The notes beneath the pieces were generated by a model that saw only the letters and a list, made by a program, of their open reading frames with translations, ran no database searches and was not told the DNA's origin. Below are positions 1-64,000 of a stretch of 64,000 bases of DNA, in pieces (position 1 is the first letter of the stretch; each line of letters opens with the position of its first letter). Position numbers and translations under genes: made by a program. Source of the DNA: Octopus vulgaris (Eukaryota); NCBI GenBank assembly GCA_951406725.2, contig OX597831.1, positions 18,600,001 through 18,664,000 on the forward strand, read 5' to 3'.

Positions 1-432
1 ATATACATATATACATATATATATGTATGCATACGTGTGTGTGAGTATGCATATGTATACAAAACCAAACATCAGGAGCTATGAGGCGTGACAGTACTAA
101 TGTTGATAACTGATATGATTAGTATTACGGTAGTGCTTTTACGTAGTAATACGTATAGTGTGGAATAAATTAGGTTTACGTGATTGCTTTCATATGTATG
201 GTTTATTCACAAAGCAATACAAATATAGAAGGTTAGGTTATAAGTTCAACTTGCAAGCATAATTACTTACACAATAAAATTATAAACATAGGAACAAGGC
301 TGAGAAACGACCGTAGTCGTAATGTTGTCAAGTGGTTAAATAAATATATATATACCTTTCATACTTGGTAAAATGACTGAAACAGGTAAAAGTATATATA
401 TATACTATATATATATATATGCATATTTATAT

Positions 433-476
<44 letters not shown>

Positions 477-565
477 TTATATATAATTTATATTTGTACA
501 TTGTTTTCATATATATATATATATATATATGTACACACTATATAAATATAAATTATATATATATA

Positions 566-940
566 CTTTTATCTGTTTCAGTCATTTCACTGTGGCCATG
601 ATGGAGCATCACTCTTAGTCGAAATAATCGCCCGCAGGACTTGTTCTTTATACGCAAACAACTTATTCTATCGATATCATTTACCGAACCGCTATGTTCG
701 CGGAAGTAAACACCAATATGGGTTGTTGAACAATCGTGGGGTGACTAACATAGACACAAAGATAAACACACACACACACACACTCACACACACATATACG
801 ACATGGAAATCCACTCACAAGGTTTTGGTCGGCCCGAAGCTATAGTAGAAGATACTTGCCCAAGGGGACATGCAGTGGGTCTGAACCCGTAATTATGTGA
901 TTGGGAAGCAGGTTTATTACCACACGGCCACGCCTGCGCC
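566..940 (-). mobile_element. tRNA-derived SINE (family 1), degenerate
   Basis: The reverse complement starts GGCGCAGGCGTGGCCGTGTGG, has a B-box-like GGTTCAGACCC and ends ATGACTGAAACAG. It is homologous to 1070-1468. Confidence 0.8.
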
Positions 941-957
941 TAAATATAAATATAAGT

Positions 958-1468
<511 letters not shown>

Positions 1469-1797
1469 TATAATGTACGAGGAATGAGATGTATAAGGGA
1501 AATATTTTCATATATTGACAGGTAAACCAGTATACAGATTAAGGTAAACGAAATTCAACAATTGTGATAGAAAAACTTACCAAATAAAAGGATAAATACA
1601 GGGAGCGAAAATAGCCTCATACCGGTTACAGGGTAAAACAACGTTTAGTGCGGAAATTTCTATATTCAAGATGCTGAGCTAAAGAGACTGCATGATATAG
1701 CAGATGTTTTTCTGGTATAAATCAATCTATGTATGTGACATGTATATATGTGTATATATAACGGGAAGCTTTATGAAAATAAACAAAAGACGAAGGC

Positions 1798-1837
<40 letters not shown>

Positions 1838-1945
1838 GTTTGTGTGTGCGTGTGCGTGTGTGTGCGTGTATGTGCGTGTATGTATGTATTCACGCATATT
1901 ATGTATATTAAGTACACACATAACGCGCGCACACACACACAAGCG

Positions 1946-2010
<65 letters not shown>

Positions 2011-2568
2011 TAGCATATTAGGTATATTACTTCAAATCTGATTTCCCTTGGCCGACATTTTTACAAATCCTGTAAGCATATATATACATATATTCGACTG
2101 AAAATCATATTAGTGCTACTTTGTAGTACGTCAAAGAGTATCGTTTAATATCTGAAATTCTTATTGTACGAGTAACGCTAATTGGATGATTGTAAAATTT
2201 ATGTACGGGTGAAATGAATTCATCTTTTAAGAGCAATATATTCGGGACACATAAAACAGATAATGAGTAGATGCAGGACGATTCTTCACAAGGCTGGGAC
2301 CACCATAAAGTTAGGTGCTTTGTGCAGTTGGAAGAAAATATTGCGTAGACGTCATACATTTCTAACTATGAAACACTATAACTCCAAACAATGTCGAATA
2401 ACTTTTACAAGTAATAAATATTACACTCATAATTTAAATTAGTTCTTATGCATGCATGTCATTTGTTACTATATATTTCATAGGTTGAGACATCAAGAAA
2501 TGTTCATCATTTTGTAACATCCGGCTAATCGTGTCTCAGAATGAGATACATACATATCACGTGTGCAT

Positions 2569-2648
<80 letters not shown>

Positions 2649-3364
2649 CCAGAAAGTGGGTGTTTGGCAAGGCGTGACTGAGGGAGAACTATTGAGAGAA
2701 AGCGAGTGATATATTCATGTCTATAGCGAAAAAAGATATATATATATCAATGTAAATCGATATTGTATCAACAGTAAGCGCATTAATGAAAATACAAAGT
2801 GATTAAACGATTATATAGATATCAATAATGAGAATATGATTGACTATTGATATTTTCTGTGTATTCGTGTTCCTTAAGTTTTCATGTAGCATTTTCATGT
2901 ATGATAAAACATGATGCAACATACGTTTGAAATTTACTGAAGTACCATTTAATGTATCAACGATGATTTATTGAAACGATTTTTCTTCGCTAATGATTAA
3001 CATGACACAGCAATGACATCTGCGTGATTTAAGCATGTTACATGTGTTTTGACAATGTATTTTTAAGTATTAAAAAAATGTAATTCTTCAAACTGTCACT
3101 TTTTATATGAATATATTTTGTATTAGTTCTGATTAGTGAATGGGTATCAAGTCTTGTGCATAGCATAAAAATACATACTGACAGTAATAGCCACATGTAA
3201 ACGACAAACATATGCATATAAAACCCAGAGACACACACACTGAACAAGATACATACATACATACATACGCTTTATCTTTTATTAAACTTTTAATACTTTT
3301 GATAAAAAAATATAAATAAATAAATTAATTAATTAATTAATTAATAAAATAATATATAAACATA

Positions 3365-3423
<59 letters not shown>

Positions 3424-3576
3424 ATATATATAAATTTGAAATTTATAAGTTTAATTTATTTAAATAATTTTTTAATTTTAATTTTTATATTTTAAAATTA
3501 ATTTTATGTATTGGCTTATGTTTTTCACTGTTTGATTTGCCTAATATTGGTTTTATCTCTAATTTAATATAATATA

Positions 3577-3635
<59 letters not shown>

Positions 3636-4293
3636 ATGTATGTATGTATGTATGTGTGTGTGTATATTTCGTTCTGGGATTTGGTTTGCAAGATTCTTTA
3701 TGTGAGTTCGTGTGTTGAAGCATATCCTGTTGTGTCCGGGGAGAGCCATTCTCTTTCGGTGCCTTATAAATTAACACGCCCACCGGTAAACTTTCCACAT
3801 TTCTTTTTTATTTTTCTAAAGTTTTCGTTGCGTCTTCCAGACTTTTCAATTTTAAGGGAGAGGGTGGGAGGTTGGTTGGGGAGGGGGAAGGAAGCACTAT
3901 GTGGAATGAAAATAGCAAACATTCCTTTGCTACTCACAAAATAGAAAATGTCAGAAAGACAGGTCAGTTCCTCTCCACTTTTTGGTAAATTCTTAAACAT
4001 ATCTCCTTCTGTGTATATATTTAAATATATATACTACCAAACAAACATCATTTTATTGAACTCATAATACTTTTTTGAGTACTGTCTTAAATTCTTTCTT
4101 GTAAACTGATTTTCAACATTTTTATATTATTATCAAATAATGTATAACTCTATTTTAATACTTTTGCGATAACCAGTACTTAACACAACAGAGTTTATAC
4201 AAGCATTTACATTTTAGCTTTGACAATCTTTTTCTAAAAGAGTGAAAACGGTCAAGTCATTAAACATCTTTAAAATTGGATTTTCAAACCTTC

Positions 4294-4357
<64 letters not shown>

Positions 4358-5082
4358 ATGTGTGTGTGTATGTGTGTATACAGAGAGAGACCATTTATTT
4401 ATATGTTTTACTCATTAGAATGCAGCCGAATTGAACGAACTACGTATCGAACAAGTGCGTTAGAGTTTTGTCTCTATATATTGGAAGAGCATTCAGTTTC
4501 ACACATGTTCACTATCAGACTGCAGAAACTATTTTTGGCTATATTAGAAAAGAATCTTCCCATTTGGGTTGGGAAAATGTTTAGGCATGGGCACATCAGT
4601 ATCGAAACTGATTTGGAAACAGAAGCGCAAGTTCGGTGAACTTTTCATTATTAGATGGCTGATGATTCAACGGGAAGAACCCTAATAATAAATGCTAGCT
4701 TTGTTTTTACACATACTTTGATGATTATGGCTTCTAAGTATAGCATTGTAAATCGCTTTGATGAACTCATAATATGATGTAAACATAAATTATGTAAAAC
4801 ATTGTTCCGTAACAAACTCAAATTTTCATCGTAATAACCTTAATCAGTCCAAATTAGAGACGCTTTGAACAATTTAACGATTTTTATTTTTACTTCGTCA
4901 GATTTACCTCGACGCTGTATTCACTATTATCTCTAATTTGCTATATTATTTGTCATAGTGGTAATTACTACAATATATTTCACCTAAGAATTTAATTAGG
5001 AGTTTACAGACAACAGTCTTTGCGTAAACCACCTAGCTGTCTTAACATTTTTTCTTTAAATATTGATTAAAAGTGTATAAAA

Positions 5083-5133
<51 letters not shown>

Positions 5134-5144
5134 CACACACGCAG

Positions 5145-5203
<59 letters not shown>

Positions 5204-6138
5204 AGGGTGTATTTTAACCTTGTTAACAATTAACACGGAAAAAATAAATAGTTACCAGGGTAGCAAAATTCTCACAAGTAAAGATGTAACTCCTTGTTTA
5301 TAAAGGTAGAAACTTCGTGTCTACGTTGAATATTTTGAATAATATATGAATAAATAAATGGAGTTTAACGCAGGTGTAATCAAATATTTTTACTTTCGAC
5401 ACATGTTTCGAAAATTCCACTGATACTATTCAAAAGAATAAATGGTATAAACAATGCAATCTCCTCCTCGGGAAAGTGAAAAAAACCAAACTCGTCAATA
5501 AGGATTTGTATAGCGATTGACAGAACGCTATTAATACTGTTTAAAAAAAACCTTATATGATATAACGTCATAAGTAGCTAACAGAAACAGTAGGGATATT
5601 AATAGTGAATGTTAAATATAAAGGAAATTAAAGTTTAATTATATATAATGATACAGACTATTTATATGCACTAAATGTGTGTTTTTGCCAATGCTTACAT
5701 CTGTATGCTCGCTCTATAACCGTGTTTACTAGAGTATTTTTAGAAAAAATAATGAAAAATAGCTCAGAATTGCAGAGAAGACAGAATTCCTCGCCTTTGT
5801 CATAAGGTATCGAAATTGAGAGAATCAACCATTCTAAATGAAATCGTTCATTGTGGTCTTTTAAATCCCAAATCAGTATGCTGAGACCGGTACTATTCCG
5901 TTTATTTCTATCCCTAAATGTTGAGTAATGGATAGAAATTCTTTTAGATAATTCTAACTATGTGCTTCCAATGTAAAATCGTACATTATTACGAGTACTG
6001 ATTATACACTGGTATATAGAATTTTAATCTTAGAGTTACTTGACATAAACTTAATTCTATTGGAATTGACTTCAGATACAATAAACATGTTATTAATATT
6101 TCTAGAGTGTTGGATGGTATTAGCTAAATCAATGTTAG

Positions 6139-7990
6139 TATTATGCCGAGGTCACGCAGTTTGTGGCGTATCATACCATGATCCATCTTGTCAAAAGCTT
6201 TTGCAAAATCAAGGTAGATTACGTCCACATTTGATTTGTTGAGTAACTGCCCCAACACTCAGTCATAATGTTGTAAGAGCTGGGTCAGGCAGCTCCTATC
6301 TAGTCGAAAACCATGCTGGGTATCACTGGGTATTACTTTTGGCCCAAATATAGACAGCTCTATTATGTTGTGATCCGAAACTAATGTCAGTGTCACTTTC
6401 ACATCATGAATGATGTCCATATTGTTCGTGAAGCAGAGATCCAGAATGCTATTCGCCCTAGTTGGTTTGAGTACAACTTGCTCCATGAATAAGGCGTTAG
6501 TGAGGTTGAGCAGGGACTCCACCTGTACTTGCTTGCAATGGTTCATTCATGAGAGTATAAGACCTTCAGGCCATTTGACGTTGGGGAAGTTGAAATACCC
6601 CATAAGAAATATGGTCACGTGGTGTTCCAGATTCATGAGGATTTCTTTAATTCTTGTGTGGCAATCTTCAAACTTGCCTATATGATTTGGGGCATCCGGT
6701 GGGCAATATGTATTGCATATGACTATATTATGTTATCTTATGTATACAATTAGAGTGTCACATACCGAATTTGAGTGTGTAATTAAGACCTGGGAGGTGA
6801 GGTCATCTCGGATGTATACAGCAACTCCACCATGGCTCCTTTCCCTTCTGTCTGTTCGCAGTATGGCATAGTTTGGTATGTGTACTTCTGCGTCTTCTAT
6901 ATCAGGGCTGAGGTGAGTTTCCACGAGAGCTATGCATAGGGCTTGATTGCATGCAGTAAGAACTCTCAGGAAAGGAATTTTGTTTCTACTCTAATGCAAC
7001 AGACCCCCAAAATTTAGTAAAAGTATTGGGGTGATGGCTGTGCAGGCGTTAGGGGAGGCCATCCCGTGTCTGTTGACTGTGGTGGTCTTGCATAGTGGTG
7101 GGCAGGATTCCTTCTCAGTGCTCGGTCTAGCAAGGTTAGCTGCCGGACAATTCTTTGTGCCATGCATAAAAAGACTCTTGCTCAGCTGCTGCGTTGCGCA
7201 GAACATCTGAGGTGCGCACTTCTTTTTGAAAGTTTTCCTGGGAGACATTTCTTGCCTTCCCCCAGTAAAGCTGTTTTCTTTGAGACCCTGAAGGCGGGAT
7301 GTCGGGTGGGCGAACCGGCAGTTTTTGCCGTCCTCCCCATGCCAACAATTGCCCCGCAGGTAGAAGTTACAGGTTCTTCGGTGCCTTCCAGATTTCTTAT
7401 TTCCTGAAGTGTACTGGGTTGCATTGGATCCTCCATGGGGTTCTCTGCTGTTTGTGTGGTGGGTTGGGGTCTCAGCTTTGGTTGTTTTGCCTTTTCTTCC
7501 CTTTCCCTCCTTATTTTTGCTTTCGGTCCTTCCTTTTTTCTTCTGTTTTTCTAATTTCTCATTTTATTGTAGGACCACTGGTACAGGGGGGCTTCCGCTG
7601 TCTCCTCCCTTGGCTCCCCTATCCTTCACTACCTCGTCGTTCACTGAGGTAGGTGATCCATTTTCGTGAGGATCACTTGGATCGCAGAGACATCCGGCTT
7701 CCTTCTCTTTTTCGTCCTCTTCATCCTCATCAACCTTGCCACAATAATTTTCAATTATGTTATCCAATGTTTTGATGCGTGGTTTTATAAGCATGTAAGA
7801 CCGGATAAATTCACCTTTCTTTCGCTCTATTTGGTCAATGGTTCTATGAAATCCATTGTTCTTTAGCGCGGCAGTGATGATGCTGTTCGGCGGATCGCCA
7901 CTAGCAATTGTCCACGCTCTTAGCAGAAGATTTAACTCTTTCTTTTCCCACCTTGGTGCCATCTTCGTTTTGAAGTCCAGAGAGGGAGCA
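6139..7990 (-). mobile_element. CR1-group LINE remnant: ORF1 region, APE endonuclease and a short RT piece; internally deleted and 3'-truncated
   Basis: APE motifs ETHL..RTDR..GGVAVY (6733-6924) and PTR..ILDL..SDHN (to about 6335) are fused directly to RT sequence [36 protein letters not shown]. Stops and frameshifts are present. Confidence 0.9.
7564..7962 (-). pseudogene. Putative LINE ORF1 N-terminus with a Myb/SANT-like motif
   Basis: MAPRWEKKELNLLLRAW...IITAALKNNGFHRTIDQIERKK lies upstream of, and co-oriented with, the APE domain. Confidence 0.5.
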
Positions 7991-7994
7991 GAGG

Positions 7995-8610
7995 CTAGAC
8001 AGGTAATAAGGGATAGAGAGAGGTAGAGACGGAGAAACACAGAGGGGGAATAGGGAAAGAGAGGGGGAGATAGGAAAGAAAGAGAGAGGTGCTATGAAAG
8101 AAATCGGGAGGGTGATAGGAGGAAAGCAAGAGATAGAGAAAGGTAGGGGAAGGGGAGGGGAATAGAAAAAGTGACAGAGTGAAGGAGAAGAGAGGAAGAG
8201 AAAGAGAAGCAGAGTGAAGGAGAGGAGTGTAAGAGAAAGAGAGGCAGAGTGAAGGAGAGGAGGGGAAGAGAAAGAAAAACAGAGGCGAGGAGAGGATAGC
8301 AAGAGAAAGAGAGACATGATGAAGGATGTGAGAGAGAGGCAGAGACGGAGTGAGAAGAATGGGTGAATGAGAAGTATATGAGAGAGAGTGTGAGGTGACG
8401 AGAGGAGAGGTAGATGTGAGATGGAAAGGAAAGAGAAATGAGAGAAGAGGAGGATATGAAAGGGGGGGGGAGAGAGATGAGAAAAAGAGTAAGGTATGCA
8501 AGAGAGAGGGAAAAGGTAAGCGTAAAGAGAGATAAAGGAAGGGAGAAAGGAGCTGGAAGTGGGGGAGTATATGTAAGGGAGGAGAGAGGAGTTAGAAGAG
8601 GGTGAGGAAA
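7995..8610. repeat. GA-rich polypurine low-complexity tract
   Basis: About 600 bp almost purely G/A on the + strand. Confidence 0.9.
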
Positions 8611-9590
8611 TGAATGAATTATTTAATTCTAAACTAATTACGATTATATTTCTCAGTCGTTAGCTTAAATTACAGGAAAATAAACAAATGAAAAGGATTT
8701 TTAAATATTAGTTTTATAGAGATAGAAGGAATTTACGGTAAAATTATGATTATTATATTTCCAGCTCAGTCGTAGCTCACAGGAAAATAAACATACGAAA
8801 AGAATTTCTAAATGTTAGTTTTATAGAGATGAAATGAAAGATAGATTGAAAGCGAAACAGAAATTGAAAGAAAGTTATTCTTAGAATGTAAACAAAGATG
8901 GCGTCGTAAATCGTAACTGAGACGTTAGCTTACATTAAAGGAACATAAAAAATAATAAACAAAAATATGAAAACGATACTTATCGTAAAGGGTACAGTCC
9001 AAACATCCGTGCTTGTACGAAGAAGTGTTCTTTCAAAACAGAAAAGAGAACAATTCTTTTTCCTTCTTACATTTGGTTGGAGATAAGTTAAAGATTTGCC
9101 ACCACGTGCTTTTTCGGCGAAGAATCTAGCATGCGTAACTAATTTTAATGTATTATATTTGGCTTCAAGCGAAATATATTACGTTTCTAATTATTATATT
9201 TTTAATTAATGTATTTTAGTAGATCATTATGAGTTAACAAATTCTACGTTTTGTTAGTTTTAGTAGATTATTTATTTTTTTATTTAATGATATATAATTA
9301 TTTAATTATTTATTTAATAATATTATTTTGTTATTTTATTTTTTATTTCATAATATTATTTAATTATTTAAATTTTCATTTGATAATATTACTTCATTAT
9401 TTAATTATTCATTTAATAATATATATATTATTTATTTGCTACGTATTGGTTTATGTCTCTCACATTTTGAGTTACATAATAGTTGTTTTATCTCTAATTC
9501 ATGTTTTATATATTTATATTGTGAAATTTGATTTAATACGGAATCAAATTTTCCCTGTAAGTTTGGAGCTATACTCCCTAATATTATATT

Positions 9591-9653
<63 letters not shown>

Positions 9654-10097
9654 GTCTATTTCTTTCTGAGTCATTGCATATATATACATATAATATCTCT
9701 CGGGAAGAGACACATTATGCTTTATCCCACTTTACAATTCAATTTGCTTTCATTTTCTCCCCTTTTTTATTCCATGCTCGCACTTGATTATTATCATTTT
9801 TGCTCGTTGTTTTAAGCATATGTCCTAACTAATGTTTTCACATACAATTTTTTTTTTCCTTTCTGACAGACTTTTTTTTTGGGCGGGGACGTGATTTAAA
9901 TTGCTGTACACCTCATTCTAGCTTTTTGAAATTTTTACTCTCATTTCATAGATGAATAAATTTAATGTAGTTTTGCAGTATAAACAGATGCATTCTGTGT
10001 TTGGAAGGGTACATCAGCGTATGCAAGCACGAGCATGCAAAAATCGATATGCATGTATACACCTATATGCATATCGGTACCTAACTACCTATGTACC

Positions 10098-10200
<103 letters not shown>

Positions 10201-10269
10201 ATGTGTGTGTGTGTGTGCGTGCGTGCGTGCTTGCGTGGGACCGTGTAGGTGTAAATATTTACATATACG

Positions 10270-10622
10270 TTTTTCTACTCTAGCCATGAACCCCAAAATC
10301 ATTGGGGAGGACGACAGTCGAATAGACCAACCCCTGTACACATGTGGTACTTAATTCGTCGACTGGCGGAAATACAGTGAGACGAAATACCTATTTCTTT
10401 ACTGCCCACAAGAGGCTAAACCCAGAGAGGACGAACAAAGACAGACAAACGGATAAATTCGATTATATCGACCTCAGTGCGTAACTGGTACTTATTTAAT
10501 CGACCTCGAAAGTATGAAAGGTAAAGTCGACATAAGCGGTACTTCAACTCAGTACGTAGCGGCAGACGAAATACCGATAAGCATTTCGCCTCGCGTGCTA
10601 CCGTTTCCTCTAGCTCGCCGCC
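10270..10622 (-). mobile_element. tRNA-derived SINE (family 2, Meta/MESC-like core), dimeric
   Basis: The reverse complement has the head GGCGGCGAGCTAG..GAGTTGAAGT and a core resembling CCTTTCATCCTTTCGGGGTCGATTAAATAAGTACCAG. It matches 21000-21553 and 41050-41363. Confidence 0.8.
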
Positions 10623-11854
10623 CTAATAAATAAATATACTGACTTGCTTTGTAATATGTTTTTATATGTTCGTTATTTTGTTTAGTATGAATGAATGTGT
10701 TTATATTAACACGTGTCTTATGTCTGTGGGTTTATGCCTCAGCCTTTATATATAAATATATGCGTGTGTGTGTGTGTGTGTGTATGTGTGTGTGTGTGTG
10801 TGCGTGTGCGCGTATTCATATCAATATTGTGCTCATGTGTGCATGTTTGGATTTTTTATATAGTGACCTCTATGTATGTGAATCCGAGATAATAAGTAAT
10901 TTTAAATGGCACTATTTTTATTTATTTTTATTCTTTCTTTCCTCGCCTGCCTTTGCTTCTTTCCAACGCCTCCCTAAATAATTGTCATACCATCTTGTAT
11001 TCTGACTTTTTGCCAATGCTCGCTTTTGTCATCTTTTCGGTCATATATTTAAAATGTTAGTCCCCCACGGATTATCTAACGCCAACACATACAATTTTGT
11101 ATTTAGATAAATAGCTGAACTTCAAGAAACCACATATCTTTCTACCACGCTGAAGATAATCGCTGAGTGGGCATACGTTCGGATTGTTAAACGACTCCCA
11201 TTAACACTCCGTTTCAACTTGTAAAATTTAGAATGTTGTAGAATGTTTTCCTGGGGAAATTCATTATGGCAATGCATGAGAAAGGAAGCTGAAAAATAAC
11301 TTTACACTCAAGGTTATATATATATATATATATAATTGATATTAATATTAGGGAAGTTATTTCCGAGTCCACAGGGGAGAGAAGTTCAATTTAGTGGTAC
11401 TACAATGTATTTATAATGTAAAGTATATGATTTGAAAGAAGAATCGAAGGTATTAATTTTAATATATTGGATTAAGAATTGCAGGTATTAATTTTATAAT
11501 TTTAATATTTTGTCCTATATGTACCTATTGTGGATAATGTCGTTCACTGAAGAATGAGTTGCTTGACGGTGATTCTGCCGCTTAAACATATATATATATA
11601 TATATATTTATATCATCATGTGTCTTGTTTATATTCGGTTTTGGTTCGCACGTTGTTGTTGCCAGTATTTTGTTGACTATAATGATATGCAACCGCACCA
11701 GGAGTTGCAATCCCACCCTCTAGGGCTCGATGCAAGATGTGTCGAAACAACCGTTGTGATAAATTAAGTTTCTTTGAGTCCATTTTACATTTATGTCTTT
11801 CGTTATAAACTCAACGAATCCAGTGGATTTCCTGAGTTATATGCATATCCAAAG

Positions 11855-11888
<34 letters not shown>

Positions 11889-11992
11889 GTTAATCCAAAC
11901 AAGAAAACACAGAAAAAAAGAAAAAACACAGCAACGCAGGACGTGGAACAATTAAAGTATTATTGACGCTCAGGAAAGAAGGGAAGGAGGGT

Positions 11993-12022
11993 TTAACGTT
12001 TCGAGCGGAGCATTCGTCGGAA
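11993..12022 (-). ncRNA. Degenerate minimal type I hammerhead motif in a Penelope-like pLTR fragment (about 11889-12036)
   Basis: TT CCGACGA A TGC TCC GCTC GAAA CG TT AA. It is related to 63072-63109 and shares the downstream TTTCCTGAGCG. Confidence 0.5.
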
Positions 12023-12038
12023 GCAAGGAGAAGGAAAT

Positions 12039-12099
<61 letters not shown>

Positions 12100-12454
12100 G
12101 ATATACAGATGTATTACGTATGTATATGTGTGTATGCATCTATATGTGTGTATACATAACATTTCGCTTGATTGTGTTTCTGTGTAGGGGATAATAGACA
12201 CAGAAATGGCTTTAATAATTTTGCCACACATTCTAAGAATTCTAAGAGCGCGCCTGTCCCTTATTCAAATGCAAAGTCAAACATCCTTGGCAGAAAGTGG
12301 TGAGCCGGTAGTATTGATTCTTGTACTGGGGGGGGGGTATTCTTTCAATCTCAAGCATGATTTTTCATGGGTTTTGAACTAACTACGGAAACAGCTGAAA
12401 TAAATACCGGGAAACATTTTTGTCCGACGCAGTATCCAATGTCCAGCTGATTAC

Positions 12455-12456
<2 letters not shown>

Positions 12457-12537
<81 letters not shown>
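12457..12537. repeat. (TAG)n microsatellite
   Basis: Perfect trinucleotide array. Confidence 0.95.
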
Positions 12538-12683
12538 ATTGTTATTGTTGTAGTGATGCAGGATGAGGAGAATGTAACTACATAAAAGAATCAGTAGAAG
12601 AAAACAGAAAATAAGAGGAACAGAAGGAAACAAAAGAAAGGCAGAAAGAAAATAGATAGATAGACAGATGGACACACATACAT

Positions 12684-12715
<32 letters not shown>

Positions 12716-12728
12716 GCAGAGAGACGGG

Positions 12729-12780
<52 letters not shown>

Positions 12781-13242
12781 CAGAAGGATGGGAGCAAGCG
12801 ATGAAGGAAAACAAGAAATAAGAAGAAAAATAAGAGGAAGAGGAGGGAGGAGGAGGAGGGGGAGGAAACAAATTATAATGGAAATCTGAAATGATGGAGC
12901 TTGTTTGTCATTGTTTTAGATGGAGGTTAGTTTGGGGTTAATATGTTTTGTTGTTGTGTTGCTTCTCGTAGCCATTTCTGCTTCCATCGCTGCAGCTGTT
13001 GTTGTTGTCTTCTTACCTGAAATTGTTGCTGTCATTCAAGTGTTATGCTCTATGATGGCATTTCCGCCGTTAAGTATTATTGCAGCAGAGAATGTGCAAT
13101 GGAATTTCGTTTGAGTGTGTGTGAGTGTCTATGTGTGTGTGTGTGAGAGAGATTTTCTTTCACTCTGATCGCCTATCTTGCTGTTCAGTTCATAAGAATT
13201 TTGCACTTTTCACTTTCATTCTGTTTTGTTATTTGCCTTTAC

Positions 13243-13291
<49 letters not shown>

Positions 13292-13302
13292 TATATAGAA
13301 GG

Positions 13303-13353
13303 AGCTTCTACAGGACTAGAACTGTTTCATTCAAAAGAAATCATCAGGAAGCT
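13303..13353 (-). ncRNA. Type I hammerhead ribozyme with intact core
   Basis: AGCTTC-CTGATGA-TTTC TTTT GAAT-GAAA-CAG TTCTAGTC CTG-TA-GAAGCT: 6-bp helix I, helix II, helix III and a GUA cleavage triplet. Confidence 0.85.
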
Positions 13354-13563
13354 AGTAGACAAGAGTTGTTTTGTAATTTATACATTTAGGCAGGTTTAAA
13401 TGGGTGGTGGTGGGGGACTTTTTTGGGGGTAGGCATGGCGCAAAACTATCATTATTAGGGGAGTGGTCAAAGGAATCGGTGGTAAAGTAGATAAAAGAAT
13501 AAATAAAAGAATAAATAGAAAAATAGAGTTTTAGGCAAGTAAGGAGACTCTCACTTGTACATC

Positions 13564-13598
<35 letters not shown>

Positions 13599-14667
13599 CC
13601 ACATATTCACATATATCTATATATATACATACATACACATATATACATACATATATATATACATACATACATATACATATATATATATATATACATATAT
13701 ATACATATATATACACATACCCATGTACATACACACAAATACACATATACATACATATATATACATATATGTGTATACACACTCGCACATAAATATACAT
13801 ACACACATATATACACATGCATATACATGCACACACATACACACACATTTTTCTTCCCTTATTTTAATTTTATTATTACTTTTGTTTATATCTTTATTTT
13901 CATCTTGACCTCGGTCAGCCGGTCTCAAGGGATGGTCTAAAGAGTCCATTTATCTATCTACTCACTGATACGAACGCAAACACTCACTCACGCCCACACA
14001 CTCACACGTACACTCATACCCATACACACACGAACGTGTTATATTCATACATACATACATCTACATACAATCACGTACATTCACATACGTACACGTACCT
14101 ACTGATTCATATCTACACGCATACACATACATACCTCAATACACCCACAGAAGACTAGTCCATACATATACACTAATAAATATATATACACATATACACA
14201 TACACATACATACACATACATACATATACATATATATATACATATATATACATATACATATACATACACATATACATTCATACATATATACACATACACA
14301 CATATACATATATATATATATGCGTACACATACACACACACACACGCGCATCTATATATACACATAAGTACATACATGCATAAATGTATACATATGTTTA
14401 TACATATGCATACACATCCACACAAACACGCGCCTCCTTATGTTCATAAATACATACATGCATACAGACATATACGTATATACATACATGCATGCATACT
14501 CAAATAATAATAATAAATATATATATACGTGCAGTTACCCATTATACAGACGGATACATACATATAAACATACACATATATACCTATTTGCACATATGTA
14601 TATATACATACGTACATACATACACACATAACTCTACATACCTACGTATACATAAACACACAAGCGT

Positions 14668-14712
<45 letters not shown>

Positions 14713-14781
14713 TACATATATACACACATACACATATATACATTTACACACACATTTACACATATATATACACATACATAT

Positions 14782-14826
<45 letters not shown>

Positions 14827-15218
14827 AGCACATACATGCATAAATGTATACATATGTTTATACAAATGCATACACATACACACACTCACGCGCCTCCTTA
14901 TATACATAAATACATACATGCATACAAACGCATACTCATGTAATAAATAATGAATAATAAATAATAAATATATATACACATGCAGTTACCCTTTATACAG
15001 ACGGAAACATACATATGAACATACACGTATATACCTACTTACACATATGTATATATACATACATACATGCACATACACATAACTCTACATACTTGCATAT
15101 ACATAAACACACGAGCGTACACATATATATATATACATATATATACATACACATACATACACACATATATACACATATATATATATACATATACATACAT
15201 ACACATACATATACATAC

Positions 15219-15251
<33 letters not shown>

Positions 15252-15484
15252 AAATATATAAAAAACCACACACATACACATACACATGTACATACACATA
15301 CACATACATATACACGCACTCATATACATGCGTATATTCCTACTAACACCCATTCATTTCTATGCATATATACAATACATATATACAAGTGTACATATAC
15401 AATATGTGAATAGTCTTAGGAGGAAAGTTAATCGGGGGTGCTGGGGGAACGGTGGGGTTGGGGGGTTTTGTGGGTGGGGTGTCG

Positions 15485-15640
15485 TCAATCGGGTTGCCGG
15501 GTGGGTCTATAGTTCTTGTAGTTTGCATAAATTTTATGCATGCAATTTGGGGAGTGTTCTGAGATCAAGTTGAGGAGATGGCCTTTGGCGAACAAGATCT
15601 CTAGGCTCCCGGAAATGCAAAGGTCACAGCAGGTATGGCC
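15485..15640 (-). pseudogene. C-terminal fragment of a Penelope-like GIY-YIG endonuclease
   Basis: GHTCCDLCISGSLEILFAKGHLLNLISEHSPNCMHKIYANYKNYRPTRQPD* matches the PLE C-x-LC...LLN..SE....C-x-H tail. Confidence 0.75.
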
Positions 15641-15742
15641 TCCTGTAGTCCTGTAGAAGCTCCTTCTATATAATAAATTAATTTACTCTGCTATGTATTG
15701 AGTACCTTATTTACTGTGGTTAACCCCGACTCAACCGGGACC

Positions 15743-15888
<146 letters not shown>

Positions 15889-16089
15889 CTATTTCTATCG
15901 GTTTGTTTCGAGACGCATAAATTATAATGGTTATTGACAATTTTTGTTTTTTCGGCATATTTGGCATTAGAATTTTTCTTTTGCTCTTATTTTGTAAATT
16001 ATTTATGGATTTGACATTTAAAGGTATATTTTGATATGCTGTCGATTGATAACATTTTTTTTCCCGAAAAAGTTTTTATCCTACAATAG

Positions 16090-16271
<182 letters not shown>

Positions 16272-16276
16272 ATATA

Positions 16277-18309
<2,033 letters not shown>

Positions 18310-18316
18310 TATATTT

Positions 18317-18396
<80 letters not shown>

Positions 18397-18464
18397 AGAG
18401 AGAGAGAGAGAGAGAGAGATATGTATATATATATACATGTACATATATATATATATACATGTAC

Positions 18465-18503
<39 letters not shown>

Positions 18504-18667
18504 CACACACACATACACATACACACACACACACACATATATACACACATCTATATATACGTAATAATTTTACAGTCTTCTTTTTCCCTAACGGCAGTGT
18601 TTATTTGCTTTCGCTTAAATTACAATAACCGTGTTTTTTACTTTTTTCCTGATCCACCATTCTACCA

Positions 18668-18728
<61 letters not shown>

Positions 18729-20094
18729 GGTGCCCTGTTTATACAAAATAAATTAAAATAGAGTAGCGCTAAGAGATAGCAAGACTTGACCTTATAACAT
18801 TCAACACCTACAAACGGCTTGGCACAGAAATAATCAAGACATTGTTTTCAGTAAATCTCACCTTCAAGGAAACGTTTATCGTTAAATAACGAGGCTTATT
18901 ATTGAATTGATGTAAGAGAATCTTTTTTGAGACTCGTCATTTGTAACAATATCAGAGAGTAAAGATATAACGTGTGGGGGGGGGGGCGATCATAATATGA
19001 ATGCTATTAGTCATACCGACATCAGCAAAACGGGAAATCAAATGTCGTAATACAGAAAATATATTTGCATATTCTCATTCTGTACAAAACGGTTACAAAA
19101 GATTTTTGCGGGGTAGGGGTTGCGTAAATATGAATGTAAATAATTATGCACGTGCACACAAACAAACACACGAATACGCACGCACGCACACAAACGCACA
19201 TACACTCACACACTCACGCATCGGACTTACATTCGCTCACACACGGATTTATCGATACATACATGCATATATATATCTATTACTTATATAGAGGTACATA
19301 TATACACACGCACAAATTTGTGATGAATATCGGGACGCGTTGCTATATGCCCAAACTCCGGCAGGGATACATATAACTTGCAAGCCCTTCTGAATTTATT
19401 ACGCTGTCAAACGCTTACCCTATACTGAGGAAATATCTCAGTTTCACAAGTATTACGGTTCTTGGGCTGCAGTATTCACCTGTGAAAATGTCCAACCAGT
19501 GGTTTCTTCTGAACAACAATCTGCTCGAAGTTATATCAACTCTTGTGGCTGCATATAAATTGTGTTGCTTTCTATTCACTCTGCACTTCAATAAGAATAA
19601 AGGATTCATATCCACAGCCCATTGCATTCCCATACTCACATATTGTATATTTAGCAGTGTATAGTGGTGCACACATTTGGATATTGGTTTCACCAAATCA
19701 TGCTGCACCACAAATTTGGAATTGATCTTAGGTTCAATTCAGATAACTAAGTGAAGCTGCTTGAGACTGTGGTCACTTCATGGCCGTTGGAGTTTGCTAC
19801 AGGAAGGCCATATCTGTGGGACAAAAGTGTGTGCCCAAATTGTCATACATGCGGAAAGAATCGCAAGTGGTTGTTGGAGTAATTCTATGATTATAGTAGA
19901 CACAATTTCTAGCCTTCAAATTTCCCCGATTGTAATCCCATGGCTCAGTGACCACAAGTCTCTAACCGCACAGCCTGAAAACAAGGCCGAACTGATGGCC
20001 AAGATGAAGGAAGTGTAAGAAAATCTTACCAAGGAAAAAAATTAGGTATGCATACGCTACATTGTGGAGCCGTCTTTGGGCGGTGCTGGAAGCA

Positions 20095-20282
20095 TCAGGA
20101 CTTACAAACACATATAACATACAGAAAATTGCACTACTGGGCTCTGCACACATCCTACGCAAAACACTTTCAATACAGTAACCATCAGAGCATCACAACA
20201 ATACACAGCACATACCGAAGGCACACAGAGCTGCGCTCGGTAGTGAAGTGAAAGCACGATATGAAAAATATACTACTGAATG

Positions 20283-20283
<1 letters not shown>
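20095..20283 (+). mobile_element. 3' end of an R4/Dong-like non-LTR element, abutting (AAT)n
   Basis: GLTNTYNIQKIALLGSAHILRKTLSIQ*. The 3' UTR ends ACTACTGAAT as at about 25090. Confidence 0.75.
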
Positions 20284-20354
<71 letters not shown>

Positions 20355-20438
20355 GTAATGATGATGATGGTGATGATAATTATAATAATAATAATAATTT
20401 TAACATGGAAAAATACCTTAGATTCGAATTTTCTCCAA

Positions 20439-20484
20439 GACACCTGATGAAGGCAGGAGGGTATATCAGTCGAAATGTCGTGTT
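20439..20484 (+). ncRNA. Minimal type I hammerhead motif
   Basis: GACAC-CTGATGA-A-GGCAG GAGGGTATAT CAGTC-GAAA-TG-TC-GTGTT. A homolog lies at 48242-48284. Confidence 0.7.
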
Positions 20485-20999
20485 AACAACAAACAAGATG
20501 AGGACAAATATCCGTCAAATGTAATTAATATAAACTCATTTATGTATTTACATAAATTCAGTAAATTGTTGCAAAGGGTCAATAAAAATTGGGACACACA
20601 TACAATTAGATTAACATCTGATTTATTGAAATTTGTATTAGTCTTATAGTTGCTGCGACAAAGAACAATACAGACTGGAACGCCATCTGTTAAGATAAGA
20701 GATAGATAGAGATAGAGTGTATATGCAAATTTTTATATAGTTACTTGAAATATGTTTACTTTTGATTTTCCTTAATTCTAACTGAGCATTCATAATCGCT
20801 TTAGATTTACAAAATAATTATCTTTGGTTATGTATGTGTATCGTAGCGATATCCAAAATGTCTTTGAAGCGACTACATCTCTATTAGTAGGATCTCCATA
20901 TTGTTATGCGTAATATTTTTTGTTTTGGTAATATTTTTTGTTTTGGTTTTCACCAGTGTAATCCTAGTATTTAAAATTAGTCAATGTGGAGGGAGCTAA

Positions 21000-21553
21000 T
21001 GGATTAGATAGACCCAAGTATGCAAATGATACTTTATTTATCGATCCCGGAAGGATGAAAAGAAAAGTCGACCTCAGCGGAATTGAACTCAGAACATAGC
21101 GGCAGAACAAGACAGACGCAACACCGCTTAGCATTTCTCCCGGCGTGCTAACGATTATTATCTACTCTAGGCACAAGGCCCAAAATATGCGGGGAAGGGT
21201 GACAGCCGATTTGATCGACCGCAGTACGCAACTGGTACTTAATTTATCGACCCCGAAAGGACAAAAGGTAAAGTCGACCACGGTGGAATTTGAACTCCGA
21301 ACGTAAAGACGGACGAAATACCTATTTCTTTACTACCCACAAGGGGCTAAACACAGAGAGGACAAACAAGGACAGACAAACGGATTTAGTCGATTATATT
21401 GACCCCAATGCGTAACTGGTACTTATTTAATCGATCCCGAAAGGATGAAAGGCAAAGTCGACGTCGGCGGAATTTGAACTCAGAACATAGCGGCAGGCAA
21501 AATACGGCTGCTCATTTCGCCCGGCGTGCTAACGATTCTGCCAATTCGCCGCC
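21000..21553 (-). mobile_element. Family 2 SINE composite (three core modules)
   Basis: The ATCGACCCCGAAAGGATGAAAGGCAAAGTCGAC-like module occurs three times. The tRNA head ends at 21553. Confidence 0.85.
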
Positions 21554-22963
21554 TTACGCTGTATTACGATATCACAATATTAATTGATTAAATTAATATT
21601 ACAGTTTAAAGCATGAACTATAGTAATAGCCTGTTACATATGCTTTATATCTGTTTCCTTGTAAAATTCACAATATTTTTACATGGGAACATAGTAGCAA
21701 TATAGAAGAAAGAAATGTCTGATAAGGTAAGTGCTGTTTTTAGGGGATTGTATGGTTTCATTGCTGCACCTGAAGCAAATTTTTTCTTTTGTACTGCAGA
21801 GCCGACTAATGAGTTGTAAGTGTATTTGATATATATGTATGTAGGTGTGTGTGTCGTTTGTGTGTATGTGTGTATATATTATATATTTATGCGTGTATAA
21901 GCGCTTGTGTGCGTCTTTCTGTTTATCTCGCACGGCATCACAACTGGTGTTGATCACATTACACCTCCGTAATATGTTGCTTCTGCAACACAGACCAAGT
22001 GAATAAATACCGATCAAAAAGCAAGCGTCGGAGTCGATCTAACCGATACAAAAGGAGTTGCCCCGGGGTTCACTGAAGTCTAATTACAACAATTAAATGA
22101 GGGAAAATTCATCAAAAAGGAGGAAACTTGCAACGATAAATGAGATTGAATCTAATGTTTCAAGAATGACATTGATGTAACACTCTTTGCCACTACAGTA
22201 TTGTAATTATGTATTTATGTATTTATATTTTATCTTGTAATTTCTGCTAGACTTCAATCTACCCGTATGAAAGTAGTATAAACTTACGCTTCTAAGCTTT
22301 TTGAGTAACAATTATGTATCATTACTACACTATTATTATCACTCTACTAGTTGTAAATAAATCTCTTAACCTTGATATTATAGTAACAAAGATATTGTTG
22401 GTGCGCTAGTATTAAGATGATGTTAAGTACCTGATTGTGTTGGCTGGAGTTTCTGACGAAAAACTGTAATAAAATAATTAAGACTTTGTTAATAGTAAAA
22501 AAGTTCGCAATATATCGTATGTTCACCATTTTTCCCACCTGAAATTACCCTTTCTATTCTACCAGAAACTACACTAAAAAAATGCAGACCGCTCGACCTT
22601 TGAAACATCTGCCATATTATTTTAAAAACTAATAATCATTTATAAGACGGTTTCAAACGCAGTCGAGTGTCTAAATAGCAGCATTTCCCGCAAATTCAAG
22701 GAACTTCTACAAAGGCATTTTCTAGGATACTAATATAACTGTTATAGACAGCAGTCTTTAGAATATAATCGATTTCAAAGAAACGCCTGAACGGAAATAG
22801 GGAGGCCATTCCTGAAATAATATCCTTATAAGTAGCTATTTATTTTAAAGGAACGCAATAGTTTAAAAGGATATTATTACAGGTAAAGGTTTGGTTGCGC
22901 TCAAAGGATGCCTCTCATTTTACACAGATGATTAAGTGTCAGTATATGTACAAGTAAAAATGC

Positions 22964-23015
<52 letters not shown>

Positions 23016-23016
<1 letters not shown>

Positions 23017-23651
23017 GCGGTATTTTGTCTGCCACCACATTCTGATTTTAAATTCCAGCGGGGTCGACTTTACTTTTCATCCTTTCAGAATCGATAAAAG
23101 AAGATCGATAAATTGATTTATCAATCAAGTACCAGTTACACATTGCTTTTGATAAAATCGACTGGACTCTTACCCCAAATCGCTGCCCTTGTATGCAAAA
23201 TCTAAAAACAATATTATTATCATTATTGAGTGAGAGAGCAGTGCATGCCATCAGAGTGACAATGGGGTAAAATATACGAATCCCAGTATACCCATCATGA
23301 CTACCCGTCTGATAAGGGTACACTAGGCACATGCATCACCTAGTGTACCCTTATCAGACGGGTAGTCATGATGGGTATACTGGGCTTCGTATATTTTACC
23401 CTATTGTCCCTCTGATGGCATGCACTACTCTCTCACTCAATAATGATAATAATATTGTTTTTAGATTTTGCATACAAGGGCAGCGATTTGGGGGTAAGGG
23501 TCCAGTCGATTTTATCAAAAGCAATGTGTAACTGGTACTTGATTGATAAATCAATTTATCGATCTTCATTTATCGATTCTGAAAGGATGAAAAGTAAAGT
23601 CGACCCCGCTAGAATTTAAAATCAGAATGTGGTGGCAGACAAAATACCGCT
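23016..23651. repeat. Long palindrome: arms of about 312 bp with an 11-bp spacer
   Basis: 23016-23327 is the reverse complement of 23339-23651, with about 7 substitutions and 1 indel. The arms consist of a family 2 SINE piece plus the 3' end of another repeat. Confidence 0.95.
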
Positions 23652-23695
23652 AAGCATTTCGCGCGGCGTGTTAACAGTTCTTCCAGCTCGCTGCC

Positions 23696-23775
<80 letters not shown>

Positions 23776-23776
<1 letters not shown>

Positions 23777-25098
23777 TGTATGCTACAAATTATGACCTTA
23801 TGGAAACATTACTACAGAGAGTACATAGATCTACCAAAGAAATAAACATGAAATTTTGTTTAGACAAATGTACCAAAACAACTTTGAGAACAGGAAAACT
23901 AGTTAAGAGAAACAATATTACACTACATAAATCAAATGAAATAAGAGAATTAGACCAAAGCCAGACATGAAAATACTTAGAAATCAATGAACTAGATATG
24001 ATACAATACACACACAAATGAAAGAGAAGATACGAAAGGAAAACTCTCAACGAGTTAGATTAATACTAATAATAAGTATCAAGAATCTAGTCGTCCCAGT
24101 CATACGTTACAGCTACAATAATCTTAACTGGACTCTAAATGAACAAATCAAAATAGACAGGAAAACAAGAATAAATTAGTAGAGCATTTAGTATGCAGCA
24201 CCCGAAATCTAACATAGAAAGATTATATAGACAAAGTGTGGAAGATGGTAGAGGAGCTAGAAAACTATTACGAAATAATCAGCATGGGACTAAAGAAATA
24301 GCTACTTCTGAGATCTCCCACATGTCAAATAATATGTGGAGCTACATAGAAAAGAAATAGTCAAAGCAAAATCTCAAAAATGACCGAGAAGCTCAGGACT
24401 CAAAGCAGAAACGGAAGGATTTCTTATTGCAACACAATATCAAAGACTTCCCACTATAAATTAACAGAAACACGTAATGTAAAGAAATAGCAGTAACTGC
24501 AGAATTTGTGATAATGTATAAGAAACAATAAATCATTTTGTCTCTGGCAGCTCGGTCCTAGCTAAGAAGGAATATATTTACAGACATGGCAGAGTTGACA
24601 CCTATATACATTGGGAGCTATTATAACACTATGCAACAACAACAGAAAAAGAATGGTATAGGCACACACCAGACAAGATCACAGAAAAAAGAGAAAGCAA
24701 CCATAACCTGTGATATGCCAATACACATGGAAAGAGAAATAAAAGCCAATAAGTCTGATATAGTTGTCAAATGTCAATTAGAAGAAAAATGCTTTATAAT
24801 CGATGCATCAATACCAACAGATGATAGTGTTTCTCTCAAACAAACGGAGAAACATTCAAAACATTGAAGTGAAAATAGAGGTAACTTGATTGTGCATCCT
24901 AAAATCAGAAACAATTCCTATTATAGTAGAAGCATTAGGTTTGCTAAAACATCATTTACCGCACACATCCTATGGAAACACAAATTCAGTACAGTGAAAA
25001 TAAAAGCACCGCAACGAACCACAGCACATACCCAACGTACACAGAGCTGAACTAGGAAGCCCAGCGAAAGCATGCGATAGGAATAAGACTACTGAATA
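23776..25098 (+). mobile_element. Degenerate R4/Dong-like (REL endonuclease) non-LTR retrotransposon
   Basis: RT end MKFCLDKC, zinc knuckle CRIC...ETINH..SG..LAKKEYIYRH..IHW (about 24495-24620), and REL DMPIH..REIKANKSDIVV..CFIIDASIP. It is flanked by (AAT)n on both sides. Confidence 0.85.
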
Positions 25099-25140
25099 AA
25101 AATAATAATAATGATGATGATAATGACGATGATGATGATG

Positions 25141-25222
<82 letters not shown>

Positions 25223-25224
<2 letters not shown>

Positions 25225-25870
25225 GAGTCGGCCAGTATTTACACTCGACAATATGTCGGTATTATAAAATCAAAACCGCTGACAAATGGTATAAACATCA
25301 TCCTGAAGCTGTGACTGAGGGAGAAAATGTGTCGATTCTATAGGACTTCCCCGTACAGACCGACAGGACTATAAAAGCTAATAAACCGGATATTATTATA
25401 GAAGATCAGACAAAAAAGATGTGTTTATTAATTGACATGAGTATCCTTTGCGATCACAATATAGCGGCGAAAGAATTTGACAAGATTAGTAAATATAAAG
25501 ACCTGCTAATAGAAATTGAAGAAATGTGGCATCTCAAGGCGACTACAGTGCCAGTGATTGTAGGATCTTTAGGAAGTATAAAAAAGGGTACTGAAACCTA
25601 TTTGAGAATGATTCCAGGCTTACCATCCCTACAGGAAGTGCAAAAAATCGTATTAACTGGAGAGGCTCATGTACTGAGACGAGCTTTATCGCTGTGAAAA
25701 CAACATCCATCCATGAATTTATTTATTAATTTTTTAAATACATATTGTATCTGTGAATTTGTGTGTGTAATCTGGGAATGCATACAATGAGCTTCTCTGC
25801 CCTAGGTGTATGGAAAACTCTCGGCGAGAAACGGAAACAATTTGAAGAAAGAAGGCAAAAACATAATAAT
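25223..25870 (+). mobile_element. Second R4/Dong-like copy (REL domain and 3' UTR)
   Basis: WYKHHPEAV..IL*DFPVQTDRTIKANKPDII..CLLIDMS..KYKDL.IEI..MW..VPVIVGSLG..HVLRRALSL*. Confidence 0.9.
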
Positions 25871-25889
25871 AACTATTGCTATATATATT

Positions 25890-26205
25890 CCCTAGGAATG
25901 ATAGAAACGTGGGCTGATTCCTACCTAGTTCAGATACAAAGGAAACCCCAAAATGGCAGAAATGCAAAAATAGTGCTAATGGGAACTGCCCATATCCTAC
26001 GTAAAATACTGTCTATGTAATCTCAAATTTTAAAACAAACTCATTATTTTCTTAAATTTTCTTAGACGTTCTCTAGAACAATACTATGTGCAGAACCAGA
26101 CACCGTAGGAATAACACCAACATGAACTACTGACTTGTGGTTTCTAGAGGTCTCTGGGTGAGACTTGGAGTCAACTAGAACAAATTCAAAGCAAAAGTCT
26201 AATAA
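25890..26205 (+). mobile_element. Third R4/Dong-like 3' fragment, followed by (GAA)n
   Basis: LGMI...KIVLMGTAHILRKILSM* followed by a 3' UTR. Confidence 0.75.
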
Positions 26206-26236
26206 AGAAGAAGGCGGAGGAGGAGGAGGAGAAGAA

Positions 26237-26298
<62 letters not shown>

Positions 26299-27145
26299 AA
26301 GAAGAAGAAGAAGAAGAAGAAGAAGAAGAAGAAGATGGGTTACAGCAAATATTATGCTCAATACCACAGATTTGCTTGTCATTTGCCAGACCTTAAACAG
26401 TTGAGTATGTTCCTTATTGGCTGACAGTATGTGCATCTCTGGTCATGAGCAGATGTAGTGAGGGAGCATCATAGCCATGTGTTGATAGGAATTCTTTGGA
26501 CTTTGAATAATCTAATTCTGGAAACGTGGGTGTTTCGCTCAACATCCTCAAACAAACCTAACTGAGGAACCTCTTGCGCAGGATTGGCTGCTCAACCTGA
26601 AGGAAATTCTAACTGGGCGATCACTGTATCGCGCACAAATGGTTGTGATGCATGTTCCTGGTGTACCCTTATTAGTGTTGTTTTTCTCAAAATGTTTCAT
26701 CGGCATCAACTATTGTTGGTCTCTCTTCAGACAATAGATTAATTTGAAATGTAAGGAATTAAGACTTGAATTGAACAGAAAACTCTAAAATAGGAATTAA
26801 AATCAAAAGACGCCAATTTTCCTAACTTCATCTCAGAAAAATGAGTTCTTATTTTTTTATTCTAGAATGGCAGAGGAGGAATATTTCGATGTAAGTCATT
26901 CTGCTGCCGTGAATGCATGACGAAAATTTCGATGAATAAACGAATAAATATCTTATTAGGTTAATAAAGAATTTCAAGAACTCTTTATGATTCTGGAAGT
27001 AATTGATTTATTCCTTCTGACTTCAGAAATATTTCTGTACAACATTGCACAGAACCACAATGAATGAAGGTTCTTTATTAGAAGAGCCCACTACATTTTC
27101 ATCTCCCAATCCATTCAAAAACAACTTTAACTACACAGTTGACGA

Positions 27146-27169
27146 TCAGGATACAAGGCAATCATCATT
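27146..27169 (-). CDS. Gene A exon 4 (putative terminal): NDDCLVS*
   Basis: Acceptor TATTTTCTATTTCTAG, phase 0 matching exon 3, and a downstream AATAAA at 27079-27074. Confidence 0.55.
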   Translation of the reverse strand, partial: NDDCLVS

Positions 27170-28183
27170 CTAGAAATAGAAAATATCTGAAATTGCGTAG
27201 CATTCAAGTGGTAAATCATGGAAACTGTTCCGTTAAGTTAGTAGTACTCATGCACTATCCAACAATGCAGTGGGACGCTTTTCCTTTGTAACACAATTTT
27301 ATTGTATTTTAAGGATAATACATACCATTTCTTTTTCCTGAGAATATCTCTAGTTCATGATTCTTGCTTCACGTGCGGGACAACTTTAAATTATGTATTA
27401 ACAGATTTACAATTCAAAATAAGAAATTGTAATCTAATCCCAGAAAAAATCGCTGGATACTTTAGATAAATATTCAATATCTGTTGATAATGGTGTCTAT
27501 TTTAGCCACAAGATTAGCAGTTTTGTACAAAACGATTACTGGATTTCATCGACAGGAGTATTTGATTGACATCAAAAGGGGAAAAGTCAAAGTTGACCTC
27601 TGCATGATTTGATCGCAGAAATGTAAATCCAGAACAGTTATTGCAAAGCCATTTTTCGAACTATGGTTTTTGATAAAATGATTGCTACATTATTTTCGTA
27701 TTCAGAAAAGAATCATATAATTTTTTTGTGAATTGTTAAATTTTTCTCTCCAAGTATGTACAGGCGATTTTTTTCCCGAAGGAACTTCAATAATGATCCT
27801 AGCTTTCACATGTCCGAGACTCTCAATTAACAAGTATTACCATGCTCAGATAAAGAAGTCTGTTTTCCAGTATAACAGGATTTCCTATTATTAACAGCTT
27901 TTGGGAAATCATCATATATATCTGCGACAATTCCACGTGATTTTTTTCCCAAACTTAAATAGTTGCAAATGAATACATTGAAGTCAGAATTGATTAAAGG
28001 ATTGTACATTATAATGAAAGCCGCCTCTGAGCATAGTCTGTCCATTCATAGTCACCGTATGTTTCTCCTATTTTTCCGGTTTCAAGACGATAGCTGCATA
28101 ACGCATTGGTTCTTAATTCTCTCGCTCGTTCTTCTGAGAGCAATATTAGAAATGATAATAAACCTTTATTTTATCAAAAGTCA

Positions 28184-28590
28184 GGCGGTGAGTTGGTAGA
28201 ATACCTAGCATGCCGGTTGAAAAGCTTCCGTCTCTCTCCGCCTTCTGACTTCAAATTCAACCGTGGTTGGCTTTGCCTCCAACATTTCACGTCCAATGAA
28301 ATATGTACCTGTTGAGCATTCGAGCAGATGCAATCGACTTACTACATTCCACAGAATTGCTGACCTTGCTCCAAAATTCTATATTAATATCAGCGTGTTT
28401 ATATTACTAAAAAGCAGGCGGCGAGCTGGCAGAATCGTTAGTATGGTGAGCGACATGCATAGTGGTAATTCTTCCGCACTTTAACAAAGGTCACCTTGGC
28501 CTTTTATCCTGCTTGGGTCAATAGATCAAAGCAGTAGTCTAGTCTGGGGTCGATGCAATCAACTTGTATCCTCGCTTCAAAATTTATGGT
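28184..28590 (+). mobile_element. Two degenerate family 2 SINEs
   Basis: GGCGGTGAGTTGG and GGCGGCGAGCTGGCAGAATCGTTAG heads with decayed cores. Confidence 0.7.
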
Positions 28591-28858
28591 TTTGAACTGG
28601 GTAAAGGACTGCCGTCCCGTTCAAGAGAGTGCGGTGATCTCGGTCACTTATACGCCATGGAAATCGAGTAACCGGTCTTATGAGTTCTCAAATTCTAGAA
28701 ATATATGAAACGATATTACATAAATGACTTATGTTCTTTATCAAATGCTACTTTAAGTCAGTGGGAAATTGATGCAATAGAAATATATAGGGCCTCGTTT
28801 TGTATTCATTCCTACAGGATTCTTCACATTTGAATGAATTAAAAGAAATGTAGCTTAC

Positions 28859-28946
28859 CGCACATATATTGTAATTATGGTACTTAAAGTATTCAATGCA
28901 ATACTCGTCAATTCCTTGGAAGCACTTGTAAAATTTATTGTAAGAC
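28859..28946 (-). CDS. Gene A exon 3: (W)SYNKFYKCFQGIDEYCIEYFKYHNYNICA
   Basis: TTCTTATTTTCCAG acceptor, GTAAGC donor, 88 nt, phase 2-0. It has 14/29 aa identity to 41573-41660. Confidence 0.85.
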
Positions 28947-29858
28947 CTGGAAAATAAGAATTTATCAAGAAATAGCATATAAAATCACCTGAAATATCTT
29001 TTATAAGGTGTACATTTTACGTTCTGAGAGATTTAGATTTAATGTTCTTTTGTGTCACACATTTAGATTGTACATTTCTTGAGTTTATAAAGTATGCAAG
29101 TATGATTCGGTAATTAACCTTTGTTCAACAGCAACCTATCTAGAAAGGAAGGCGTTACGCAGCATCCACTGCTGAAAGAAATGAGATGATTTGGCGCAAA
29201 TATTTGGACAGAGTCGACTTGGCGCATCTCATTGCGCATTCAGCTTGTATTGGTTAACGTATGTTTTCTGGCTGAAGGCAAATATACACCTGCTTGCGCA
29301 GAAAAATATCCGCTTAGGGATGGAAAATGTACTATCTTTCCAGGTGTTAATGGACAGGGAGATGTTAAATATGATTGTATACGCGGGTTGGTGCATCTCC
29401 AGCTGCCATCTTATTTTTACTTTCGCCCATTGGTTTGACGAAATTACAAAATCATATATATATATATATTCAACAATAATATTAAGGAATGGCCTTAATA
29501 ATCCATTCAACTCACTTAAACGAGCAGCTAAACTCAAACCGCTAAATAGTAGTAATTCAGAAATCAAAGGAAAATTAAAAACATTTACCCTAATCATCGT
29601 TGGACAATGCATTGTTTCGACGTACTTTTTGGTAAACCAGCCTAACTAAATTAAATTAAATTTAATCAAGTCAATCTACCACTGGCCCGTCTCATCGGCA
29701 AAGAAGCCAGGAGGAATAAATATTCCACGAGGCAACAGCATCGATGCCTTGGGAATATATACTCTAAATTTTCAAAATCTACAGTCATCGCGCCAAATTT
29801 CTCACTAGACCGCTGGTGGCGAAAACAATTTCTATTGAATTTTTTGCTACCCTTATAT

Positions 29859-29940
<82 letters not shown>

Positions 29941-30012
29941 ATATATGCACTCACACACATGAGTATAGATGTGTGTATGCCAATAAGTAAATAAATAATA
30001 AATCAAACATAC

Positions 30013-30103
30013 CAGCAATGAGGGTCCTCTTTAAAAGTCAGGTTATAAGAGTGAGGGCAATGCTGCCATGCCAACTTTTCGCAATCCACCGCGACAGCGC
30101 CAC
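30013..30103 (-). CDS. Gene A exon 2: [29 protein letters not shown]
   Basis: CTGTTCTTTAG acceptor, GTATGT donor, 91 nt, phase 1-2. It is homologous to 42922-43009. Confidence 0.85.
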
Positions 30104-30889
30104 CTAAAGAACAGCGAATAATGTTCTCACTTACTTGAACTAAATCGGATCTGTTTCATCTCAATTTCTTTATTTCTAGTAGTTAAATGATTGTTTTTAG
30201 TATTTTACAATGAAGATGGAGAGGTAGCGGTATCATTAGCACACCGGAGTAAATACTTTGTGTCATTTCGTCCGTTCTTAAGTCAAGAGGGGGAATCCCT
30301 ATATGTCAATTTTACGTTTCATCCTTCGGGTTGATAAAATCGATATCAGTCGAACACTGTTGTCGATGCAATCATCTAGACCACTCCCATCACACATTTT
30401 TCTTCGTTTAGCTAAAAACGGATTATGTCTTACAATATAAACAACATTCTGGCCGAATTATTAATGCCCGAAATAAAACGCATAACGACATTCCTTCTGA
30501 CTATAAGTTGTGAGGTCACATTCTGTTCGAGGCTGACTTTGCTTTTAATTCTGTCGGAGCCGATAAAATAAGTACCACTTCAGTATTGGGAACCATGTTA
30601 ATCGACTAAACTCATCCAACAAAATTCCCGCCCTTGATAATATAATAAAAAAATAGAAAGAATTATATATGTGCGTAGATTTCTCCATCAGCGAATAAAT
30701 ATTTGTCCATTGTATATTCGAATAGAGCTAGTGTCTCATAGGCTTTGCGATGTTGCAATCTATATCTAAAATTATCAATAATTGCAAAAACTCTTTCGGT
30801 TTAGATTAAATGAAGTTTATATATAATGTTTGTTTTTGGGGTGGGGGTAGTAGCGAAAGGGCTTTGCAATCAACCTATTGTTTTACCTG

Positions 30890-31131
<242 letters not shown>

Positions 31132-31530
31132 TATACAGGGGTGCTATATCAGAACCTGCATCGCTAAAAATACAAGTCAAAATATTTCTAATCTACAGAA
31201 GATTCAGAAAATTAATACACGCAAGATCGGAAAAAAAACTTAGTGAACAAGATTAACGTCCTACCTACGACAAGTGTGCAAGAGGAATGCCAGTTAATTT
31301 GATATCATTGCTTCGAATTTTACGCGAAACGTTGCCTGAATATCCTCACCCAAACATGCTAGTGAAGACTAGTAGAATTTGCCCTTACTATGCCTATAAA
31401 TTCATTTGAAGTGGTCAAACACCATTTAAGCAAATGAAATGCGTGAAATTATTTTTAGGTAAATATGAGAACGATATCTTAAAAAAACACAACTGCTGGT
31501 GGCTACAAGCATAAGCTATACAAGCAAATT

Positions 31531-31602
<72 letters not shown>

Positions 31603-33174
31603 TAAAACTTATTAATTTGACTATACTCGCACCTATCAACGCTACAGTGAGGACTGGATGTCTTTAAAGTGGCACCATTACTGGCCAAGTAACTCACAAG
31701 AGGATGGAATTGAGAATGTGACAAAGAGAGACAAACAGACAGAAGCAGGTGCTCAAACCTAAGAAAATGAGATGACAAAAGAACAATTGGTTAGCTTATC
31801 GAGTTCCTTCTCCTACAGCCGTTTCTGTTATAAAATGCTTTTGAGCTGAGTTTGTGAAGAATGCTATATCTTCATCAGAGCCTCGAATATGAAGTGAAAT
31901 TTATTTTTATTCCTTATCTTGTTTTCCGATTACTGCTCTGTACATGACTTACTCTACATTGTGAAGCATGTGTAAATCGAATTCTACACCAGGTTGTTAG
32001 TCTCACAGTAACTAAGCGAAATTATATAACGCAAAAACACCCATCAGTAAGACTTTTATCAGCTATTATACACTCCGGAACACAAACATACTCCCACACA
32101 TATGTTTGTGTGAATATATGTATGTGTGTGTGAATGTGTATGTGTGTGCTTGTGTGTGTGTGTATGTGTGTGTGTGTGAGTGTGTGTGTCTGTTTGTGCG
32201 TGTTTGTGTTTGTGTGTGTGTGTGTGTGTGTTTGTATGTGTGTGTTCATGGGATCTTCTGAATTAGTGCAGATACTAAATATTATTCACCAGAACATTGT
32301 CAGAAATACTTATTTGATAATACAGGAAGAGCTTCAAGAATCGAATTTATATTATTTCGGAACCTGATAGGAAAAAAAGAAAACACGAGTGAAACAAATG
32401 TAATAGGTTATATAGGCAAAAAGAAGTTTAACAACGGTGAATAAAAGTAGGTTTAATTTACGTGAGCTTTTGATTGGTCACCGAATAATTTCAGAAAAGT
32501 TATGACATCTCTGTTCATCTTTGTATTTGCAATACACAAATATTCCGGATGTGGCTGACAGCAGAATCTGTAGATATTTATTGATTATCATCAATGACCT
32601 ATCTATCTACATGAAATCTTTGATTTTTTGGCTCCAATTTGCCGTTTGTTCAGCACCTTAAGGCTAATGCTTTGAACCCATCAAGCCGAGATACATTGAT
32701 CCTTTGTCCTTGTAAGTTTCTCCGGTTCCCAATTGGCTGTTGTAATATTGATCCTTTTCTTTTCCTTTTTTTCTCTTCATAACAGAGCTAAGTTTTTAGA
32801 CCACAAAAAAATAAACTTTTTTCAACATATCTACAGAGGTAAGCCGGTGACATATAAATAAGTAGTTTACCATAACTATCACAAAGGTCATTTAATCACT
32901 GTCTTTAATATCATATATTGATCCAAGTAAAAACATCTGCTATTGCCCTCCACATCATTTCTACTGAATGGAATTGAACGTATATGGATGAAATATAATA
33001 TTTCCCAACATCTTTTCTTTTACTCTTGTGATAAACCTATCTGTTAGCATACATTCCATTATCAACCACCGCTGAATTCTTAATGTCCATCATCCGTTAT
33101 ACCCGTTACAATGAGAAACGACAGACGAATTCGATGACCTTTTTGTAATCAATGAATGCCCTGTATAGTGATGC

Positions 33175-33216
<42 letters not shown>

Positions 33217-33505
33217 TTAAAATATTCATTGACAGAAAAGTTTAATAATACAAGATTTACTAAACATAAGCTCACACGCACTTATATACACATACGTAAT
33301 CTATACGAAATGACAGGCTTCTCGAATTTCTTAAGCAGCTGATTTCTAAGCAGATAAACAATTAGATTTAGAAATAATTAAGTAGATAGAATGATAGATA
33401 TAGTGATACATATGCAGATGGGTTTATTCCTAGTTAAGTATTAGGATCACTGTCTAAATGATAAAAATGCAGTAAATATGGAGCAATGTTGCTATGGTTA
33501 CTTAC

Positions 33506-33542
33506 CAATAAATAAAAGAGGAATAACTATGAAAAGCAACAT
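33506..33542 (-). CDS. Gene A exon 1, signal peptide MLLFIVIPLLFI(G)
   Basis: ATG plus 12 hydrophobic codons and a GTAAGT donor in phase 1. The spliced CDS is 240 nt (79 aa). Confidence 0.8.
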
Positions 33543-33610
33543 AGTGGACGTCTCTGGTGCATTCAGCGGTCTTGGCAGAATGTTTCTTCAAACCTATCTA
33601 AGTTATATCA

Positions 33611-33616
33611 TTTATA
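33611..33616 (-). promoter_or_regulatory. Candidate TATA box of gene A
   Basis: TATAAA about 70 nt upstream of the ATG. Confidence 0.4.
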
Positions 33617-36571
33617 TCCCGCCACATCTAGTAACATTTTATCCCCCACCCCCCGTAAAGGAATATATAAATTCTATGTATGTAACTTAGACGAAATATT
33701 TCCACTATGTTTTTCAAACCATATAATAAAAAAATGACACGCGAAAGTTTTTTCATGTTATGCTGTCTTTTATGGCATCATTATAAATTCAAGACAATGT
33801 ACAACGCAGGTGGTTTGAATTGATATATACCTATATAACAATAAATAATATATGTACAACATATATATAACAATAAATAATATATGTACATGTACACATG
33901 TTTGTTTCTCTCTCTCTCTCTCTCTCTCTGCCTCATTTTCACTGTCTTTCTCTCTCTCTCTCTGTTTGCCTCATTCACACCCTCATTCTCCTCCCTCTCC
34001 GTCTTAATATATGTGTGGGCGTTTCTCTGTTTATGTACGACGTTCGTAAATATTTACCAAACATACACTTCGCTGCAAAATCCTATATACTGGTAGGGGC
34101 AAGGCACGATGGAATGGAGATTCTACTCAAAAGAGGAGGCGTTGCCGAGTTCTGGTCATTCAGGAAGTGAGCGAAGAAAATTATGCCAAAATATTCCAAC
34201 TGGCATTTCCGCAGTGACCAGCGTTTGGCAGTGAGCAACGTGGCAGAGTTTTCTCCAGAGATGCTTCAGGTGGATTGCAATATGGCGTATAGTTGCTCTT
34301 AGATCCACCTTCATCATCAGGTCCGTATGAGATCTCCTGCCTTCTAGTTCAAATCGACTAAAACAAGTAATCAAAAGGAATTACTGAAGGATGTCATGCG
34401 ACTAAAATTTATCAATCGACTAAAAAAGATTTTCCACCTCAATTAGAAATATATTGAAATAGTTCGTTTTTCATAAAAACCATGGCAGGCTGAAGTCTAA
34501 GGAACGTAGGAGAGTTTTAAAATACCAGGCCCAAAAACATCTATGGCCATTTCGGGAGTTCACTTCCGCAGTCCGATTGTGAGTTAAAGTGCATCTGGGC
34601 AATGACCCCCTCATCAGAATGAGCAGGAATTTCACAACCAAATAGTTCACAAGAGTTACAAAACGGGTGCAAAAGCTTAAACATAATAACCTATAGCAGG
34701 ACCAGTCCAAAATTTTCTAAAACAAAACAAAAAATAAATTATTTTATTTTATGCCAAAAATGTATGCGGTTGTTAATCACGTGAATTTTCTATTCGGCTT
34801 CAAAACCCACATATTTATATATGCATCTACATATTTGCTCGTCAGTGCATGTATTACTATATATGGGCGTGCGTATAACATCGTATGTATCTATGTATAG
34901 GGTACATTGTTCCACTGCAAATTTCTTTAGCTTCTTGATACGTAACTTATAAACACAAAGGAAACTTGCATTTGTCATATGTTTTTCCTGCTTATGTGCC
35001 GTAGAATATTAGAACGTAACTAGATCTTTCCTTTATATCCGCTAAGTACTCTCACGTTTTTGTAGTAAAGAATAGTGGTAAAACGCACAGCATTTGCTGA
35101 TAGTTTAATTATTCTTTTCCCAATACTTTCGACGTTCATAAACTAAACTATGTCCTAACTTCTACATTATAATGTATATTATCTCCTAATTTTCATATGG
35201 CTAATACGATAGGAGACTGAATTTTATATCTAAAGTTCTATATCTTCACATGGCAACCATTACTGACAATATAAAATCTCGTAATTAAATAACGCCCGGG
35301 TGTTGTAAGGGTATTGTCATCAAATACACATGTGGATCACACGTATTTAGTCTCTGAGATAAATTAATTTTTCCTATATATCTGGTATACAAGCCTATAG
35401 AAGCCTACAACATAGTCTGCACTATCGAATTCGCCAAGTCTTTTGAAGGACTGTCGAATAAAACCTTTGCACAATCACACTTAATTCCATGTCATTTTAT
35501 GACGGTTTTCTGACTTACAATATTCATCGCGTGAAATTGTTCGCTGAAACAGGTCCTTTGCTATTTTTGGCATTTTGCCAATAATAAGCTGATGCACAGT
35601 TTTTATTTCTCGACTTTTATTAATACTTAACTACTTAATGAGCAAGTGTTATCAAAGTCGATCCCTTTCTAATCCAGTTCTCATTTGGATCTCAGTTTGT
35701 TTGTTTCTTATTTATTATAAAGAGACCCACGAGATAAAACCGAATTTCATCATATTGTCTTCTATGCTTTCATCTGAAAAGCTCTTGGTCGTTGGTGATA
35801 ACAATTTCGAAATGCATTCATGAAACATGGCAATATCGAATTTAATGTAACCATGGCCAGTTCTCTTTTCCGAAAAATGATAGTGCAATGTATTCAAAGA
35901 CTGTGGTTAGTTGTATTTCACGTTCACCCGAAGTTATATGGGTTCAAATATGTTTCACACATATTTCATTTCCAAACATCCATTTCCAATGCAGTTTGCA
36001 ATGGAGAAGAATTGTGCAATAGCTGCCAAAATAACATCAGTTTTTTTTTTTCATAGTGCCCCCTTCTGCCAACGAAGGCTTTTCCAGCCGTCTGTTTGAT
36101 TTGCTGATCTTCTTTAGTCAACAAACTAATATATTATGATATGTTATGTTGTTTAAGTATCTGAATAGTAAATTTGTTTTGTTTTTAATATAAGTATACT
36201 GCTCGCCAATATTCCTCTATACTATTTCCATGTTGTTTCTAGTACATATGAGCTTATCATTTGAATCAAAGAAAATGAAGTTATTTTTCTTATCATTCAA
36301 TAGTCCTACTATATTATTTAACAGTGAAATATATTAGTATCAATAATTTTAATTTATTGGCCATAGTCTAGGTGTTCTAATTCAAACATTTCCATTTGTT
36401 TATTTTCTGTCAAACAGTTTCGTATTTTTCTTCTTGTTATATGAATCAATATCAAGCCATCACGTGCGTACATCAAATAACATTTCGAAATGGCGGGAAA
36501 AATTCCTTTTCTTATGTTTTATAATGATAGCAGGATCATATTGTTTTGTTGGCTAGCATATGATCTATAGT

Positions 36572-36953
36572 GGAGTCACAATAGCCCAGTGGTTAATGCA
36601 GCGAACTTGCGGTCGTAGGATCGTGGTTTCGATTCTCAGACCAGCGGCTGTGAGTCTTTATTAAGCAAAAACACTTAAAGCTCCACAAGGCTCCGGCAGG
36701 AGGTGTTGCCGAACCCTGCTGTACACTTTCACCATAAATTTCTCGCACTCATTCTTCCTGTTCCTGTTTTACCTGTATTGCAAAGGGCCAGTCTTGTCAC
36801 CCTCTGTGTTACGCTGAATCTTTTCGAAAACAAAATTAAGGGTAGATATGTATGTGGAGTGCTCAGCCGCTTGCACGTTAATTTGACGAGCAGACTGTTT
36901 CGTTGATCGGATCAACTGGAACCCTCGTCGTCGCAACCAGCGGAATGCCACCA
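36572..36953 (+). mobile_element. tRNA-derived SINE (family 3)
   Basis: A-box TAGCCCAGTGG and B-box GTTTCGATTC. A partial homolog lies at 48450-48720. Confidence 0.75.
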
Positions 36954-36992
36954 TTGGATCATTAAAAAATACGTCTTCCTAATGAAGGCTGA

Positions 36993-37996
36993 TAAGAGTT
37001 GGTAAGAAAGTAATTCCGTTTTACAGAAATATCTAGAGTTATCATTATTTTTTTAATGACTTTTGTCAATGTTGTAATAGTTTCCTTTTAACATTTGAAA
37101 GCTGTTACTTTTAGCGTATTTTAGAGCATATTGCGTGTAATTTGTTTGGAGCTGTTAGTTCAGTGACAATTAACATGGAGTGCGAGTGCAAAAAGGAATA
37201 TTTTCCCCATATTTTGCTGTTTCATTTCTGTAAAGGCAAGGAAGCTGCTGAGGCTCGCAAAGAGATATATGAAATTTATGGTGTTGCCTGCTTAAGAGAA
37301 CGCACACGTCAGAAATGGGTTTTTAAATTCCATTTTGGAGATTTTTTCACCCAAGCAAGATCAACAGAAGTTGATGATGACCGAATCAAAGCTATAACTG
37401 AATCTGATTGTCATATAACTGCGCGTGGGATTGCAAAGAGGGTAAATGTATCACACACAACAATTGAAAATCCGAATTGCATAAAAAAAGGACGTGTTGT
37501 AATTTTGTGGGATTACAAAGATGTTGTGTATTTTGAGTTGTTTCCAATAAACCAAACGATCAATTCAGGTCTTTTCTGTCAACAACGAATGAATCTAGAG
37601 AAAGCAATCAAAGACAAAACGGCCAGAATTAGCAAATCATAAAGAAATAATGTTTCACCATGAAAACGTAAGACGCACACGTTTTTGCTAAATCGTGAAA
37701 TGTTATCGGTGCTTCATTGGTAAGTAATGTCACATTCACCATAAAGCCCATTTATTTCTAAGTTTGCAAAATTCTTTGACTGGAAAATCTTCCAATAAGG
37801 ATGATGACCTGAAATCGCATTTGCCTCAGTATATGGTGGATAAGGACCAGACGTACTATGAGCACGGAATTGTGAAGTTGCCAGAAAGATGGCAAAATGG
37901 AAAATATACAATTGGTGAAAGTTCATCTTTTGTATGAAAAAATGCTAACTTTTATTTTACACTAAATCACGAAATTAATTTCTCCCCAACCAAATA
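36993..37996 (+). mobile_element. Degenerate mariner element
   Basis: Transposase remnant WDYKDVVYFELFPINQTINS..FHHEN. Imperfect TIRs TTGGTAAGAAAGTAATTCCGT and ACGAAATTAATTTCTCCCCAA. Confidence 0.85.
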
Positions 37997-38094
37997 GCTC
38001 GTCACAAAACATTGTGTATTTTATGAAAGAAAATGCCTGTAGCAGTATAATAATTGTATGAGACTATCAGTAACTCCTTGGTTGTGTATTTAAT

Positions 38095-38139
<45 letters not shown>

Positions 38140-38268
38140 TATATAAATATATATATATATATGTATACACAAATATATATATGGCCGCGGCCTTCGGGCT
38201 AAAACATTTTTAAGGATTTAAACGATTTATATGTACACACAAATATATATATATATACATAGATATAT

Positions 38269-38371
<103 letters not shown>

Positions 38372-38716
38372 CATAAGCGAACGCGTAATGCCACTTTATT
38401 AAAACTGGTACCGATACAAATATTGAGAATTACATTTAAAGAAATATACTTGAAGTGCTATACCTTGTGATATGCAGGAGTAATTCAGTTATGAAACGTC
38501 GGGTTTCAGTGTTTTCGTTTGTGCATGTGGCAGGTGGTTCGGTGTTCACTATGACATAGGTTAATGAAAACGAAGCAAACATTCAATTTTAACATCTTAC
38601 AGTTTATTCAAATATGAAGCAGGATATTAAGAATATTTGCGGAGAGGAACGCTGAGGAGAACGTCATCTGTAGAACAGAAAAAGAAATCTATGTCAACAC
38701 ACACTCAAATACATAA

Positions 38717-38808
<92 letters not shown>

Positions 38809-38920
38809 GGCGGTGCATCAGCATGGCCGCACCTCTGAGCTGAAACTAGAAAAAATATATATATATATGAAAAAATAAGTCAAAATAGAAAATGCTAAAA
38901 TAATTTTATAAAGAACATTT

Positions 38921-38958
38921 CAGTACCGGTTTCGGTCATTTTGAGACCTTTTCAACTG
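38921..38958 (-). ncRNA. Minimal hammerhead, U3-A8 variant, in a probable Penelope-like pLTR (from about 38868)
   Basis: CAG-TTGAAAA-GGTC TCAAAAT GACC-GAAA-CCGG-TA-CTG. Confidence 0.65.
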
Positions 38959-39289
38959 TAACGATTAAATAATTAAATTTAGAAAAATTTAAAGAAAAGA
39001 TTTTTTAAAGGAATATTTGTATAGTGTTCAAATATAAGTGGCATTTTCCTTGTTTCTGCCTTGCTCTGTCTCTCTTGTTCACACTTGTGGGTTCGAGGTC
39101 GTTGTGAATTCTAGGTAGGGAAGAAGAAGAAGGATGATGAGGAGAAGGCGGGAAAATTTTGTGAGTGCCTTGATTATTGTATTTTGAATGGTAGCAGTTC
39201 ATGACAGTATTTCTATTGAAAGGTTTGTCTATAGAATTTGCGTAGGTGTTATACTAAAAAGCATTAGTGATAAAGTTAGGAAGTAGAAG

Positions 39290-39375
39290 GGGGAGAAGAA
39301 GATGAGGAAGAAGAAGAGGAAGAAGAAGAAGAGGAAGCAGAAGAAGAAGAAGAAGAAGAAGAAGAAGAACAAGAA

Positions 39376-39425
<50 letters not shown>

Positions 39426-39546
39426 CGATGTTGATGATGCTGAAGAAGAAGAGGAGGAAGTAGAAGATGATGATGATGATGATAATGATGATGATGAGGA
39501 AGGGGAAGAAGAAGAAGAAGAAGAAGAAGAAGAAGAAGAAGAAGAA
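39290..39546. repeat. (GAA)n/(GAT)n compound microsatellite
   Basis: Direct inspection. Confidence 0.95.
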
Positions 39547-39772
39547 AGAGGAGGGAGAATATGAATGAGTGGAAGTAGTGAGGTGTTGTATGACTTAAAG
39601 TGGCACGTTATGGGTTATAGCTGTGATTGGGGCTGATTTGTATGTGTATGTGTATGTATATATATATATACATATATACATATACATATATATGTCCTTA
39701 TATATATATTTATGTACATATATATATATATATAGGCATACATGTATATATATAACATATATAACATGTATA

Positions 39773-39837
<65 letters not shown>

Positions 39838-40090
39838 CGATTTCGTATTTAGAGATATTGAAATATTGTCCTGTTAGATTAAAATTACCGCTGCACAGAG
39901 ATAGAATAGCACTGGTGTTACTCTTGTTACAGTACTGCAAGAAGCTGACGTGTTGACAAAATTCTGGTGCCATTTCTTCCGTTTTAACACTCTGAGTTCA
40001 AATTCGAATTTTCCTTTTATAGTTTCGTGATCGATGAAGCAAGTATTAGTTGAGCACACGTATAATCGACCAATCCCCTCCACTGAAATT

Positions 40091-40186
40091 TCAGACAGGA
40101 TAACGCAGTAACAAAATAGCACATATATGTTGTAGTGTTAAAATGGAATAACATACGTGATTTCTGTTACTACATCCTGCTTGCAT
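40091..40186 (-). CDS. Gene B exon 4 (putative): MQAGCSNRNH, either spliced at 40157 or read through to VCYSILTLQHICAILLLRYPV*
   Basis: Acceptor TTTGTTTCTTTTCAG, phase 0, with a Cys in similar register to gene A exon 4. Confidence 0.5.
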   Translation of the reverse strand: MQAGCSNRNHVCYSILTLQHICAILLLRYPV

Positions 40187-41049
40187 CTGAAAAGAAACAA
40201 ATTATATTTCGATAGTGAGGACACAAAAAATATTGATTTATTTAATCAGTGGAAATTTATAAATCTTCAAATAATAAATTGTAAATATTAAGTTAAAATC
40301 CGTTTAGGTAGAAAATGTCAAGGCTGTTCAAAACATTGTTATGTTATAAGAGCGGTATATCCCCATTGTTCTTACAGGAATTTAATACTATTAAATTAAG
40401 TTTGGAAACTACTATACAATACTATACTGTTTGGATAAGAACTAGTGAGAGGGGGAACTTTGTAATGCACGCCGCTGACTAGCTTTTTTCCGCTCTCTCT
40501 CTCTTTCTCCATCATGGTTGTATTGTGTTCTTTTTAATCTGTGTTGTAGAATTTATGGAAAGAAGCTATTACACACTTTTTGCTTACAATCCTTCCAAAG
40601 TTAAATGTAAAAATTAAAGCCGTTTGAAATTCTGGTAAAAGCTAAGGATATTTAGTAGAGGAGTAAAAGGCGATTTCATCGACCCCATTACTTGACTGAT
40701 ATGTTTTATTGAGCTCAAAGGTCTAAGACCATATGTGACCCCCACGCTAAGGATTTGACCAACTTGCCACAGGAGTAAATAATACTCCTTTCTAACTTCT
40801 GGCGTAAAGTTTGAGTGGATATTGAAGTCGATTACAGTTCTGAAGCGGTATTTGTTTGTCAGCCCCGAATGGATGAATGGCAACGCCGATCTCAGTAGGA
40901 TCTGAACTCACAGCGTAAATCAGGAGTAGTTCGATATACTAATGATTGAGCCAGGACATAGAAGTAATGTTTGAAAATTTGGGTACATGGGCAAAAATTA
41001 CGGGAGAGTGGGTAGGACATAGACATCAATCAAAATCCTCGAGTTGTAC

Positions 41050-41363
41050 TTATTTAATCGACCTCGAAATGGTGAACGAAAAAGTGGAATCGGCGGAATT
41101 TGAACTCAGAGCGTAACGGCAGACGAAATGCCTATTTATTTACTGTCCACAATGGGCTAAACACAGACGAGACAAACAAGGACAGACAAACGGATTCAGT
41201 CGATTATATCGACCGCAGTTCGTAACTAGTCCTTAATTTATGGACCCCGAAAGAATGAAAGGCAAAGTCGACCTCGGCGGGATTTGAACTCAGAACGTAA
41301 CTGTATAAGAAATGCCGCTAAGGATTTCGCTCGGCGTACTAACGTTTCTGCCAGCTCGCCGCC
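41050..41363 (-). mobile_element. Family 2 SINE, dimeric
   Basis: Same modules and linker as 10270-10622 and 21000-21553. Confidence 0.85.
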
Positions 41364-41572
41364 TTTAGGAATGTAGACGCATTAATTTTGTGTATATTGA
41401 ACAGACAAATTCCTTTTTGGCAAAAGTAGTTTCAATTCAGTGAAAATAAATACAATGGGGATAAGATCTTACAACATAGACATAAATTAAATATTGTTTA
41501 GTATTTATTTGATTAATATAAGTATTCTATCAATAAGGATTATGTCAATAAAAATATAAACACATAACATAC

Positions 41573-41660
41573 GTTGCATTTTTTCATAGAGAGGAATTTA
41601 AAATACGAGGAACAATAACGGTCGATGCCATCAAAACACTTATGAAATTTCTCGAAATTC
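41573..41660 (-). CDS. Gene B exon 3: (R)NFEKFHKCFDGIDRYCSSYFKFLSMKKCN
   Basis: TTTGCCTTCCAG acceptor, GTATGT donor, 88 nt, phase 2-0, the same structure as gene A exon 3. Confidence 0.85.
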
Positions 41661-41789
41661 CTGGAAGGCAAATTATTTTGAAATTTCATTAAAATGTAAA
41701 TAATGCAAACATTCGTACACTTTTTACACATTTCTCGGGGATCTGATTTTGAATGGATTGGGAATTGAGCTGGCTTTACGTGAAAAGTT

Positions 41790-42480
41790 CAAATGAGCAT
41801 AAAACATATATGAAATATAATTATTCATTCGAGATATGATCGCCTTCGTTGTCAATAGCATTTCCACACCTAAACACTTTTCCCCCGCAGACAAGAAACA
41901 GAAAATATCGTCTTTTAGAAGAGGTAAATATTAGGAGTGCCGCTTCGAATTCGTTCCTAGATCTGAATGTTTTTCCATTTATAGATTTCAGGTGAATTGA
42001 ATAACTGAAAATCTGATGGTGTATCCTAACCTAATAAAGTTATCTTTTATGATGCTACCTACGCTGAACACAGCCTTGCATTGGCATATTGCATGATCAT
42101 TCTGTTTCAGTTGCCTAGAGCAGATTGTTTCTTTCAATAAAACTTGGTGAACTCATTTAAACTGAGGACAATGAATTTCTGCGTTTAAATTTTGTTTTGT
42201 TCCAATAATTTGAAATGCTTGATACCGATTGTATCCCCCCAAAAAACGTTCAAGAAAATAGTTGCATTTGGATCTTGTTTGTGTATTAGAAATGGCATTA
42301 CAATTGGTGATAGCCATTGCTTCATACGTTTATTGTTGTCATAAAACATCCATTTAAAAAATACATCTCAATTAAATAATTTACCAATGAGAAAGAAGGA
42401 CAATGTCAGAATGGCAATCCAAACATTCTTCTGTACTACAGAACATGGTGTTTTGCCTGATGAATGAGAAAACTTGAGTG
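41790..42480 (-). mobile_element. Highly decayed mariner-like transposase remnant
   Basis: Minus-strand PSDFQLFNS (about 42020) and a decayed HDNAR-like ANAR (about 42080). Confidence 0.45.
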
Positions 42481-42544
42481 AAGGTTCGGAAATGTGAATG
42501 CTAACGTTGCATATACGTGTTATCTGTGTATATTGATAAATGTG

Positions 42545-42610
<66 letters not shown>

Positions 42611-42921
42611 TTCCCCCTATCTATCCTCTCACTAGGTCTATATATTCATTTTCACCTGTAGATACACTCAATTGTGTATGCTGCGTTTGCCGGAAGGTAT
42701 ATCAAAATATGTAAATGTAAATACTGTTCGGTAATATTAAATATTTAATTACAAATTCCACCAAGCTCCGTTTAGCTTTTCATCCTGTCGGAATAGGTAG
42801 AACAATCTAAGTACCTGTTGAGCACTGGGGTCAATATAATCGACTCCCGCCCCCACAAAACTCCTGATCACGTGACAAAATCTCAGACCAATATTAACAG
42901 TAATATCAAGTTCTTAAATAC

Positions 42922-43009
42922 CTGCAGCTTCTAGTCTTCACAAACATCCTAAAAGAGACAAGACAATTATTTCTGGCCAGCCCATTGCAATCTACTGGAG
43001 CGGTGACAA
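42922..43009 (-). CDS. Gene B exon 2: VTAPVDCNGLARNNCLVSFRMFVKTRSC
   Basis: CTTTCACTTTTGTAG acceptor, CAG|GTATT donor, 88 nt, phase 1-2. VDC-x2-LA-x3-C is shared with gene A. Confidence 0.8.
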
Positions 43010-43199
43010 CTACAAAAGTGAAAGTTTCTTCTACATTCTTAAATAAATACACCATAAACAACAACATTTAAATCTTATCAGGAAAACATTAAGATGAAAT
43101 AATGTGACGTAATGACGACGATATGAAAAATATGTAATTAAGCAGGATTAACCATGGAAGAGAGATTTGAATATATAGTTCACAAAATGAGAAGTAGTG

Positions 43200-43265
43200 A
43201 TAGACAGTAGACAAACACATTATCAAATACCTACTCACCATCAAAGAGAAGATATATAAATATAT
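43200..43265 (-). pseudogene. Defective duplicate of the gene B exon 1 3' half and donor
   Basis: Near-identical to 51301-51366 (..CTTCTCTTTGATG|GTGAGT), but with an in-frame TGA and no ATG. Confidence 0.6.
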
Positions 43266-43855
43266 TGGTTCAGTAGATTTTAGACGTGTGTTTAGCACTT
43301 TCACATTTTGACAAGAAGATGAGTGTTAAATGTCTGTTAGGTTCGTGAGAATTTAGTTGCGGCGAGTGCTGCATGATTATGTGCGCAACTTTATTGTCTA
43401 CATTCGATATATTTTATTTTTGCATCAAGCGGATGATGTTAATTCTGAAATTGCGTAGACTTGCTATTACTTTGGGAAATACCACCAGGACATGGAATAC
43501 ACGTCAATATTTATAATAAATAAAATATGTAGCCAGTTACTAAATATATATAAGCATTCATACTCCGCCATATATGCTGGCGTGTGTATGTGCTTATGTG
43601 TCTATGTGTGTGAGTGATTGTGTGAGTTTGTGTGTGTGTGTGTGTTTATTTTCAACAAGGGGTGGGGTTTCAGAGTATGAGTACACCTCTGTGCTGTTCG
43701 TACAAAAGTATGAGAATTTTACATTTTTACACGACTGAATTTACACACATATATATATATATATTACTCTACCACTGGTATTTGAGTACTCTTTTTTCCA
43801 CCTTGTTTCACATTTATGTGTTTACTCCGGTACATATATATATAGATAGATAGAT

Positions 43856-46165
<2,310 letters not shown>

Positions 46166-46170
46166 GATAG

Positions 46171-46218
<48 letters not shown>

Positions 46219-46229
46219 ATAGATATATA

Positions 46230-46292
<63 letters not shown>

Positions 46293-46570
46293 CAATTGAG
46301 GGTAAATTTAATTAATTATTAATCAATTTCACCAAGTATTCAGTATGTAAAGGGACCATTTAAGGCGAATTCAAAATATTACATTATATATAAGGGCTTA
46401 GTAAAATAAATTACTTTGCCACATACTGAACTCATTAGAAATAGCAGCTAAAGAAATTTCTTTAGCTATTTCTAATACTTAAAGAAGATTTCTCTCAGAT
46501 AGTGTTTGCTCAAACCAACTCACGAAGGTATGGGGGTAAAAACATTAAAAAATCAAGTGCAAAGGTTATT

Positions 46571-46622
46571 TGAGAACGTACGTTTCTAGATTAGTCAAAT
46601 CGACATTTCCTTCGTCAGCTCA
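46571..46622 (-). ncRNA. Minimal type I hammerhead motif
   Basis: TGAG-CTGACGA-(weak helix II with GTC/GAC)-GAAA-CGTACG-TT-CTCA, containing the palindrome AACGTACGTT. Confidence 0.7.
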
Positions 46623-47523
46623 GAACTCCTTGATTCGGATTTGGGAACACTGAAAGTGGGAGCATACCCTTTTGGCTTCTTATCACCTCTGGAATTCCGC
46701 TCGAACTAAAAGTGCTAACAAATTCAAAATATGCAAGCGAAGAATTTCTGCTCTCCCCTTTCCACCAGCGTGGGTTAAAATTGACAAACACTATGTTTTA
46801 TCGGTGAAAACCGAAGCATTAAACAGAGAGAAATGAATTATAATTTCAACAATTGAGGGTAAAATTAATTAATTATTAATCAATTTCACCAAGTATTCAG
46901 TATGTAAAGGGACCATTTAAGGCGAATTCAAAATATTACATTATATATAAGGGCTTAGTAAAATAAATTACTTTGCCACATACTGAACTCATTAGAAATA
47001 GCAGCTAAAGAAATTTCTTTAGCTATTTCTAATACTTAAAGAAGATTTCTCTCAGATAGTGTTTGCTCAAACCAACTCACGAAGGTATGGGGGTAAAAAC
47101 ATTAAAAAATCAAGTGCAAAGGTTATTTGAGATTTCTTTAGCTGCTATTTCTAATGAGTTCAGTATGTGGCAAAGTAATTTATTTTACTAAGCCCTTATA
47201 TATAATGTAATATTTTGAATTCGCCTTAAATGGTCCCTTTACATACTGAATACTTGGTGAAATTGATTAATAATTAATTAATTTTACCCTCAATTGTTGA
47301 AATTATAATTCATTTCTCTCTGTTTAATGCTTCGGTTTTCACCGATAAAACATAGTGTTTGTCAATTTTAACCCACGCTGGTGGAAAGGGAAGAGCAGAA
47401 ATTCTTCGCTTGCATATTTTGAATTTGTTAGCACTTTTAGTTCGAGCGGAATTCCAGAGGTGATAAGAAGCCAAAAGGGTATGCTCCCACTTTCAGTGTT
47501 CCCAAATCCGAATCAAGGAGTTC

Positions 47524-47575
47524 TGAGCTGACGAAGGAAATGTCGATTTGACTAATCTAGAAACGTACGTTCTCA
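47524..47575 (+). ncRNA. Minimal type I hammerhead motif (inverted copy)
   Basis: Identical to the minus-strand motif at 46571-46622. Confidence 0.7.
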
Positions 47576-48063
47576 AATAACCTTTGCACTTGATTTTTTA
47601 ATGTTTTTACCCCCATACCTTCGTGAGTTGGTTTGAGCAAACACTATCTGAGAGAGATCTTCTTTAAGTATTAGAAATAGCTAAAGAAATTTCTTTAGCT
47701 GCTATTTCTAATGAGTTCAGTATGTGGCAAAGTGATTTATTTTACTAAGCCCTTATATATATATATATATATATACATATATATATAGATAGATATATAT
47801 ACACACACATAAACGGCCATAGATTAACAATACACAAGTAACGCAAAATAACATTAATAAACGAGAAAATTGAAAAAGTTTTTCAATTTTCTCCTGGTTT
47901 ACGGTATATGTTATTTTGCGGTTATATAGTGGTGATATATATATTCCTGATTGTGATGTTGAACGTAAAAATGGTTTATGACTATTTAATTTTTTCCTAC
48001 TAGGCCGCTGGTGGCAAAAGAATTCTACAAAATTTTTTTTGCCACCCTATATTGATTAATTAT

Positions 48064-48203
<140 letters not shown>

Positions 48204-48241
48204 GATATATATTACTTACATTTGACGGATATTTTGTCCGC

Positions 48242-48284
48242 AACACAACGTTTCGGTTGATATCTCCAACCTTCATCTCGTGTC
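48242..48284 (-). ncRNA. Decayed minimal hammerhead (core GAGATGA), homolog of 20439-20484
   Basis: GACAC-GAGATGA-A-GGTTG GAGATAT CAACC-GAAA-CG-TT-GTGTT, with the shared downstream ATCCGTCAAATGTAA. Confidence 0.55.
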
Positions 48285-48364
48285 TTCGGGAAATTTCGGA
48301 CCTGGGTTCTCATTCGTGAGGCATTCTTCGATGTTATTATTATTATTATTTTATTATTCAGGAC

Positions 48365-48447
48365 ATACAGCGTAATCGTTAAGAGCGCAAACTACTAACC
48401 CTATGTTTCCGAGTTCGATTCCAGTCAGTGACCTGAATAAGAATAAT
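48365..48447 (+). mobile_element. tRNA-like SINE head ending in an AAT-rich tract
   Basis: A-box-like CAGCGTAATCG and B-box GAGTTCGATTCC. Confidence 0.6.
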
Positions 48448-48449
48448 AG

Positions 48450-48720
48450 GACAGTTGACTAGCGGTCGGAGGATCGCGGTATCGATTCCCAGACTGGGCG
48501 TTGTGTGTGTTTATTGAGTGAAAACTCCTAAAAAGCTCAAAATTCGTCCGGCAGGGGTGGTGGTGACCCCTGTCGAAATCTTTCGCCACAACTTCCTCTC
48601 AGTCTCTCTTCCTGTTTCTTCAGTAACACTGCGAAGGACTGGCATCCCGTCTAGCTGGGGGAACATACACCACAGAAACCGGAAAACCGGGCCCATGAGC
48701 CTAGTTAGCTTTAAACGAGC
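48450..48720 (+). mobile_element. Family 3 SINE, partial
   Basis: GCGGTCGGAGGATCGCGGTATCGATTCCCAGAC.. is homologous to 36609-36640 and onward. Confidence 0.65.
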
Positions 48721-48731
48721 GACGTTTATCG

Positions 48732-48801
<70 letters not shown>

Positions 48802-49001
48802 CTTTTATTTGTTTCATTCATTTGACTGCTGGAGCACCTCCTTTATTCGAACAGAACCTATTCTTTGTAAGCCTAGTTCTTATTCTATCGGTCTCCTTGC
48901 CCAACTGCTGCCGTGTTTACTGGGACGAAAACACAGACACACCAACATGCACTCACATACATACACAGATACCTACATACATTCATACATACATACATAC
49001 A

Positions 49002-49094
<93 letters not shown>

Positions 49095-49497
49095 ATGAGT
49101 GTGTGTGTATAGAGAGGAAGAAAGAATGATAGAAAGATAGATAGATAAATAGACAGATAGACAGATAGACAGATAGGCAGAGAGATAGATGGATAAACGT
49201 TAGAAACATTATTCTGAACGCTAAGAGCACGAGCTTATGAAGGAGACAGTACTTTGTTGTCTTTACGAAGGTAGTAGTCGGAAAGATAGAATCTCTTTCT
49301 TCACGTGTCAGCGACGAAAGAGTCGAGGAAGAGGAGTGAGAGAGAGAGAGAACGGGGAAGAGGAGACGAATAGGGAAGAGAGGGAGAGATATAGACAGAA
49401 ATGAGATAGTAAAGATAGAAAGTTTTATCGTATTTATGGAGAAACAACTGATTCGGAAAAGAATGCGTGGCGTTCTATCATATAATAATATAAATAA

Positions 49498-50011
49498 CTA
49501 GCAGTATCGCCCGGCGTTGCTCGGGTTTGTAAGGGAAATAACTATATAAGCATTTTTAGAGAGTTACTTCCCTTATAGGATACCAATTCGGGCTTTCTTA
49601 GCCATTTCTGTTTTGGTGTCTTCAAGTCATGAAGTCGTTGTTCTAAAAGAACGCTGGTCTCCTTGTCAACGCTTTACGACGTTGATTCCCTTACACTCCC
49701 TTCCCTACAGCTTCACGAGGGAGGGGGAAAGGGGGAGAAGCAAACAGGTGCAGGTGTGACCATGGACGCCAACTCCGCCGCCATCGACACACGAAAAATT
49801 ATGCATTAAAATGGAATATAAAATGATGTTAAATTATTTTTTAAATCGTATACTCATCGTAGACACGCCCTAATACTCAGACGGGCTCGATATGAATCAC
49901 GACTATAAGATACCCGAATTTGGTTAAACTGCACCGCAAAATGTGGGAGTAGTTAGGAATCTGAATCGAAGGGGACAGACACTCACACAACTACAGTTTT
50001 ATATATAGAGA
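49498..50011 (-). mobile_element. Non-autonomous Helitron
   Basis: Minus strand 5'-TCTCTATATATAAA, a 3' hairpin CCCGAGCAACGCCGGG 8 nt before the terminal CTAG, and insertion between host A and T without a TSD. Confidence 0.8.
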
Positions 50012-50045
50012 TATATAATGTATATGTACATACCTACATATATAT

Positions 50046-50116
<71 letters not shown>

Positions 50117-50127
50117 GCACATATGGG

Positions 50128-50485
50128 TACTGGACATAAAAAACGCTGAGCACAACGAGAAACGAAAACATAAAAAGAAAAACATAGAAACAAATTTTTC
50201 TCGAACAACGTTTGCCCTCATCCTTTGCTTTTACTGTTTTGTTCTCACTTTCCTGTTCTTGTTACCACTTCCACCCTCCGCAAAAGATCCCAAATTTTAT
50301 TTTATTTGCTTTGCGGGAAGGAGTGTTTCAACGAAGTCATGTCTTGTCCTTACCATCGAAACGCGAAGTAGACGACACAGGGACAACTGAAGAAGGGGTA
50401 TATTATTTATGTTGTATGTCTCGTTTGTTTTTTTCGTTGTTCGAAAAAAGTTCGTTTCTACGCCACGCATCCGTTTCCAAGTAAG
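50128..50485. mobile_element. Probable Penelope-like pLTR fragment with a short inverted repeat
   Basis: 50185-50210 is inverted at 50435-50460, and there is a decayed GAAACGCG motif near 50358. Confidence 0.4.
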
Positions 50486-50487
50486 TT

Positions 50488-50621
<134 letters not shown>

Positions 50622-51058
50622 AAAATAAGAAAAATCAACGACAGTGCACATTGTAAATAAAAAAAAGGCTTTTTATGAAAGGAAACAACAAATATATACA
50701 TTTAGATGTACTGAGGTACTAATAAAAGTCATAAAAGTCATTATTATGAGATGATTATAAAGTCAGAAAGCGAAGTATACCATGGTTTCGTCAAAGCTAT
50801 TCATTGCTTTGAATAAACACCGGCAAATAAACCGTGTCAGGTCTAATAGTTCCTGAGAGAAGAGATTATTTGTAAGGGAGGTAAGTAGTTCTGGATTTAG
50901 ATATAGAATTGTAATGTGAATGGCGTAGGGAGTGTATATGAGCTAGTGATTTTATTTGATGGGTTAGTGGTGTTCTGTATTGAGTTATGTGATCATATTT
51001 AGTTGAGAGAGAGAGAGAAAGAGAGAGGGAGGGAGGGAAAGAGAAATAAATACATACA

Positions 51059-51306
<248 letters not shown>

Positions 51307-51340
51307 CATTAGAGAGATACATTATCAAACATCTACTCAC

Positions 51341-51386
51341 CATCAAAGAGAAGATATGTAAATATAGAAATAGATGTCATCTGCAT
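51341..51386 (-). CDS. Gene B exon 1 (putative), signal-like MQMTSISIFTYLLFD(V)
   Basis: ATG in frame with a phase-1 GTGAGT donor. The LLF motif aligns with gene A exon 1, and TATAAAA lies at 51441-51435. Confidence 0.6.
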
Positions 51387-51954
51387 GTTTCCAATTTAAC
51401 TCTGTTGATGTATTCGTCCTTTCAAGTAGCTTTGTTTTATACAAATAAATTAACGGAAACAGATCTTTTGTATTCAAGATATGAGTCTGTAAATTATAAA
51501 TGAGTTTTTCATGGTTTTTATTAATTCTCGTTATGAAGAATGTGAGATTTATTGATTCCTGTCTCTGTCTGCTGCTACTATTTTATTGTTTGTTATAATT
51601 TATATAAGGGGAAACTTACTAACGTAGCTTCAATTATTGCAGTCCTGTCTACGCACATTACTAAATGTTTATGTGACATAAACGGAAATATATGCATCTA
51701 CATATATATTTTACAAACTGTGGCAGTTGTTTAGATGTTCTATGTTTGCTACATGTATTACAATATCTACCACACGTCATGTAGTCGCATTACATGCATG
51801 CATTTATGTATGTATCTATCTATCGTTCTATCTATCTATTTCTCTATTATTTCTCCCTCTCCCACGCTTCATATACAAATGTATATATATTAAGTTAGAC
51901 ATGGCCTGGACCAATCTCTGGTCGAAACATATCTAAGTTTTTATCTAAGTTTTT

Positions 51955-51998
<44 letters not shown>

Positions 51999-52056
51999 GT
52001 ATGTATGTATGTGTGTGTGTGTGTGTGTTTGTGTATGTTTGAGATGAGATTGTGCG

Positions 52057-52095
<39 letters not shown>

Positions 52096-52104
52096 TAAAT
52101 GAGA

Positions 52105-52179
<75 letters not shown>

Positions 52180-54451
52180 TGTTATACGAAAGACTCTTCA
52201 TTTATCAAAAATATTCATTTAACAAACTCCGTAAACTAATTATATTCCTGAAATTGCGTCTCGTATGATAGTTATATAGCTATTATCAAATTATCCTTAA
52301 TGAAAATAGAGGCGCGTGGGTATGAGAGACTGTTGCAAATTTAAACATGAAATGTTGCCAGCAACAAACTAATACTGTTTATTTTTAAGCATTAAAATCT
52401 ACTCCGCAGTGAATACAATGAATATCTAAATTTCCGAGAAATCGAAGTTATAGGCAATTTCTTAGAACATGTATCAGGCTTATTTGTAATGTTACAATTC
52501 AGCGTTTAAATTTCATTTTTTCCAAAATATTTTCGTTGATTTGAAACAACGATCTGTTTACTGACGAAACCTGGCGCCTTTATCACCCTAACTAAACGAT
52601 AGATTTTACCACAAACTTTAATGGCTGATGTTGTAATGATTATTTAATTTCATTTTTCTCACCGGACTGAACATTGTCGAACCAAATAAATATCGAAACC
52701 CTTCCTGCGTTTTCCACATATTTCACATATTTCACAGATTTTCTTTTCTTTTCAGAGTCAACTATCTTTTCGCCGTGTTGTATATATTTCTGTAACACAC
52801 TGTTTCTCTGACAACAGCTTAAGTTAACACACAGCTGACCGCTCGCTTAATGGAAAGGCAGAACTTGCAGTATTCAATACAATATTTGTTTACGCAATAT
52901 CAACATTCTGGAAGCTTTCTCTAGCCACTGGAAAACAAAACCGAACTTCCAAATACCATTTGAAACAGACAAACCCAAACACACTTCTTTTTTATAACTT
53001 GATTATTGTTTGTGATCTTATAGTTGTGCTTATTCAAATTTGCCGTCCACTGCGTGACGTGGTGATATCTTTGTTGTTACGTTATTCGTCTTTGAACAAT
53101 ATTATCCCATGTTCTGTCCTTCAATGTATACGGAAGCCTGCCAAGTATATGTGTGACTCTATATGGCAGTACGTTATTTGCGTTAACGAAACAATAACTT
53201 AGTCAACAGCAATGAAATTTAACTGAAACATTTATGGTTTTAGATATTTAATTACTTGTTAGTTTAGTGCCTTTCTATCATGGATATAAATGAAGTCTCT
53301 TATTAATATTTGCTTCAAATTTCGGCACAAGGCTATAACTTTCTGAGTATTACTTTGAGCCCAATGCTCAACTGTTACTTATTTTATCGACAATGGCAAT
53401 CGGAAACGCAAATCAACCGTAGCTGAATTTCAGTTCCGAACTTCAAGACGGGTGCAATGTTGCTAAGCATTTTGTCTGGCGTGCTAACTATTCTACTAGT
53501 TCACCACATTTAATAATTTTATCAACGGGCACTAATATTATGTGTAATAAAAATTACCCGTTTTGGAAAAATAGTGCTAATAAATTTGTATTTGATTGAT
53601 ATTGTGTTTGAGGTGAAATTCGCTGCTGGTAAAGTATTAAATCAAACATACTAACTGGAGGAAAAGCAATATCAAAAATGAATTTATTTAATGATACACC
53701 TTTTCTCTCAATAAAACAAAAGCAGTGATTACATCAGTAATAATTTATTAAAACTGCTTGAAAATAATTCCACGTAGCAACTAGAAAGGAAATGTTATTG
53801 AGGATTCTTACATCGGGGTCTCTTTATTTTTGCTTATAAATTGTTGTTGATAAGTTCTGTACAATGCGTATTCGAGTTCAGTAGTACTAGTCTTTTAATT
53901 GGTGGTTGGCTACAAGAAATTGTGATGCCAGGTTCTATACTGTAGGGGATATTCCGCGGGAGGAAAAAATACCCACTCAACAGAAGCGTCACAGTAAATG
54001 CAGGTATTGATGTTGGTTTATAATCGGGAATAGCCACCAAAGCTTACCCGTATTTTGGAGTATATAAGCGACTGGTTATAGGGAAACTTGCAGCTGAGTG
54101 AATAAATAAAGTCGTTGATTTGAAATTCTAGTGAGATGTTAAGACGTAGCTTACAGTAAAAAGACATAAAGCACATCATGACTTACCGAACGGAAATGTT
54201 TATAGATTAGTAAATAGTCATCCGAAAAAACTCTGAAGTAGATATATGCCTAACACAGATAATTAGGCAGGGATCAGAACAGACGGATCTGTCTTTTGAT
54301 GAGAAGACATTTTCAGGCGGAAATTTAAATTTAAATTTCTAACATATATGGCAGTGTCACAACCTCGAAGAACTTCGTCGAAAGTCAAGTGGGAGTTGTA
54401 ACGGTTGTCAAACGGTGAGGGACGAACATATATATGTATATATATATAAAG

Positions 54452-54492
<41 letters not shown>

Positions 54493-54564
54493 CATAATAA
54501 AAACACGATGCGAAGAATTTAGCGGTACATATGTATCGGACCTTTATATGTATCGGACATTTAT

Positions 54565-57144
54565 TTTTTCCTCTCACTAAAAGAGAGAATTCGCCGGAGG
54601 AACCTGATATCCGAGCTAAAGATGAGGAAACAAATGGGAGAGAAGGGTTTACGAATCCAAGATGGACAGATAATCAAGTCCTACCTCTGGTCCCATGCTG
54701 TAGTGCTGACAGGGAAAGAGATGTGAGGGCAAATCGAAGTGAAGTTGATACCCCCGTCAACGATGCTATCTCTGATGCCCTTTATTCTGCTTGTTCCCCA
54801 ACTCCCGCCCCTCAGACTTCACAGCTCAGCATCGTCTACACCAACTCGTGCTCCTTATTCCCAAAGTTCAGTGAACTATTTACACTGGCCCTACGCGACT
54901 CCCCTGATGTGATAGCTATAACCGAGACTTGGCTGACTCCAGCAGTAAAGGACTCAGAGATCCACCTGCAGGGCTACGTCCTTTTCATATGTGACAGAGG
55001 AAAAAGGCGAGGTGGAGGTGTTGCTGTGTATGTTAAGTCTGAGCACAAACCGTCCTGCGGTATTCTACCCACAAATGCTCAACCTACAACAAAATGCGAT
55101 GCCGTCTATTGCAAGCTGAGCCTATCTGAGTTTTGCCTGCCCGTGTTGGCTGTCTACAGGCCGCCTCTAGCCGACCCCCAGGACGATGCTCATCTACTCG
55201 AGGCGATAAGATTCGTTTCAGCTTCGCATGACTGCTTGGTACTAGGCGACTTCAACGCTCCCATGATCGATTGGCCCGCATCAATTTGTACAACATCTTC
55301 CCGGTTCGGCCAGGCCCTTCTTGACGTGGCTGAAGATTGTTTTCTATCGCAACATGTTGAATATCCGACAAGGCATCGGTCTGGGCAGCAGCCATCTATG
55401 CTAGATCTGGTATTCTCCCGCTATCCAAGATCAGTGTCAGACGTATCTGTGTGCGCCCCTCTTTCCAAGAGTGATCATGCGGTCCTGAAGTTCGTCATGC
55501 ACACAACTTTTTCCACGCCCACGATTACTTCGCTGCCACGTAGAGTCTTCTCTGCAATTAATCTTGAAATTCTAACCGAGGCTTCCGCGCTTCTGGACTG
55601 GCGTTCCCTGATGACGTTGTCCTTAGTTGACGAACTATGGTCATCCCTCAAAGCATATGTAATCTGTTTGACTGACCAGGCAGTTCCCGTTGGACTTCCC
55701 AAGAGGAAGAAACACAAGCCCTGGGTGACGAAGAAGGTTAAACGAGAACGTCGACTCAGAGATATTGCTTGGGCTGAATTCAAAAATCTGGATTCGACTG
55801 CAGTTTTTGAGGTGTACAAAACTCAACGAGACCGAGCCGTGAAAATTGAAAAGAAAGAACGCTTCAGTTATGAATACAAAATCGCGGCAAATGCCAGGAG
55901 CAATCCAAAAACCTTCTTTGCCCATGTCCAGCGGAATTCCCGCTTGAACAACCAGATTGCAACGTTGGTAGACTCAACAGGGGTATCGATTGAGGACCCT
56001 TATCAACAGAGTCAATTATTTGCCGAGGCTTTTTCAACTATTTTCAAACAAGATGATGGCCGTGAACCCCCTCCATTTGATAGATCGGTACCTCCAATGC
56101 TTCGATTGATCATCACGCGGGACCAAGTCAAACGTGTTATTCAAGGCCTCGATGTCAACAAGGGTCAATGCCCTGACGGCATACACCCACGGGTTATCAA
56201 AGCGTTGGCTCCGGTCATCTGCGAGCCCTTAACACGACTATTCAATATGTCATTGGCGACGGGTGTTATACCTGCAGACTGGAGAACAGCGATAATCTGC
56301 CCAATTTTCAAGAAAGGGAGCCGCGAAGACCCGCTTAACTACCGACCGGTTTCCCTTACATCAATAATCAGCAAGAAGTTCGAAACCATCCTTAAGAAAA
56401 GTATGATGCTCCACCTCCTAAGCACAGCCTCGATCACTGATTCCCAACACGGCTTCGAGCCGAAGAGATCATGCTTGACCAACTTACTAGTAATGGAAGT
56501 ATTGGTGACGCGCATCCTCGATGATAGTGATGCTGTTGACATCGTTTTATTGGACTATGCCAAAGCTTTTGACTCGGTAAACCACCGCCTACTACTTGTC
56601 AAGCTTCAAGCATATAGTTTCCATCCGGATATTGTACGATGGGTTGGTGCCTCTTCTCCTTATCTCCTCAAAGACATAGAGCACCTCGAAAGAGTCCAGA
56701 GGCTGCCTACCCGCCTGGTTCATGGACTCAAAAATTTGTCCTACGAAGAAAGGCTGAGGACGCTCGACCTTTATTCTCTTGAAAAACGCCGCCGCCGTGG
56801 TGATCTCATTCTCGCCCACAACATCATAAGTGGGAAGTGTAACCTCTCGAAAGAGCTGTTCTTCACTCCTGCTCCGGAGCGTCGGCTGAGGGGTCATTCC
56901 GAAAAGCTCTACCTGCGACGATTTCATCTCAATCGAAGGAGAGGAGCTTTCTCCGTCCTGGTTGCGGATCCGTGGAACAAGCTGCCAGATGAGATGGTGA
57001 AGATGCCGACGACCGCTTTGTTCAAAGCCTCCCTGAACCTCAAGTGGCCTGAACTCTTTACATGAACACCACCCTGTACTTAACTCCATGTCCCCCTACA
57101 TGGCCTTGCTATTTGCTTTTGAGCCAAATTAACTAACTAACTAA
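54565..57144 (+). mobile_element. CR1-group LINE (APE and RT with in-frame internal deletion), (TAAC)n tail
   Basis: The open 844-codon frame has APE motifs (ITETWL, GDFN, SDH) and the RT N-half up to LDYAKAFD. It then jumps at about 56650 (WVG|ASSPY) to the C-terminal region, so PQG and YADD are absent. Confidence 0.95.
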
Positions 57145-58589
57145 GACGGTTTATAACAATGCATAATTGATGTAAATGTGTGCCAATAGCCTTCTTCAGC
57201 CGTGTACAATTACTACTTCAAGGACTTGTATTACCTTATAAGTTTTACGTTGGGGATGCAAATCCTCATAGTCATGTACGACAGGGCCAGACACCAAAAC
57301 AAAGTCAAAGCGTCCATCCCGTTTTTAACTCGATGTAGAATGAGGAGGTTGGTTGTTGAGATAGAGAGGGAAGGTGTTGGGGGTGAATCTTTAATGTGTT
57401 AGGGATCACAAAGAGGGAAGGTAGTAGGTGCAAAATGTAGTAAAAGAGTAAAAAATTACAAAAGAGTAAACATTTAAAAGGTATATAAACAATATAAGAC
57501 TATAAAAAAGTATCTAAGTATATAGATATATAAATATATAAATATATACATATATAAATATATAAATACACACAGACGTGAAAAAAACATGGGAATATAA
57601 ATAAATAGAGATAAAGATAAAGAAGCGAAAAATAAAGAAGAAAAAAAAGGATAAAAAATTTAAATAACAAAATATAAAATATAAAGAGATAAAGAAATAT
57701 AAAGGGATGAAGAAATATAAAGTGGGGAATAACTAAAAGGGTGGTCGGAAGATAACGTAAGGTACAGAAAAAGGGACATATTCCGGTTGTTGAAGCCTAA
57801 GGGTGTAATGGCGGATGTCATAAATTAACTTAATTGTCTGGAGACCAAGTGGATGGTCAATATAGGTTGTCTGGTTTGTGGCTAAATAGTTTATCTACTT
57901 TCTCGTAAATTGTCTGTGTTACTAACGGTCAACATGTACACACGTACACGCATGCATACATATACACATCCACACATATATATACATACTCTCGTTTAAA
58001 AATACCGACAGGGATACGCATATACATACGTCCCGCTACGTACAGATTCCTAAACTCGAACAAACTAAATACATAAAAGCATATACACTTACACGCCTCT
58101 GCAGACGCACTCGTATACATACAAATACATACTCACACGTACATATATCAAGCCCGCACATCTACACACTTACATACGCATATGCGTACATACATAAATT
58201 TCTCAATATACACATACATACGGAAAAAAGCGCATGCAGTTGGGCACAAGAACCCACTAGGCTCTTATATTTACTCCCCCATGCAATATCCTCCCATTCA
58301 ATTACAACTTGTTAGCACATACCATTTTTTTCCTATATCTATTTTTTCCTATATCTATTTCCATTTCTAGCTTTGATGTTGAGCCCACACCCTTGAACTC
58401 CGCTTCCCACTCCTTCACTTATGACTACTCCGTAATTTCCCCTCCTCCCTGCCTTTGTTTTCCTGTCCTTTCCTGGGTGGTTACCTTTACACACACCTGT
58501 ATTTTTACCTTTACAATCACCTTTTATTTTTACCTTTATTTTATCTCTATTTATTTCTATTTTTAGTTCAATTACCCTATATGTTTATT

Positions 58590-58736
<147 letters not shown>

Positions 58737-59301
58737 TCTATTATACTTTCTTACTTTCATGATTTTTTACTCCCAGGTTTTTACTTTCAGGTTTTTTTAC
58801 TTTCATGTCTACCTTTTTTTGCCCATTATAATTCCCTAATCTCCATTCATTCTAGCTGGTGCTCAATTTAATGTCCCCTATTATTATTTTTGTTCTTATC
58901 CCTTCTCCAATTTTTTTTCTTTGTCTCCTTCTTGTCTTTCTTTTCTGATTTAACCGTACGCCTCTATAACTTACTAATTACTCACTTATAATGTATTTAC
59001 AATGGTTTGCAACCGTCACACCACTCGGAGACAGACATTTAGAATACGTAGGTTCCTTTTGCGTGTGTGCAGGAATGAATCTTTGGACGCATAGGTGAGG
59101 AGACCTGTATACTTCATGCGTTACACGTACCCCCGCACGGTAGTATATGCCTGTGAAGGCGCACACACTTTAGCGCACGTACGTGTAGATGCGAGCACAA
59201 GCATATATGTGCATGTCAGTATGTCCATGTGTGTGCGGGTAGTGGTGGGCGTATATACACGTTTGTATAGGTGTGTACGCAGGTACGCATATGAATTCGT
59301 T

Positions 59302-59332
<31 letters not shown>

Positions 59333-60687
59333 TTACGTGTACTTATACGTGTGTAGGTATTTCCGCTTGTACGTGTGTGTGTGTAGTTATATGTGTATGC
59401 GTATGTATACTTGTATGCGCATTTCTAATTCCTCCTTGTCCGAGTGCATGGAGGCGCGCATGCACGGGTGTAGGCATGCGAGTGAATATACCTGTTTCTA
59501 TGCAAATGCATGTATGTATATTTTGGTGTATATGCATAGGGATTTACTTCCTCATGTGTGTGAGTGTGTGCGTGAGTGTGGGTGTGTGTATGTGTGTATG
59601 TACGTGTATGTGTATGCATACGTATGCGCGTGGGTTCTTGTGCCCAACTGCATGCGCTTTTTTCCGTATGTATGTGTATATTGAGAAATTTATGTATGTA
59701 CGCATATGCGTATGTAAGTGTGTAGATGTGCGGGCTTGATATATGTACGTGTGAGTATGTATTTGTATGTATACGAGTGCGTCTGCAGAGGCGTGTAAGT
59801 GTATATGCTTTTATGTATTTAGTTTGTTCGAGTTTAGGAATCTGTACGTAGCGGGACGTATGTATATGCGTATCCCTGTCGGTATTTTTAAACGAGAGTA
59901 TGTATATATATGTGTGGATGTGTATATGTATGCATGCGTGTACGTGTGTACATGTTGACCGTTAGTAACACAGACAATTTACGAGAAAGTAGATAAACTA
60001 TTTAGCCACAAACCAGACAACCTATATTGACCATCCACTTGGTCTCCAGACAATTAAGTTAATTTATGACATCCGCCATTACACCCTTAGGCTTCAACAA
60101 CCGGAATATGTCCCTTTTTCTGTACCTTACGTTATCTTCCGACCACCCTTTTAGTTATTCCCCACTTTATATTTCTTCATCCCTTTATATTTCTTTATCT
60201 CTTTATATTTTATATTTTGTTATTTAAATTTTTTATCCTTTTTTTTTCTTCTTTATTTTTCGCTTCTTTATCTTTATCTCTATTTATTTATATTCCCATG
60301 TTTTTTTCACGTCTGTGTGTATTTATATATTTATATATGTATATATTTATATATTTATATATTTATATACTTAGATACTTTTTTTTAATTCTTATATTGT
60401 TTATATATCTTTTTAATTTTTACTCTTTTGTAATTTTTTACTCTTTTACTACATTTTGCACCTACCTACTACCCTCCCTCTTTGTTATCCCTAACTCACT
60501 AAAGATCACCCCAACTCCTTCCCTCTCTATCTCAACAACCAACCTCCTCATTCTACATCGAGTTAAAAACGGGATGGACGCTTTGATTTTGTTTTGGTGT
60601 CTGGCCCTGTCGTACATGACTATGAGGATTTGCATCCCCAACGTAAAACTTATAAGGTAATACAAGTCCTTGAAGTAGTAATTGTAC

Positions 60688-60776
60688 GCGGCTGAAGAAG
60701 GCTATTGGCACACATTTACACATCAATTATGCATTGTTATAAACCGTCTTATAAAGGCCCGAAACATATGTACCGC
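60688..60776 (+). ncRNA. Type I hammerhead motif with a long loop 2
   Basis: GCGG-CTGAAGA-AGGC..(about 55 nt)..GCCC-GAAA-CATATG-TA-CCGC. Confidence 0.7.
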
Positions 60777-60896
60777 TAAATTCTTCGCATCATGTTTTTA
60801 TTATGATAAATATACTCTATCACCTACACCACTAAACGGCATACACAGATGCTTACAATTATCAAGTATTCACCATGAATTTTATATATATATATA

Positions 60897-61233
60897 AAGG
60901 GTAAAGACCCCCTTCGGTCATGAATGACCATGGGATTGCACCTAGAAAGTTACCCTCCTAGTCACAAGTCTGGGCAAGGTTGTTTTATGGAAGACCAGCA
61001 GTCGCCCATGCATACCGGCCTCCCCTCTCCACGACACCAGTGTTATCCAAGGGAAAGACAAAGGTCGATACAGCTTGGCACCAGTGACGTCGCAGCTCAT
61101 TTCTACAGCTGAGTGAACTGGAGCAACGTGAAATAAAGTGTCTTGCTCGAGAACACAACACGCAGCCCGGTCCGGGATTCGAGCTCACAACCTCACGATC
61201 GTAAGCTCGACGCTCTAACCACTGAGCCATGCG
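60897..61233 (-). mobile_element. tRNA-derived SINE (family 4, CORE/V-like body)
   Basis: A-box TGGCTCAGTGG, B-box GCTCGAATCC, and body GAGCAAGACACTTTATTTCAC..CAGCTGTAGAAATGAG. Confidence 0.85.
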
Positions 61234-61525
61234 ATATATACATATACATTTGAAACCAATGTATACGTGCATATATTTCGCTTACATATAGTAGACGGGT
61301 CTAATAATGTAAAATTAATGTTTTCCCAATTAGTATTCTTTTTAGTTTAGAAAGAAAAATATTTTTCTCTATATCACATAACAATTAACTCATGCAGTTT
61401 CATTGCGCTACAAATCACGTTCACATTCATTACTTTACTACATCAGAAGTACAATCAATACATTTTACTTCGGTATTCTGAAAAATATGTTACGCCAATC
61501 CACATGAGAATGTGAAACGAATTTG

Positions 61526-61780
61526 TATTAGGATGGTGCGTAATTATTGCAGCTTTTTCAATAAAATTCATTCAACAGATTAATTAACAACATTTAACAA
61601 AAACATCTTTAAGTGATTATTCCGGAGCATATTCACCATCTACTTCAATTACCGCTTCCTATTTGGTTGGCAGCCGCTTAGAATAATCATTAAAAGACGA
61701 TTTTGTTAAATGTTGTTATTGTTTTTGTGGAATAAAATTTATTGAAAACAGTCGCAAAAAATTATGCACCAACCGAAATA
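61526..61780. mobile_element. Mariner-derived MITE
   Basis: TA-flanked imperfect TIRs of about 45 bp (TTAGGATGGTGCGTAATT.. / ..AATTATGCACCAACCGAAATA). The interior has a minus-strand transposase C-terminus EAVIEVDGEYAPE*. Confidence 0.75.
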
Positions 61781-61950
61781 GTTTACAAGTAGTTCTCACG
61801 AATTGCATGTATTTAATGCAATTACAGCTGAGGTTATAATTCTGCATAAGATTTGTGATGTCAAGAAAAACTCTTATGCAAGCTACTTGTAATGACATTT
61901 GTATTTATCAGCAAATGTATCGCTTAATTTCTATCTATTTACACACACAA

Positions 61951-61981
<31 letters not shown>

Positions 61982-61983
61982 CA

Positions 61984-62053
<70 letters not shown>

Positions 62054-62077
62054 AATATGTATATATATATACATGTA

Positions 62078-62116
<39 letters not shown>

Positions 62117-62559
62117 TTATATTATAGTATAGTATATATATACTATATTATATTATAGTATATTGTATATATGAATTAATCTTCTCTCTTCGCTCTTATA
62201 CGCCATTTGGTCTCAACTCCCCCCATCCTCATCTAACCCCCCTCTCCCCTCTCCTCACCTGTCCTTTCCCCCCGACCCCTACTTCTTCAGTCCGTCATCC
62301 TTTCACCCCTACTCCCCTTCCCTTCTTCCCTCTTTCTCCATCCCTCCTTCCCTCTTCCCCTTCCCTCTGCTCCCTCACTCCCTCTCTCCCCTTCTCTCTC
62401 CCCCTCCCCTCCTCCCATTCCTTCTCCCCCTCCTCTCTCTCCCCCCATCCTCTCCTCTTCGCCCTCCTCTTCCCCTCCCCTTTTCTCCCCCTCTTCTCCT
62501 CACTACACCACACGACTCTACACATCACATCATATATGATGTGCCATAGTAATACATAC

Positions 62560-62940
62560 ACCAACTAATACATACTAATACGTACTAATACATACTAATA
62601 CATACTAATACATACACCAACCCTATACATACACACGTCCAGACCCCTCATACGCACTGATACTCTCTCATACACACACACACACACACACACTTATACA
62701 TACTAATACGTACTAATACATACTAATACATACTAATACATACACCAACCCCATACATACGCACGTCCAGACCAATCCTACGCACTAATACTCTCTCATA
62801 CACACACACACACACACACACACCCTTATACATACTAATACATACACCAACCCTATACATACACACGTCCAGACCCCTCCTACGCAATATTAGCTGGTCC
62901 TTCAACCCTATTATCAACCCTATTATCAACCCTATTATCT
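62560..62940. repeat. Compound minisatellite: (TACTAATACA)n in higher-order units, then (CCCTATTATCAA)3
   Basis: CCAACCCTATACATACACACGTCCAGACC-like unit repeated three times. Confidence 0.8.
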
Positions 62941-63071
62941 CCCCTTATTTCGCTCTCGCGTCTCATGTTTGATCTTTGACCTCTGGCCGAAATCAGATCG
63001 CCATGTTGATTCGTTAGCTACTGCACGCATTTTTTCTCTCCTTCTTTCTGTGTATTTTTTCTCTCTGTGTA

Positions 63072-63109
63072 TCTTTCTGTTGAAGAGCGTAGGCTCGAAA
63101 CGTTAAAGA
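63072..63109 (+). ncRNA. Minimal type I hammerhead motif (A6U) in a Penelope-like pLTR (about 62940-63208)
   Basis: TCTTT-CTGTTGA-A-GAGC GTAG GCTC-GAAA-CG-TT-AAAGA. Confidence 0.65.
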
Positions 63110-63225
63110 CTTGTTTTATTTATATTTCCTGAGCGCCATACTAATACAATTGTACGTTTGTTTTCCACCTGCCTTCGTCTTTTGTCTATTTTCATAAAGC
63201 TTCCCGTTATATATATATATATATA

Positions 63226-64000
63226 TCCTTAAATCCTTAAATCCTTAAAAAATGTTTTAGCCCAACGGCCGCGGCCATGCTGGGGCACCACCGCTGAATG
63301 AGCTACACTAATTTGTGAATCCACCTCTGATACGTGGCACTTGATCAACAAGGGAGTTCGATGCTGCTGCCCGCATCTGCGTCTCCTGTCGTGAGGTAGG
63401 TTCATCTGGGACTCCCACAAGAAGAGATCCAGTTTAGATTTAAAGAAACCCACAACCACACCATGTAAGTCTCTCAGGCATTTAGGGAGGATGTTAAAGA
63501 GCTGTGGTCCTCTGAAACCCAAGCTGTTGCACTATCTGGACCTGTATTTTGATGGTGATGTTGGCACCATGCAGTGGTGCCCCCTTCTGCGGTTGGGGTA
63601 ACTTTGAATGCCAAAGTTTGGGACAAGACCCTCCAGGATTTTCCAGATGTATATCACCGCATATCTCTCCCGCCTCCGCTCTAGGGAGAAGAGGTTTAAT
63701 ACCTTCAGTCTTTCCCAGTAGCTGATATTTTGCATTCAGACGATTTTCTTTGTGTAGCTTCTCTGAATTTCTTCGAGTTCTGCTGTTAGTTTTATATTGT
63801 GTGGTGACCACAGTTGAGAGCAGTAGTCCAAGCGGCTGAGGACGAATGTTTTCCATAGGACCATCAGTGTCTCCTTCTCTCTTGTTCTGAAAGTTCGGAG
63901 AATCCATCCAGCTAGCCGTCTGCATTTTATCACCAGATTAGCAATATGCACTTGGAAAGATGCATCATTGCTCATGTCAATGCCCAGGTCACGCACTGAT
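63226..64000 (-). mobile_element. CR1-group LINE 3' end, same family as 16277-18194, running off the window
   Basis: Near-identical to 16277-17058, with a (GGATTTAA)n tail in (TA)n. Confidence 0.95.

What the first reader, a model, noticed from the sequence alone, without database searches (positions are those of the whole stretch)
46291..47761. 557-bp hammerhead tandem unit whose inversion breakpoint falls on the predicted self-cleavage site
Seen: the unit repeats with period 557 (46291, 46848). The minus-strand HHR (CTGACGA..GAAA CGTACG TT^CTCA) would cut between 46575 and 46574. The equivalent position in unit 2 is 47132/47131, which is where the direct copy stops and a 630-bp inverted copy starts (1 nt ambiguity). 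The inverted arm begins at the apex of an internal palindrome (TAAAGAAATTTCTTTA). Both arms run through an intact HHR and exceed one unit length. Known: Penelope pLTRs and metazoan non-LTR retrozymes carry minimal HHRs with palindromic helix-III loops that act as dimers, and retrozymes yield circular RNAs. Inference: the template 5' end was made by ribozyme cleavage, and copying went round a circular or multimeric RNA. This would be a non-coding, retrozyme-like replicon inside the putative gene B intron.
Basis: partly seen in the sequence, partly recalled or inferred. Interest (0 to 1): 0.85.

Follow-up and report, generated by a model that had tools for sequence, protein, structure and literature searches.

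The report
Octopus hammerhead retrozyme with inverted arm
This is a young copy of an abundant, non-coding octopus jumping element that carries a hammerhead-ribozyme motif and has the head-to-head shape typical of Penelope-type elements; its breakpoint does sit on the predicted cut site, but the breakpoints seen in sister copies do not.

Summary
The anatomy is real: period 557, an 841-nt arm ending at the predicted hammerhead (HHR) cut (47131/47132, 1-nt ambiguity), a 629-nt inverted arm starting at the centre of a 22-bp palindrome, and (TA)n on both sides. It is one copy of a high-copy octopus family. The unit is non-coding, and family variants keep the fold of the HHR strand (P 0.003-0.02) but not of the opposite strand. 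All 15 joints shown (of 42) in three other runs are head-to-head inversions like this one, so the shape is not an assembly quirk. It is the published Penelope-like (PLE) pattern. The HHR lacks the usual G-C pair closing helix II. A circle has no 5' end, so a cleaved end would point to a linear multimer. Verdict: new family of a known kind (non-LTR retrozyme / non-autonomous PLE). Odds that cleavage made this one end are about 0.4. No host gene was found.

The parts
46104..46290 (.). left (TA)n tract, the insertion target; at most 1 nt of homology to the unit at the join
46291..47131 (-). left arm, 841 nt = one cut-to-cut monomer (47131-46575) plus 284 nt; RNA sense is the minus strand
46575..47131 (-). 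557-nt monomer from predicted cut to predicted cut; 34% GC, longest stop-free frame 60 aa, folds at -141.4 kcal/mol as a circle (z -5.4 against 40 shuffles)
46571..46622 (-). type I hammerhead motif: 4-bp helix I, interrupted helix II closed by A.A, helix III inside a 10-bp palindrome; predicted cut 46575|46574
46434..46476 (.). 43-nt near-perfect hairpin (further copies 46991-47033 and 47670-47712) with a 22-bp perfect palindrome at its tip; a compensatory G-C to A-U pair among family variants
47129..47133 (.). inversion junction: left side at the predicted cut, right side at the palindrome centre; base 47132 fits both arms
47133..47761 (+). right arm, 629 nt, inverted; unit positions 119 to 557+190, wholly nested within the span of the left arm
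47524..47575 (+). second copy of the hammerhead motif, identical to the first; predicted cut 47571|47572
47754..47801 (.). right (TA)n tract; its first 8 nt are shared with an internal TA run of the unit (microhomology join)

Best explanation
A recent insertion of a high-copy, non-autonomous Penelope-type element (non-LTR retrozyme) of octopus. Shown: anatomy, abundance, recurring head-to-head inversions, selection on the fold of the HHR strand. Inferred steps: (1) a tandem source copy gives a more-than-unit RNA. (2) A PLE reverse transcriptase/GIY-YIG protein acting in trans nicks a (TA)n tract and starts inside the RNA, 284 nt downstream of the HHR cut, with no homology to the target. (3) It copies 841 nt, through one uncut HHR, and stops at the next HHR. 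(4) The cDNA 3' end pairs over 4 nt (one G.T) with the tip of the hairpin 118 nt back and copies its own strand, or joins a second cDNA there. (5) The new strand joins the other side of the (TA)n through the shared 8-nt TA run. Across the family such stops are set mostly by RNA structure. For this copy the stop is either a ribozyme-made 5' end of a linear, partly cleaved multimer (about 0.4) or a stall or chance stop at helix III (about 0.6).
For: Period, arms and (TA)n flanks. 1,814, 3,936 and 2,565 contigs of three runs lie on the stretch, with summed depth up to about 1e6 against 54-268 for junction contigs (the tool warns that depth is no copy number). 15 of 15 joints shown (of 42) run from left-arm + to right-arm +, the same 5'-to-5' polarity. 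Of 37 variant positions only 5 break a predicted pair on the HHR strand, against 11.4 expected (P 0.003; 0.008-0.023 in the linear, reduced and outside-hairpin versions); the opposite strand gives P 0.12-0.46. Partial tandems with an adjacent inverted 5'-truncated copy and (TA)n bias are described for PLEs (PMC8557442, passages). PLE RT starts internally at a site with no homology to the target (PMC11167929). Retrozymes are proposed to be non-autonomous PLEs (10.64898/2026.07.22.740005). The hairpin tip is unpaired in the folded cDNA at 47012-47015.
Against: No autonomous partner was found or could be searched for (no genome held; no GIY-YIG or PLE-type frame among 252 frames scanned). The two outer ends differ by 94 nt, not by the 30-40-bp PLE tail. 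The HHR has A.A at the base of helix II; its monomer fold is only -1.6 kcal/mol, and the active dimer (-17.8) is not the lowest co-fold (-24.1). None of the 32 pieces shown (8,389 not shown) spans this locus's own junction. The runs hold at most 66% of the unit's words, so they may be other individuals or species.
Confidence: 0.8

Rival explanations
1. One reading: HHR cleavage normally defines the template 5' end, and copying goes round a 557-nt circle.
For: This junction fits the cut to within 1 nt (chance 0.7-2.5%). The left arm is exactly one cut-to-cut monomer plus 284 nt, with a seamless internal HHR. Repeats within the insertion differ at only 4 positions, while family contigs range from under 90% to over 99% alike. 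One sister joint ends 4-8 nt from the cut (46567).
Against: 0 of 30 ends (table 5) and 0 of 44 (with table 5c) lie within 3 nt of the cut; 9 of 30 and 13 of 44 fall at unit positions 142-171 (scan P 0.002 and 5e-5). A circle has no 5' end, and an HHR held in an RNA:DNA hybrid cannot fold (inference). In the one PLE studied in vitro, HHR cleavage was dispensable and no RNA reads began or ended at the cut (PMC11167929).
Confidence: 0.12
2. For the junction only: both breakpoints are structure effects with no cleavage. The predicted cut is also the edge of the 10-bp helix-III palindrome, where RT would meet a duplex in a dimer, and the other end is a hairpin tip.
For: The cut coincides with the palindrome edge. 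The dimer helix III is worth -11.6 kcal/mol. Sister breakpoints cluster just before the 43-nt hairpin. Base 47132, one past the cut, is present in the junction.
Against: No sister breakpoints sit at this palindrome edge either (0 of 44 within 3 nt). Base 47132 is equally explained by the inverted arm or by a non-templated A.
Confidence: 0.45
3. DNA-level event: an ordinary tandem copy later underwent a palindrome-driven fold-back duplication during replication or repair.
For: The right arm is nested in the left, starts at a palindrome centre and ends in a microhomology join.
Against: 15 of 15 sister joints shown have one polarity (5'-to-5' in RNA sense), which follows from reverse transcription and not from symmetric DNA repair. 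The duplication stays inside the element. Divergence within and between arms is alike (about 0.5%), so there is no sign of a later event.
Confidence: 0.08
4. Assembly chimera of a collapsed repeat family.
For: High-copy repeat between microsatellites; this junction was not seen in the pieces shown.
Against: Arms carry 4 private differences and share bases at which the laid contigs differ (46487, 46610). Junctions of the same type stand in separately assembled contigs of 3 runs from 3 studies.
Confidence: 0.05

Closest known systems
Metazoan non-LTR retrozymes (coral, mussel, axolotl; PMC7229834; vertebrate survey 10.64898/2026.07.22.740005)
   Same: Non-coding tandem unit with a type I HHR, low GC, self-paired fold, thousands of copies likely; 557 nt lies within the 51-972 bp range of the vertebrate survey; axolotl HHR_Amex1 has a palindromic loop 3 and HHR_Amex2 a U.U mismatch at the base of helix II.
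   Different: Longer than the 220-390-nt units tested in coral, mussel and axolotl; A.A at the base of helix II; inverted insertions are not mentioned in PMC7229834 (0 hits for 'inverted'); cleavage and circles are untested here.
Penelope-like elements with pLTR min-HHRs (Penelope/Poseidon, Neptune; PMC4209133, PMC8557442, PMC11167929)
   Same: Partial tandem, adjacent inverted 5'-truncated copy, (TA)n target, 4-bp helix I, long helix II with an unpaired base after A9, palindromic helix III, start of reverse transcription without target homology.
   Different: No ORF; no G10.1-C11.1 pair; outer ends differ by 94 nt rather than a 30-40-bp tail; partner unknown. Naiads share the (TA)n bias but lack canonical HHRs and survive only as remnants in cephalopods (PMC8557442), so Neptune or Poseidon is the likelier helper (inference).
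Non-autonomous Chlamys PLEs such as MRC1 (PMC8557442)
   Same: Non-coding PLE derivatives that form pLTRs and head-to-tail multicopy insertions.
   Different: Green algae; most Chlamys lack canonical HHRs.
R2/RTE 5' ribozymes (HDV-like, twister; PMC7761336 passage) and L1 twin priming (recalled)
   Same: A ribozyme cut that defines the template 5' end; head-to-head 5' inversions made during target-primed reverse transcription.
   Different: Different ribozyme class; here most junctions ignore the cut; both arms overlap by more than a unit, which single-template twin priming does not give.

Membership tests
non-LTR retrozyme | tandem unit of a few hundred bp carrying a type I HHR | tested here: met
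   557-bp period, 1.5 units in direct order, HHR core in the unit
non-LTR retrozyme | no protein coding, GC below 45% | tested here: met
   longest stop-free frame 60 aa, GC 34%; the 3 unit frames scanned have no Pfam hit
non-LTR retrozyme | stable self-paired RNA fold | tested here: met
   z -5.4, and -3.9 without the big hairpin; the antisense strand also folds well (z -4.2), but only the HHR strand's pairs are kept by variants
non-LTR retrozyme | canonical HHR geometry (closed helix II, loop 1-loop 2 contacts) | tested here: inconclusive
   core and helices I and III present; helix II closes with A.A; no Rfam hammerhead match; a mismatch there is known in an axolotl retrozyme
non-LTR retrozyme ('active copy' rule of the 2026 preprint) | two consecutive direct units each with a complete HHR | tested here: not met
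   each arm holds one complete HHR; this copy could not release a monomer by two cuts; it does not bear on the family
non-LTR retrozyme | self-cleavage and accumulation of circular RNA | not testable with these tools
   needs bench work; only contigs were available
non-autonomous PLE | partial tandem with adjacent inverted 5'-truncated copy | tested here: met
   this locus and 15 of 15 sister joints shown
non-autonomous PLE | microsatellite (TA)n insertion bias | tested here: met
   both flanks; one sister loose end joins (TA)n at 46839, 9 nt from this copy's end in unit terms; only two loci seen
non-autonomous PLE | min-HHR consensus with G10.1-C11.1 | tested here: not met
   A.A instead; unpaired base after A9 and palindromic helix III are present as in PMC4209133; a conserved feature of the ribozyme, not of mobility
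non-autonomous PLE | 30-40-bp tail | tested here: inconclusive
   ends at unit positions 284 and 190; the second is a microhomology join
non-autonomous PLE | sequence shared with the pLTR of an autonomous PLE | not testable with these tools
   no genome held; collection scans blank
autonomous PLE | RT plus GIY-YIG ORF between pLTRs | tested here: not met
   no ORF in the unit
viroid-like RNA replicon | RNA-to-RNA replication, usually ribozymes on both strands | tested here: inconclusive
   HHR on one strand of the unit only; replication not testable

The most novel reading that the evidence does not exclude
This junction is a genomic footprint of hammerhead self-cleavage in vivo: a linear multimer, cut at its 5' HHR and uncut at the next, was reverse-transcribed to its ribozyme-made end, and the cDNA then folded back on its own hairpin tip to build the inverted arm. 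It would be direct evidence that a PLE-type HHR acts during retrotransposition, and a mechanism for PLE inverted ends, testable on the many copies in octopus genomes.
Probability: 0.35. Interest if true: 0.6.

Novelty: new member of a known kind. Interest (0 to 1): 0.32.

Why it matters
The in vivo role of PLE-type hammerheads is called 'a mystery' in PMC7761336, and the origin of PLE inverted ends is listed as open in PMC8557442. A young, very abundant family with many inversion junctions lets both be tested from genomes alone. The first sample of junctions says RNA structure (a 43-nt hairpin), not the ribozyme, sets most breakpoints. My searches listed no paper describing an octopus retrozyme; repeat libraries such as Repbase and Dfam could not be searched, so the family may already be catalogued. 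As a single locus it is an ordinary product of a known class.

Tried and rejected
No genome is held, so copies could not be collected with flanks. Rfam: 0 matches at gathering score in the window; 17 weak matches at E<=10 over the element, none a hammerhead, mostly miRNA hairpin models, taken as chance. Exact-pattern scans of metagenome, prokaryote and viral contigs: 0 each. Sequencing runs: no RNA holder listed; run X13 is only guessed to be RNA, so I draw nothing on expression from it. Earlier findings: three look-ups, nothing shown. Host gene: 145 + 107 stop-free frames of 45 aa or more (of 304 that passed my filter; most LINE frames left out) gave RT, mariner and endonuclease hits, plus low-complexity or sub-cut-off hits (DUF3915, Atrophin-1, AKAP2_C, ZSWIM1-3) that I reject; shorter exons would be missed. 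MFE folding of the isolated HHR does not give the active shape (z 0.3-1.4). A pile-up of sister ends at position 284 (2 of 30, P 0.08) or at the hairpin tip (0 of 44) is not supported. Three of the four differences between repeats are A/G on the RNA strand; A-to-I editing was considered, and three cases are too few. Depth per bin was not used to map ends, as the tool warns against it. Two papers (PMC5785218 on dimeric PLE HHR variants, PMC5850863 on Terminons) are not held; they and the bioRxiv supplements may list an A.A helix II variant or this family.

Full report
OBSERVATION. 46291-46575 repeats at 46848-47132 (284 of 285 nt), and 47133-47761 is an inverted copy of 47013-46385 with 3 differences. 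Base 47132 fits both arms. I number the unit from the predicted cut (position 1 = 47131, minus strand). The left arm then covers positions 1 to 557+284 (841 nt) and the right arm 119 to 557+190 (629 nt). The arms meet 5' to 5' in RNA sense, and the right arm is wholly nested in the left. Both outer ends abut (TA)n. The left end has at most 1 nt of homology to the tract; the right end shares 8 nt with an internal TA run. The unit occurs nowhere else in the window. The host is an octopus: a mariner-like frame at 37115-37639 is 97% identical to a record named for Octopus sinensis, the 1 hit among 91 candidates.

THE RIBOZYME. My descriptor gave 3 hits in the window: the two copies in this element and an unrelated one at 13347. 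Thirty Markov controls gave 0.23 loci per window. Helix I has 4 bp. Helix III lies in a perfect 10-bp palindrome, worth -11.6 kcal/mol as a duplex between two copies, so a dimer is the plausible active form: -17.8 kcal/mol against -1.6 for the monomer fold, though the best co-fold is another shape at -24.1. Helix II is long and interrupted. It has the unpaired base after A9 that PLE min-HHRs show, but an A faces it where G10.1-C11.1 is normally conserved (PMC4209133, parts 1-2 of 4 read). In the three main runs all covering depth at 46610 carries the change that turns the first G.U of helix II into A-U, which supports this register. Rfam finds no hammerhead. Activity is therefore open. In the 2026 preprint only 1 of 9 predicted retrozyme dimers cleaved in vitro.

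THE FAMILY. Twenty of 24 listed runs, from 9 studies and 4 organism labels, hold part of the unit; the best holds 66% of its words. I laid 4 of them on 46295-47750: 1,814, 3,936, 2,565 and 44 contigs, from under 90% to over 99% alike. Summed depths reach about 1e6, against 54-268 for the single junction contigs. That suggests thousands of copies, but the tool warns that depth is not copy number. Table 3 showed 40 of 106 variant rows, which collapse to 37 unit positions. On the HHR-strand fold 18 are unpaired, 14 keep the pair (one pair in the hairpin changes on both sides) and 5 break it, against 11.4 expected from the same substitutions placed at random (P 0.003). The result holds for the linear fold (P 0.014), without the two variants seen only in X13 (0.008 circular, 0.023 linear) and outside the big hairpin (0.009). 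On the opposite strand P is 0.12-0.46. So the family is under selection as a structured RNA of the HHR strand. This does not tell a circle from a line.

THE BREAKPOINT TEST. Table 5 showed 15 of 42 joints (9 in X3, 5 in X2, 1 in X1, one contig each). All 15 go from the left arm's plus strand to the right arm's plus strand, the same head-to-head inversion as at this locus. Table 5c added 7 more of that kind; I dropped 3 rows that repeat table 5 and 1 short back-jump. Of 30 ends in table 5, 0 lie within 3 nt of the cut and 1 within 10 nt (expected 0.4 and 1.1). Of all 44 ends the counts are again 0 and 1 (expected 0.55 and 1.7). In contrast 9 of 30 and 13 of 44 fall at positions 142-171, just 3' of the 43-nt hairpin at 99-141, where a reverse transcriptase coming from the 3' side would meet it (scan-statistic P 0.002 and 5e-5). 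Limits: about half the joints were not shown, some may be misalignments around the hairpin, the uniform null ignores a bias to short arms, and the runs may be of other individuals or species. The sample bounds cleavage-made ends at roughly 7% or less of junction ends. It does not exclude a minor class.

MECHANISM. Shown: anatomy, abundance, fixed inversion polarity, strand-specific fold. Inferred: a PLE protein acting in trans nicks (TA)n and starts inside the RNA at position 284. An anole PLE starts internally, without homology to the target, and extends both strands (PMC11167929, parts 1-2 of 4 read). The first cDNA runs 841 nt through one seamless HHR, so the template was a multimer or a circle. 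Its 3' end can pair over 4 nt (one G.T) with 47014-47017, at the tip of the hairpin in the folded cDNA, where 47012-47015 are unpaired. Copying its own strand from there and joining the far (TA)n through the shared TA run explains the start at the palindrome centre, the nesting, the near identity and the 94-nt difference between the ends. A second cDNA primed from the other strand is the alternative; sequence cannot separate them. On the stop at the cut: plain chance is 0.7-2.5%. But the cut is also the edge of the helix-III palindrome, so a structural stall predicts the same place, and sister copies show that structure sets breakpoints. A circle has no 5' end, and an HHR in an RNA:DNA hybrid cannot fold, so if cleavage made this end the template was a linear, partly cleaved multimer. 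I put cleavage at about 0.4 for this junction (my estimate, not a computed value).

COMPARISON. An inverted 5'-truncated copy beside a partial tandem, and (TA)n bias, are described as typical of PLEs (PMC8557442, passages). Cleavage, circularisation and more-than-unit reverse transcription were proposed for PLEs in 2014 and for metazoan retrozymes in 2020 (PMC7229834, passages and Discussion). A 2026 preprint (parts 1-3 of 5 read) argues that animal retrozymes are non-autonomous PLEs, with units of 51-972 bp. PMC7761336 (passages) calls the in vivo role of PLE HHRs a mystery. The anole study found cleavage dispensable in vitro and no reads ending at the cut. Searches for a genomic junction at a PLE HHR cut and for an octopus retrozyme listed no such report; I saw those listings and abstracts only, and two key papers are not held. 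L1 twin priming is recalled, not read.

WHAT IS NOT SUPPORTED. No host gene could be shown; the neighbours are a LINE at 44149-46017 and other repeats. Nothing bears on RNA-to-RNA replication. This locus's own junction was not among the 32 pieces shown, so long-read confirmation is still wanted, though the type of junction is common.

VERDICT. Real, and well read by the first stage, but a new family of a known kind: works like a non-LTR retrozyme mobilised by a PLE (0.8), with membership short of the helper and of bench proof of cleavage. The striking coincidence is a single case against 44 that ignore the cut. Interest 0.32; 0.6 if the junction proves to be a cleavage footprint (0.35).

Noticed in passing
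window 11890-12037 (-): About 150-bp element between two (TA)n tracts with a degenerate minimal-HHR-like core near 12020; no similarity to the 557-bp unit. Probably the 3' remnant of another PLE family.
   Followed up: partly
window 48205-48345 (-): Another short element with a degenerate HHR-like core at 48279 and a well-paired helix II, ending in (TA)n on its RNA 3' side; unrelated to the unit by blastn.
   Followed up: partly
window 13300-13360 (-): Descriptor hit for a type I HHR with 6-bp helix I and 3 extra pairs in helix III, followed by (TA)n; helix II is weak, so it may be chance (0.23 expected per window).
   Followed up: partly
window 44149-46100 (+): 5'-truncated LINE RT fragment (Pfam RVT_1, one in-frame stop at 45214-45216) ending in a short repeated tail directly before the (TA)n tract that the element entered; other LINE fragments at about 6500-8100, 16354-18200, 54501-57065 and 63200-64000.
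   Followed up: no
window 37115-37642 (+) and 42188-42367 (-): Mariner transposase remnants (HTH_48, Transposase_1); the first was used to place the host as an octopus.
   Followed up: yes
table 3, places 46453 and 46460: The hairpin's palindrome changes on both sides in many family copies (G-C to A-T), so the hairpin is maintained.
   Followed up: partly
window 57926-58370 and 59428-59961; 57511-57722 and 60165-60377: Host sequence around 57.5-60.4 kb looks like a larger inverted duplication (the same frame is listed on both strands; mirrored microsatellites).
   Followed up: no
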